Of a stretch of 64,000 bases of DNA, positions 1 to 64,000 are shown piece by piece. A program made the translations under genes and the position numbers. The notes below the pieces were generated by a model that ran no database searches, was not told the origin of the DNA, and was given only the letters and a program-made list of their open reading frames with translations. The DNA is taken from NCBI RefSeq assembly GCF_024700885.2, contig NZ_CP117016.1; one strand, written 5' to 3'. Every line of letters starts with the position of its first letter. Positions within the stretch are counted from its first letter, which is position 1. This stretch comes from Escherichia coli (GTDB lineage Bacteria; Pseudomonadota; Gammaproteobacteria; Enterobacterales; Enterobacteriaceae).

Positions 1-256
1 GCATAGTGAAAACCAAAGTAAAGGTGTGCATTATGCAAAATCACAGCGTCTCTTAGAAATTAATCATGCGCACTTGCATTTAATGGAATTATTGGATGAA
101 GGGAAGAAACACAATATTTTTAAGGCAGATAGCGACCCATTGCAGGTGAATATTAATATTGCTGCGCTTGGGGGATATTATTTGATCAACCAGCATACGC
201 TTGGCCTGGTTTATCCAGTGCGCCGTAAAACCCCGTCCTTCAGGGCGGGGATATAA
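1..256 (+). CDS. 3' portion of a regulator-like gene entering from the window edge (possibly ytfA-like); last ~10 codons are encoded by the IS left-end hairpin
   Basis: Frame is open from position 2 with no upstream stop; ORF track lists 26..256; stop at 254-256 lies just after the hairpin at 231-250. Family assignment is a guess from the translated fragment. Confidence 0.35.
231..250. repeat. IS200/IS605 left-end subterminal imperfect palindrome (CCCCGTCC-TTCA-GGGCGGGG)
   Basis: 8-bp stem with one T-G mismatch and TTCA loop, read directly from sequence. Confidence 0.6.
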
Positions 257-271
257 GGCGCGGTTTTCCAC

Positions 272-703
272 CTAACCAGGTGTTTGCTGTTGTTCAATGT
301 ATTGACGGATGGCGGATATTGGCGCACCTCCGCAGCTACTGGCAAAATAGCCAGGACTCCACAAAACGCCTTTGTAGTAATACCTGACTGCAATATCTGG
401 TCGATCTCGTCGCAGTAACCTACTCGATACGCCTTTGAGGCTGTTTACCAGACTGGATATCGCCAGTTTGGGAGGATAGTTAATTAACAAATGGACGTGA
501 TCTGGTTCGCCATCCATTTCAACCAGTTCAGCTTCAAAATCAGCACATACCTTTGAAAAGTAAGTGCGTAGTTTTTCTTTCGCGTCATGGTCAAAAATCT
601 GGCGTCGGTATTTGGTGACAAAGACCAGGTGAACATGCATCAGGAAAACACAATGCTTTCCACGCCGGATATCGGTTTCTTTTTTCACAGACCAAAGTAT
701 CAT
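272..703 (-). CDS. tnpA: IS200-like Y1 (HUH) transposase TnpA
   Basis: 143-aa ORF with HVH motif (DHVHLLINYPP), KYRR motif and C-terminal catalytic-type Tyr (IRQYIEQQ); size typical of IS200 TnpA. Confidence 0.85.
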   Translation of the reverse strand: MILWSVKKETDIRRGKHCVFLMHVHLVFVTKYRRQIFDHDAKEKLRTYFSKVCADFEAELVEMDGEPDHVHLLINYPPKLAISSLVNSLKGVSSRLLRRDRPDIAVRYYYKGVLWSPGYFASSCGGAPISAIRQYIEQQQTPG

Positions 704-710
704 TTGACCT

Positions 711-1919
711 GTGAAACGATTACAGGCATTTAAATTCCAGTTAAGACCAGGTGGTCAACAGGAGTGTGAAATGAGGCGCTTCGCAGGCGCATGTCGTTTC
801 GTTTTCAATCGTGCTCTGGCGCTTCAGAATGAGAATCATGAGGCCGGTAATAAATACATCCCTTACGGGAAAATGGCTTCCTGGTTGGTTGAGTGGAAAA
901 ATGCCACTGAAACGCAATGGCTTAAAGATTCTCCCTCACAGCCATTGCAACAGTCACTGAAAGACCTTGAGCGGGCTTACAAAAACTTCTTCCGGAAGCG
1001 GGCTGCTTTTCCCCGATTCAAAAAGCGGGGACAGAATGATGCATTCCGCTACCCGCAGGGCGTTAAGCTCGATCAGGAAAACAGCCGTATTTTTCTGCCG
1101 AAACTTGGCTGGATGCGCTACCGGAACAGCCGTCAGGTCACGGGTGTTGTAAAAAATGTCACTGTCAGCCAGTCCTGCGGTAAGTGGTACATCAGTATTC
1201 AGACAGAAAGTGAAGTATCAACTCCGGATCACCCTTCAGCATCAATGGTCGGGCTGGATGCTGGCGTGGCTAAACTCGCCACGCTGTCAGATGGCACAGT
1301 CTTTGAGCCTGTAAACAGTTTTCAGAAAAACCAGAAGACGCTGGCGAGACTTCAGCGACAGTTAAGCCGCAAGGTCAAATTCAGCAACAACTGGCAGAAG
1401 CAGAAACGCAAAATACAGCGACTGCATTCCTGTATCGCAAATATCCGCAGGGACTACCTTCACAAAGTCACAACGACCGTCAGCAAAAACCACGCAATGA
1501 TAGTCATTGAGGATTTGAAGGTCAGCAACATGTCAAAGTCAGCAGCGGGTACGGTCAGCCAGCCGGGGCGCAATGTCCGGGCAAAATCAGGTTTAAACCG
1601 TTCGATACTGGATCAGGGCTGGTATGAAATGCGCCGCCAGCTTGAGTACAAGCAGCTCTGGCGTGGCGGTCAGGTGCTTGCTGTTCCGCCAGCGTACACA
1701 AGCCAGCGTTGCGCGTGCTGTGGTCATACAGCGAAAGAAAATCGCCTGTCACAAAGTAAATTCAGATGCCAGGCATGTGGATATACAGCGAACGCTGATG
1801 TAAATGGCGCTCGTAACATTTTAGCGGCGGGGCACGCCGTTCTTGCCTGTGGAGAGATGGTGCAGTCAGGCCGCTCGTTGAAGCAGGAACCCACCGAAAT
1901 GATTCAGGCGACAGCCTGA
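711..1919 (+). CDS. tnpB: TnpB (OrfB) RNA-guided endonuclease homolog, IS605/IS1341 type
   Basis: 402-aa ORF with RuvC-I (GLDAGV), RuvC-II (IVIEDLKV), Cys-rich zinc finger (CACCGH...CQACGY) and RuvC-III ([10 protein letters not shown]) motifs, all apparently intact. Confidence 0.9.
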
Positions 1920-1975
1920 ACGTAGCAGGGATCCACGTCCTTCAGGGCGTGGAGGATGTCAACATATCAGTATGG
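1780..1975 (+). ncRNA. Predicted omega-RNA (reRNA) scaffold plus flank-derived guide for TnpB (inferred, not demonstrated)
   Basis: By analogy with characterised TnpB systems, where the guide RNA derives from the tnpB 3' end and right end; the RE hairpin at 1932-1953 lies in this span. Confidence 0.25.
1932..1953. repeat. IS200/IS605 right-end subterminal imperfect palindrome (TCCACGTCC-TTCA-GGGCGTGGA)
   Basis: 9-bp stem with one T-G mismatch at the same relative position as in the left-end hairpin, same TTCA loop. Confidence 0.6.
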
Positions 1976-2053
1976 TTTCCCCCCAGGCACTGGAAGCCAG
2001 ACGTAAGGTCATCAAAGAGACGCTCCTTAGCTGGCTTTTGGTTGATTCTTCAT

Positions 2054-2728
2054 CTACCGCGCACGAATAAAACTGCCATCCGGCTGGCGGGTAAACAGGA
2101 CCTGTTGATTATTCCCCGTATCAATGGTTAAGCCCGTCACCACGCCGCTGGCGTTCTGGCGGATTTTCACCATCTGCCCGTTTTGCAAATTACTCAGCGG
2201 CTTACCCGCGCCTTCTACCTGCGCCATTGCATAGACATCGGTAGCGGGCAGTCCGTGGTCGCGGAACAGCTGCGCCATCGTTTTACCGGGTTCGACACGA
2301 TAGGAGCGCCATTGATTATCAATTCCGCTATCTGGCTGGAATGGTTGCGTTTGGGTGGTTTGCGGCTGCTCTTCTGGCTGGCCTTCCTGTATAGGTTCTG
2401 GAGCGAGCGGAGCCACCTGATCAGGATCATTTTGTGGCGTGACTAATTGCGCCCGCAGCTGTTCTTCTGTCGGTGGTTGTGATTGCGACTGAATATCTAA
2501 CTGTGCTTCACGCGTCACCACCGGCGCGTTGGGCGTATCATCAGATGGAAGCAGAAATCCGACCACCAATACAATGGCGGCAATAATGATCCCCCGACGA
2601 TGCATCTGCGGCAGCGGGTCCATGAAGCGAAAATTGTCCGGCGCGTGCCAGACTTTCTCCAGGGTTGGTTTTAGTTCAAAGCGCCCGGGCATGGTTTCCT
2701 CCTGCTCCGCGTCTTGTTCCTCAATCAT
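2054..2728 (-). CDS. ytfB: YtfB-like OapA-domain membrane protein (cell-division associated)
   Basis: 224-aa ORF with N-terminal TM segment, Pro/Gln-rich linker and C-terminal OapA-like domain; position next to fklB matches the E. coli gene order. Confidence 0.8.
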
Positions 2729-2909
2729 AGCCTATGAATATGCTAACGCTATGATGTCCGTGGTAAACCCGCCTTTATTATATTCATACGGGATATTGCT
2801 ATTGTTTCTTTTTCCCCGGGATTTGTCATCATTCCCGCGACAAAGTTTTACCCAAAGAAGTGTGGCTGATATGCTGCCCGCTACTTTATACCCTAAGAAA
2901 GGAAATACG

Positions 2910-3530
2910 ATGACCACCCCAACTTTTGACACCATCGAAGCGCAAGCAAGCTACGGCATTGGTTTGCAGGTAGGGCAACAACTGAGTGAATCTGGCCTGG
3001 AAGGGCTGCTGCCAGAAGCACTGGTTGCAGGCATTGCCGATGCGCTGGAAGGCAAACATCCGGCTGTTCCGGTTGATGTGGTGCACCGCGCGCTGCGTGA
3101 AATCCACGAACGCGCCGATGCCGTTCGTCGTCAGCGTTTCCAGGCGATGGCTGCTGAAGGTGTGAAATACCTGGAAGAAAACGCCAAAAAAGAAGGTGTA
3201 AATAGCACCGAATCTGGCCTGCAATTCCGCGTGATCAACCAGGGCGAAGGCGCAATTCCGGCACGTACCGACCGCGTTCGTGTTCATTACACCGGAAAAC
3301 TGATCGACGGCACCGTGTTTGACAGCTCCGTCGCTCGCGGCGAGCCCGCTGAATTCCCGGTTAACGGCGTGATCCCTGGCTGGATTGAAGCACTGACTCT
3401 GATGCCGGTAGGTTCTAAATGGGAACTGACTATCCCGCAGGAACTGGCATATGGCGAGCGTGGCGCAGGCGCGTCCATCCCTCCGTTCAGCACCCTGGTG
3501 TTTGAAGTCGAACTGCTGGAAATCCTCTAA
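2910..3530 (+). CDS. fklB: FKBP-type peptidyl-prolyl cis-trans isomerase FklB
   Basis: Start chosen at internal ATG ([20 protein letters not shown]...) 127 codons into the 2529..3530 ORF, giving the expected 206 aa; purine-rich RBS upstream. Confidence 0.9.
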
Positions 3531-3838
3531 GCAGCGCATTCTGTTCCCCTCGAGCCAGAGGGGAGCAGACATTCAGCAATAAACCCTTCAGTTTGCCAAA
3601 CGGCGCTATTTTGTGTTGCAAAGACCCCGTAAGCGTGTATTTTTGTGAGCTGTTTCGCGTTATCACCGTGATATGACACTCACTTTAAACATAAAATTAA
3701 CATTAGATCTAAATCTTAGTATTCATCCCGCGTATTGTTACCTAATATCGATGAGTCCCGATACAGATTCGTCGTATCATAGATTGACTAAAGGCCGTAG
3801 AGCCTGAACAACACAGACAGGTACAGGAAGAAAAAAAC

Positions 3839-5251
3839 ATGGTAGATCAGGTAAAAGTCGTTGCCGATGATCAGGCTCCGGCTGAACAGTCGCTACGGCG
3901 CAATCTCACAAACCGACATATTCAGCTTATTGCCATTGGCGGTGCCATTGGTACGGGGTTGTTTATGGGGTCCGGCAAAACGATTAGCCTTGCCGGGCCG
4001 TCGATCATTTTCGTTTATATGATCATCGGTTTTATGCTCTTTTTCGTGATGCGGGCAATGGGGGAATTGCTGCTTTCGAATCTGGAATACAAATCTTTTA
4101 GTGACTTCGCTTCCGATTTACTCGGGCCGTGGGCAGGATATTTCACCGGCTGGACTTACTGGTTCTGCTGGGTTGTAACCGGTATGGCAGACGTGGTGGC
4201 GATCACGGCTTATGCTCAGTTCTGGTTCCCCGAGCTCTCCGACTGGGTCGCCTCGCTGGCGGTGATAGTGCTGCTGCTGACGCTCAACCTCGCCACCGTG
4301 AAAATGTTCGGTGAGATGGAGTTCTGGTTTGCGATGATCAAAATCGTCGCCATTGTGTCGCTGATTGTCGTCGGCCTGGTCATGGTGGCGATGCACTTTC
4401 AGTCACCGACCGGTGTGGAAGCGTCATTCGCGCATTTGTGGAATGATGGCGGCTGGTTCCCGAAAGGTTTAAGTGGCTTCTTTGCCGGATTCCAGATAGC
4501 GGTTTTCGCTTTCGTAGGGATTGAGCTGGTAGGTACAACAGCTGCGGAAACCAAAGATCCAGAGAAATCACTGCCACGCGCGATTAACTCCATTCCGATC
4601 CGTATCATTATGTTCTACGTCTTCGCGCTGATTGTGATTATGTCCGTGACGCCGTGGAGTTCGGTAGTCCCGGAGAAAAGCCCGTTCGTTGAACTGTTCG
4701 TGTTGGTAGGTTTGCCTGCGGCTGCCAGCGTGATCAACTTTGTGGTGCTGACCTCTGCGGCGTCTTCCGCTAACAGCGGTGTCTTCTCTACCAGCCGTAT
4801 GCTGTTTGGTCTGGCGCAGGAAGGTGTGGCACCGAAAGCGTTCGCTAAACTCTCTAAGCGCGCAGTACCCGCGAAAGGGCTGACCTTCTCTTGTATCTGT
4901 CTGCTCGGCGGCGTGGTGATGTTGTATGTGAATCCCAGCGTGATTGGCGCGTTCACGATGATTACAACCGTTTCCGCGATTCTGTTTATGTTCGTCTGGA
5001 CGATTATCCTTTGCTCGTACCTGGTGTATCGCAAACAGCGTCCGCACCTGCATGAGAAATCAATCTACAAGATGCCGCTCGGCAAGCTGATGTGCTGGGT
5101 ATGTATGGCATTCTTTGTGTTCGTGGTCGTGCTGCTGACACTGGAAGATGATACCCGCCAGGCGCTGCTGGTTACCCCGCTGTGGTTTATCGCTCTGGGG
5201 CTGGGCTGGTTGTTTATTGGTAAGAAGCGGGCTGCTGAACTGCGGAAATAA
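3839..5251 (+). CDS. cycA: D-serine/D-alanine/glycine APC-family transporter CycA
   Basis: 470-aa polytopic membrane ORF recognised as CycA. Confidence 0.95.
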   Translation: MVDQVKVVADDQAPAEQSLRRNLTNRHIQLIAIGGAIGTGLFMGSGKTISLAGPSIIFVYMIIGFMLFFVMRAMGELLLSNLEYKSFSDFASDLLGPWAGYFTGWTYWFCWVVTGMADVVAITAYAQFWFPELSDWVASLAVIVLLLTLNLATVKMFGEMEFWFAMIKIVAIVSLIVVGLVMVAMHFQSPTGVEASFAHLWNDGGWFPKGLSGFFAGFQIAVFAFVGIELVGTTAAETKDPEKSLPRAINSIPIRIIMFYVFALIVIMSVTPWSSVVPEKSPFVELFVLVGLPAAASVINFVVLTSAASSANSGVFSTSRMLFGLAQEGVAPKAFAKLSKRAVPAKGLTFSCICLLGGVVMLYVNPSVIGAFTMITTVSAILFMFVWTIILCSYLVYRKQRPHLHEKSIYKMPLGKLMCWVCMAFFVFVVVLLTLEDDTRQALLVTPLWFIALGLGWLFIGKKRAAELRK

Positions 5252-5295
5252 CCGCATTATCATGCTGGATGGCGCAATGCCATCCAGCTTTTAGA

Positions 5296-5958
5296 TCACT
5301 CACCCGCCAGTGCGCGCGGGAACAGCACATTATTTTCCAGGCTGATGTGCTCCATCAGGTCATCAATCAGTTCATTAATGCCGTTATACATCGCTTTCCA
5401 GGTGGTGCAGGCTTCCGGCGGCGGTGTGACGTTATTGGTAGTGTGTTTGATTACTTCCAGCAGTTCACCCGCTTCATCGTGCTCGCTTTCCATTACGCTG
5501 ATTGGCCCCATAGCCTGGCTGCCCATGCCTTGTTTGATCATCGGGAAGAGGATCTGCTCTTCTTTCATCATGTGGCTGGAAAGCTCTTCATGCAGCATAG
5601 TCAGGTATTTTGTCAGCCCTTTTGGCACGCTCGGTTTGTCGGCGTGAACGCGCTCGACTTTAGTCGCTTGCAGGATCAGCTCCGGCAGTTGCTCGCGGTG
5701 ACGATCGTGGTAGCGCACGATGATATGGTCGATGATTTCTGCCAGCGGGGCGCTACGCCAGTCTTTCTCAATCGGTTGTTCAGCAAGCTTTGCCAGCTCA
5801 GCTTCAATGACCTCAACATCCAGTTCTTTACGTGCCGCCGCACGCGCCAGCGTTTGCTTACCGCCGCAGCAGTAATCCATATCATATTTACGAAACAGAG
5901 CTGAAGCGCGAGGAATAGAGAGCGCCAGTTCACCTAAAGGTTGGTCGCGATAAGCCAT
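5296..5958 (-). CDS. ytfE: Iron-sulfur cluster repair di-iron protein YtfE (RIC)
   Basis: 220-aa ORF recognised as YtfE, with an NsrR-type operator immediately upstream. Confidence 0.95.
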
Positions 5959-5984
5959 AGCTGATACCTCATTCTTAATAAGAT

Positions 5985-6007
5985 AAGATGCATTTTAAAT
6001 GCACCTT
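5985..6007. promoter_or_regulatory. NsrR-type operator in the ytfE promoter (AAGATGCATTTTAAATGCACCTT)
   Basis: Near-perfect 11-1-11 inverted repeat matching the NsrR consensus as remembered, about 30-50 bp upstream of the ytfE start. Confidence 0.6.
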
Positions 6008-6065
6008 TAAGGCAAAAGCTATAACCCTTACGTAGCAGAGGCTTATTTAACTCACTGCCAGCGTG

Positions 6066-7040
6066 TCAACTTTCTGAGACAGATTCAGTTAAAGGTTTTT
6101 CTGGTTTTGCTCTGACCGCAATGACCACGCCAACCACTAACATCGCGATACCGCTCAGCGTCATTAGTGGCGGCATTTGCTGGCGTAACAAAAAGGTGTA
6201 CAGCAAACCTGCCAGCGTTTCGAAGACAATCAGTGGCCCGAGAATCACCGTTGGTAATCGCTGGCTGGCGACGTTCCAGCAAAGTGCGCCGACCCATGAG
6301 CAAAGCACAGCTATCGCAATCATCAGGCTAACAAATACAAGCGGACGGGGGCCAAAAGGTAGGGAGAAGTCCGGCGTTTGCGTATTCAGCCAGTAACAAG
6401 CGACGAGATAGCCGATAAGCGAAACCGGCAGCGTGACCAGCGCCTGCGCCGTCGCCCACATCATCGGATGTTTGTCGGGATTTTCCCGCAGCCAGCGGGC
6501 GTTGCGCAGGGCATACCATGCCCAGCAGACCACGGAAACTAACGCCAGCACGATGCCAGAGGTATAACGTGCCCAGTCAAAATCGGGGAGTCCGTGGTTT
6601 AACTCAGCAATATTCACACTCGCCAGGCCGATGCCAATACAAATCAGTGCCGGGGCGAGTTTTCCCCACGCGAGTTTGCCGTCGCGCTGGCTATAAAGCA
6701 GATTGGCAAAGACAGGAATGACCACCGGCAGGGTGCCGATAATCATCGTGGAAACAGGCGCGCCAGTACGTTGAATGGCACTGGCAAGGCAGAAGTAATA
6801 AATGAGGTTGCCCATCATAGTGAGCATCAAGGCGGTAAGCCAGTCCCGACGCGCCAACTGACGCAGACGCACGCGTCCCAGCCAGGCAATGGGTAGCGCA
6901 ATTAACCCTAACGCCAGATAACGCCCCATAGACTGCAACATCGCCGGGTATTCCGGTACGATCAACGGCCCGACAAAAATAAGCCCCCACATCAACCCTG
7001 CTAACAGGGCGTACAGCACGCCGCTAATCATTACTGGCAT
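6066..7040 (-). CDS. ytfF: EamA/DMT-family inner membrane transporter YtfF
   Basis: 324-aa polytopic membrane ORF in the expected position. Confidence 0.85.
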   Translation of the reverse strand: MPVMISGVLYALLAGLMWGLIFVGPLIVPEYPAMLQSMGRYLALGLIALPIAWLGRVRLRQLARRDWLTALMLTMMGNLIYYFCLASAIQRTGAPVSTMIIGTLPVVIPVFANLLYSQRDGKLAWGKLAPALICIGIGLASVNIAELNHGLPDFDWARYTSGIVLALVSVVCWAWYALRNARWLRENPDKHPMMWATAQALVTLPVSLIGYLVACYWLNTQTPDFSLPFGPRPLVFVSLMIAIAVLCSWVGALCWNVASQRLPTVILGPLIVFETLAGLLYTFLLRQQMPPLMTLSGIAMLVVGVVIAVRAKPEKPLTESVSES

Positions 7041-7139
7041 CCATTGGTCTGTCAGAAGAAACGTTCAGGAAGCAGATATGATTGCTCCCGGCATCCCGTC
7101 ATTATCAGAGAGGATGCGGGAGGATGCCACTTTAATTAA

Positions 7140-8000
7140 CTACTTATTAACATTAAAAAGATTGCTTACGCTTTCGGCTAACGTTGTCGTTGGGCGGCCA
7201 ATCAATTTGCTCAGCGTTTTGCTGTCATCAAACAGACCGCCTTTCGATGCGCCAACGTCAGAATCCGCCAGCATATCCGCCAGTCCGTCAGGCAGGCCAA
7301 CGCTTTTCAGCGCCGCAGCGAAATCGGTTTCGCTCAGATTTTGATAGGTAACCGATTTTCCGCTCTGTTTGGTCAGCTCTGCCACTAACTGTGTCAGCGT
7401 CCAGGCACTATCGCCCGCCAGCTCGTAAACCTTGCCTTCGTGACCGGCTTCGCTAATCACGAGCGCCGCAGCTGCCGCATAATCTGCCCGCGTTGCCGAG
7501 GCAATTTTGCCATCGCCCGCGGCACCGATAAATACGCCGTGTTCCAGTGCTGCCGGGGCGCTGGCGAGGTAGTTTTCGGTGTACCAGCCGTTGCGCAGCA
7601 GGGTGTAAACGATGCCAGAATCAGCCAGCATTTTCTCCGTCTCGATGTGCTCATCGGCGAGGCCGAGCGGGGAGGTATCTGCATGTAGCAGGCTGGTATA
7701 AGCGATAAATTTCACGTCCGCCGCCTTTGCGGCATTAATAACATTACGATGCTGCGTGGCACGTTGACCCACTTCGCTGGAAGAGATCAGCAGTAGTTTT
7801 TCTACTCCCTGAAGTACAGATGTTAGTGCGGCTTCATCGCCGTAGTCAGCCTGACGCACGGCAATGCCTTGTGCTGTCAGTGCCTGTGCTTTTGCCGGAT
7901 TACGAACGATAGCCACTATTTGGCTGGCAGGAACCGTTTTCATCAAGGATTCAATAACATAGTGACCAAGTTGGCCAGTGGCACCAGTAATAGCGATCAT
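7140..8000 (-). CDS. qorB: NAD(P)H:quinone oxidoreductase QorB (YtfG), NmrA-like SDR
   Basis: 286-aa ORF with N-terminal GATGQLG Rossmann motif. Confidence 0.9.
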   Translation of the reverse strand: MIAITGATGQLGHYVIESLMKTVPASQIVAIVRNPAKAQALTAQGIAVRQADYGDEAALTSVLQGVEKLLLISSSEVGQRATQHRNVINAAKAADVKFIAYTSLLHADTSPLGLADEHIETEKMLADSGIVYTLLRNGWYTENYLASAPAALEHGVFIGAAGDGKIASATRADYAAAAALVISEAGHEGKVYELAGDSAWTLTQLVAELTKQSGKSVTYQNLSETDFAAALKSVGLPDGLADMLADSDVGASKGGLFDDSKTLSKLIGRPTTTLAESVSNLFNVNK

Positions 8001-8088
8001 GGGAAGTCTCCATCGTTTTGTCTTGTGTTTAAATACGCTAACACCTAAACTTACTTTTAGTAAGTACGTACAAAAAGGTAAGTATGAA

Positions 8089-8469
8089 ATGAGTCAGGTT
8101 AGCCTGTCGCAACAACTGAAAGAGGGAAATCTCTTTGCGGAACAGTGCCCGTCGCGCGAGGTGTTAAAACACGTCACCAGCCGTTGGGGGGTGTTGATTC
8201 TGGTGGCGCTACGCGAAGGTACTCATCGCTTTAGCGACCTGCGGCGCAAAATCGGTGGGGTGAGTGAAAAGATGCTTGCGCAGTCGTTACAGGCGCTAGA
8301 GCAGGATGGTTTTCTTAACCGTATCGCGTATCCGGTGGTGCCGCCGCATGTGGAATATAGCCTCACGCCGCTGGGCGAGCAGGTGAGCGAAAAGGTTGCT
8401 GCACTGGCGGACTGGATTGAGCTGAATTTGCTCGAGGTGTTGGCGGTGCGGGATGAACGTGCGGCATAA
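8089..8469 (+). CDS. ytfH: HxlR-family transcriptional regulator YtfH
   Basis: Start moved to internal ATG (MSQVSLSQQL...) for the expected 126 aa; divergent from qorB. Confidence 0.85.
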   Translation: MSQVSLSQQLKEGNLFAEQCPSREVLKHVTSRWGVLILVALREGTHRFSDLRRKIGGVSEKMLAQSLQALEQDGFLNRIAYPVVPPHVEYSLTPLGEQVSEKVAALADWIELNLLEVLAVRDERAA

Positions 8470-8470
8470 C

Positions 8471-8575
8471 TGCCGGATGCGCTGAGCTTATCTGGTCTAC
8501 GGTGCATGGCTTGTAGGGCGGATAAGATGCGCCAGCATCGCATCCGCCAATAAATGCCGGATGCGGTTGATGATT
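8471..8575. repeat. REP/BIME palindromic repeat cluster
   Basis: GCCGGATGCG... and GCATCCGCC... REP-like units between ytfH and cpdB. Confidence 0.55.
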
Positions 8576-8597
8576 TGCAGGCCGAAAAAGAAGTGTA

Positions 8598-10541
8598 TTA
8601 CTTACTCAAATCCACCTGATAAATCGCAAACCCGATATCATCGGTCGCGACTTTATTCATCGGATATTGCCCTTTATCTTTAATAAACGCTGCGGCTTTA
8701 TCTGACGGAGAGGTTTCGAAACGGATATCCAGTTTCTTATCGCCAGTTATCGGTGCTAAACGCCAGTTGTTATCCGCCGCCGGGTGAATTTCCCCCGCAC
8801 GTTTCGACTCTTCAGCAATCCACGCTGCCAGCACCGAGCGGTTCTCATCCGGTGAAGCAAAAGCGATATGGCTGTCGCCCGTACCGGCAAATTTGCCGCC
8901 GTAAGCGCGATAGTTATTGGTGGCAACGAGGAACATGGCGTTCGGATCAATCGGCTTGCCGTTAAAGATCAGGTTCTTAATCCTTTCCGCATTGGCATTA
9001 ATCATCTGGCACTCGCCGTCATAACGGGCGGGCTGGGTAACATCAATCTGATAATTCACACCATCAATCACATCAAAGTTATAGGTGCGGAAACCATCCC
9101 AGTTGATGAGTGACTGTGGTTTCGTGCTGTTAGGATCAATCTGGTTAAACTGTCCGGCGGAGCACTCCAGCCACTCTTTCACCTCTTTACCGCTGGCTTT
9201 CACCACAATCAGCGTATTCGGATAGAGATAAAGATCGGCGGCATTACGGAAAGTCAGCTGACCTTTTTCCACCTCCACATAGCTTGCCGGGTCATTTTTG
9301 CGACCACCAACTTTAAACGGTGCGGCAGCTGAAAGCACCGGCAGTTTTGCCAGATCCGGATCGCCCTGAATGTAATGCTCGACATACGCTTTTTGCGCGT
9401 TGTTCACCACCTGCACGGTCGGATCGTCCTGCACTAGCGCCAGATAGCTATACATATTGTCGGCGGATTTACCGATTGGCTTGCTGACGAACTGGCGTGT
9501 GGCATCGTGATCGGCTTTGAGTGTTTCTACCAGCTTGCTGTCTTCCGCCGCGAGGGATTTTTTATTCGCGATGTCGTAAATCGGTCTTGCTTCCGCTTTC
9601 GCCTGCGTCACCTGCCATTTACCGCTGTCATTACTGAGTTGTAAGTCGACCACACCAAGATGATCGCCCCACATGCCTGGCATTACCGCCGGAACACCAT
9701 TCAGCGTGCCTTTCGCGATATCAGCCCCTTCGATATCAGCAAAATCTTTACCTGGGAAAACGGCGTGAGCATGGCCAAACATAATGGCGTTAACGCCCGG
9801 AATTTCACTGAGGTAATAAACTGAGTTTTCCGCCATCATTTTATACGGATCGGCAGACAGCCCGGAATGCGCCAGAACGACAACGACATCGGCACCTTTC
9901 TCGCGCATTTCAGGCACGTATTTGCGCACGGTTTCGGTAATATCATTCACCGTCACTTTCCCGGATAAATTAGCTTTATCCCAGCCCATGATTTGCGGCG
10001 GCACGACGCCAATATAGCCAATCTTCAGCGTCTGTTTTTTTCCGTCTTTATCGACCACTTCGGTGTCTTTAATTAAATACGGTGTAAACATTGGCTGTTT
10101 GGTTCTGGCGTCAATGACGTTGGCATTTACATAAGGGAATTTCGCTCCCGCCAGCGCATTTTTCAGGTAATCCAGACCGTAGTTAAACTCGTGGTTGCCA
10201 AGCGTGCCGACGGTATAGTCCAGCGTGTTTAATGCCTTATAGACCGGGTGAATATCACCTGCTTTTAAACCTTTCGCCGACATGTAATCTGCAAGCGGAC
10301 TCCCCTGAATCAAATCGCCGTTATCCACCAGTACGCTGTTTTTCACTTCATTGCGGGCATCGTTAATCAGGCTTGCGGTACGTACCAGTCCGAATTTTTC
10401 CGTGGCGGTGTCTTTGTAATAATCGAAATCCATCATGTTGCTATGCAGATCAGTGGTTTCCATGATACGCAGATCGACCGTCGCTGCATTCACACTGGCG
10501 GCAATCAGCGTGGCCAGGAGCGTTGCGCTAAACTTAATCAT
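8598..10541 (-). CDS. cpdB: Periplasmic 2',3'-cyclic-nucleotide 2'-phosphodiesterase/3'-nucleotidase CpdB
   Basis: Recognised as CpdB; start set three codons inside the track ORF (MIKFSATLL...) with signal peptide, 647 aa. Confidence 0.95.
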
Positions 10542-10730
10542 CAGGGACATCCTTTTATCATCGGGAATACGAAAGAAAAGGGAGAATAAACGTCTTACTT
10601 ATAGAACAGTGAAGAATGCCACAATTTTACGCTTTGAAAATGATGACACTATCACAGTTGGCGCATTCATTAACGATAGGGTATAAGTAAAACAATAAGT
10701 TAACACCGCTCACAGAGACGAGGTGGAGAA

Positions 10731-11471
10731 ATGTTAGATCAAGTATGCCAGCTTGCACGGAATGCAGGCGATGCCATTATGCAGGTCTACGACGGGACGA
10801 AACCGATGGACGTCGTCAGCAAAGCGGACAATTCTCCGGTAACGGCAGCGGATATTGCCGCACACACCGTTATCATGGACGGTTTACGTACGCTGACACC
10901 GGATATTCCGGTCCTTTCTGAAGAAGATCCTCCCGGTTGGGAAGTCCGTCAGCACTGGCAGCGTTACTGGCTGGTAGATCCGCTGGATGGTACTAAAGAG
11001 TTTATTAAACGTAATGGCGAATTTACCGTTAACATTGCGCTCATCGACCACGGCAAACCGATTTTAGGTGTGGTGTATGCGCCGGTAATGAACGTAATGT
11101 ACAGCGCGGCAGAAGGCAAAGCGTGGAAAGAAGAGTGCGGCGTGCGCAAGCAGATTCAGGTCCGTGATGCGCGCCCGCCGCTGGTGGTTATCAGCCGTTC
11201 CCATGCAGATGCGGAGCTGAAAGAGTATCTGCAACAGCTTGGCGAACATCAGACCACGTCCATCGGCTCTTCGCTGAAATTCTGCCTGGTGGCGGAAGGA
11301 CAGGCGCAGCTGTACCCGCGCTTCGGACCAACGAATATTTGGGACACCGCCGCTGGACATGCTGTGGCCGCAGCTGCCGGAGCGCACGTTCACGACTGGC
11401 AGGGTAAACCGCTGGATTACACTCCGCGCGAGTTGTTCCTGAATCCGGGGTTCAGAGTGTCTATTTACTAA
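10731..11471 (+). CDS. cysQ: 3'(2'),5'-bisphosphate nucleotidase CysQ
   Basis: 246-aa ORF with inositol-monophosphatase family motifs (WLVDPLDGT). Confidence 0.95.
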
Positions 11472-11682
11472 ATTCAGATGGCAGAAACAGTGTATTTCCT
11501 GATTCTGCCATCCTGATTTCTCCCAACCTAAAAAGTTATAAATAAAAAGAGATTGTATTTAAAGTGCAAAAGTTCAATTGCTAATAAGTTATATTTTAAT
11601 AATGAGCGTTTTTTGATAGTTTACTTCTATAATGAGATATTTAATGGCGACATAAAATAACCAAATAAAATAAGGTAGCCAT

Positions 11683-12594
11683 ATGTTACCCAGGATCAGA
11701 CACAATAATTTTATTGGTGCGGTGGAGTTATTCGTAAAATCATCGCATACAAAAACACATTCAAACAATTTTTTTAACAATATCCAGCATGCATTTAATA
11801 AAAAAGATTGGATTTCAAATTATGATAGCCTGTTAACTTTGAGGGAGTTCTTTCGTTGCGCAACTCAGATTGATAAAAATAGTTATCAGGTACTTTCATC
11901 AAAAAATGAAACTGTTAACGCCATGGATAAGTTTCTTATCAGTTTCAGCCTTAAAGATAACGGTGCCGAATATATAATGACATTGCGAGGCAGTGGATTT
12001 GAATACGAAGAAATTCCCATAACAATAAATGAGTATAACTCATTCATGGATTTCAAAAACCGCGAGTTTCCGTTAGAACAAAACAGAAGATTGTATGCCT
12101 GGGATATTCTGCAGAAAAAACAGTCTGACATACCGGAAAGGATTAAAGGTTATATTCGCCAGGCGTTTGGTGACGTGTCTTTAGGTTATGCTGTATTGGA
12201 TGATATAGTAAGTAAATTAAAACGGGGTAAATTTGACCCCCAAATTCCAGGAGGTGGAATTAAAGAATGCGATGGATGGTATATTTACGAAAAAATAATT
12301 GATGATAATTTTGCCATAGTCATAGAATCTTTGGGCTTTGCGCTTAAAATCTATGGAGGGGATGAACGTTTTCGTAATGGTTCCTCTGTTGTTTTGGAGG
12401 ATGAAGATTACTCTCTTATTTATAATTTTCTGGTTAATGCAGGTTGCCAACAAGTCGAATTAGCCGAACAAGTGGATGCGATAGTAAGTGCGAATCTGGC
12501 CGCAGATAGTGATATTACCGAAGAAAAGATTTGCGAGAAATATAAATCGACCATTGAGGCGTTTAAAAAAAAGCAACTAGCGTTACCAGTATGA
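11683..12594 (+). CDS. ytfI: Uncharacterised protein YtfI (AT-rich gene)
   Basis: 303-aa ORF in a markedly AT-rich segment, recognised as the ytfI product; function unknown. Confidence 0.65.
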   Translation: MLPRIRHNNFIGAVELFVKSSHTKTHSNNFFNNIQHAFNKKDWISNYDSLLTLREFFRCATQIDKNSYQVLSSKNETVNAMDKFLISFSLKDNGAEYIMTLRGSGFEYEEIPITINEYNSFMDFKNREFPLEQNRRLYAWDILQKKQSDIPERIKGYIRQAFGDVSLGYAVLDDIVSKLKRGKFDPQIPGGGIKECDGWYIYEKIIDDNFAIVIESLGFALKIYGGDERFRNGSSVVLEDEDYSLIYNFLVNAGCQQVELAEQVDAIVSANLAADSDITEEKICEKYKSTIEAFKKKQLALPV

Positions 12595-12683
12595 GTTCGG
12601 CGTAAGAACTCAGAGGCTTAATTCCCCTATCCCATAGATAACGATAGGGGAAAATTATTTTTGCAGAATTTATGTTATTGCCA

Positions 12684-13238
12684 TTATTTGAGCAACTTTT
12701 GCAGCAGGCCCATCACTTGCTGTACCTCTTCCGGTGTGAGCGCCCCGTCTTTGGCCCATTGCACGCGACCGTCTTTATCCAGCACCACTACAGCGGAACT
12801 TTCTTCATCCAGCTGCCAGGCACCGCGCGCGACGCCATTGCTATCGACAATAAACTGCGACCAGGGATAAAGCTTTTTATTACTCTCCAGACTGCTGCGC
12901 ACAAACATCCCTGAACCCGGAATCGCGTCGTCGGTGTTAACAATGGTGGTGGTCTGGTAACGATCGTGCGGTAACTTTGCTGATTTAATCGCTTCAATCA
13001 GCGTCGCGTTTTTCTCTTTTGCAGAGGTGCGACCAGCAATATGTTGCAGTACTCGCACTTTTCCCACTAACTGCGCGCTGTTCCAGGTTTTGTAGCTAAA
13101 CTGATCTTTATCAAGCACCAACTCGCCCCGATCGGTAATGCCAATCGGCGGCACTCGCTGACCGGTTTCGAACTGATGTGCGGAAGCCATCATCGGCAAC
13201 AGCAGGCAGGTGAGTGCCAGAATCTTGCGTAGGGTCAT
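12684..13238 (-). CDS. ytfJ: Periplasmic protein YtfJ (signal peptide, thioredoxin-like fold family)
   Basis: 184-aa ORF with N-terminal signal peptide, recognised as YtfJ. Confidence 0.85.
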   Translation of the reverse strand: MTLRKILALTCLLLPMMASAHQFETGQRVPPIGITDRGELVLDKDQFSYKTWNSAQLVGKVRVLQHIAGRTSAKEKNATLIEAIKSAKLPHDRYQTTTIVNTDDAIPGSGMFVRSSLESNKKLYPWSQFIVDSNGVARGAWQLDEESSAVVVLDKDGRVQWAKDGALTPEEVQQVMGLLQKLLK

Positions 13239-13562
13239 GGTGTTTCCTTCTTATGATATGCAGGTGATCCGACCACTTGGGTCTGAGTTTTAATCATATG
13301 TGCTATTTATCGAATTTCCCGCAAGTGTGATGCCAGTTTGCGGTCAAGCGCACAAATCATATGAAAAATGAATGCTTATACTGAAGACCGCGCTTCGGTA
13401 AAAAGATAATTCTGAATAATTGTAACCTTTAGGTAAAAAAAGTTATACGCGGTGGAAACATTGCCCGGATAGTCTATAGTCACTAAGCATTAAAATTTGC
13501 GCCTCATAATAGTTGGGCCGATTGTGGCACCGCACAGGCGTAATACTCAGCAGGAGATAACA

Positions 13563-13769
13563 ATGAAAATTTTCCAACGGTACAACCCACTTCAGGTGGC
13601 GAAGTACGTAAAGATCCTGTTCCGTGGACGGTTATACATCAAGGACGTTGGCGCTTTTGAATTTGATAAGGGTAAGATTCTTATCCCAAAAGTGAAGGAT
13701 AAGCTGCATTTGTCAGTGATGTCCGAAGTTAACCGTCAGGTTATGCGTCTGCAAACAGAGATGGCTTAA
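13563..13769 (+). CDS. ytfK: Small protein YtfK (DUF1107)
   Basis: Start moved to internal ATG ([11 protein letters not shown]...) for the expected 68 aa. Confidence 0.8.
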
Positions 13770-13830
13770 CCAAAGTGCTATGCAGTAATAAGACGGCTCC
13801 TGATTCAGGAGCCGTTGATGTTTCTGGGGG

Positions 13831-15174
13831 TTACGCGACGCTTTCTTCTTTATCTTTAGCATCAGGCAATTTTGGCGAAAGGGCGGTGGCCTTGCTGTCG
13901 ATCCGGGTCACCAGCAGCTGGTCGATGCGGTAGTTATCGATATCCACCACTTCAAATTTGTAGCCGGCGAATTTCACCGAATCGGTGCGTTTCGGGATCT
14001 TACGCAGCATAAACATCATAAAGCCGCCGATGGTTTCGTAGTTGCCCGACTGCGGGAACTCGTCAATATCCAGCACGCGCATGACGTCGTCAATCGGAGT
14101 GCCGCCGTCAATCAGCCATGAGTTCTCATCACGGGCGACAATCTGCTCTTCCAGCCCCTGACCGACCAGATCGCCCATCAGCGTGGTCATCACGTCGTTG
14201 AGGGTGATGATCCCCACCACCAGCGCGTACTCGTTCATGATCACCGCGAAGTCTTCACCTGCGGTTTTAAAACTTTCCAACGCCTCTGAAAGGGTTAACG
14301 TATCCGGCACAATCAGCGTGTTGCGAATTTGTACGCCGCTGTTCAGTGCCAGGCTTTGGTTAGCCAGCACGCGGTTCAGCAGGTCTTTAGAATCGACATA
14401 GCCGATGATGTGGTCAATATCTTCATTACAGACGAGGAACTTAGAGTGCGGATGTTCCGCCACCTTATTCTTCAGACTTTGCTCATCTTCGTGGAGATCA
14501 AACCAAATCACGTTTTCACGCGGTGTCATTGACGACGGAACGGTACGGGATTCCAGCTCAAAGACGTTTTCAATCAGCTCGTGTTCCTGTTTACGTAACA
14601 CGCCCGCCAGCGCACCGGCTTCCACTACCGCGTAGATGTCATCAGAAGTGATGTCATCTTTACGTACCATTGGCAGTTTGAAAATACGGAAGATCATGTT
14701 CGCCAGTCCGTTGAAGAACCACACCAGCGGGGTGCAAACGTACAGGCAGAAGCGCATCGGGTTGATGATACGCAAAGCCACCGCTTCTGGCGCAATCATA
14801 CCGATGCGTTTCGGGGTTAAATCCGCAAACAGGATAAACATGCCAGTCACTAACGAGAAAGAGAGAATAAAGCTCAGTTGCTCAGAGAGTTCTGCCGACA
14901 TATAGCGGGAGAACAGGCTGTGAAAAGCTGGAGAAAATGCCGCATCACCGACGATACCGCCGAGAATCGCCACTGCGTTCAGACCGATTTGGACCACGGT
15001 AAAGAACATGCCGGGATTTTCCTGCATATTCAGAACGCGTTGGGCATTTATATTGCCTTCATCAGCCAGCAGTTTAAGTTTGATTTTGCGTGAGGCCGCA
15101 AGCGAGATCTCGGACATCGAGAAGAACGCACTTACAGCGATCAAACAGAGTATGACTAAAATACTGTTTAACAT
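13831..15174 (-). CDS. ytfL: CNNM/HlyC-family inner membrane protein with CBS domains, YtfL (PaeA)
   Basis: 447-aa ORF with N-terminal TM domain, CBS pair and C-terminal CorC/HlyC-type domain. Confidence 0.9.
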   Translation of the reverse strand: MLNSILVILCLIAVSAFFSMSEISLAASRKIKLKLLADEGNINAQRVLNMQENPGMFFTVVQIGLNAVAILGGIVGDAAFSPAFHSLFSRYMSAELSEQLSFILSFSLVTGMFILFADLTPKRIGMIAPEAVALRIINPMRFCLYVCTPLVWFFNGLANMIFRIFKLPMVRKDDITSDDIYAVVEAGALAGVLRKQEHELIENVFELESRTVPSSMTPRENVIWFDLHEDEQSLKNKVAEHPHSKFLVCNEDIDHIIGYVDSKDLLNRVLANQSLALNSGVQIRNTLIVPDTLTLSEALESFKTAGEDFAVIMNEYALVVGIITLNDVMTTLMGDLVGQGLEEQIVARDENSWLIDGGTPIDDVMRVLDIDEFPQSGNYETIGGFMMFMLRKIPKRTDSVKFAGYKFEVVDIDNYRIDQLLVTRIDSKATALSPKLPDAKDKEESVA

Positions 15175-15349
15175 ATCTTATCCGACCTTTCAGGCCAGAT
15201 CCTCGGAAGGGGAAGTTGATTAATTTGTGTGAAATACACATTGAAAGCCGATTCGAAGAAAGTGAACCGGCATTTTCAGTGGCTAGTATAGCGTAAGGTA
15301 CTGTAAAGCCGCCAGAGGGTTAAAATTCAGACTGCTGATAAATGAAAAA

Positions 15350-15455
15350 CTGGCTGATGCGCTATGCCGATCAGGCCTACGCAGTCCCCACAATATATTG
15401 ATTTTGGACGATTTTGTAGGCCTGGCAAGGCGTTTACGCCGCATCCGGCATAGAC
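15350..15455. repeat. REP/BIME palindromic repeat cluster
   Basis: GCCGATCAGGCCTACG and GCGTTTACGCCGCATCCGGCA REP-like units between ytfL and msrA. Confidence 0.5.
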
Positions 15456-15496
15456 AAATAGCACTTTATCAACAATCTACATTTGTACCCGTAACG

Positions 15497-16135
15497 CTAT
15501 GCTTCCGGCGGCAGACAGACGCCAATTCCGCCAATTCCACAGTAACCATACGGGTTTTTATGCAGATATTGCTGGTGGTCATCTTCGGCATAATAAAACG
15601 GTGTGGCGTTAGCAATTTCCGTGGTGATGCGACGATCGTCATCGGCGGCAAGCATCGCCGCCTGAAAACGTTCCAGACTGGCGCGAGCAGCAGCATCCTG
15701 TTCTGGGGTCAGCGGATAAATCGCTGAACGATACTGCGTGCCGTGGTCATTGCCCTGACGCATTCCCTGGGCGGGATCGTGATTCTCCCAAAATACCTGT
15801 AGCAACTGCTCATAGCTGATGACGGAAGGATCGTAAACAATGCGTACCGCTTCGGCATGACCCGTATCACCGGAGCACACTTCCCGATAAGTCGGATTTG
15901 GCGTATAGCCGCCGGTATAGCCTGCGGCGGTGCTGTAAACGCCGGGTAACTGCCAGAACAGACGCTCCACACCCCAGAAACAACCCATCGCAAAAATGGC
16001 AATCTCCATTCCGTCAGGTACATTGGTCATTGAGTGACCGTTGACCGCATGCAGTGTGGCTACGGGCATCGGGGTGTTACGTCCAGGCAGGGCATCGGCG
16101 GGGGAAACCAGATGCTTTTTATCAAATAAACTCAT
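15497..16135 (-). CDS. msrA: Peptide methionine sulfoxide reductase MsrA
   Basis: Start moved to [10 protein letters not shown]... for the expected 212 aa; active-site GCFWG motif present. Confidence 0.95.
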
Positions 16136-16298
16136 GGTGTCGCTCTCCCGAAAATCGGTCATTGGGGTTAAGGTTGTAACAAGAGGCGTATTTGCACACA
16201 ATAACCGTTGTGAATAGGTCTAAAGTAAAACATAAGAAATATTTGGGGTTTAGTCTGCTTTTTAATCCATATTACTGGATTTTTGTTAAGCCGTTTAA

Positions 16299-21850
<5,552 letters not shown>

Positions 21851-21852
21851 CA

Positions 21853-22194
21853 ATGCGAATATTTGTCTACGGCAGTTTACGCCACAAACAAGGCAACAGT
21901 CACTGGATGACCAATGCCCAGTTACTGGGCGATTTCAGTATCGATAACTACCAGTTGTATAGCCTGGGCCACTATCCAGGCGCAGTTCCGGGGAACGGAA
22001 CAGTACACGGTGAAGTTTATCGTATTGACAACGCCACGCTGGCCGAACTTGATGCCTTGCGCACCAGGGGCGGTGAATACGCGCGCCAGTTGATTCAGAC
22101 GCCGTACGGGAGTGCATGGATGTACGTTTATCAACGACCCGTCGATGGATTAAAGCTAATTGAAAGCGGCGACTGGTTAGACAGGGATAAGTAA
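21853..22194 (+). CDS. ytfP: Gamma-glutamylcyclotransferase-like protein YtfP
   Basis: 113-aa ORF starting 3 nt after the tamB stop. Confidence 0.9.
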   Translation: MRIFVYGSLRHKQGNSHWMTNAQLLGDFSIDNYQLYSLGHYPGAVPGNGTVHGEVYRIDNATLAELDALRTRGGEYARQLIQTPYGSAWMYVYQRPVDGLKLIESGDWLDRDK

Positions 22195-22204
22195 CCATAC
22201 GCAT

Positions 22205-22232
22205 ACGCCACCTTCGGGTGGCGTTGTTTTTT
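22205..22232 (+). terminator. Rho-independent terminator after ytfP
   Basis: GC stem (ACGCCACC-TTCG-GGTGGCGT) followed by a T-run. Confidence 0.7.
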
Positions 22233-22373
22233 GCGAAACGACTCGCATTCTGTTTTGTAATTCCCTCACCTTTTGCTTTTCTCTCCGAGCCGCTTTCCAT
22301 ATCTGTTAACGCATAAAAAACTCTGCTGGCGTTCACAAATGCGCAGGGGTAAAACGTTTCCTGTAGCACCGTG

Positions 22374-22392
22374 AGTTATACTTTGTATAACT
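22374..22392. promoter_or_regulatory. Candidate chpSB operator: perfect 8-bp inverted repeat AGTTATAC-TTT-GTATAACT
   Basis: Palindrome 14-30 bp upstream of the chpS start, overlapping the RBS-proximal promoter region. Confidence 0.45.
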
Positions 22393-22405
22393 TAAGGAGG
22401 TGCAG

Positions 22406-22657
22406 ATGCGTATTACCATAAAAAGATGGGGGAACAGTTCAGGTATGGTCATTCCTAATGTTGTGATGAAAGAACTTAACTTACGGCCGGGGCAGAGCGT
22501 GGAGGCGCAAGTGAGCAACAATCAACTGATTCTGACACCCATCTCCAGGCGCTACTCGCTTGATGAACTGCTGGCACAGTGTGACATGAACGCCACGGAA
22601 CTTAGCGAGCAGGATGTCTGGGGTAAATCCACCCCTGCGGGTGACGAAATATGGTAA
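22406..22657 (+). CDS. chpS: Antitoxin ChpS (ChpBI), MazE/AbrB-like
   Basis: Start at ATG (MRITIKRWGNSSG...) with AAGGAGG RBS about 5 nt upstream. Confidence 0.9.
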   Translation: MRITIKRWGNSSGMVIPNVVMKELNLRPGQSVEAQVSNNQLILTPISRRYSLDELLAQCDMNATELSEQDVWGKSTPAGDEIW

Positions 22658-23001
22658 AGAAAAGTGAATTTGAACGGGGAGACATTGTGCTGGTTGGCTT
22701 TGATCCAGCAAGCGGCCATGAACAGCAAGGTGCTGGTCGACCTGCGCTTGTGCTCTCCGTTCAAGCCTTTAATCAACTGGGAATGACGCTGGTGGCCCCC
22801 ATTACGCAGGGCGGAAATTTTGCCCGTTATGCCGGATTTAGCGTTCCTTTACATTGCGAAGAAGGCGATGTGCACGGCGTGGTGCTGGTGAATCAGGTGC
22901 GGATGATGGATCTACGCGCCCGGCTGGCAAAGCGTATTGGTCTGGCTGCGGGTGAGGTGGTGGAAGAGGCGTTATTACGTTTGCAGGCGGTGGTGGAATA
23001 A
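22651..23001 (+). CDS. chpB: Toxin ChpB (ChpBK), MazF-family endoribonuclease
   Basis: 116-aa ORF overlapping the chpS 3' end by 7 nt. Confidence 0.95.
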   Translation: MVKKSEFERGDIVLVGFDPASGHEQQGAGRPALVLSVQAFNQLGMTLVAPITQGGNFARYAGFSVPLHCEEGDVHGVVLVNQVRMMDLRARLAKRIGLAAGEVVEEALLRLQAVVE

Positions 23002-23079
23002 GGTGTGTTTATTTATCGCGGGCATAAAAAACCCCTACTAACCGAAGCCCGGCGTTCAGGGTTATTACGCTAGAAGAAC

Positions 23080-23610
23080 TTATTTATTCTTTGCGCGCTC
23101 GAAGGAGGCAACGATTTCAGCTTTAGCGGCTTCTGCGTTTTCCCAGCCTTCAACTTTCACCCACTTGCCTTTTTCGAGGTCTTTGTAGTGCTCGAAGAAG
23201 TGAGCGATCTGTGCTTTCAGCAGTTCAGGCAGATCGTTAACGTCTTTAATGTGATCGTATTCTTTGCTCAGCTTGCTGTGCGGAACCGCAACCAGTTTCG
23301 CATCTTCACCGGCTTCGTCGGTCATTTTCAGAACGCCAACAGGACGGCAACGGATCACAGAACCCGGCTGCAGCGGGTACGGAGTCGGGACCAGTACGTC
23401 AACCGGGTCACCGTCCAGAGACAGGGTGTGGTTGATGTAACCGTAGTTGCACGGATAGAACATCGCGGTGGACATGAAGCGGTCAACGAACAGTGCGCCG
23501 CTCTCTTTGTCGATTTCGTATTTGATCGGATCTGCGTTAGCCGGGATCTCAATAACAACGTAGATGTCTTCCGGCAGATCTTTACCCGCAGGGACGTTGA
23601 GTAAGCTCAT
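23080..23610 (-). CDS. ppa: Inorganic pyrophosphatase
   Basis: 176-aa ORF recognised as Ppa. Confidence 0.95.
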
Positions 23611-23919
23611 GTCTGTTTCCTTTAAAAATATGTGGCAAACAAGTGCCGAGTATTATAGCCAACTCGCGCCGAATGTCTTCGCTTGTTTTCTTCTTCATTT
23701 TCCTTTTTAGCCAGTTTTAAGATGGTTTAAAGAGCAGGAAAATCCATAACCGTAGCCGCATTTTTCATAGTGAGATGAAAGCGATTACAAACTTGTGATT
23801 AACGTTTTATTTACTTTTTTGAAGTGTGATGTAACGCAATCCGTTACATAACGAATTGTCTATAGTTTTTTCGCGAACATCTTTTCACCAATAATAATTA
23901 CCCCGACGAGGACAACCCT

Positions 23920-24876
23920 ATGTGGAAACGCTTACTTGTAGTCTCTGCAGTCTCGGCAGCCATGTCGTCTATGGCGTTGGCCGCTCCATTAACCGTTGGA
24001 TTTTCGCAGGTCGGATCGGAATCCGGCTGGCGCGCCGCAGAAACCAATGTGGCGAAAAGTGAAGCCGAAAAGCGCGGAATTACGTTGAAAATTGCCGATG
24101 GTCAGCAAAAGCAGGAAAACCAGATTAAAGCGGTACGTTCCTTCGTCGCGCAAGGGGTGGATGCGATCTTTATCGCTCCAGTGGTAGCGACCGGTTGGGA
24201 GCCGGTATTAAAAGAGGCGAAAGATGCCGAAATCCCGGTCTTCTTGCTTGACCGTTCCATCGATGTGAAAGACAAATCTCTCTATATGACCACTGTCACC
24301 GCCGACAACATCCTCGAAGGCAAGTTGATTGGTGACTGGCTGGTAAAAGAAGTGAATGGCAAACCATGCAACGTGGTGGAGCTGCAGGGCACCGTTGGGG
24401 CCAGCGTCGCCATTGACCGTAAGAAAGGCTTTGCCGAAGCCATTAAGAATGCGCCAAATATCAAAATTATCCGCTCGCAGTCAGGTGACTTCACCCGCAG
24501 CAAAGGCAAAGAAGTGATGGAGAGCTTTATCAAAGCGGAAAACAACGGCAAAAACATCTGCATGGTTTACGCCCATAACGATGACATGGTGATTGGTGCA
24601 ATTCAGGCAATTAAAGAAGCGGGCCTGAAACCGGGCAAAGATATCCTGACAGGCTCTATCGACGGTGTGCCGGACATCTACAAAGCGATGATTGATGGCG
24701 AAGCGAACGCCAGTGTTGAATTGACGCCGAACATGGCAGGCCCCGCTTTTGATGCGCTGGAGAAATATAAAAAAGACGGCACCATGCCTGAAAAGCTGAC
24801 CCTGACCAAGTCCACCCTTTACCTGCCTAATACCGCAAAAGAAGAGTTAGAGAAGAAGAAAAACATGGGGTATTGA
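23920..24876 (+). CDS. ytfQ: Periplasmic sugar-binding protein YtfQ (galactofuranose ABC transporter)
   Basis: 318-aa ORF with signal peptide and periplasmic-binding-protein fold. Confidence 0.9.
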   Translation: MWKRLLVVSAVSAAMSSMALAAPLTVGFSQVGSESGWRAAETNVAKSEAEKRGITLKIADGQQKQENQIKAVRSFVAQGVDAIFIAPVVATGWEPVLKEAKDAEIPVFLLDRSIDVKDKSLYMTTVTADNILEGKLIGDWLVKEVNGKPCNVVELQGTVGASVAIDRKKGFAEAIKNAPNIKIIRSQSGDFTRSKGKEVMESFIKAENNGKNICMVYAHNDDMVIGAIQAIKEAGLKPGKDILTGSIDGVPDIYKAMIDGEANASVELTPNMAGPAFDALEKYKKDGTMPEKLTLTKSTLYLPNTAKEELEKKKNMGY

Positions 24877-24907
24877 GGGGCATCAATGCCTAATGCCGAC
24901 TTGTGGG

Positions 24908-24988
24908 CCGCCGGATAAGGCATTCACGCCGCATCCGGCGGTTGTGCGAGATGCCTGATGCGACGCTGTTGTGTCTTATCTGGCGCAC
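24908..24988. repeat. REP/BIME palindromic repeat cluster
   Basis: GCCGGATAAGGC...GCCGCATCCGGC and GCCTGATGCGACGC units between ytfQ and ytfR. Confidence 0.5.
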
Positions 24989-25008
24989 GCTTTACAACGG
25001 GGGAAACT

Positions 25009-26511
25009 ATGAATATTAACCAACACCAGGAAATCCTCCGCACCGAAGGATTAAGTAAATTTTTCCCCGGCGTCAAAGCGTTAGATAACGTTAATTTCAG
25101 CCTGCGCTGTGGCGAAATCATGGCGCTGCTCGGTGAAAACGGAGCGGGAAAATCAACGCTAATCAAAGCATTAACCGGTGTCTACCACGCCGATCGTGGC
25201 ACCATCTGGCTGGAAGGCCAGACTATCTCACCGAAAAATACCGCCCATGCACAACAACTCGGCATCGGCACCGTCTATCAGGAAGTCAACCTGCTACCCA
25301 ATATGTCGGTCGCTGATAATCTCTTCATAGGTCGCGAACCCAAACGTTTCGGCCTTCTACGACGTAAAGAGATGGAAAAGCGCGCCACCGAACTGATGGC
25401 ATCTTACGGTTTCTCCCTCGACGTGCGCGAACCGCTCAACCGCTTTTCAGTCGCGATGCAGCAAATCGTCGCCATTTGCCGGGCCATCGATCTCTCCGCC
25501 AAAGTGCTGATCCTCGATGAACCCACCGCCAGCCTCGACACTCAGGAAGTAGAGTTACTGTTTGGCCTGATGCGTCAGTTGCGCGATCGCGGCGTCAGCC
25601 TGATCTTCGTTACTCACTTTCTCGATCAGGTCTATCAGGTCAGCGATCGGATCACCGTCTTACGCAACGGCAGTTTCGTAGGCTGTCGGGAAACCCGCGA
25701 GCTACCGCAGATCGAACTGGTAAAAATGATGCTGGGGCGCGAGCTGGACACCCACGCGCTACAGCGTGCCGGACGAACATTGCTGAGCGACAAACCCGTT
25801 GCCGCATTCAAAAATTACGGCAAAAAAGGAACGATCGCACCGTTTGATCTCGAAGTACGCCCCGGCGAGATCGTTGGCCTGGCAGGCTTGCTGGGATCCG
25901 GACGTACCGAAACTGCCGAAGTGATCTTCGGTATCAAACCTGCTGATAGCGGCACGGCGTTGATCAAAGGCAAAGCGCAAACGCTACGCTCGCCACATCA
26001 GGCTTCGGTTCTTGGCATTGGCTTCTGCCCGGAAGACAGGAAAACCGATGGCATTATCGCCGCCGCCTCGGTGCGGGAAAATATCATCCTCGCTCTCCAG
26101 GCCCAGCGCGGCTGGCTGCGACCAATTTCCCGCAAAGAGCAGCAAGAGATTGCCGAACGCTTTATCCGCCAGCTTGGCATTCGCACACCTTCCACCGAAC
26201 AACCGATTGAATTTCTCTCCGGCGGCAATCAGCAAAAAGTGTTGCTTTCACGTTGGCTACTGACCCGACCGCAATTTCTGATCCTCGACGAGCCAACGCG
26301 CGGAATTGATGTTGGTGCCCACGCCGAGATCATCCGCCTGATTGAAACGCTGTGCGCCGATGGACTGGCGCTGCTGGTGATCTCCTCCGAGCTGGAAGAG
26401 CTGGTGGGCTATGCCGACCGGGTGATTATCATGCGCGATCGCAAACAGGTAGCGGAGATCCCGCTGGCAGAGCTTTCCGTTCCGGCGATCATGAACGCCA
26501 TTGCGGCGTAA
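25009..26511 (+). CDS. ytfR: ABC transporter ATP-binding protein YtfR (duplicated ABC domains)
   Basis: Start moved to MNINQHQEIL... (about 500 aa); Walker A GENGAGKST present. Confidence 0.9.
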   Translation: MNINQHQEILRTEGLSKFFPGVKALDNVNFSLRCGEIMALLGENGAGKSTLIKALTGVYHADRGTIWLEGQTISPKNTAHAQQLGIGTVYQEVNLLPNMSVADNLFIGREPKRFGLLRRKEMEKRATELMASYGFSLDVREPLNRFSVAMQQIVAICRAIDLSAKVLILDEPTASLDTQEVELLFGLMRQLRDRGVSLIFVTHFLDQVYQVSDRITVLRNGSFVGCRETRELPQIELVKMMLGRELDTHALQRAGRTLLSDKPVAAFKNYGKKGTIAPFDLEVRPGEIVGLAGLLGSGRTETAEVIFGIKPADSGTALIKGKAQTLRSPHQASVLGIGFCPEDRKTDGIIAAASVRENIILALQAQRGWLRPISRKEQQEIAERFIRQLGIRTPSTEQPIEFLSGGNQQKVLLSRWLLTRPQFLILDEPTRGIDVGAHAEIIRLIETLCADGLALLVISSELEELVGYADRVIIMRDRKQVAEIPLAELSVPAIMNAIAA

Positions 26512-26521
26512 GGAGAACAGT

Positions 26522-27547
26522 GTGATGCCTCAATCTCTCCCGGACACTACGCCGCCGAAAAGGCGCTTTCGCTGGCCAACAGGAATGCCGCAGCTGGTAG
26601 CACTATTGCTGGTGCTGCTGGTCGATAGCCTGGTGGCCCCGCATTTCTGGCAGGTGGTGCTTCAGGATGGGCGTTTGTTCGGTAGCCCTATCGACATTCT
26701 TAACCGTGCGGCCCCCGTTGCGCTACTGGCGATTGGCATGACGCTGGTTATCGCCACTGGTGGGATTGATCTCTCCGTAGGGGCGGTGATGGCTATCGCC
26801 GGAGCCACAACGGCTGCGATGACGGTCGCGGGATTCAGCCTGCCGATTGTTTTGTTAAGCGCCCTGGGCACTGGCATCCTGGCGGGATTGTGGAACGGCA
26901 TACTGGTAGCGATCCTCAAAATTCAGCCGTTTGTTGCCACCCTGATCCTGATGGTCGCCGGGCGCGGCGTGGCGCAACTGATCACCTCCGGACAGATCGT
27001 CACGTTTAACTCGCCGGATCTCTCATGGTTTGGCAGCGGATCGCTGGTGTTCCTGCCAACACCAGTCATTATTGCGGTACTGACGCTTCTCCTGTTCTGG
27101 CTGTTGACCCGCAAAACGGCACTGGGGATGTTTATCGAAGCCGTTGGTATCAACATTCGGGCGGCAAAAAATGCCGGAGTCAACACACGAATCATCGTCA
27201 TGCTTACCTACGTGTTGAGCGGGCTGTGTGCGGCGATTGCGGGCATTATCGTGGCGGCGGATATTCGCGGTGCCGATGCCAACAACGCCGGATTATGGCT
27301 GGAGCTGGACGCCATTCTTGCGGTGGTGATTGGCGGCGGATCGCTGATGGGCGGGCGTTTTAACCTGCTGCTCTCAGTGGTAGGGGCGCTGATTATTCAG
27401 GGGATGAACACCGGAATTTTGCTTTCGGGCTTTCCGCCAGAGATGAACCAGGTGGTGAAAGCGGTAGTGGTGCTTTGCGTGCTGATTGTTCAGTCGCAAC
27501 GCTTTATCAGTCTGATTAAAGGAGTGCGTAGCCGTGATAAAACGTAA
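26522..27547 (+). CDS. ytfT: ABC transporter permease YtfT
   Basis: Probable GTG start giving about 341 aa. Confidence 0.85.
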   Translation: MMPQSLPDTTPPKRRFRWPTGMPQLVALLLVLLVDSLVAPHFWQVVLQDGRLFGSPIDILNRAAPVALLAIGMTLVIATGGIDLSVGAVMAIAGATTAAMTVAGFSLPIVLLSALGTGILAGLWNGILVAILKIQPFVATLILMVAGRGVAQLITSGQIVTFNSPDLSWFGSGSLVFLPTPVIIAVLTLLLFWLLTRKTALGMFIEAVGINIRAAKNAGVNTRIIVMLTYVLSGLCAAIAGIIVAADIRGADANNAGLWLELDAILAVVIGGGSLMGGRFNLLLSVVGALIIQGMNTGILLSGFPPEMNQVVKAVVVLCVLIVQSQRFISLIKGVRSRDKT

Positions 27548-28529
27548 CCTACCGCTTATGATCACCATCGGCGTCTTTGTGCTGGGTTATCTCTACTGTC
27601 TGACGCAGTTTCCCGGTTTTGCTTCCACAAGAGTGATCTGCAATATCCTGACCGATAACGCTTTTCTGGGGATCATCGCCGTTGGCATGACCTTTGTGAT
27701 CCTCTCCGGTGGGATCGATCTCTCCGTCGGTTCGGTGATCGCCTTTACCGGCGTGTTTCTGGCAAAAGTGATTGGCGATTTCGGCCTCTCGCCGCTGCTG
27801 GCGTTTCCACTGGTGCTGGTGATGGGCTGTGCCTTTGGCGCATTTATGGGGCTTTTGATCGACGCCCTGAAGATCCCGGCGTTTATCATTACTCTGGCAG
27901 GAATGTTCTTTTTGCGTGGCGTCAGCTATCTCGTTTCGGAAGAGTCGATCCCGATAAATCATCCTGTTTATGACACGCTCTCAAGCCTTGCATGGAAAAT
28001 CCCTGGCGGCGGTCGCTTAAGTGCGATGGGGCTGCTGATGTTGGCGGTGGTGGTTATCGGCATATTCCTCGCGCATCGTACCCGTTTTGGTAATCAGGTA
28101 TACGCCATTGGCGGCAACGCAACGTCGGCGAACCTGATGGGGATTTCCACTCGCAGCACCACTATTCGCATTTATATGCTTTCCACCGGACTGGCAACGC
28201 TGGCGGGGATTGTCTTCTCGATTTATACCCAGGCCGGATATGCGCTGGCGGGCGTAGGTGTGGAACTGGACGCCATCGCGTCGGTGGTGATTGGCGGTAC
28301 GTTGTTAAGTGGTGGGGTAGGAACGGTGCTGGGAACGCTATTTGGTGTGGCGATTCAGGGACTGATTCAGACATATATCAACTTTGACGGTACGCTGAGT
28401 TCCTGGTGGACGAAAATCGCCATCGGCATTTTGTTGTTTATTTTTATAGCATTACAGCGTGGATTAACAGTGCTGTGGGAGAATCGTCAGAGTTCGCCAG
28501 TGACAAGAGTCAACATTGCGCAGCGATAA
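27534..28529 (+). CDS. yjfF: ABC transporter permease YjfF
   Basis: 331-aa membrane ORF, GTG start overlapping the ytfT 3' end. Confidence 0.9.
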   Translation: MIKRNLPLMITIGVFVLGYLYCLTQFPGFASTRVICNILTDNAFLGIIAVGMTFVILSGGIDLSVGSVIAFTGVFLAKVIGDFGLSPLLAFPLVLVMGCAFGAFMGLLIDALKIPAFIITLAGMFFLRGVSYLVSEESIPINHPVYDTLSSLAWKIPGGGRLSAMGLLMLAVVVIGIFLAHRTRFGNQVYAIGGNATSANLMGISTRSTTIRIYMLSTGLATLAGIVFSIYTQAGYALAGVGVELDAIASVVIGGTLLSGGVGTVLGTLFGVAIQGLIQTYINFDGTLSSWWTKIAIGILLFIFIALQRGLTVLWENRQSSPVTRVNIAQR

Positions 28530-28561
28530 AAACGCCTCTCCGTGTGGAGAGGCGCAGGGGA

Positions 28562-29560
28562 TTACGCGTCCGGGAACTCACGGATAAAGCGTTCGACATC
28601 TTCAACCATATGGTCGTTGCCGACAAAGAACGAACGGCGCTGGTGCAGGGTTTCCGGGATGATATCCAGAATACGCTCTTTGCCATCGCTCGCTTTACCG
28701 CCCGCTTGTTCCGCCAGGAATGCCATCGGGTTGCACTCATACAGTAAACGCAGTTTACCGTCCGGGTGGCTGGCGGTGCTTGGGTAGAGATAAATCCCAC
28801 CTTTCAGCAGGTTACGGTGGAAATCCGCAACCAGTGAGCCGATATAACGCGAGGTATACGGGCGATTGGTGGACTTATCTTCTTCCTGGCAGAATTTAAT
28901 GTATTTCTTCACCCCGTTCGGAAACTTAATGTAGTTTCCTTCGTTGATGGAGTAGGTTTTGCCTTTCTCCGGGAAGCGCATCCGTTCCTGGCACAGGCAG
29001 AAAACGCCGAGTGAAGGATCGTAAGTAAAGGCGTGAACACCGCATCCGGTGGTGTAAACCAGCATGGTAGAGGAGCCGTATACCACGTAACCTGCCGCAA
29101 CCTGTTTGTTACCAGGCTGGAGGAAATCTTCTTCCGTTACCGGCGTGCCAACAGGCGTAACGCGGCGGTAGATGGAGAAAATGGTACCGACAGAGACGTT
29201 AACATCGATGTTGGACGAGCCATCCAGGGGGTCCATCAGCACCACGTATTTTGCGTGTTCACAGCCTTCAAAGACGACAATCTCATCTTCTTCTTCAGAG
29301 GCAATGCCTGCAACGATATCGCGTGCTTTCAGTGCGGCTTTCAGTTTTTCATTAGCGAACAAGTCGAGTTTCTGCTGAACCTCGCCCTGCACGTTCTCAG
29401 CACCGCTGGCACCCAGGATATCAACCAGTCCTGCTTTGTTGATATCGCGATGGATAATCTTGGCGCCCAGTTTTATTGCCGACAGCAAAGCAGTGAGCTC
29501 ACCGGTAGCATGAGAAAACTCGTGCTGCTTTTCGACAATAAATTCACCTAACGTTTTCAT
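28562..29560 (-). CDS. fbp: Fructose-1,6-bisphosphatase class 1
   Basis: Start moved to [12 protein letters not shown]... for the expected 332 aa; the track ORF extends 61 codons upstream into the mpl start and is rejected. Confidence 0.95.
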
Positions 29561-29735
29561 AAAACTTTCCCTGCAATGTTTATGGAGTAAAGCGACCGCA
29601 ACAATCTTAACAAATAATCTCAATGTTGCGCTCAGGTGAATCGCGCCAGCAAATTGCGGATTATCCTGAAATGCGTTTCTCACTTGCCCGACATATGCGT
29701 AAAATGAGCGGCAGATTAAAAAAGGATAGTGACGT

Positions 29736-31109
29736 ATGCGCATTCATATTTTAGGAATTTGTGGCACGTTTATGGGCGGTCTGGCGATGCTGGCGCGCCA
29801 GTTAGGCCATGAAGTAACGGGTTCGGACGCCAATGTGTATCCGCCGATGAGCACCTTACTTGAGAAGCAAGGCATTGAACTGATTCAGGGTTACGATGCC
29901 AGCCAGCTCGACCCGCAGCCGGATCTGGTGATTATTGGCAACGCCATGACCCGTGGAAATCCGTGTGTGGAAGCGGTACTGGAAAAAAACATCCCTTATA
30001 TGTCAGGTCCGCAGTGGCTGCACGATTTTGTGCTGCGTGACCGTTGGGTGCTGGCCGTCGCCGGTACACACGGTAAAACGACTACAGCGGGAATGGCGAC
30101 CTGGATTCTGGAACAGTGCGGTTACAAACCAGGATTTGTGATCGGCGGTGTGCCGGGGAACTTTGAGGTCTCGGCGCGTCTGGGCGAAAGCGACTTCTTT
30201 GTTATCGAAGCGGATGAGTACGACTGCGCCTTCTTCGACAAACGCTCTAAATTTGTCCATTACTGCCCGCGTACGCTGATCCTCAACAACCTTGAGTTCG
30301 ATCACGCCGATATCTTTGACGACCTGAAAGCGATCCAGAAACAGTTCCACCATCTGGTGCGTATCGTTCCGGGGCAGGGCCGTATTATCTGGCCGGAAAA
30401 CGACATCAACCTGAAACAGACCATGGCGATGGGCTGTTGGAGCGAGCAGGAGCTGGTGGGCGAGCAAGGTCACTGGCAGGCGAAAAAGCTGACCACTGAC
30501 GCTTCTGAATGGGAAGTCTTGCTGGATGGCGAAAAAGTGGGTGAAGTGAAATGGTCGCTGGTAGGCGAACATAATATGCACAATGGCCTGATGGCGATTG
30601 CGGCGGCTCGCCATGTTGGTGTAGCGCCGGCAGATGCCGCTAACGCGCTGGGTTCGTTTATTAATGCTCGTCGCCGTCTGGAGTTGCGTGGTGAAGCGAA
30701 TGGCGTCACGGTATATGACGATTTTGCCCATCACCCGACGGCGATTCTGGCAACGCTGGCGGCGCTGCGTGGCAAAGTTGGTGGTACGGCGCGCATTATT
30801 GCTGTGCTGGAACCGCGCTCGAATACCATGAAAATGGGGATCTGCAAAGACGATCTGGCACCTTCATTAGGTCGTGCCGATGAAGTCTTCCTGCTGCAAC
30901 CGGCGCATATTCCGTGGCAGGTGGCAGAAGTGGCAGAAGCCTGCGTTCAGCCTGCACACTGGAGCGGCGATGTGGATACGCTGGCAGATATGGTGGTGAA
31001 AACCGCTCAGCCTGGCGACCATATTCTGGTGATGAGCAATGGCGGTTTTGGTGGGATCCATCAGAAACTGCTGGATGGACTGGCGAAGAAAGCGGAAGCC
31101 GCGCAGTAA
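29736..31109 (+). CDS. mpl: UDP-N-acetylmuramate:L-alanyl-gamma-D-glutamyl-meso-diaminopimelate ligase (murein peptide ligase)
   Basis: 457-aa ORF, Mur ligase family. Confidence 0.95.
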
Positions 31110-31133
31110 TTCTGAAGCCTTGCATGTGTGTGT

Positions 31134-31245
31134 ATGCCGGATAAAGCGTTTACGCCGCATCCGGCATTTGAGCATAGTGCCTGATGCGACGCTTGATGCG
31201 TCTTATCAGGCCTACAGGTGCACCGTATCCGGCAAACCATACTCA
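31134..31245. repeat. REP/BIME palindromic repeat cluster
   Basis: Several GCCGGATAAAGCGTTTACGCCGCATCCGGCA and GCCTGATGCGACGC units between mpl and yjgA. Confidence 0.5.
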
Positions 31246-31260
31246 CATCAACAACGAAAA

Positions 31261-31812
31261 TTACCCTTCGTTCTCCGCTAACTCGCGCAGATACTGGAAA
31301 ATCTGGCGTGCGGATTTCGGCGGCTTATTCCCTTCTTTCTCTTTCTTCGCGTTGCGGATCAGAGTTCGCAGTTGCTGACGATCGGCATCGGGCCACAGAT
31401 TTAATACTTCAGCGATGGCGTCATCACCCTGGTCGATCAGACGATCGCGCAGGTTTTCCAGTTTATGGAACAGTACCACCTGCTGGTTGTGACGGTTTTT
31501 CAGCTTATCCAGCGCCTGACGGATCGGTTCAACATCGCGCTGGCGCAGCATCTTACCGATGAGCTGCAACTGGCGGCGGCGACCTTCCATCTTAATACGC
31601 TGGGCGAGCTCAATAGCCGCGCGCAGATCCGCATCTAACGGGATCTTATCCAGCGCGTTTTTCCCCAGATCAACAATTTCCGCGCCAAGGCGTTTTAGCT
31701 CTTCGGCATCGCGTTTAATTTCACTTTTACTGACCCAGATAATTTCATCGCCTTCGTCTTCGATGTCATCACCGGGAACGTCGTCGAGCCAGTCTTCGGG
31801 CTGCTTAGTCAT
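31261..31812 (-). CDS. yjgA: Ribosome-associated protein YjgA (DUF615)
   Basis: 183-aa ORF recognised as YjgA. Confidence 0.9.
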
Positions 31813-31905
31813 CTCAGGCTCCTTAAAAAAAGAGGCTAATGTTACCAGTTAAGATGCGCACTGAAAAACGGTTCTCTGTTAGACTTCAGAGAAACTCTCT
31901 ACATT

Positions 31906-33258
31906 ATGGCACTTGCAATGAAAGTAATCTCTCAAGTTGAAGCGCAGCGCAAGATTCTGGAAGAAGCAGTTTCCACTGCGCTGGAGTTGGCCTCAGGCAA
32001 ATCGGACGGTGCGGAAGTTGCCGTCAGCAAGACCACCGGCATTAGCGTAAGCACGCGTTATGGTGAAGTGGAGAATGTTGAATTCAATAGCGATGGCGCG
32101 TTGGGGATCACTGTTTATCACCAGAACCGCAAAGGTAGCGCATCGTCTACCGATTTAAGCCCGCAGGCCATTGCCCGCACCGTACAGGCGGCACTGGATA
32201 TTGCCCGTTATACCTCGCCAGATCCCTGTGCCGGCGTGGCAGACAAAGAGCTGCTGGCCTTTGACGCACCGGATCTCGACTTGTTCCACCCTGCGGAAGT
32301 TTCCCCGGATGAAGCCATTGAACTGGCGGCCCGCGCAGAACAGGCGGCATTGCAGGCGGACAAACGCATCACCAATACCGAAGGCGGCAGCTTTAACAGC
32401 CACTACGGTGTCAAAGTTTTCGGCAACAGCCACGGCATGTTGCAGGGTTACTGCTCTACGCGTCATTCGCTCTCCAGCTGTGTAATTGCTGAAGAAAATG
32501 GCGATATGGAGCGTGATTACGCCTACACCATTGGTCGTGCGATGAGCGATCTGCAAACGCCAGAGTGGGTTGGGGCCGACTGTGCTCGCCGTACTTTATC
32601 GCGCCTGTCACCGCGTAAACTCTCCACCATGAAAGCGCCGGTCATTTTTGCCAATGAAGTGGCAACCGGGCTTTTTGGGCATCTGGTGGGGGCGATAGCG
32701 GGTGGATCGGTTTACCGTAAATCTACCTTCCTGCTGGATTCGCTGGGTAAACAAATTCTGCCGGACTGGCTGACCATTGAAGAGCATCCGCATCTGCTGA
32801 AAGGGCTGGCCTCTACGCCATTCGACAGCGAAGGTGTGCGCACCGAGCGTCGCGATATTATTAAAGATGGCATTCTGACTCAGTGGCTGCTGACCAGCTA
32901 CTCGGCGCGGAAACTGGGGCTGAAAAGCACTGGACACGCAGGCGGTATTCACAACTGGCGGATTGCCGGACAAGGGCTAAGCTTCGAACAAATGCTCAAA
33001 GAGATGGGTACCGGGCTGGTGGTGACGGAGCTGATGGGCCAGGGCGTGAGTGCCATTACCGGTGATTATTCCCGTGGTGCAGCGGGCTTCTGGGTAGAGA
33101 ATGGCGAAATTCAGTATCCTGTTAGTGAAATCACCATCGCAGGTAATTTGAAAGATATGTGGCGCAATATTGTCACCGTCGGTAACGATATTGAAACACG
33201 CAGTAATATACAGTGTGGTTCTGTGCTGTTGCCGGAGATGAAAATCGCCGGGCAGTAA
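31906..33258 (+). CDS. pmbA: Metalloprotease PmbA (TldE)
   Basis: 450-aa ORF recognised as PmbA. Confidence 0.95.
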
Positions 33259-33438
33259 AAAAACTGGCGCGACCTGCCGCGCTATAAACTAAAAAATTAC
33301 ACAAAATCATTCGCACTGCATCGAGACGGAAAGTGAATGAGGGCCGGGGAGCGTACTCGCAGTACGTGACTCGGGCGAATGAGCGTAGCCGTCGATGAGG
33401 CAGTGTGAAGGATGAAGTGTAAATAAAAAAGGAAGTGA

Positions 33439-33828
<390 letters not shown>

Positions 33829-33961
33829 TTCCTTATTGGGCGGTGAAACGTTACCGCCCAACGCTTTCTTCTCCCTTCGTAAAATCACCGCAATATCTAT
33901 CTTCACCACGGCATATTCCTGCGTGTCGTCCTCATTTTTGCGAGGCGTTTTCCAGAAATGA

Positions 33962-33996
33962 ATGTAATGCATATGTAATGCTATAATGCATTACAC
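33962..33996. promoter_or_regulatory. Candidate operator/promoter of the relBE-like pair: repeated TGTAATGC motifs and palindrome TAATGCATTA overlapping a TATAAT -10 box
   Basis: Repeat motifs read directly from sequence 25-60 bp upstream of the antitoxin start. Confidence 0.4.
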
Positions 33997-34019
33997 TTTT
34001 CATAATTACCGGAGGCATA

Positions 34020-34262
34020 ATGGCCACACTTAACGTCCGCCTGGATGACAAACTGAAAAATGAGGCTTATGCGGTGCTGGAAAAATTAAATATCACGCCT
34101 ACTGAAGCAGTGCGACTGCTGTTTCAGTACGTTGCGGAAAATGGACGAATGCCGGTAAAAACGCTCACTGTCAGTGATAGTGAAGAAGCCTTGTTACGCA
34201 CTGTCAGGGAACGACTGGCCAACCCACAAGAGGCCATTAAGGTCCGACTGGATGAACTATGA
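34020..34262 (+). CDS. RelB/DinJ-family antitoxin (relB paralog)
   Basis: 80-aa ORF resembling E. coli RelB as I remember it; RBS GGAGG upstream. Confidence 0.8.
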   Translation: MATLNVRLDDKLKNEAYAVLEKLNITPTEAVRLLFQYVAENGRMPVKTLTVSDSEEALLRTVRERLANPQEAIKVRLDEL

Positions 34263-34542
34263 GCTGGCGTTTGATCCGCGGGCGCTGAAAGAGTGGCAAA
34301 AACTGGGCGTGACAGTCCGGGAACAATTTAAAAAAAAGCTTGAGGATGTGCTGAAAAGGCCGCGCAATCCATCGGCTAAACTGCGGGATTTACCGGACTG
34401 CTACAAAATTAAGCTGCGCACACAGGGATATCGCCTGGTTTATCAGGTTAACGATAAAGAGTTGCTCGTGTTGGTGATAGCTATTGGTAAGAGAGAGAAC
34501 TCAGCCGTTTATGAAGACGCGACTAAACGGCTGGATGAGTGA
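34252..34542 (+). CDS. RelE/ParE-family mRNA interferase toxin (relE paralog)
   Basis: 96-aa ORF starting at MNYELAFDPRALKEW..., overlapping the antitoxin by 11 nt; strongly RelE-like (PDCYKIKLR, GYRLVYQV motifs). Confidence 0.85.
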   Translation: MNYELAFDPRALKEWQKLGVTVREQFKKKLEDVLKRPRNPSAKLRDLPDCYKIKLRTQGYRLVYQVNDKELLVLVIAIGKRENSAVYEDATKRLDE

Positions 34543-35007
34543 CTAACGCAAATGATGCACCACCTGATTGCTGCTGCCGCGCCAGATCAGGGAAGGGTCT
34601 TTTAAATCCTGCACAAATTTGCCGTCGACCAGTACGTTAATCAAATCAACAACCTGCATTTGCGCAGCGTTGAGTTCGTCGAGTTTATAGCCTGTCCACA
34701 CCCAAATGTCTTTACCCGGACATTCGGCGCGGATTCGTTGTACCAGTTTCAGAATATCCGGCACGTTTTGCGGATGCAGCGGATCGCCGCCGGAGAGGGA
34801 AATACCCTGGCGTTTGATGCGAGTGTCATTCAGATCGTTAATGATCTGGTCTTCCATTGCTTTGGTAAATGGCTGACCGGAATTTACCCGCCAGGTGCTT
34901 TTGTTATAGCAACCGGGGCATTCATGAACACACCCGGAGACAAACAGGGTGCAGCGAGTGCCGGGGCCGTTGACGATGTCGACAGGATAGTACTGATGAT
35001 AATTCAT
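34543..35007 (-). CDS. nrdG: Anaerobic ribonucleoside-triphosphate reductase activating protein
   Basis: 154-aa radical-SAM activase ORF (CxxxCxxC region). Confidence 0.95.
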   Translation of the reverse strand: MNYHQYYPVDIVNGPGTRCTLFVSGCVHECPGCYNKSTWRVNSGQPFTKAMEDQIINDLNDTRIKRQGISLSGGDPLHPQNVPDILKLVQRIRAECPGKDIWVWTGYKLDELNAAQMQVVDLINVLVDGKFVQDLKDPSLIWRGSSNQVVHHLR

Positions 35008-35039
35008 TATTTCGCCTGGCTTATCAGTCCGCGTGTAGG

Positions 35040-35150
<111 letters not shown>

Positions 35151-35164
35151 GCGCAGAGTGAAGA

Positions 35165-37303
35165 TTAACCTATCTGCCCATTTCCCAAATGTTTAACGCG
35201 GCGCTTAACTTCTTCCTGCTTACCAGCGTTAAACGGACGTGCATCCGGGCTACCTAAATATCCGCACACGCGGCGAGTCACCGATACACGGGAGGTGTCA
35301 TGGTTACCACATTTCGGACAAGTGAAGCCTTTACTAGTGCACTCGAACTCACCGGTAAAGCCACACTCGTAGCACTCATCGATCGGCGTATTGGTGCCGT
35401 AATACGGTACATGCTGATAGCTGTAATCCCAGACATCTTCCAGCGCCTTCAGGTTGTGCTGAATGTTTGGATACTCGCCGTAGCAAATGAAACCACCGTT
35501 CGCCAGCGGCGGGTAAGGCGCTTCAAAGTCGATCTTGTCGTATGGGTTCACCTTCTTCTCCACATCGAGGTGGAAACTGTTGGTGTAGTAACCTTTATCG
35601 GTCACGCCCGGCACCACGCCAAACTCAGCGGTATCGAGACGGCAGAAGCGGTCGCACAGGTTTTCACTTGGCGTGCTGTAGAGACTGAAACCGTAACCCG
35701 TTTCTTCTTTCCACTGATCCACTGCCTGACGCAGACGTTCAACAATTGCGATACCTTTCGCGCGAAGCTGCTCGTTGTCGTAAACATGCTCGCCGCCGAA
35801 CAGCGCGTTAATGGTTTCGTGGATGCCGATGTAACCCAGCGAAATAGACGCACGACCGTTTTTGAAGATTTCAGAAACATCATCGTCAGCATTGAGACGC
35901 ACGCCACAAGCACCTTCCATATAGAGGATCGGGGCCACGCGCGCTTTCACGCCTTCGAGACGAGCGATACGGGTCATCAGCGCTTTACGTGCCAGCACCA
36001 GACGTTCATCCAGCAGCTTCCAGAAGGTGGCTTCATCGCCTTTTGCTTCCAGAGCAATACGCGGCAGGTTCAGGCTGATCACGCCGAGGTTGTTACGACC
36101 ATCGTGGATCTGCTCGCCGTTTTCATTTTCCCACACGCCGAGGAAGCTGCGGCAGCCCATCGGGGTTTTAAACGAACCGGTGACTTTCACTACCTGATCG
36201 TAGTTCAGGATATCCGGATACATGCGCTTGCTTGCGCACTCCAGCGCCAGCTGTTTGATGTCGTAGTTCGGATCGCCTTTTTTATGGTTCAGACCATCGC
36301 GAATTGCAAACACCAGTTTCGGGAACACCGCAGTTTTACGGTTTTTACCGAGGCCTGCGATACGATTACGCAGGATAGATTCCTGAATCAGGCGCGATTC
36401 CCAGCTGGTGCCCAGACCAAAACCAAAGGTTACAAACGGTGTTTGACCGTTGGCGGTGTGCAGGGTGTTTACTTCGTACTCCAGCGACTGGAAGGCATCG
36501 TAGCACTCTTTGATGGTACGAGAGTTAGCGTAGCCTTCGGCGTCCGGGATGTTCCACTCTTCTGCGGTCTTGCGATGTTTGTTGTAGCTGGCGGTGACAA
36601 ACGGTGCCAGCACTTCATCGATACGGTTAATGGTGGTGCCGCCATAAATATGGCTGGCGACCTGGGCAATAATCTGCGCAGTTACCGCGGTTGCCGTAGA
36701 GATCGACTTCGGCGGTTCAATCTCGGCGTTCCCCATTTTAAAGCCCTGGGTCAGCATGCCTTTCAGGTCGATCAACATGCAGTTGAACATCGGGAAGAAC
36801 GGTGAGTAATCGAGATCGTGATAGTGAATATCACCACGTTCATGTGCCTGCACCACGTCACGCGGCAGCAGGTGCTGGCGTGCATAGTGTTTAGCCACGA
36901 TCCCGGCCAGCAGATCGCGCTGGGTTGGAATCACCTTGCTGTCTTTGTTGGCGTTTTCGTTGAGCAACGAGGAGTTGGTCTGCTCGACCAGACCACGGAT
37001 CTCCTGGTTCAGGCGGCCGCGTTTTTCACGTTCAATGTCGCGATCGTGACGGTACTCGATGTAAGCACGAGCCAGTTGTTTGTATGGACCCGACATCAGC
37101 TGGTTTTCAACTGCGGTCTGGATCTCATTGATATCCACCTGGTTGCGGCCCTGCATCTGCTCGCTGACAACCGCAGCAACAGTGGCGCAATAATCGGCAT
37201 CATCGACTTCCGCTGCTTTAGCTGCACGCAGAATCGCTTCTTTGATGCGCTCTGATTTAAACGGCACTTTGCAGCCGTCTCGTTTCATCACATGCGGTGT
37301 CAT
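35165..37303 (-). CDS. nrdD: Anaerobic ribonucleoside-triphosphate reductase (class III RNR)
   Basis: 712-aa ORF with C-terminal glycyl-radical region and Cys-rich zinc site. Confidence 0.95.
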   Translation of the reverse strand: MTPHVMKRDGCKVPFKSERIKEAILRAAKAAEVDDADYCATVAAVVSEQMQGRNQVDINEIQTAVENQLMSGPYKQLARAYIEYRHDRDIEREKRGRLNQEIRGLVEQTNSSLLNENANKDSKVIPTQRDLLAGIVAKHYARQHLLPRDVVQAHERGDIHYHDLDYSPFFPMFNCMLIDLKGMLTQGFKMGNAEIEPPKSISTATAVTAQIIAQVASHIYGGTTINRIDEVLAPFVTASYNKHRKTAEEWNIPDAEGYANSRTIKECYDAFQSLEYEVNTLHTANGQTPFVTFGFGLGTSWESRLIQESILRNRIAGLGKNRKTAVFPKLVFAIRDGLNHKKGDPNYDIKQLALECASKRMYPDILNYDQVVKVTGSFKTPMGCRSFLGVWENENGEQIHDGRNNLGVISLNLPRIALEAKGDEATFWKLLDERLVLARKALMTRIARLEGVKARVAPILYMEGACGVRLNADDDVSEIFKNGRASISLGYIGIHETINALFGGEHVYDNEQLRAKGIAIVERLRQAVDQWKEETGYGFSLYSTPSENLCDRFCRLDTAEFGVVPGVTDKGYYTNSFHLDVEKKVNPYDKIDFEAPYPPLANGGFICYGEYPNIQHNLKALEDVWDYSYQHVPYYGTNTPIDECYECGFTGEFECTSKGFTCPKCGNHDTSRVSVTRRVCGYLGSPDARPFNAGKQEEVKRRVKHLGNGQIG

Positions 37304-37538
37304 GATCGCTCCATATTTTTAAGAACAGGTTATCCACAGAAATTGGGAAAGGCGTTTTCCGGTTTTTTCGTTTCGTTTTCCGGTGCTTTCCGCAATCGCC
37401 ATCCGCTTATCCACAACGCCGCACCTTTTTCGTGGGGAGCTGTAGTAGCAATTATAGTCGATTAATACAACATATTGGGTTGGGACGCATTTTAAAGTCT
37501 ATATATAGTGCTTTGCATCAAGGATGTTTGAACTTTTT

Positions 37539-37552
37539 TTGATGTAGCTCAA
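37539..37552. promoter_or_regulatory. FNR-like site TTGAT-GTAG-CTCAA upstream of nrdD
   Basis: Close match to TTGAT-N4-ATCAA about 240 bp upstream of the nrdD start; whether it is a functional site is not established here. Confidence 0.35.
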
Positions 37553-37696
37553 AGTAAAAAGCAGAGCGTACGGATGACGGGCGCTACAGCGATATGTAAA
37601 TTTTTTAATGAATTTGCTGGTTGAAAAATCAACAAAAACAACATGCTGACAGACAAAACCCCGGAATGACCGGCATTACCGGGGTTTAGCGAAGAT

Positions 37697-39352
37697 TTAC
37701 TTTTGTAACCACCAGACAGCCTCAAAAGGCCGTAAAGTCATGGCGCAGGGTTGTGGTGAGGCTTCTTCGTAGTTATGCATCACAAGCTGCCAGTTGCCGC
37801 GCATTTGCCCTAGTTGCCAGGGTTGGATCTCACGGCTAAGGTTGGCAATGACCAACAAGGTTTGCCCCTTCCATTCACGGCGATAGCACCACAATACAGG
37901 GCTGTTTGGCAGCAGATCCTGGTAATCGCCCCATGTCAGAACGGCTTCTTGCTTACGCAGTGCGATTAACTTTTGGTAGGTGTAAAACACCGAGGACTCA
38001 TCGGTCAGCGCGGCTTCTACGTTGATTTGTTGATAGTTATCGCCTAGGCCAATCCACGGTTCGCCAGCCGTAAACCCGGCATTATCGCCGTTGGTCCATT
38101 GCATGGGTGTGCGACTGTTGTCACGGGATTTACTGGCGAGGATTGCCAATAACTCGTCGGCATCACGACCATCGTTGCGCAGCTCGGCAAACATATTGAG
38201 GCTCTCCACGTCGCGATAGTCAGTAATGCGCGTGAAATGCGGGTTGGTCATGCCAATCTCTTCGCCCTGGTAGATATACGGCGTTCCCTGCATGCCATGC
38301 AGCACCATCGCCAGCATTTTTGCCGCAGGCACGCGGTATTCACCTTCATCACCAAAGCGAGAAACAATGCGCGGCTGATCGTGGTTACACCAGAACAAGG
38401 CATTCCATGCCACGTTGTGCATTCCTTGTTGCCAGTGGCGGAACAATGTTTTCAACGCTACAAAGTCAGGTTTAGCCAGCGTCCATTTTTCACCACCGGG
38501 ATAATCGACTTTCAGGTGATGAAAATTAAAGGTCATCGACAATTCACTGCCTGTCAGTGCCGCGTATCGCTGGCAATGCTCAAGGCTGGTGGAGGACATT
38601 TCACCTACGGTCATTAACCCGCGTGGCGTAAACACATCGCGGTTCATCTCGTGCAAAAACTCGTGTGCTCGTGGCCCGTCGGTGTAGAAGCGACGCCCGT
38701 CGCCATCCAGGTCATCAGGGAAACGCGGGTCTTTGGAGATCAGATTCACCACATCCAGGCGCAACCCGTCGACCCCACGATCGGCCCAGAACTCACAGAC
38801 TTTTTTCAGCTCTGCGCGTACCGCTGGATTCTCCCAGTTGAGATCCGCCTGTTCTGGTGCAAAGAGATGCAAATAGTACTGTTCGCTTTCCGCATGCCAG
38901 CGCCACGCACTACCGCCAAATTTTGAACGCCAGTTGTTCGGTGGCGTTTCTGGTTCTCCATCGCGCCAGATATAAAACTGGCGGTAAGGGCTTGCTTTGT
39001 TCAGCGCCTCGCGAAACCAGGCATGTTGGGTAGAGGTATGGTTAAACACCATATCGAGAATGATACGAATCCCGCGCGATTTTGCCTGTGTCACCAGTTC
39101 GTCAAAATCGTCCAGCGTGCCGTAGGTGGGATCAATCGCTGTATAGTTCGCTACGTCGTAACCGTTATCGACCTGGGGAGAGACATAAAAGGGGGTTAGC
39201 CAGATGGCATCAACGCCCAGTTTATGCAGATAGTCCAGGCGCTGGATAACGCCACGTAAATCGCCGGTGCCGCTACCCGTGGTGTCCTGAAAACTCTTTG
39301 GATAAATCTGGTAGATAACGCCGTTTTGCCACCAGTGGGGAAGATTAGTCAT
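37697..39352 (-). CDS. treC: Trehalose-6-phosphate hydrolase
   Basis: Start moved to MTNLPHWWQNGV... for about 551 aa; GH13 alpha-amylase family. Confidence 0.95.
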   Translation of the reverse strand: MTNLPHWWQNGVIYQIYPKSFQDTTGSGTGDLRGVIQRLDYLHKLGVDAIWLTPFYVSPQVDNGYDVANYTAIDPTYGTLDDFDELVTQAKSRGIRIILDMVFNHTSTQHAWFREALNKASPYRQFYIWRDGEPETPPNNWRSKFGGSAWRWHAESEQYYLHLFAPEQADLNWENPAVRAELKKVCEFWADRGVDGLRLDVVNLISKDPRFPDDLDGDGRRFYTDGPRAHEFLHEMNRDVFTPRGLMTVGEMSSTSLEHCQRYAALTGSELSMTFNFHHLKVDYPGGEKWTLAKPDFVALKTLFRHWQQGMHNVAWNALFWCNHDQPRIVSRFGDEGEYRVPAAKMLAMVLHGMQGTPYIYQGEEIGMTNPHFTRITDYRDVESLNMFAELRNDGRDADELLAILASKSRDNSRTPMQWTNGDNAGFTAGEPWIGLGDNYQQINVEAALTDESSVFYTYQKLIALRKQEAVLTWGDYQDLLPNSPVLWCYRREWKGQTLLVIANLSREIQPWQLGQMRGNWQLVMHNYEEASPQPCAMTLRPFEAVWWLQK

Positions 39353-39401
39353 TACGTTATTCCTGCAAATGCGAGGGGGCGCAATTGCGCCCCGAAGAAA
39401 A

Positions 39402-40823
39402 TTAAACAATGTCCAGCGTGCCCAGGCGGTATTTCCGCTGATAGATAAACGAGGTGAGTACAATCGGGATGATGATGGCGATAGCCATTGCCAGCGCAAA
39501 CACCTGCCAGTAGCTCGGTTGAATCGAGAGAATTCCCGGCAGGCCGCCTACGCCAATGCCATTCGCCATAACGCCGTTCAGGCCGCATAGCAATCCTGCC
39601 AGACCAGAACCAATCATCGCGCACAGCATCGGGAAGCGATATTTCAGGTTGATGCCGTACATAGCAGGCTCAGTGACTCCAAGCCAGGCGGAGATAGCGG
39701 CAGGCACGGAGATCTCGCGTTCATTGTGCTTGCGGCTGGAAATGATAATGCCTATCACGGCGGAACCCTGAGCGATATTCGACAGCGCAATCAGCGGCCA
39801 CACTGGCGTACCACCCATGCTTTGAATCATCTGCAAATCAATAGCAAGCGTGGTCTGATGTACGCCGGTGATCACCAGCGGGGCGTACAGGAAGCCAAAC
39901 AATGCCGCGCCAATCGGAGCAAAGCTGCCGGTCATCAGGTGACGTACCGCAAAGGCAACGCCATCGCCAATCATGCGACCAAACGGACCAATCAGCGCAT
40001 GGGCGAGGAACACCGCGAGGATCAGCGAACAAACGGGCACCACCACCAGATAGAGGTAATCCGGCACGATGCGCTTAAGACGAGTTTCAATAACGCCCAG
40101 CGCCAGCCCGGCTAACAGTGCCGGGATCACCTGCGCCTGATAGCCCACTTTGGCGATGCTGAACATGCCAAAGTCCCACACTTCCGGCAGCTGCTGCCCG
40201 AGCAGATAAGCGTTCATCAGCTGTGGAGAAACCAGCGTTACGCCAAGCACGATACCAAGGATCGGCGTGCCGCCCATTTTTTTCACCGCTGACCAGCAAA
40301 TCCCGACCGGCAGGTAGAAGAAGATCGCTTCACCGATCAACCACAGAAAATCGTAGATCGTTTGCAGGGAAGGGTACATTTGCGCCAGCGTTTGACCGTT
40401 GCTCATGGGCAAATCGCCGATCACATTGCGAAAACCGAGGATCAAACCGCCGCTAATCAACGCGGGCAGCAACGGGAAGAAAATCTCCGCGAAATGAGAG
40501 ATCAACTGCTCATGCCATTTCATATTCTGCCGGGCGGCTTTTTTTACCTGCTCTTTATCAACCTGCGCCTGTCCGGTTGACGCTATCAGTGCTTGATAGT
40601 AATCACCCACGTTGGTGCCAATCACCACCTGAAATTGCCCGGCATTGGTGAAACAGCCTTTCACCATGGGGAGTTGCTCAATTTCTTTCGGTCTGGCATT
40701 GGCCGGTTGGTTGAGGACAAAGCGCAGACGAGTAATACAGTGGCTCACCGTCGCAATATTGCCGCGCCCGCCGACCAGTTCAATCAACCGATCGATATCC
40801 GTTTGGTTTATTTTGCTCATCAT
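39402..40823 (-). CDS. treB: PTS trehalose-specific EIIBC component
   Basis: 473-aa ORF with N-terminal EIIB Cys motif (CITRLR) and EIIC membrane domain. Confidence 0.95.
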   Translation of the reverse strand: MMSKINQTDIDRLIELVGGRGNIATVSHCITRLRFVLNQPANARPKEIEQLPMVKGCFTNAGQFQVVIGTNVGDYYQALIASTGQAQVDKEQVKKAARQNMKWHEQLISHFAEIFFPLLPALISGGLILGFRNVIGDLPMSNGQTLAQMYPSLQTIYDFLWLIGEAIFFYLPVGICWSAVKKMGGTPILGIVLGVTLVSPQLMNAYLLGQQLPEVWDFGMFSIAKVGYQAQVIPALLAGLALGVIETRLKRIVPDYLYLVVVPVCSLILAVFLAHALIGPFGRMIGDGVAFAVRHLMTGSFAPIGAALFGFLYAPLVITGVHQTTLAIDLQMIQSMGGTPVWPLIALSNIAQGSAVIGIIISSRKHNEREISVPAAISAWLGVTEPAMYGINLKYRFPMLCAMIGSGLAGLLCGLNGVMANGIGVGGLPGILSIQPSYWQVFALAMAIAIIIPIVLTSFIYQRKYRLGTLDIV

Positions 40824-40941
40824 AAAGCCCCATGGCAGATGACATTTTTGGTTGGCTGCAGAATATATTGCGCTGAAAAATTTAAAAACGGGAACGTTCC
40901 CGAAACGCAGCGAAGATCACAATTTATCGTTCAGGAAACGA

Positions 40942-41889
40942 TCAGGACAGGGTGGCGGGAATGATGATTTGTTGCGGTTCGCTGCGCCCGGTTACCTGCG
41001 CGATCAACTGGCAGGCCGCCTGGCGTCCAGCTTCGGCGTAACCGGGATCTACGGTGACGATCTCCGGATGGAGGAATTTCATTAACGGCGTATTACCGAC
41101 GCTCGCCAGTTGCAAGGTGTCGATGCGTTGCTCTTGCAGGTATTTACTTGCGCCAAGTGCCAGCGTGTCGGTTGCGCACAGTAACGCGGTAGTTTCAGGC
41201 GTAATCACTTTTGCTACGTTCTCATAGCCTTGCTTCATAGCAAGCCCTGGCAGAGCGGCAACGGGATGCAATTTATGCGCTTTGCAGAACGCCAGGTAGG
41301 CTTCGTGACGTCGCTTACCGGTCGTCACGTCACTGTGCGGCACGCCGAGATAACTGATATTACGATGTCCCTGGTCATACAGCCGTTGCATCAGGATCTT
41401 GATTGCCCCTTCGTCGTCATAACAGACCGAAGCAAAGCCTTTTGCGTCACGCGCCAGCAGAACCAGCGATGACTGCCAGTGGGCTAACATTTCTTCTGTT
41501 ATGCCGGTAAAACCGAACAGCACTACGCCGTCGATATTACGCCGTTTCAGCACCCCCAAATGTTCGGCAACTAATTGCGGGGAAAACTGACTTTCCATCA
41601 TGATTGGGTCGTAACCTTGTTCATAGAACGCTGGCAGCATGGTTTGAACGGCGAGATTTTCTGACAACGAATCCAGACGGGTAACAATGATGGCGACCAC
41701 TTTATCGCTTTGACCACGCATAGCGCGCGCAGAGCGGGAAGGGGAAAATCCATGCTGATTCATCACTGCTTCAACACGCTCGCGCGTGCGCTGGCTCACG
41801 CCGCTTTCGTTATTCAGCACCCGGGAAACCGTAGATTTCCCCACGCCGCTTAAGCGCGCGATGTCTTTGATGGTCAGCCGATTTTGCAT
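40942..41889 (-). CDS. treR: Trehalose operon repressor (LacI family)
   Basis: 315-aa ORF with N-terminal helix-turn-helix. Confidence 0.95.
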   Translation of the reverse strand: MQNRLTIKDIARLSGVGKSTVSRVLNNESGVSQRTRERVEAVMNQHGFSPSRSARAMRGQSDKVVAIIVTRLDSLSENLAVQTMLPAFYEQGYDPIMMESQFSPQLVAEHLGVLKRRNIDGVVLFGFTGITEEMLAHWQSSLVLLARDAKGFASVCYDDEGAIKILMQRLYDQGHRNISYLGVPHSDVTTGKRRHEAYLAFCKAHKLHPVAALPGLAMKQGYENVAKVITPETTALLCATDTLALGASKYLQEQRIDTLQLASVGNTPLMKFLHPEIVTVDPGYAEAGRQAACQLIAQVTGRSEPQQIIIPATLS

Positions 41890-41999
41890 CCTGTTGTCCC
41901 GTAACGTGTTGTTTAATTATTTGAGCCTAACTTTACCCGTGCATTCAGCAATGGGTAAAGTCTGGTTTATCGTTGGTTTAGTTGCCAGCAGGTATTATA

Positions 42000-42267
42000 T
42001 CGCCATAGATGCTACGAATATTATTGGATTCTCCTTATTATTTGCGGCGCTTTTTTCACTTACCGGAGGTTATATGGAACCTGATCCCACGCCTCTCCCT
42101 CGACGGAGATTAAAACTTTTCCGGTAAGCCCGTCTTTTCACGGCGTTACCGGATGCGTAAGGCCGTGACGTTTTAACGTCCCTGCTCAGCTTTATTACCT
42201 TCAGGTAAGGCTTCGCCACGCCTGAAGACATTTCTGTACTGTTTCAGACAGTGCGGAGGGACTCCTT
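42000..42267 (+). promoter_or_regulatory. mgtA 5' leader (Mg2+/proline-responsive attenuator region), extent approximate
   Basis: Long untranslated leader containing the Pro-rich leader ORF mgtL immediately upstream of mgtA. Confidence 0.55.
42074..42127 (+). CDS. mgtL: mgtA leader peptide MgtL ([17 protein letters not shown])
   Basis: 17-codon Pro-rich ORF with GGAGG RBS, inside the mgtA leader. Confidence 0.8.
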
Positions 42268-44964
42268 ATGTTTAAAGAAATTTTTACCCGGTTCATTCGC
42301 CATTTACCTTCCCGTCTGGTTCATCGCGATCCATTGCCTGGCGCGCAGCAGACAGTGAATACGGCGGTCCCGCCGTCCTTAAGTGCGCATTGCCTGAAAA
42401 TGGCGGTGATGCCCGAAGAAGAATTGTGGAAAACGTTCGACACCCATCCGGAAGGATTAAATCAGGCGGAAGTGGAATCTGCCCGCGAACAACATGGTGA
42501 AAATAAATTACCCGCACAACAACCGTCGCCGTGGTGGGTACATTTATGGGTCTGCTATCGCAACCCCTTTAATATTTTACTCACCATTCTCGGCGCTATT
42601 TCTTACGCCACGGAAGATTTATTTGCCGCGGGCGTTATCGCGCTAATGGTCGCTATTTCTACGTTGCTGAACTTTATTCAGGAAGCACGTTCCACTAAAG
42701 CGGCAGATGCCCTGAAAGCGATGGTCAGCAATACTGCGACGGTGCTGCGCGTAATTAACGACAAAGGCGAAAATGGCTGGCTGGAGATCCCGATCGACCA
42801 GCTGGTGCCCGGCGATATTATAAAACTGGCGGCAGGGGATATGATCCCGGCAGATTTACGTATCTTGCAGGCGCGGGATCTGTTCGTCGCTCAGGCGTCG
42901 TTAACCGGTGAGTCTCTGCCCGTGGAAAAAGCCGCTACCACTCGCCAGCCGGAGCACAGCAATCCGCTGGAGTGCGACACGCTGTGTTTTATGGGCACCA
43001 CCGTGGTGAGCGGCACGGCACAAGCAATGGTGATTGCTACAGGTGCCAACACCTGGTTTGGTCAACTGGCGGGGCGTGTTAGTGAGCAGGAAAGCGAGCC
43101 GAATGCCTTTCAGCAAGGGATCAGCCGCGTCAGTATGCTGCTGATTCGCTTTATGCTGGTGATGGCTCCGGTGGTGTTGCTTATCAACGGTTACACCAAA
43201 GGTGACTGGTGGGAAGCGGCACTGTTTGCGCTTTCGGTCGCGGTAGGCTTAACGCCAGAAATGTTGCCGATGATTGTTACCTCGACGCTGGCGCGCGGCG
43301 CAGTAAAGCTGTCGAAACAGAAAGTGATCGTCAAACATCTGGATGCCATTCAGAACTTTGGCGCAATGGATATTCTGTGCACTGATAAAACCGGCACCCT
43401 GACACAGGATAAAATTGTGCTGGAGAATCATACCGATATCTCCGGTAAAACCAGCGAACGCGTGCTGCATAGCGCGTGGTTGAACAGTCATTACCAGACC
43501 GGACTTAAAAACCTGCTTGATACCGCGGTGCTCGAAGGTACGGATGAAGAGTCAGCGCGTTCGCTGGCCAGCCGTTGGCAAAAAATTGATGAGATTCCGT
43601 TTGATTTCGAGCGTCGCCGGATGTCGGTGGTAGTGGCAGAAAATACCGAACACCATCAGCTGGTTTGCAAAGGCGCATTGCAGGAAATCCTCAATGTGTG
43701 TTCGCAAGTGCGTCACAATGGCGAGATTGTACCGCTCGATGACACCATGCTACGTAAGATTAAGCGGGTTACTGATACGCTGAATCGTCAGGGGCTGCGC
43801 GTGGTTGCGGTTGCGACGAAATACCTGCCAGCGCGTGAAGGAGATTACCAGCGAGCGGATGAATCCGACCTGATCCTCGAAGGATATATTGCTTTCCTTG
43901 ATCCGCCAAAAGAGACAACTGCTCCGGCACTGAAGGCATTAAAATCGAGTGGAATTACCGTAAAAATCCTTACTGGCGACAGTGAGTTAGTTGCAGCGAA
44001 AGTGTGCCATGAAGTGGGGCTGGACGCGGGAGAGGTGGTCATTGGTAGTGATATTGAAACGCTATCTGACGACGAACTGGCAAATCTCGCACAGCGCACC
44101 ACGCTGTTTGCTCGCCTGACGCCGATGCATAAAGAACGCATTGTGACCTTACTGAAGCGCGAAGGGCATGTGGTTGGCTTTATGGGCGATGGTATTAATG
44201 ATGCGCCCGCCTTACGTGCTGCGGATATCGGCATTTCTGTGGACGGCGCGGTAGATATTGCCCGTGAAGCGGCTGATATCATCCTGCTGGAAAAAAGCCT
44301 GATGGTGCTGGAAGAGGGGGTTATTGAGGGACGTCGCACTTTCGCCAACATGCTGAAATACATCAAAATGACGGCGAGCTCTAACTTCGGTAATGTGTTC
44401 AGCGTGCTGGTGGCGAGTGCTTTCTTGCCCTTCCTGCCGATGTTGCCGTTACACTTGCTTATTCAGAACCTGCTGTACGATGTGTCACAGGTGGCGATCC
44501 CGTTTGATAACGTCGACGACGAGCAAATTCAAAAGCCGCAGCGTTGGAATCCGGCGGATCTGGGGCGCTTTATGATCTTCTTCGGACCGATCAGCTCGAT
44601 CTTCGATATTCTGACGTTTTGCCTGATGTGGTGGGTATTCCATGCCAACACGCCGGAAACGCAAACGCTGTTCCAGTCGGGCTGGTTTGTGGTGGGCTTA
44701 CTGTCGCAAACGCTGATTGTGCATATGATCCGCACCCGTCGTGTACCGTTTATTCAGAGCTGTGCATCGTGGCCGTTAATGATCATGACCGTGATCGTGA
44801 TGATTGTCGGGATCGCATTGCCGTTTTCACCGCTGGCCAGTTATCTGCAGCTGCAGGCGCTGCCGTTAAGCTATTTCCCGTGGCTGGTTGCGATTCTGGC
44901 AGGGTATATGACGTTAACCCAGTTGGTGAAAGGGTTCTATAGCCGTCGTTACGGCTGGCAGTAA
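42268..44964 (+). CDS. mgtA: Mg2+-importing P-type ATPase
   Basis: 898-aa ORF with DKTGTLT phosphorylation motif and GDGINDAPAL motif. Confidence 0.95.
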   Translation: MFKEIFTRFIRHLPSRLVHRDPLPGAQQTVNTAVPPSLSAHCLKMAVMPEEELWKTFDTHPEGLNQAEVESAREQHGENKLPAQQPSPWWVHLWVCYRNPFNILLTILGAISYATEDLFAAGVIALMVAISTLLNFIQEARSTKAADALKAMVSNTATVLRVINDKGENGWLEIPIDQLVPGDIIKLAAGDMIPADLRILQARDLFVAQASLTGESLPVEKAATTRQPEHSNPLECDTLCFMGTTVVSGTAQAMVIATGANTWFGQLAGRVSEQESEPNAFQQGISRVSMLLIRFMLVMAPVVLLINGYTKGDWWEAALFALSVAVGLTPEMLPMIVTSTLARGAVKLSKQKVIVKHLDAIQNFGAMDILCTDKTGTLTQDKIVLENHTDISGKTSERVLHSAWLNSHYQTGLKNLLDTAVLEGTDEESARSLASRWQKIDEIPFDFERRRMSVVVAENTEHHQLVCKGALQEILNVCSQVRHNGEIVPLDDTMLRKIKRVTDTLNRQGLRVVAVATKYLPAREGDYQRADESDLILEGYIAFLDPPKETTAPALKALKSSGITVKILTGDSELVAAKVCHEVGLDAGEVVIGSDIETLSDDELANLAQRTTLFARLTPMHKERIVTLLKREGHVVGFMGDGINDAPALRAADIGISVDGAVDIAREAADIILLEKSLMVLEEGVIEGRRTFANMLKYIKMTASSNFGNVFSVLVASAFLPFLPMLPLHLLIQNLLYDVSQVAIPFDNVDDEQIQKPQRWNPADLGRFMIFFGPISSIFDILTFCLMWWVFHANTPETQTLFQSGWFVVGLLSQTLIVHMIRTRRVPFIQSCASWPLMIMTVIVMIVGIALPFSPLASYLQLQALPLSYFPWLVAILAGYMTLTQLVKGFYSRRYGWQ

Positions 44965-45019
44965 AGAATAAACTGGGCATGGTGGCCCGGATTCAGATTG
45001 CAGACAAAGTGAGCTTTGT

Positions 45020-45039
45020 TCATGCCGGATGCGGCGTAA
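45020..45039. repeat. Left half of a REP unit interrupted by the IS insertion
   Basis: ...GCCGGATGCGGCGTAA directly abuts the IS left inverted repeat; the rest of the REP (ACGCC...ATCCGGCCTACA) resumes after the IS right end. Confidence 0.55.
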
Positions 45040-45090
45040 TGAACTGCACCCCAAATGTTGGACATAATCTGACATCTGAAGGTGCAGTTT

Positions 45091-45612
45091 ATGAAACATT
45101 CATTTGAAGTAAAACTTGCCGCTGTAAATCATTACCTGGCTGGTCATGCAGGCATCATTTCTACGGCAAAACTCTTTCAACTTTCTCACACCAGCCTCTC
45201 ACACTGGATTAATCTTTTTCTTCTTCACGGTCCTCGGGCACTGGATTGCAGACACAAGCGTAGCTATTCTCCTGAAGATAAACTTTGCGTGGTTCTTTAT
45301 GCTCTCGGGCATTCTGAGTCTCTACCCCGGGTAGCTGCCCGGTTTAATATTCCCAGCCACAACACGGTTAAAAACTGGATAAAAGGCTACCGCAAATCTG
45401 GTAATGAGGCCTTTATCAGGCGCAGGAAGGAGAAAAGCATGACCCGTTCTGATGATACCCATGAAAACGAGGCAAACATGACGCCGGAAGAGATGAAGAA
45501 TGAGCTGCGTTATCTTCGCGCAGAAAATGCATATCTGAAAGCCATGCAGGAGCATCTCCTGGAAAAAAAGCGCCAGGAGCTGGAGAAAAAACGAAAGTCA
45601 TCCGGAGCCTGA
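45091..45612 (+). CDS. insJ: IS3-family transposase OrfA (InsJ-like, helix-turn-helix)
   Basis: ATG at 45091 with AAGGTG RBS; protein recognised as IS150 InsJ-like from memory; ends downstream of the slippery heptamer. Confidence 0.8.
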   Translation: MKHSFEVKLAAVNHYLAGHAGIISTAKLFQLSHTSLSHWINLFLLHGPRALDCRHKRSYSPEDKLCVVLYALGHSESLPRVAARFNIPSHNTVKNWIKGYRKSGNEAFIRRRKEKSMTRSDDTHENEANMTPEEMKNELRYLRAENAYLKAMQEHLLEKKRQELEKKRKSSGA

Positions 45613-45716
45613 GGTGCGGACACTGCCAGCCTGACCTGTTAAAGGCTGCAGGGCTGGCCAGAAGCACGCTGTACTACCAGCTGTCACTGCAGAAGGCTAA
45701 GGACAAGTATGCTGAT

Positions 45717-46471
<755 letters not shown>

Positions 46472-46600
46472 GTAAACGCCCAATCCGGCCTACAAATTCA
46501 ATAAATTGCAGGAATCACATAGGCCTGATAAGCGTAGCGCATCGGGCGATTTTGCTTTTGTCATCAGACTTAATCCGGGCATGATAGCCCGGATTTCCGT
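46472..46600. repeat. Remainder of the interrupted REP plus further REP-like units
   Basis: ACGCCCAATCCGGCCTACA... and GCCTGATAAGCGTAGCGCATC... between the IS and ridA. Confidence 0.5.
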
Positions 46601-46605
46601 CAAGA

Positions 46606-64000: not shown

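Follow-up and report, generated by a model that had tools for sequence, protein, structure and literature searches.

The window analysed here is a 64-kb stretch (64,000 nucleotides) of an Escherichia coli chromosome and matches several complete genomes at 100% identity. Its gene order runs from pmbA and an intact cybC (128 aa) through a cluster of short repeats to a relB-like gene and a relE-like gene, followed by nrdG and nrdD on the opposite strand. The relB-like/relE-like pair is antitoxin-first and bicistronic, with an 11-nt overlap and both genes intact, and the repeated motifs lie 25-58 nt upstream of it. The features of the locus are:

33836..33861, plus strand: terminator-like hairpin after cybC, with an 11-pair stem (6 G-C pairs) and then a T-rich tail.
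33962..33972: site 1, ATGTAATGCAT, the distal direct copy of TGTAATGC, at the would-be -35 position.
33973..33983: site 2, ATGTAATGCTA, the second direct copy, its 3' end overlapping the TGn and bases 1-2 of the -10 hexamer.
33979..33987, plus strand: predicted extended -10 element TGcTATAAT, read from the sequence, with its hexamer at 33982-33987.
33986..33996: site 3, ATGCATTACAC, the inverted copy, covering the predicted transcription start.
34011..34015, plus strand: Shine-Dalgarno GGAGG of the relB-like gene, conserved in orthologs.
34020..34262, plus strand: relB-like antitoxin gene, 80 aa with a ribbon-helix-helix N-terminus; presumed repressor binding the repeats.
34252..34542, plus strand: relE-like toxin gene, 96 aa; presumed co-repressor.

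The antitoxin matched Pfam RelB (PF04221, 6e-16) and the NCBIfam equivalog NF008412 (130 bits; cut-off, 96), and the toxin matched ParE_toxin (7e-15). Against structures of the K-12 proteins, the antitoxin hit RelB (4fxe_A, 1e-20; 2k29_A, 3e-13) and the toxin hit RelE on the ribosome (4v7k, 2e-35); by our own count on these alignments, 38/80 residues (about 48%) are identical to K-12 RelB and 61/94 to K-12 RelE. Toxin residues K52, K54, R61, R81, and Y87, which we take to be the catalytic or active-site residues of RelE, are all identical to K-12 RelE in the 4v7k alignment. A non-toxic RelE variant, R81A, was used in PMC2812701. In K-12 RelB, S3, residue 5, and R7 have been assigned base contacts, and K13 and S28 backbone contacts (PMC2812701); the antitoxin of the window has T3, N5, R7, K13, and T28 at these DNA-contact positions, all identical or conservative. 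Also conserved with K-12 RelB are the C-terminal RelE-binding segment and D53 and R65, the two residues that a model of the K-12 complex implicates in dimer-dimer contacts (PMC3507626). On these alignments, the downstream genes are a true RelB/RelE type II toxin-antitoxin module and a paralogue of K-12 RelBE.

We found the pair in 454 of 5426 complete E. coli genomes (about 8%), every time on the chromosome. K-12 lacks it, and the K-12 cybC pseudogene sits 44 bp from nrdG. Orthologs with 80-91% protein identity occur in Salmonella, Citrobacter, Enterobacter, Cronobacter, Klebsiella, Kosakonia, and others, and the pair is syntenic with nrdG across Enterobacteriaceae. In genera other than Escherichia, a gene for a 458-aa PRD/EIIA-type regulator (47-1423 of locus L018) stops about 20 nt short of site 1. 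E. coli has lost this gene along with its neighbours, and some 80 bp of sequence specific to Escherichia (33862-33943) separates the cybC terminator from the putative operator. E. coli MSB1_4I (L051 1480-1800, the same locus as window positions 33940-34545) has lost relE through recombination at an 8-bp CTGGATGA repeat common to the 3' ends of relB and relE, leaving an orphan relB that ends in RLDE. Coverage of the locus is below 80% in 63 of the 454 E. coli genomes, so partial loci may be fairly common.

The segment 33960-33996 reads gaATGTAATGCATATGTAATGCTATAATGCATTACAC. It holds three copies of TGTAATGC, at 33963-33970 and 33974-33981 on the plus strand and at 33988-33995 on the minus strand, in units centred near 33967, 33978, and 33991 (centre spacing 11 and 13 bp). 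The two direct copies belong to a perfect direct repeat, ATGTAATGC, with a spacing of 11 bp, and the 10-nt arms TGTAATGCAT and ATGCATTACA (33963-72 and 33986-95) show 100% complementarity. TATAAT lies exactly between copies 2 and 3, and a further palindrome, TAATGCATTA (TAATGC/GCATTA, 33984-93), joins this hexamer to site 3. The sequence-only reading had described repeated motifs and a palindrome over the -10 region of the relBE-like promoter, and both the sequence and the coordinates of that description, 33962-33996, are borne out.

Across the 64-kb window, TGTAATGC occurs 8 times against 2.4 expected, and three of these copies fall within 33 bp. The gapped palindrome TGTAATGC-N4-8-GCATTACA occurs once in the window and in none of 100 shuffles. 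When any 8-mer on either strand was allowed, 33963-33995 was the sole place in the window where one occurs three times within 35 bp, and of 200 sequences of 64 kb simulated under a first-order Markov model, only 2 had any such triplet cluster. To see how the repeats are conserved, we fetched 35 loci with antitoxin relatives and aligned the two genes along with 200 nt of upstream sequence. Exact copies were counted over 34 aligned sequences (the window and 33 orthologous loci), and entropies were taken over 32 enterobacterial rows:

Site 1: exact 8-mer in 24/34; entropy 0.50 bits.
Site 2: exact 8-mer in 33/34; mean entropy 0.037 bits (33973-33981).
Site 3: exact GCATTACA in 31/34; entropy 0.050 bits.
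relB codon position 2: entropy 0.16 bits.
relB codon position 3: entropy 1.13 bits.
Spacer from site 3 to the Shine-Dalgarno (33996-34009): entropy 1.34 bits, drifting freely.

Sites 2 and 3 are constrained more strongly than the second codon positions of relB, and what is conserved in them is the sequence itself, beyond the ability to pair. These figures bear on the possibility that the repeats are functionless, the product of chance or of a slippage duplication. An 11-bp unit can indeed be lost by slippage: in MSB1_4I an 11-bp deletion has removed one of the two direct ATGTAATGC copies and only the core palindrome is left. However, such clusters are as rare in simulations as noted above, and the conservation of sites 2 and 3 holds over roughly 30 species; this conservation excludes chance, and we regard a functionless origin as exceedingly improbable.

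A strict sigma-70 scan found no promoter at 33962-33996 because the -35 is poor, the best candidate matching only 2/6. The -10 assignment comes instead from the string TGcTATAAT and its pattern of conservation. Among sigma-70 promoters, the extended -10 consensus TGnTATAAT can function without a -35. The hexamer in the orthologs is TATAAT (11), TAAACT (10), TATATT (4), TATTAT (2), TAAAAT (2), TATACT (1), or TATAGT (1), so that every one has the form TAnnnT preceded by TGn and positions 3 to 5 are free. This pattern of variation fits the information profile of a sigma-70 -10 box, with the proviso that the TG, T1, and T6 of the element also belong to the flanking 9-mer repeat units, and only A2 is therefore repeat-independent evidence for the -10. 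Judging from the sequence, transcription most likely proceeds from the extended -10 promoter TGcTATAAT (33979-87) with no usable -35, and normal -10 to +1 spacing would place the start at about 33993-33996. In the supplements of Salmonella dRNA-seq papers, we found no mapped start for the Salmonella pair STM4449/4450 (SL1344_4379/4380).

In E. coli the operon needs a promoter of its own because the cybC terminator (33836-61) lies upstream, and in other genera the upstream reading frame ends so close to site 1 that there is space for a compact promoter only. Three other promoter elements were considered and rejected: TTGCGA (33938-43) as a -35, with no -10 at 16-18 bp; CATAAT (34001-06), with no -35 and no conservation in orthologs; and TGTAAT itself as a -10, since it is without the essential A at position 2.

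The inverted repeat could, instead or additionally, form an RNA hairpin that acts as a terminator or attenuator for upstream transcripts (cybC, or the PRD/EIIA-type gene elsewhere). A terminator scan lists 33974-33995 followed by CTTTTCAT, RNA 33955-34012 has a folding energy of -14.8 kcal/mol (z = -3.9 relative to shuffles), and in other genera the upstream frame terminates only about 20 nt ahead of site 1. However, any inverted-repeat operator scores well in folding by construction, and this stem is A+U-rich with 3/8 G-C pairs, short of what defines an intrinsic terminator. Its T-tract is short and poorly conserved, with CTTTTCAT found in E. coli only, ATAATATT in Salmonella, and AAAATTCC in Klebsiella, within a spacer that varies as freely as its entropy indicates. 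A hairpin would also leave unexplained the direct copy at site 1, the TAnnnT loop, and the match to the K-12 operator described below, and cybC already has a strong terminator. A search of 33400-34700 against Rfam (E <= 1) returned no RNA family. Since the arms are invariant, with no compensatory change, protein recognition is favoured over a structural stem, and we consider the RNA reading improbable.

The protein most readily proposed is the antitoxin. The K-12 relBE operator, relO, belongs to the Qin prophage (PMC2812701, PMC3507626) and consists of four hexads, [A/T]TGT[A/C]A, in two abutting 12-bp pseudo-palindromic half-sites, TTGTAATGACAT and TTGTAATTACAA (PMC2812701). RelB recognises these hexads, and relO is bound by RelB2 and RelB2E with repression of its promoter. 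The K-12 relBE upstream region reads gcgatacTTGTAATGACATTTGTAATTACAAgaggtgtaagacATG. In the window, the hexad ATGTAA occurs at 33962-67 and 33973-78 on the plus strand, and GTGTAA (5/6) at 33996-91 on the minus strand; the partner hexads, ATGCAT or ATGCTA, retain TG. A single substitution and the lack of one base separate site 1, as ATGTAATG-CAT, from the first K-12 half-site, TTGTAATGACAT. This hexad match, together with contact residues T3, N5, R7, K13, and T28, makes the repeats the expected target of the RelB paralogue.

The palindrome also precedes distant homologues of the antitoxin. It is found upstream of RelB homologues in Erwinia (CAGATGTAATGC-TATAGT-GCATTACATCTG) and Volucribacter (TGTAATGC-CAAATT-GCATTACA) and on an Acinetobacter plasmid (TGTAATGC-AATTT-GCATTACA), whereas K-12-type RelB genes on plasmids and in Aeromonas retain K-12-type operator sequence instead; the motif thus travels with this RelB subfamily. 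Site 1 is present in most sampled enterobacterial orthologues but absent in Erwinia, Volucribacter, the Acinetobacter plasmid, and E. coli MSB1_4I, which marks it as an auxiliary site. In an unbiased scan of viral contigs, TGTAATGC-N6-GCATTACA was found in 8 contigs, none of them beside a relB/relE homologue, so the palindrome alone is not diagnostic outside this gene family. Two related viral contigs (L044 10760-10900 and L045 40-170) carry six copies of TGTAATGC within about 140 bp, including a palindrome, TGTAATGC-TTAGAA-GCATTACA, and three tandem copies (TGTAATGCTTGTAATGCTTGTAATGC); no relB/relE homologue was detected in the fetched DNA of these two contigs.

The repeats might also be bound by another regulator, for example a global transcription factor, and not by the antitoxin, given that TGTAA-like half-sites resemble parts of other enterobacterial operators. 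The consensus sites of CRP and LexA are TGTGA-N6-TCACA and CTGT-N8-ACAG, respectively; by eye, against these consensus sequences, a CRP or LexA site was rejected because the spacing does not fit. A different regulator is very unlikely because the palindrome accompanies RelB homologues across unrelated contexts and hosts, as on the Acinetobacter plasmid and in Volucribacter and Erwinia, and the core of the repeats is shared with the RelB-bound relO hexad.

Taken as a promoter and operator, the segment had been read from the letters alone as an autoregulated toxin-antitoxin operator with repeats overlapping TATAAT, and this layout gains support from the RelB/RelE homology, the relO hexad match, and the 33-locus footprint. 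We consider it very likely that 33962-33996 serves a chromosomal relBE-type toxin-antitoxin operon as promoter and operator, and likely that the repeats are antitoxin repressor sites through which the operon represses itself. Each TGTAATGC(A) unit is a pseudo-palindrome, TG-N5-CA, and the beta-ribbon of a RelB-like ribbon-helix-helix dimer would enter the major groove at each unit, the three units facing roughly the same side of the helix. The conserved core palindrome, TGTAATGC-N6-GCATTACA, would consist of sites 2 and 3 and bracket the -10 hexamer, and site 1 would be an extra site over the -35 position. Occupied sites would exclude RNA polymerase or stop opening of the -10, and the operon would repress itself for that reason. 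By homology with K-12, binding is probably strengthened by sub-stoichiometric amounts of the RelE-like toxin, whose excess would release the complex.

Whether this amounts to conditional cooperativity, as the sequence-only reading suggested, we judge to be about evenly balanced. In that kind of regulation the toxin:antitoxin ratio sets the affinity for the operator, with tighter binding at 1:2 and release under toxin excess. In the K-12 model, a closed RelE-RelB2-RelB2-RelE complex sits on two adjacent sites and excess RelE leads to a clash (PMC3507626). The K-12 geometry is not directly transferable to three sites with a different spacing, and conditional cooperativity may not transfer unchanged because the closed heterohexamer model has no place for a third dimer.

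A more elaborate joint reading, which combines a block of -10 melting, alternative site pairings, and cross-regulation with the K-12 paralogue, is speculative and on balance doubtful. Under it, a core palindrome that clamps the -10, plus a third site, would not be fillable by the K-12 closed heterohexamer. With the -10 clamped and a third site present, this subfamily might block -10 melting and not occupy the start site, and the complex might switch between pairings (sites 1 and 2, or 2 and 3) as the toxin:antitoxin ratio shifts. Since K-12 and this locus have the TGTAA core and the base-contact residues in common, the paralogous antitoxins might cross-regulate each other's promoters in strains that have both.

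This kind of operator is ordinary and to be expected in type II toxin-antitoxin operons, existing annotation already places the genes in the RelB/RelE family, and the current understanding of toxin-antitoxin autoregulation is unchanged. The analysis provides a precise operator and promoter map, as predicted, for a RelBE paralogue of E. coli (about 8%), Salmonella, and many other Enterobacteriaceae, and a fragment of about 33940-34020 should serve as a compact reporter of the module, a use that the sequence-only reading proposed and that is reasonable by homology.

Among the closest known systems is the Salmonella Typhimurium pair STM4449-STM4450, an ortholog by sequence and by its position beside nrdG (STM4451). 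The pair in LT2 has been listed as relEB-like (PMC8708949; also PMC3868539, a retracted paper drawn on here for its table alone). In the Salmonella arizonae and diarizonae loci (L009 and L010), the operator block is identical to that of the window. Salmonella has about ten extra genes between cybC (STM4439) and the pair. The literature we searched contained no description of the STM4449/4450 operator or start site, searches on relBE with nrdG and on EMSA or autoregulation of Salmonella RelB returned no study of this operator, and the motif string gave unrelated primer matches only.

The proposed arrangement also resembles the operators of phage P22 Arc and other ribbon-helix-helix proteins, where at least two repressor dimers occupy consecutive major grooves along the same side of the DNA and the sites are pseudo-symmetric, their centres rich in A+T. 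Compared with relO, Arc has its sub-sites one bp nearer to each other (PMC3507626), and sites 1 and 2 here, spaced by 11 bp, are like Arc in this respect. The P22 Arc operator is unrelated in sequence and works without a toxin co-repressor, and the likeness drawn between the proteins is that of their fold class.

Features in common with K-12 relO are the TGTAA core, a homologous RelB repressor and RelE co-repressor with conserved contact residues, an antitoxin-first operon with overlapping genes, and pseudo-palindromic sites about one helical turn apart that overlap the promoter and start region. The differences from relO are that the predicted -10 lies inside the palindrome, that there are three sites, and that the unit is shorter. 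K-12 relO lies downstream of its -10 box, GATACT, and K-12 RelB dimers protect from -10 to about +17 on one helix face (PMC2812701), whereas here the -10 hexamer falls between units 2 and 3. K-12 has two 12-bp half-sites, compared with three 8-9-bp units here, unit 1 being at the -35 position, and within a unit TG and CA lie one bp closer to each other than in relO. The K-12 half-sites abut, and insertion of bases between them abolished repression (PMC2812701), whereas 2-6 bp lie between sites 2 and 3. Unlike in K-12, the conserved unit extends to TGTAATGC and the predicted promoter is of the TGn extended -10 type.

In register, the match to the 24-mer relO is 15/24. An alternative tiling of 33973-84 and 33985-96 as two K-12-like 12-bp half-sites reaches these 15/24 relO identities with only the outer hexads good, and we prefer the 9-mer model because it explains every invariant base. 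Given three units, a -10 between units, and the 15/24 match, the operator appears to be the same kind of element and no copy of K-12 relO. Within the 5'UTR, cATAATTACcg (34001-34011) resembles the second K-12 relO half-site, TGTAATTACAA, at 7/11 positions; this likeness is probably coincidental since it is found in Escherichia only and is not conserved in other genera. At the K-12 relBE promoter (L001 5895-5925, minus strand), TTGTAGTGC followed by GATACT resembles ATGTAATGC followed by TATAAT here, at 11/15 positions. The K-12 TTGTAGTGC may be what decay has left of a former site on the upstream side of the -10, in which case both operators would derive from a common bracketing layout. With the same recognition core in another layout, the two operators offer a natural comparison for the influence of operator geometry on toxin-dependent cooperativity.

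Follow-up and report, generated by a model that had tools for sequence, protein, structure and literature searches.

A RelBE toxin–antitoxin operon abutting nrdG in Escherichia coli, probably an old chromosomal neighbour rather than a recent insertion

Between cybC and nrdG, the window (i.e., the whole stretch of 64,000 nucleotides of E. coli DNA analysed here) carries an antitoxin gene and a toxin gene of the RelBE type, along with the features collected in Table 1. The two genes lie in different frames and overlap by 11 nt (34252–34262), while the TGA stop of relE (34540–34542) abuts the TAG stop of the convergent nrdG (cta on the + strand, 34543–34545) with a spacing of zero. The start of relE is a conserved ATG (34252), which aligns with Met1 of K-12 RelE and equals the RefSeq annotation in other strains; the GTG at 34174, given as the relE start in a mechanical list of open reading frames, was rejected because the conserved start is this ATG. 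Their 11-nt overlap, a single promoter-like region upstream and the GGAGG in front of relB make them a closely coupled bicistron.

Table 1. Features of the cybC–nrdG region, in window coordinates.
Feature	Position	Strand	Description and evidence
cybC (cytochrome b562)	33442–33828		intact, 128 aa; NCBIfam cytochrome b562 equivalog, 1e-57
Allele-specific segment	33832–34546	.	715 bp; alignment with L001–L005, K-12 MG1655 annotation
cybC intrinsic-terminator-like hairpin	33836–33861	+	11-bp stem, then CGCTTTCTTC; terminator scan, alignment
Putative relBE promoter and operator	33962–33996	+	repeats, hexad scan, conservation in all syntenic genera
Shine-Dalgarno GGAGG	34011–34015	+	4 nt before the relB ATG; read from sequence
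relB	34020–34262	+	ATG start, 80 aa, stop TGA; Pfam RelB, NF008412, solved K-12 RelB
Left 8-bp direct repeat CTGGATGA	34248–34255	+	relB codons L77-D78-E79
relE-type toxin	34252–34542	+	96 aa, 291 nt; colinear with solved K-12 RelE
A8 homopolymer in relE	34330–34337	+	KKK codons; alignments
Hairpin in the relE 3' end	34502–34533	-	10-bp arms (34502–34511 and 34524–34533), 12-nt loop; repeat search, fold
Right 8-bp direct repeat CTGGATGA	34531–34538	+	relE codons L94-D95-E96
nrdG (anaerobic ribonucleotide reductase activase)	34543–35007	-	NCBIfam NF008335, 2e-94; synteny

The antitoxin matches the Pfam model of the RelB/DinJ ribbon-helix-helix family (RelB, PF04221, 6e-16) and the NCBIfam RelB equivalog (NF008412, 130 bits against a cut-off of 96, 2.5e-38), and it is identical to the solved K-12 RelB at 38 of 80 residues (E 1e-20). 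The toxin aligns with the solved E. coli K-12 RelE over residues 1–94 of both proteins without a gap (phmmer E 2e-35; 61 of 94 residues identical, i.e., 65%). In the latter, K52, K54, R61, R81 and Y87 surround the scissile phosphate, R61, R81 and Y87 being the ones that matter most upon mutation (PMC2807027); all five are kept at the same positions in the window RelE and are also found in nine intact or extended syntenic orthologues, while the copy of strain E69 ends before Y87. A preliminary description of the locus had recognised the RelB/RelE pair, its 11-nt overlap and the contact of the two stops, all of which hold (the similarity to RelB and RelE being far above chance level), and it had named the catalytic residues as a point to be checked by alignment. 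Separately, relB contains a 19-nt direct repeat (34030–34048 and 34237–34255; 89% identical), the two copies of which encode LNVRLDD close to the N-terminus and IKVRLDE close to the C-terminus.

Upstream of relB, the motif ATGTAATGC is repeated directly (at 33962 and 33973; 11-nt spacing) and is also present in inverted form (33988–33996), and these copies flank an extended -10 element, TGCTATAAT (33979–33987). The core hexad of K-12 relO is [A/T]TGT[A/C]A, in two abutting 12-bp palindromic half-sites (PMC2812701). Three relO-type hexads are present in the putative operator, two exact and a third beginning with G, in a layout that differs from that of K-12 relO. Across the window, ATGTAATGC is no more frequent than expected by chance (16 occurrences vs. 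17.5 expected), so that only its local cluster and the conservation of the latter count as evidence; the operator block around the extended -10 is indeed conserved across the four genera of syntenic loci described below. A generic promoter scan returned no full sigma-70 -35/-10 match upstream of relB, and no good -35 element is visible; we therefore base the promoter call on the extended -10 and its conservation. The start region GGAGGCATAATG is kept in nine of the ten loci retaining it, the tenth (L024) reading GGGGGCATAATG, with a single G-for-A change, whereas one further locus (L017) lacks the region. Finally, the terminator-like hairpin behind cybC is confined to the relBE-bearing allele.

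Among 5426 complete E. coli genomes, toxin DNA was detected in 393 and antitoxin plus promoter DNA in 454, while about 4970 have neither. The copies are nearly all single (median of one per genome). In K-12, UTI89 and about 92% of the complete genomes, the 715-bp allele-specific segment is swapped for an unrelated, hairpin-containing stretch of 45 bp, which makes the locus 670 bp shorter. At its right boundary, this segment extends into nrdG, over its stop codon and the third position of its last Arg codon, both of which are altered in the empty allele. In K-12 MG1655, cybC (intact in the window) is an annotated pseudogene and lies 44 bp from nrdG. This 44-bp spacer (UTI89 L001 830–873; K-12 4459856–4459899) consists almost wholly of a hairpin with a 14-bp stem (-23.3 kcal/mol, z -6.8 in the cybC sense), with no clear downstream U-tract on either side.

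The order relB-relE-nrdG-nrdD, in the same orientation, was recovered at 11 species-level loci by scanning one genome per species, followed by tblastn searches with the neighbouring genes. These loci belong to Citrobacter amalonaticus, three Enterobacter species and one Enterobacter MAG, three Kosakonia species, one more MAG, E. albertii and the divergent E. coli strain E69; moreover, the complete order yjgA-pmbA-cybC-relB-relE-nrdG-nrdD is found on contigs with E. fergusonii-type and E. marmotae-type RelB. At the syntenic loci, RelB has 80 residues and, where relE is intact, its stop lies 0–8 nt from that of nrdG. Outside Escherichia, RelE has 94 residues and the spacer measures 3–8 nt (with the exception of Enterobacter sp. 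Bisph1), while two extra codons (DE) bring it to zero in Escherichia. The left neighbour varies: Escherichia has cybC there, and the other loci have a PRD-type regulator or an AraC-type gene. The relBE module thus moves together with nrdG. Identity to the window proteins amounts to 88–94% for NrdG, 80–91% for RelB and 63–74% for RelE and declines across the loci in a common order for the three proteins, with RelB dN correlating with NrdG dN (r = 0.75). For dN/dS, the medians are 0.08 (relB) and 0.09 (relE), dN being far below dS in both genes, but these are rough values, dS being saturated (>1, with several undefined pairs) and the ratio thus unreliable, so that only dN and identity were used. 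Whereas RelB is better conserved than RelE within this nrdG-linked clade (80–91% vs. 61–74% over the loci L007–L011, L016, L018, L024 and L028), the reverse is true of unlinked homologues (RelE 57–68%, RelB 36–56%).

The same chromosomal site exists in several decayed states. According to DNA-match counts, about 61 E. coli genomes have antitoxin DNA without toxin DNA, and a deletion was verified in three of them, O145 and ESDR8 (L003, L005) and IAI39 (L086), in which the orphan relB allele is annotated. There, relE has been lost between the two in-frame copies of CTGGATGA: recombination between them removes 283 bp, i.e., all of relE beyond the overlap, and leaves a RelB of 79 residues that ends in RLDE and whose gene abuts nrdG. 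The alleles of O145 and ESDR8 differ from that of IAI39 in the base just before the CTGGATGA junction (CGG vs. CGA) and at residue 72 (T vs. A). Because of the one-base difference by the repeat, the deletion either occurred twice or is old, and these junction sequences suggest that it may have arisen more than once. A second kind of lesion affects the A8 run of relE (L092, L094–L096, L004 and L017), which shows a -1 frameshift with relB intact in E. marmotae-type loci and a -1 frameshift with most of relB lost in E. albertii, which suggests that the run is a slippage hot spot for toxin inactivation. Moreover, a frameshift near the relE 3' end removes Y87 in strain E69, an IS100 element (istA/istB) lies within relE next to an intact relB in E. 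coli O158:H23 CFIAFB20140388 (L088 4089–5890), and the relE stop has been lost in Enterobacter sp. Bisph1 (L028 3001–3354), where the gene for a toxin of 117 residues overlaps the coding sequence of nrdG by 63 nt in antisense. Such a toxin-first order of decay is expected, since losing the antitoxin first would be lethal with an active toxin.

We regard relBE as an old, vertically inherited neighbour of nrdG in the Enterobacteriaceae, organised as a canonical type II RelBE operon, and not as a recent insertion (with a probability of about 0.8). The preliminary description had taken the pair for an accessory module inserted between cybC and nrdG, on the grounds that K-12 MG1655 has none there. 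The annotation of K-12 does show 44 bp and no gene in this interval, and the pair is variable within E. coli, as the 393 toxin-bearing genomes indicate, but the direction implied by “inserted” is not supported by the data. A horizontally acquired addiction module, recently inserted into an originally empty cybC–nrdG spacer of some E. coli lineages, would account for the absence of relBE from K-12 and about 92% of the complete genomes, for a GC content mildly lower than that of the flanks (0.45–0.49 vs. 0.51–0.56) and for the scatter of RelE homologues (57–68% identity) across Proteobacteria in other contexts, at least one of them on a plasmid contig. Yet it fits poorly with the presence of the same pair and operator beside nrdG in four genera and several Escherichia species, with a RelB divergence that tracks that of NrdG, with a varying left neighbour, with E. 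coli toxin haplotypes that differ by up to 3.6% and with E. coli copies that are all chromosomal, none being on a plasmid. Nor does the segment bear the signature of a mobile island: its composition shows no sharp break from the flanks, no integrase, transposase or IS gene lies between cybC and nrdG in the window, neither flanking repeats nor a target-site duplication were found at the 33832/34546 boundaries by alignment and repeat search, and the empty allele, rather than being a site of clean excision, is another 45-bp sequence with an altered nrdG stop codon. Recent insertion is thus quite improbable, and the K-12 state is better read as a loss or replacement of relBE. Homologous recombination that co-transferred relBE with nrdG between genera would give the same pattern as vertical inheritance; the most economical reading is vertical descent followed by recurrent losses, the ancestral presence of relBE being deduced from 11 loci and a few contigs.

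As to the nature of the toxin itself, its best Pfam match bears the name ParE_toxin (PF05016, 6.6e-15, above the cut-off, followed by PF15781, 1.7e-08), which might point to a ParE-type gyrase poison instead of an mRNA endonuclease. This is very hard to sustain, since the PF05016 model covers the RelE/ParE superfamily, while the toxin shares 65% of its residues, in a colinear alignment, with the K-12 RelE whose structure on the ribosome has been solved, possesses the RelE catalytic set, exceeds the cut-off of NCBIfam RelE_StbE (TIGR02385) and is paired with RelB, not ParD. Alternatively, the window pair could be a domesticated or decaying remnant, with an attenuated RelE and a RelB retained for a task unrelated to its own toxin, whether to act as a transcription factor or to counter related mobile RelE toxins (“anti-addiction”). 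The stronger conservation of RelB than of RelE in the nrdG-linked clade, reversed outside of it, speaks in its favour, as does the survival of an intact relB and its promoter after the toxin in the 61 or so E. coli genomes (three verified), the E. marmotae-type loci, E69 and the IS100-bearing locus. We nevertheless hold it unlikely, because no part of relE is missing in the window and its catalytic residues are complete, because relE dN lies far below dS across genera, and because an antitoxin outlasting its toxin is the expected order of neutral decay, for which no new function is needed. Within the preferred reading of an old, inherited RelBE operon, some of the intact-looking toxins could still be weak, given the faster divergence of RelE in the nrdG-linked clade and the frequent loss of the toxin, and the conservation of RelB, together with the intact orphan relB genes, allows for a toxin-independent role of RelB.

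The contact between relE and nrdG leaves no room for an intergenic terminator, and the last 14 codons of relE contain a hairpin that, in the nrdG sense, begins 9 nt past the stop of nrdG, precedes AGUUCUCUCUCUU and folds at -14.6 kcal/mol (z -3.1). Its eight core pairs are all kept in eight of ten syntenic loci, compared with at most six of eight (mean of 3.8) in 65 colinear relE homologues that are not linked to nrdG. Two pairs show compensatory changes, but this covariation is of limited strength, being matched by 10 of 500 shuffles, and the syntenic loci form one clade. In Citrobacter and Enterobacter wuhouensis, the hairpin has a 12-bp stem, a loop of 4–6 nt and a T-rich tail, and a generic terminator scan flags it on the nrdG strand in the Citrobacter and Enterobacter orthologues, whereas the same scan does not call it in the E. 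coli window (12-nt loop, U/C-mixed tail) or in Kosakonia sacchari. As for strand preference, G-U pairs favour the nrdG sense slightly, and both strands fold about equally in E. coli. The preliminary description had pointed out that read-through from either side would create antisense overlap with nrdG; the hairpin is a candidate terminator or 3'-end stabiliser of nrdDG and, if working, may limit nrdDG read-through to about 50 nt of relE. A strong hairpin is also present in the empty K-12 allele, 4 nt after the nrdG stop, which would fit a need for structure at the nrdDG 3' end. An Rfam scan of 33200–35400 returned no RNA family in the relBE segment, giving only one chance-level match besides sub-threshold hits to naRNA4 (35–42 bits, below the gathering score of 59.5); the latter concern the nrdG–nrdD spacer (35027–35178), which contains REP/BIME-like repeats.

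A tentative extension, to which we would give a rather low probability, is that relBE has been tied to the nrdG 3' end since before the split of Escherichia, Citrobacter, Enterobacter and Kosakonia, as the last 40 nt of relE would double as the terminator or stabilising hairpin of nrdDG. The nrdDG mRNA would then carry a tail of about 50 nt antisense to relE, and RelB would be under stronger constraint than RelE, possibly owing to a toxin-independent role. If true, such a bond would explain why the module can be lost only when another hairpin takes its place, as in the K-12 allele. Should the hairpin end nrdDG transcripts, the coding sequence of a toxin would serve a convergent housekeeping operon, which could link a stress toxin to the anaerobic dNTP supply.

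By homology to K-12 RelBE, the toxin would enter the ribosomal A site and cleave mRNA, whereas the C-terminal part of RelB would bind and neutralise it. The N-terminal ribbon-helix-helix of RelB would repress the operon through the TGTAA-type repeats flanking the -10, and the 11-nt overlap would couple the translation of relB and relE. Toxicity, neutralisation, mRNA cleavage and operator binding are thus predicted properties of the window pair.

The pair is a real, ordinary and already annotated RelBE module, probably linked to nrdG from ancestral times and lost from most E. coli. Its exact toxin and antitoxin sequences occur on at least 1000 public contigs, where they are already named as RelE/RelB family, and RefSeq annotations include them in hundreds of genomes; a textbook RelBE of this kind, already named by annotation pipelines, contributes little as a gene pair. 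The PADLOC defence library gave no meaningful match and hence no support for a known anti-phage system, and a literature search (relBE with nrdG, cybC with toxin-antitoxin, RefSeq protein accessions) returned no paper on this locus. What the locus offers is one chromosomal site at which the module can be seen intact, without its toxin, frameshifted, interrupted by an IS or replaced altogether, both within and between species, i.e., a clean natural series for the toxin-first decay of chromosomal toxin–antitoxin loci and for the question of whether orphan antitoxins keep a function.

The closest known system is K-12 RelBE (relB b1564 and relE b1563), located in the Qin cryptic prophage. The two pairs share the order of antitoxin then toxin, an identical RelE catalytic set within a gapless alignment (61/94), a RelB identical at 38/80 residues with a ribbon-helix-helix N-terminus and the same C-terminal LDEL, and, in the window as a putative element, an operator of TGTAA-type hexads that overlaps the promoter. 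In contrast to the prophage-borne K-12 pair, the window pair adjoins nrdG in the core chromosome, has a different overlap length between relB and relE (11 nt in the window), two extra C-terminal residues (DE) in RelE, which close the gap to nrdG, and no hokD-like gene downstream. Its putative operator also differs, with two direct 9-mers at 11-nt spacing plus an inverted copy around the -10, instead of two abutting 12-bp half-sites. The RelE/StbE-type homologues of other Proteobacteria (TIGR02385) resemble the window toxin in their length and colinearity (57–68% identity) and in having a RelB-like antitoxin upstream, but these antitoxins are only 36–56% identical, and the pairs neither lie beside nrdG nor have the 3' hairpin (at most 6/8 pairs). 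Finally, abundant orphan antitoxins and decayed chromosomal toxin–antitoxin loci have been reported in surveys of E. coli (PMC10790755), in which an nrdG-linked relBE locus is not mentioned; the allelic series at nrdG fits this pattern and differs from it in that the exact lesions, a microhomology deletion and an A8 frameshift, are visible.

Follow-up and report, generated by a model that had tools for sequence, protein, structure and literature searches.

The nrdDG promoter of Escherichia coli K-12 (PnrdD) has been described as a combination of tandem FNR sites and NrdR boxes. A 2023 structural study used a promoter 54-mer, TACTTTGAGCTACATCAAAAAAAGCTCAAACATCCTTGATGCAAAGCACTATAT, that contains two FNR sites, site 1 with its centre at -33.5 and site 2 at -64.5; site 2 has been reported to be necessary and sufficient, that is, the primary activating site, with site 1 boosting activation. 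Binding of FNR to both sites has been observed by SEC-SAXS and in earlier gel shifts, and mutational data on this sequence are available as well. NrdR in the presence of ATP and dATP binds a 57-bp nrdDG probe, GCAAAGCACTATATATAGACTTTAAAATGCGTCCCAACCCAATATGTTGTATTAATC, with a KD of 160 +/- 37 nM, the two boxes being stated to lie 15 bp apart, and binding of H-NS has been reported at the nrdDG region. Finally, a DnaA ChIP-seq study (Stringer, Fitzgerald & Wade 2024; PMC11317965) described a peak with 62-fold coverage 'upstream of nrdD', assigned to the double box tTTAAGAACAggTTATCCACAg; according to that work, the genome contains 32 perfect DnaA boxes, and nrdD is among 16 bound regions. The FNR site and the long leader of nrdDG have thus been textbook-level knowledge since 2003-2008, and DnaA binding at nrdD has been in print since 2024. 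The new part of the present analysis is modest and comparative: the location of the DnaA boxes inside the transcript, their conservation across the order, their fixed geometry, and the existence of a rebuilt version of the arrangement in sister families.

The locus analysed here is part of a stretch of 64,000 nucleotides of E. coli DNA (contig NZ_CP117016.1), which we refer to as the window and in which all positions are numbered. In the list of open reading frames, the nrdD coding sequence, which encodes the 712-aa anaerobic ribonucleoside-triphosphate reductase, occupies positions 35165-37303 of the minus strand, and the 3' end of treC, in the same orientation, terminates with a stop codon at 37697-37699 (minus strand); K-12 and other E. 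coli genomes have an annotated treC at the corresponding position. The intergenic region between these reading frames, 37304-37696, which the earlier note had put at about 390 bp, is 393 bp long and has the same length in K-12 MG1655. A 593-bp query over the region has matches with 100% identity in several E. coli strains and was found in 5425 of 5426 complete genomes. The alignment of the window with K-12 is gapless and contains five substitutions, none of which touches a known site: four are found near the treC terminator, at 37645 or further upstream, and the remaining one, at 37532, where the nrdD strand has T in the window and C in K-12, falls between the two FNR sites, such that the promoter core and the entire leader are identical. 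The locus in the window is that of K-12 PnrdD, and the sequences of FNR-2, FNR-1, the NrdR boxes, the -10 hexamer, the leader and the DnaA boxes are all the same. It is very probable that the nrdDG operon of E. coli is controlled from 37304-37696, with the layout known from the literature. At the treC end of the region, a hairpin at 37653-37690 (minus strand; AAACCCCGG...CCGGGGUUU followed by U's) contains a perfect 9-nt inverted repeat (37656-37664 and 37679-37687), folds as RNA at -18.5 kcal/mol (z = -2.65), and probably acts as the treC terminator.

The FNR-like site that the earlier note had placed roughly 240 bp upstream of the nrdD ATG, at 37539-37552 (minus strand; TTGATGTAGCTCAA on the plus strand and TTGAGCTACATCAA on the nrdD strand), matches TTGAT-N4-ATCAA in 9 of 10 positions, is centred 242 bp upstream of the ATG, and is the published FNR-2, with its centre at -64.5. 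This assignment follows from the position of the published 54-mer, which, save for one substitution, corresponds to 37557-37504 on the minus strand of the window, and the same mapping identifies TTGATGCAAAGCAC at 37521-37508 (minus strand) as FNR-1, centred at -33.5. FNR-1 is located 31 bp downstream of FNR-2, is the weaker match (8 of 10 positions), and shares positions with both the -35 region and the upstream NrdR box; most genera carry a better match at this position, TTGATGCAAATCAC. A motif scan, one of the checks envisaged in the earlier note, recovers FNR-2 with its 9 of 10 matching positions, but the entire 64-kb window contains 4 matches with at most one mismatch, where 2.75 would be expected, and 4 matches are reached in 26 of 100 shuffled sequences, so that by itself the motif match is not above chance.

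This chance-level motif frequency is what would be seen if the match were accidental and the real promoter were located near the ATG. However, the FNR ChIP-seq, gel-shift, SAXS and mutational data concern exactly this sequence, the site and its partner are conserved across genera, and the published data contradict such an arrangement, which makes an accidental match exceedingly improbable. We accept FNR-2 as a real site because of the identity of the ChIP-seq motif, the published promoter oligonucleotides, and the conservation of the site together with its partner 31 bp downstream. In the ChIP-seq study, the nrdD peak is assigned the predicted site TTGATGTAGCTCAA at position 4460919 of U00096.2, with a PWM score of 15.68, and its expression table gives ratios of 0.36 for nrdD and 0.27 for nrdG, which are listed there among the FNR-dependent genes. 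Thus, the ChIP data to which the earlier note had pointed show a peak with the same motif sequence at the same position. For the conversion of coordinates, we assume an offset of 1977 bp between the K-12 sequence versions, which takes 4460919 to 4462896 and hence to position 37539 of the window; the motif sequence at nrdD is consistent with this conversion.

To place the locus in an evolutionary context, we compared 80 nrdD loci, each taken from another species of the Enterobacterales, and derived a conservation profile from 52 Enterobacteriaceae sequences. The conserved islands in this profile are FNR-2, FNR-1, both NrdR boxes, the -10 hexamer, both DnaA boxes and the Shine-Dalgarno sequence of nrdD (GGAG, 37310-37313, minus strand), which is invariant in the alignment. 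The first approximately 40 nt of the leader and the weak partner of the proximal DnaA box are conserved as well, and the leader is otherwise poorly conserved. The FNR pair, at about -242 and -211 from the ATG, is kept with its 31-bp spacing in nearly all of the approximately 50 Enterobacteriaceae loci, and most of the other Enterobacterales carry a single FNR-like site. Upstream of FNR-2, the profile and the alignment of the 52 loci delineate an additional block at 37560-37640 (minus strand; about -80 to -160) that is moderately to highly conserved and includes TTGTTTTTGTTGA, the palindrome GTTGAttttTCAAC at 37630-37617, AATTTACA and GCGCCCGTCATCCGTACG; inspection by eye revealed no convincing match in this block to the consensus sequences of ArcA, NarL, IHF or CRP.

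The FNR sites of the K-12 nrdDG promoter have published positions of -64.5 and -33.5, and a conserved -10 hexamer is found where these positions predict it. This hexamer, TAAAAT at 37489-37494 (minus strand), which we located using the published numbering, is in register in 45 loci, as TAAAAT or as TAGAAT, the latter in many genera, and lies within the 15-bp linker between the NrdR boxes. There is no recognisable -35 element at the nrdDG promoter, as would fit a promoter that depends on an activator, and a generic promoter scan yielded no match on the nrdD strand. The single plus-strand match of that scan falls inside the palindromic NrdR boxes; its terminator match straddles the start codon and is of no use. 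The transcription start was back-calculated from the FNR centres at 37545.5 and 37514.5, using the positions -64.5 and -33.5 quoted in a later paper rather than primary mapping data, which puts +1 most likely at about 37481 (range 37476-37481, minus strand). A promoter fragment described in a metabolic-engineering paper as '87 bp until TSS' corresponds to 37562-37476 of the window and ends 5 nt downstream of the back-calculated +1. The resulting nrdDG 5' leader, 37304-37481 (minus strand), is about 178 nt long (173-178 nt given the uncertainty of +1), in agreement with the long leader that the earlier note had proposed, and the equivalent leader spans 167-184 nt in 45 Enterobacteriaceae loci. 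The primary mapping of the nrdDG start is reportedly that of Boston & Atlung 2003 and Roca et al. 2008, and these two reports, together with Torrents et al. 2007, are cited for the FNR sites and NrdR boxes of PnrdD. None of the published evidence that we found places the start no more than 50 bp from the ATG and the FNR sites elsewhere.

The two NrdR boxes, at 37496-37511 (upstream; GCACTATATATAGACT) and 37465-37480 (downstream; ACCCAATATGTTGTAT), both on the minus strand, are 16-bp AT-centred palindromes separated by a 15-bp linker and bracket the -10 hexamer and the start, as is characteristic of NrdR operators. The upstream box is part of the published probe and is highly conserved; the downstream box, at about +2 to +17, is conserved as well, and the probe GCAAAGCACTATATATAGACTTTAAAATGCGTCCCAACCCAATATGTTGTATTAATC is identical to the sequence of the window. 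With its boxes in this position, NrdR carrying ATP and dATP would be able to shut the promoter. The additional control elements that the earlier note had anticipated do exist, but they had not gone unrecognised: FNR-1, the NrdR boxes, the DnaA boxes and H-NS binding had all been described.

Within the leader, at about +26 to +31, there is a -10-like TATAAT (TAnnnT; 37451-37456, minus strand), which may serve as a secondary promoter or as a pause signal that depends on sigma-70. A second, FNR-independent promoter at this element would give an aerobic mRNA with a shorter leader and would have the downstream NrdR box over its -35 region. The conservation of TAnnnT at this position across genera speaks for such a promoter, as does the published aerobic expression of nrdDG in NrdR- or DnaA-perturbed cells. 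Nevertheless, the element has no acceptable -35 and no extended -10, the promoter scan is empty on this strand, and the available nrdDG literature describes a single start, so we consider an internal promoter improbable.

The leader carries two perfect DnaA boxes, both on the plus strand. The distal box, TTATCCACA at 37407-37415 (about +67 to +75), conforms to the perfect consensus, and no partner box was found for it by inspection of the sequence. The proximal element, TTAAGAACA-gg-TTATCCACA at 37319-37338 (about +144 to +163), is a double box in which the perfect box (37330-37338) is accompanied by TTAAGAACA, a 6 of 9 match in the same orientation 2 bp away; the double box ends 5 nt upstream of the Shine-Dalgarno sequence, and CTGTGGATAACCTGTTC at this element makes up a conserved island. 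These are the only perfect DnaA boxes in the 64-kb window, against 0.43 expected, and they are 77 bp apart, both inside the leader. The published double box tTTAAGAACAggTTATCCACAg is identical to 37319-37338, and the coordinate of the DnaA ChIP-seq peak, 4462739, corresponds to position 37382 of the window, between the two boxes. Table 1 of PMC11317965 is labelled NC_000913.2, yet its coordinates for oriC (3925806) and nrdD (4462739) match the numbering of version.3. The identity, the positions and the occupancy of the FNR, NrdR and DnaA sites are established by the sequence or by the literature.

Comparison of the leaders reveals a characteristic pattern of constraint around these boxes. Two perfect DnaA boxes, at about -112 and -35 from the ATG, are found in nearly all Enterobacteriaceae loci, and both are invariant in approximately 50 species of this family, with variable flanks around the distal box. 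The spacer between the boxes (37339-37406) is 68-69 nt long in 48 of 50 loci, with a mean pairwise identity of only 45%. Similarly, in 42 of 45 loci the distal box is located 66-67 bp from the transcription start; the interval that separates the proximal box from the ATG is variable, ranging from 20 to 31 bp among the loci. The fixed spacings suggest a geometric constraint that acts at the level of DNA. In the window and in Escherichia albertii only, inspection of the alignment showed a 17-nt direct repeat, CGTTTTCCGGT..., in the spacer (37353-37369 and 37374-37390); the spacer appears to have been remodelled in this lineage, with its length of 68 nt retained.

Outside the Enterobacteriaceae, a rebuilt module is present in Yersinia, Serratia, Pectobacterium, Brenneria, Dickeya, Hafnia, Edwardsiella and Leminorella (L056-L081 in our set; for example, L081:1400-1476, L069:1411-1486 and L076:1395-1470). 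Directly after the second NrdR box, these loci carry TTATCCACA-n3-(T)CATCCACA, with the box pair reading TTATCCACA-n3-TCATCCACA, followed by a short GC-rich hairpin with a loop of the CCCTT type and often by a run of T; an inverted TGTGGATAA comes next, before the ribosome-binding site. The outer boxes of the rebuilt module are reverse complements of each other and could also pair in RNA. A few loci of the comparative set are natural variants. In L047 and L049 (Pseudescherichia-type; Pseudescherichia / 'Escherichia sp. ESNIH1'), the leader is about 105 nt shorter, with the FNR sites at -137 and -106 from the ATG, and the DnaA module has been lost, save for one degenerate box in L049; in L048 and L052, the long leader is kept without DnaA boxes. 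To judge what the boxes do, these four loci would be suitable as natural controls.

One explanation of the boxes requires no regulation of nrdDG at all: they could belong to a chromosomal reservoir that merely titrates DnaA, as at datA. Such titration by boxes on the chromosome has been documented, and nrdD accounts for only one of the 16 regions bound by DnaA. Against this stand the linkage of the boxes to nrdD across the order Enterobacterales, even where the arrangement has been rebuilt, the distance between boxes and promoter, which is fixed within 1 bp, and the shifts of the NrdD protein in DnaA-perturbed strains. Because a pure reservoir has no need for such geometry or for linkage to a particular gene, we regard it as unlikely, albeit less so than the internal promoter. 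With respect to the protein, two later studies found NrdD to be raised in DARS2-deletion strains and in strains with very low DnaA, which would fit repression by DnaA; these proteome changes are, however, confounded, given that nrdAB is affected too (it rises), and either NrdR or replication stress could mediate them.

Alternatively, the long leader could control nrdD at the RNA level once transcription has been initiated, be it as a riboswitch, as an attenuator or through a leader peptide. A possible hairpin in the spacer (37342-37396, minus strand; AUUGcGGAAAG ... CUUUCCCAAU) is predicted in the E. coli fold but is weak. Across the alignment of 50 sequences, 68% of the cells pair in this stem compared to 62% after shuffling, a difference of the kind that related sequences alone can produce; its covariation score, calculated for a hand-specified stem in related sequences, is 0.264 compared to 0.197 for shuffled alignments, with none of 500 shuffles as high. 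The hairpin between the boxes in Yersinia, Serratia, Pectobacterium and related genera is clearer: pairing reaches 82% compared to 26-47% in slid registers, there are three compensatory pairs, and the mean fold z is -1.9. The outgroup hairpin is thus better supported than the spacer stem of the Enterobacteriaceae, for which the fold z is -0.4 (-0.42) in E. coli and -0.9 on average in the family.

Other searches for an RNA device gave negative results. A scan of 37100-37900 against Rfam produced no match at threshold, the best E-value being 0.44 and outside the leader, and a scan of four orthologous loci likewise yielded no match at threshold; the matches to SNORD5 and STnc410 are sub-threshold chance matches, with E-values of 0.4-0.6. 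Compared to shuffled sequences, the fold of the whole E. coli leader is not significant (z = -1.32), and RNAalifold detected no covarying pairs in 23 leaders. The upstream open reading frame of the E. coli leader (31 codons from a GTG, or 27 codons from an internal ATG) was dismissed as a candidate leader peptide: frames, lengths and sequences are not conserved between genera, and its GTG is part of a DnaA box. Moreover, the strictly conserved bases coincide exactly with the DnaA 9-mers, which is a DNA-level signature. On balance, an RNA regulator appears about as improbable as the internal promoter. We conclude from these comparisons that the strictly constrained features of the leader most likely are DNA-level ones, namely the boxes and their distances; a supporting hairpin, in RNA or in DNA, is possible.

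A more far-reaching reading is that the leader may be a conserved DnaA-sensing module and not a passive untranslated region. In it, DnaA bound at +67 and +144, across a spacer of 68-69 nt with a possible hairpin, would block or attenuate FNR-activated transcription, with the same gating operating throughout the Enterobacterales and implemented in the other families by three boxes and a terminator-like hairpin. We regard this reading as less likely than not and assign it a probability of roughly 35%.

In the account of the region that we consider very probable, the treC terminator is followed by an activator-dependent sigma-70 promoter with the -10 hexamer TAAAAT and without a usable -35. Under anaerobiosis, FNR at FNR-2 (-64.5, necessary) switches the promoter on, and FNR at FNR-1 (-33.5) boosts it; when dNTPs are plentiful, NrdR with ATP and dATP, at the boxes that bracket the -10 hexamer and the start, can shut it. 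Transcription, with its probable start at about 37481, then passes through the approximately 178-nt leader before reaching the nrdD ATG. The leader is occupied by DnaA, which at +67 and +144 would lower nrdDG expression, either as a roadblock or through a DnaA-DNA complex held at a fixed geometry relative to the promoter. A positioned complex, or a complex and a roadblock combined, is the option favoured by the fixed distances. That DnaA lowers nrdDG expression is what we infer, with regard to both the direction and the mechanism of the effect. Such an effect would couple the anaerobic synthesis of dNTPs to the state of the replication initiator, and if DnaA indeed gates nrdDG, three signals would converge on a single short region, with FNR reporting on oxygen, NrdR on dNTP and ATP pools, and DnaA on the potential for replication initiation. 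The comparative result makes the role of the DnaA boxes directly testable by a few point mutations and by changes of the spacer.

Compared to the double boxes described by Stringer, Fitzgerald & Wade (2024), the proximal element of the nrdDG leader, TTAAGAACAggTTATCCACA, is their nrdD site, and its 2-bp spacing fits their rule. The analysis in PMC11317965 does not, however, place the site relative to the promoter, and it includes neither the second perfect box 77 bp away nor the conservation of the boxes, all of which are the subject of the comparison presented here. The arrangement also resembles the DnaA roadblocks inside transcription units (refs 27-29 cited in PMC11317965), where a high-affinity box is likewise situated between a promoter and a coding sequence; truncated transcripts of the nrdD leader have, however, not been reported, and a simple roadblock does not need a fixed distance from the promoter.

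Another known system for comparison is the aerobic nrdAB operon under DnaA control, which, like nrdDG, is a ribonucleotide reductase operon that combines a double DnaA box with NrdR boxes. The DnaA boxes of nrdAB are located upstream of its core promoter. The published nrdAB boxes are at the promoter or in the region upstream of it, whereas those of nrdDG, at +67 and +144, are inside the leader. Given this placement, the mechanism at nrdDG is likely to differ from that at nrdAB and could involve, for example, a block of elongation or looping.

Follow-up and report, generated by a model that had tools for sequence, protein, structure and literature searches.

Escherichia coli has a single lysine tRNA, with the anticodon UUU, and A_AAA_AAG is among the most shift-prone motifs in this bacterium. 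The frameshift signal of E. coli dnaX has a three-part layout that is also found in the insertion sequences IS911 and IS1397, namely an SD-like sequence about 10-11 nt upstream, the heptamer A_AAA_AAG and a downstream structure. Frameshifting in dnaX, unlike that in IS1397, shortens the product, and the stem-loop there is stronger and follows after 6 nt. IS911, whose stimulators are described in PMC4066793, differs from IS1397 in having a branched structure and a GGAG that also serves orfB initiation. Neither of these two signals is homologous to that of IS1397.

Information on the signal of IS1397 itself comes from Sharma et al. 2014 (NAR 42:7210, PMC4066793), where the element forms the frameshift cluster A_AAA_AAG_5. 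These authors ranked A_AAA_AAG in the top three of the -1 motifs whose efficiency was measured in E. coli, found A_AAA_AAG or A_AAA_AAA in 72% of IS1/IS3-family heptamers, and reported that SD-like sequences and downstream structures raise the frameshift efficiency of A_AAA_AAG, which is also established knowledge. In their supplement, a hairpin is scored in 100% of 59 IS1397 sequences (hairpin of 38 nt, spacer of 3 nt, first stem of 4 bp), as is an SD sequence, the latter in Table S8, and -1 frameshifting in IS1397 is graded as one that "can be safely inferred", not as demonstrated (PMC4066793). The frameshift signal of the related IS150 InsJ/InsK pair was reported by Vogele et al. 1991, as cited in PMC4066793. 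Here we describe how an additional copy of IS1397 compares with these systems, and where its signal lies relative to that of IS150.

The element, its ends and its insertion site

The initial annotation of the stretch of E. coli DNA analysed here (64,000 nucleotides, referred to as the window) had recognized an IS3-family element, and this assignment could be carried further. Judged by its sequence, the element at 45040-46471 (1432 bp) is IS1397, of the IS150 group. Over 1432-1433 bp it shows 100% identity to copies present in numerous complete E. coli genomes; RefSeq names these copies "IS3-like element IS1397 family transposase" and adds the remark "programmed frameshift", and the identification was made by comparison with these RefSeq-labelled copies. 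A copy of IS1397 covering at least 80% of the element is present in 1707 of 5426 genomes, versus 3485 genomes with any match; about half of the matching E. coli contain partial matches only. The features of the copy are collected in Table 1. As in other IS3-family elements, the two ORFs overlap, the -1 frame being that of orfB, and OrfB contains a DDE (rve) domain; the element has 25-nt inverted repeats of the form TGAACTG...CAGTTCA (that is, 5'-TG...CA-3') and, on both sides, a short target-site duplication, here of 4 bp, within the 3-4 bp of the family.

Table 1. Features of the IS1397 copy and of its putative frameshift region (window coordinates)
Feature	Coordinates	Strand	Basis or remarks
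Left target-site duplication GTAA	45036..45039	+	In the loop of a REP/PU palindrome
Left terminal inverted repeat (TGAACTGCACCCCAAATGTTGGACA)	45040..45064	+	Inverted repeat; boundary set by the empty site
orfA	45091..45612	+	ATG at 45091; 173 aa; HTH domains and coiled region; zero frame; Pfam HTH_28
orfB frame	45504..46439	+	-1 relative to orfA; open throughout; preceding stop at 45501-45503
SD-like GGAG, candidate upstream stimulator	45549..45552	+	11 nt upstream of the heptamer
Slippery heptamer A_AAA_AAG	45564..45570	+	Phase and open -1 frame; invariant in sampled copies
38-nt hairpin, candidate downstream stimulator	45574..45611	+	Minimum free energy folds; starts 3 nt after the heptamer
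Second in-frame A6 run, G_AAA_AAA_C	45586..45591	+	orfA reads GAG AAA AAA CGA; inside the 38-nt hairpin
Right terminal inverted repeat (ends ...GGGGTTCAGTTCA)	46447..46471	+	Inverted repeat; boundary set by the empty site
Right target-site duplication GTAA	46472..46475	+	Sequence and empty site

The copy lies between mgtA (42268-44964) and ridA (minus strand, from about 46606), where it interrupts the REP palindrome GCCGGATGCGGC-GTAA-ACGCCCAATCCGGC, whose halves are found in the flanks at 45024-45039 and 46472-46489. Such a palindrome is the reported insertion target of IS1397 (PMC1525189). Rejoining the flanks with a single GTAA produced a 300-bp sequence with a counterpart of 100% identity in the mgtA-ridA interval of other E. 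coli, and the uninterrupted site occurs also in strains that carry IS1397 elsewhere. The existence of this empty site fixes the boundaries of the element, proves the 4-bp duplication and makes the insertion polymorphic; the insertion at the mgtA-ridA REP is a recent one. Because the target-site duplication and the inverted repeats are intact, the site is empty in other strains and identical copies sit at different loci, this copy of IS1397 looks active.

Two observations concern the surroundings of the element and the fate of other copies. In the REP-containing mgtA-ridA spacer, adjoining the insertion sequence on its right, positions 46481-46526 (+) show a sub-threshold Rfam match to the sRNA model ES036 (CssrF), which scores 30.5 bits (E 0.0013) where the gathering score is 37.6. 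A decayed copy of IS1397 (locus L038, about 96% identity) was found in E. coli SCPM-O-B-8794 (NZ_JAATUR010000049.1, 1950-4294). It has an internal deletion of 193 bp, equivalent to window positions 45508-45700, that removes the whole frameshift window, and an insertion of about 1.37 kb inside orfB.

The heptamer, the predicted fused product and the flanking elements

The A_AAA_AAG heptamer (45564-45570, + strand) lies in the X_XXY_YYZ phase of orfA, whose frame reads GAA AAA AAG CGC at 45562-45573 and, more extensively, ...CAG GAG CAT CTC CTG GAA AAA AAG CGC CAG GAG CTG GAG AAA AAA CGA AAG TCA TCC GGA GCC TGA. It is the sole X_XXY_YYZ heptamer in the whole zero frame of orfA, as found by a script scan, and is located 40 nt before the orfA stop codon (TGA, 45610-45612), in keeping with the initial annotation, which had placed it in frame near the 3' end of orfA. 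The range given there (45564-45594) holds for its first seven positions; the remainder takes in the second A6 run, which is not a proper heptamer. The two ORFs overlap by 106 nt. Stop codons in the -1 frame between the heptamer and the DDE domain had been named beforehand as the finding that would count against the signal. Since this frame is open from 45504 to 46439, none is found there, and the earlier statement that orfB is open immediately downstream stands.

It could be argued that the heptamer is a chance run of adenines, with orfA and orfB translated separately, or that the copy is inert. Indeed, AAAAAAG is common in the window, with 31 occurrences on both strands versus 15.9 expected from shuffles, as a chance run would have it. 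However, this frequency (about 2.4e-4 per position) leads to an expectation of about 0.01 in-phase matches over the roughly 35 codon positions of the overlap, and in-phase heptamers recur across relatives of the element (see below). Separate translation is further opposed by the absence of ATG, GTG or TTG codons in the orfB frame before 45717, and inertness by the marks of recent transposition borne by the element. Considering also that the fused protein is collinear with family profiles, as described next, an absence of recoding appears extremely unlikely.

The protein predicted from a -1 slip on the heptamer, OrfAB, corresponds to join(45091..45570, 45570..46439) and has 449 aa. It reads ...AMQEHLLEKK-APGAGEKTKVIRSLR... 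across the junction (...LLEKK-APGAGEK...), with the predicted junction peptide LLEKKAPGAGEK. It contains the Pfam domains HTH_28, HTH_21, rve and rve_2, and matches the NCBIfam profile transpos_IS3 in one stretch over its entire length (profile positions 1-369 of 369) with 385 bits, for a cutoff of 160. An alignment with IS150 InsJK had been proposed as a check: OrfAB is 42% identical to the K-12 IS150 InsJ-InsK fusion over 453 residues, through the junction (E 9e-124). The exact sequence of OrfAB is public as WP_260834445.1, named IS1397 family transposase, and that of the orfA protein is present on more than 1000 contigs. The fusion route put forward in the initial annotation is thus matched by a -1 slip product that is collinear with the IS3 transposase profile and occurs verbatim in RefSeq. 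The DDE triad is intact, with D295 at 45972-74, D355 at 46152-54 and E391 at 46260-62, and 35 residues between D355 and E391. This triad, the inverted repeats, the target-site duplication and the polymorphic insertion site back the description of the transposase as potentially functional.

Both sides of the heptamer carry candidate stimulators. The rules used by Sharma et al. 2014 call for an SD-like sequence 6-17 nt before the motif and for a hairpin that starts 4-10 nt after it with a G-C pair followed by three further pairs, and a stability of at least 7.6 kcal/mol (PMC4066793). In the window copy, the GGAG at 45549-52 lies within the first range, and the hairpin starts at nt +4 with C-G, A-U, G-C and G-C pairs and amounts to 12.4 kcal/mol. 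This 38-nt hairpin, obtained from an independent fold, reproduces the published IS1397 hairpin exactly (PMC4066793). It consists of CAGG/CCUG, a 2x2 AG/AG internal loop and CUGGA/UCCGG, with the orfA stop codon in its 3' arm, and its folding energy (-12.4 kcal/mol; z = -3.1 from 1000 dinucleotide shuffles) places it among the top 4% when all 38-nt windows of the insertion sequence are ranked; per nt it exceeds the local average by 0.13 kcal/mol. It is moderately stable, and the 3-nt spacer is below the usual 5-9 nt. The initial annotation had proposed a search for a downstream stem-loop or pseudoknot; the stem-loop is this hairpin, and no complementarity of at least 5 bp was found between its loop and the next 80 nt. 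Likewise, no Rfam frameshift element was matched in 44900-46650 at E<=1, the sole match there being the unrelated sub-threshold sRNA model mentioned above.

Variation was assessed from polymorphism within IS1397 only. The heptamer is unchanged in all 11 other IS1397 copies compared. In the hairpin, the common variant G45604A converts a G-U into an A-U pair, while A45575T, a rarer variant found in one copy, breaks a pair. A polymorphism that spares the heptamer, together with the pair kept by G45604A, lends weak support to the signal at best.

The main shift might instead occur at the second A run, G_AAA_AAA_C (45585-45591), leading to ...LLEKKRQELEKK-TKVIRS... and leaving ...EKKRQELEKKTK as the junction peptide. 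This run is in the overlap and in frame, the resulting fusion would be of equal length, the A_AAA tetramer is weakly shift-prone (PMC4066793), and one relative, L062, has only G_AAA_AAA sites of this type. However, the run at 45586-45591 does not conform to X_XXY_YYZ in the orfA phase, and A_AA.A is the weakest active tetramer (PMC4066793). Moreover, it is buried in the hairpin, has no structure downstream, and the GGAG at 45576-45579 is only about 5 nt upstream. A main shift at this position is hence very unlikely, and the run would be a minor alternative slip site at most.

With a phased heptamer, an open -1 frame, a collinear fusion and two flanking elements, the heptamer is very probably the programmed -1 ribosomal frameshift site of IS1397 from which OrfAB is made; we infer the slippage itself, its efficiency and its stimulation by the GGAG and the hairpin. 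Briefly, most ribosomes translating orfA would read through the heptamer and stop at 45610-45612, producing OrfA, a small DNA-binding regulator. A fraction would pause with tRNA-Lys on AAA in the P site (45565-67) and on AAG in the A site (45568-70), both tRNAs would slip one base back to AAA-AAA, and decoding would resume at GCG (45570-72). The product would be the 449-aa OrfAB, in which the helix-turn-helix domains of OrfA are joined to the DDE catalytic domain. The slip would probably be enhanced by the GGAG 11 nt upstream, through pairing with 16S rRNA, and by the 38-nt hairpin 3 nt downstream.

The same junction would result if RNA polymerase, on the A7 run (45563-45569), inserted an additional A and so brought orfA and orfB into a single frame of the mRNA, and the length of this run speaks for such an event. 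Every join within the run yields an identical protein, and its LLEKKAPGAGEK junction is also the one that an mRNA lengthened by a single A encodes, so that transcriptional and ribosomal slippage are indistinguishable from the protein sequence. In E. coli, however, efficient transcriptional slippage needs about nine or more A or T residues, and seven give little. The run is also in the exact ribosomal phase, and the SD-like sequence and the hairpin are spaced around it as in ribosomal signals; transcriptional slippage would require neither of these two elements. Although some IS3-family elements use this mechanism according to PMC6211511, we regard it as highly improbable here and retain ribosomal frameshifting at the heptamer as the preferred reading.

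The region contains other potential structures. The segment 45547-45579 can be written as CAGGAG-CAU-CUCCUG-GAAAAAAAGCG-CCAGGAG, in which CUCCUG(G) has two possible pairing partners. Pairing with CAGGAG forms an upstream hairpin at 45547-61 (-6.6 kcal/mol), and pairing of 45556-62 with CCAGGAG at 45573-79 (-10.2 kcal/mol) places the heptamer in the loop and competes with the 38-nt hairpin. Both alternatives were given no role because a translating ribosome must melt them. A stronger hairpin is found at 45623-45661, with a 7-bp core GCCAGCC/GGCUGGC within UGCCAGCCUG/CAGGGCUGGCCA; the fold of 45618-45668 amounts to -18.8 kcal/mol. Since about 55 nt separate the heptamer from this downstream hairpin, it is beyond reach for a classical stimulator.

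Taken against the published record, the window copy matches cluster A_AAA_AAG_5 in its heptamer, SD-like sequence, 38-nt hairpin and REP target, with no substantive difference; it represents one more copy, at the mgtA-ridA REP. The IS1397 frameshift signal is intact in it and already catalogued.

The junction in RefSeq and in protein databases

A discrepancy of one residue became apparent when the predicted junction was compared with public records. Among the RefSeq IS1397 transposase records examined, 107 of 124 have Pro at position 161, whereas any join at 45563-45570 yields Ala161, the product expected from tandem slippage (codon 45570-45572). The Pro was traced to join(45091..45571, 45571..46439), set 1 nt beyond the heptamer in DNA that does not differ from that of the window, so that the junction reads KK-P-PGAG (KKPPGAGEK) instead of KK-A-PGAG. 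The possibility that the two residues reflect an AAAAAAC variant of the heptamer was rejected, because the DNA is identical and the join alone differs (45571 versus 45570 or earlier). P161 is an annotation convention and no sequence variant. The RefSeq join nevertheless lies within 1 nt of the heptamer, while the commonest conceptual translation differs by one residue from the expected tandem-slippage product.

Two metagenome or assembly proteins (P0176 and P0204; 75-91% identity) had the appearance of natural in-frame IS1397 fusions (...LLEKSARSWRKTKVIQ...) and were rejected as such. Both A runs are one A short, and downstream P0176 degenerates into frameshifted sequence. They most likely represent homopolymer sequencing errors rather than real variants; errors of this kind in the two runs produce spurious "fused" transposases in protein databases.

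Position of the signal in IS150, IS1397 and other relatives

When one genome was scanned for each species, 80 loci with 48-58% OrfB identity were retrieved, from Bacillus to Pseudomonas. In about 50 of the 80, from Firmicutes to Proteobacteria, orfB is in the -1 frame and A_AAA_AAG or A_AAA_AAA occurs in phase within the overlap. The switch takes place, in IS150 and about 45 relatives, at a conserved (M)ENAYLKK motif, which is followed, 6-7 nt after the heptamer, by a covarying 10-bp stem (GCCUUAGYUC...GARCUAAGGC). All 40 of the sequences aligned retain this stem, and compensatory changes are seen in 4 of 9 pairs.

IS150 and IS1397 share the A_AAA_AAG heptamer, the logic of the -1 fusion and the order of domains, on top of the 42% identity of their fusions. 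Their signals, in contrast, differ. That of IS150 consists of the heptamer at YLKK, a spacer of 6 nt and a 48-nt hairpin containing the 10-bp stem GCCUUAGCUC/GAGCUAAGGC, and an SD is absent, whereas IS1397 has a different, shorter hairpin and an SD-like GGAG, and lacks the GCCUUAGYUC...GARCUAAGGC stem. At the YLKK position IS1397 reads ENAYLKA (TAT CTG AAA GCC), that is, without the heptamer of the IS150 type, and a gap-free alignment of the fusions of IS1397, IS150 and 10 relatives locates the IS1397 switch 9 codons (27 nt) downstream. The 3' arm of the IS1397 hairpin coincides in part with the location of the ancestral 3' arm, while the 5' arm, the heptamer and the GGAG, the latter at the same 11-nt spacing, occupy new positions. 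On these comparisons, IS1397 is predicted to work like IS150 without sharing an IS150-type signal, and this displacement appears to be undescribed.

All these observations could be integrated by assuming that the IS1397 lineage relocated the whole module, a reading towards which we lean. The YLKK site and the long-range GCCUUAG/CUAAGGC stem would have been lost, and a GGAG, an A_AAA_AAG and a 5' arm would have arisen 24-27 nt downstream, while the fusion stayed collinear and the 3' arm remained near its old position. A tandem 24-nt duplication was considered as the cause of the displaced site and rejected, because the fused proteins are collinear and of equal length. Plasmid blastn, a search of 5.8 billion proteins and an exhaustive search of representatives recovered no relatives between 97% and about 55% identity; the top matches of the protein search were all at least 98% identical.

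Several Pseudomonas relatives depart from the common arrangement. In P. endophytica (L062, 489-571), the YLKK heptamer is lost (CTA AAG GAG) and only in-frame G_AAA_AAA runs are present, including one where IS1397 has its heptamer; this relative might be an intermediate of the relocation. The canonical YLKK heptamer is also lost, again as CTA AAG GAG, in P. saliphila (L074, 2429-2526), with no obvious slippery site there. In L002, L003, L005, L008 (Pseudomonas asuensis), L042, L046 (P. oryzihabitans / P. rhizoryzae), orfA and orfB form one continuous, fused ORF of 460-478 aa (YLKQARSLGS...) that involves no frameshift, and the P. asuensis copies, at least, have the IS1397-like end sequence CCCCAAATGTTGGACATAAT. 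These are natural, constitutively fused transposases of the same subgroup.

If true, the relocation would constitute a clean natural case in which a recoding signal has turned over while the overlap window stayed fixed; the shifted position relative to IS150 is otherwise a modest evolutionary curiosity. The displaced signal and the one-residue artefact of the RefSeq join are minor additions to what was known of IS1397, of little significance beyond annotation. For the strain that harbors it, this copy of IS1397 has an intact predicted route to its transposase and is probably mobile, and its mobility is relevant to genome stability at REP sequences.
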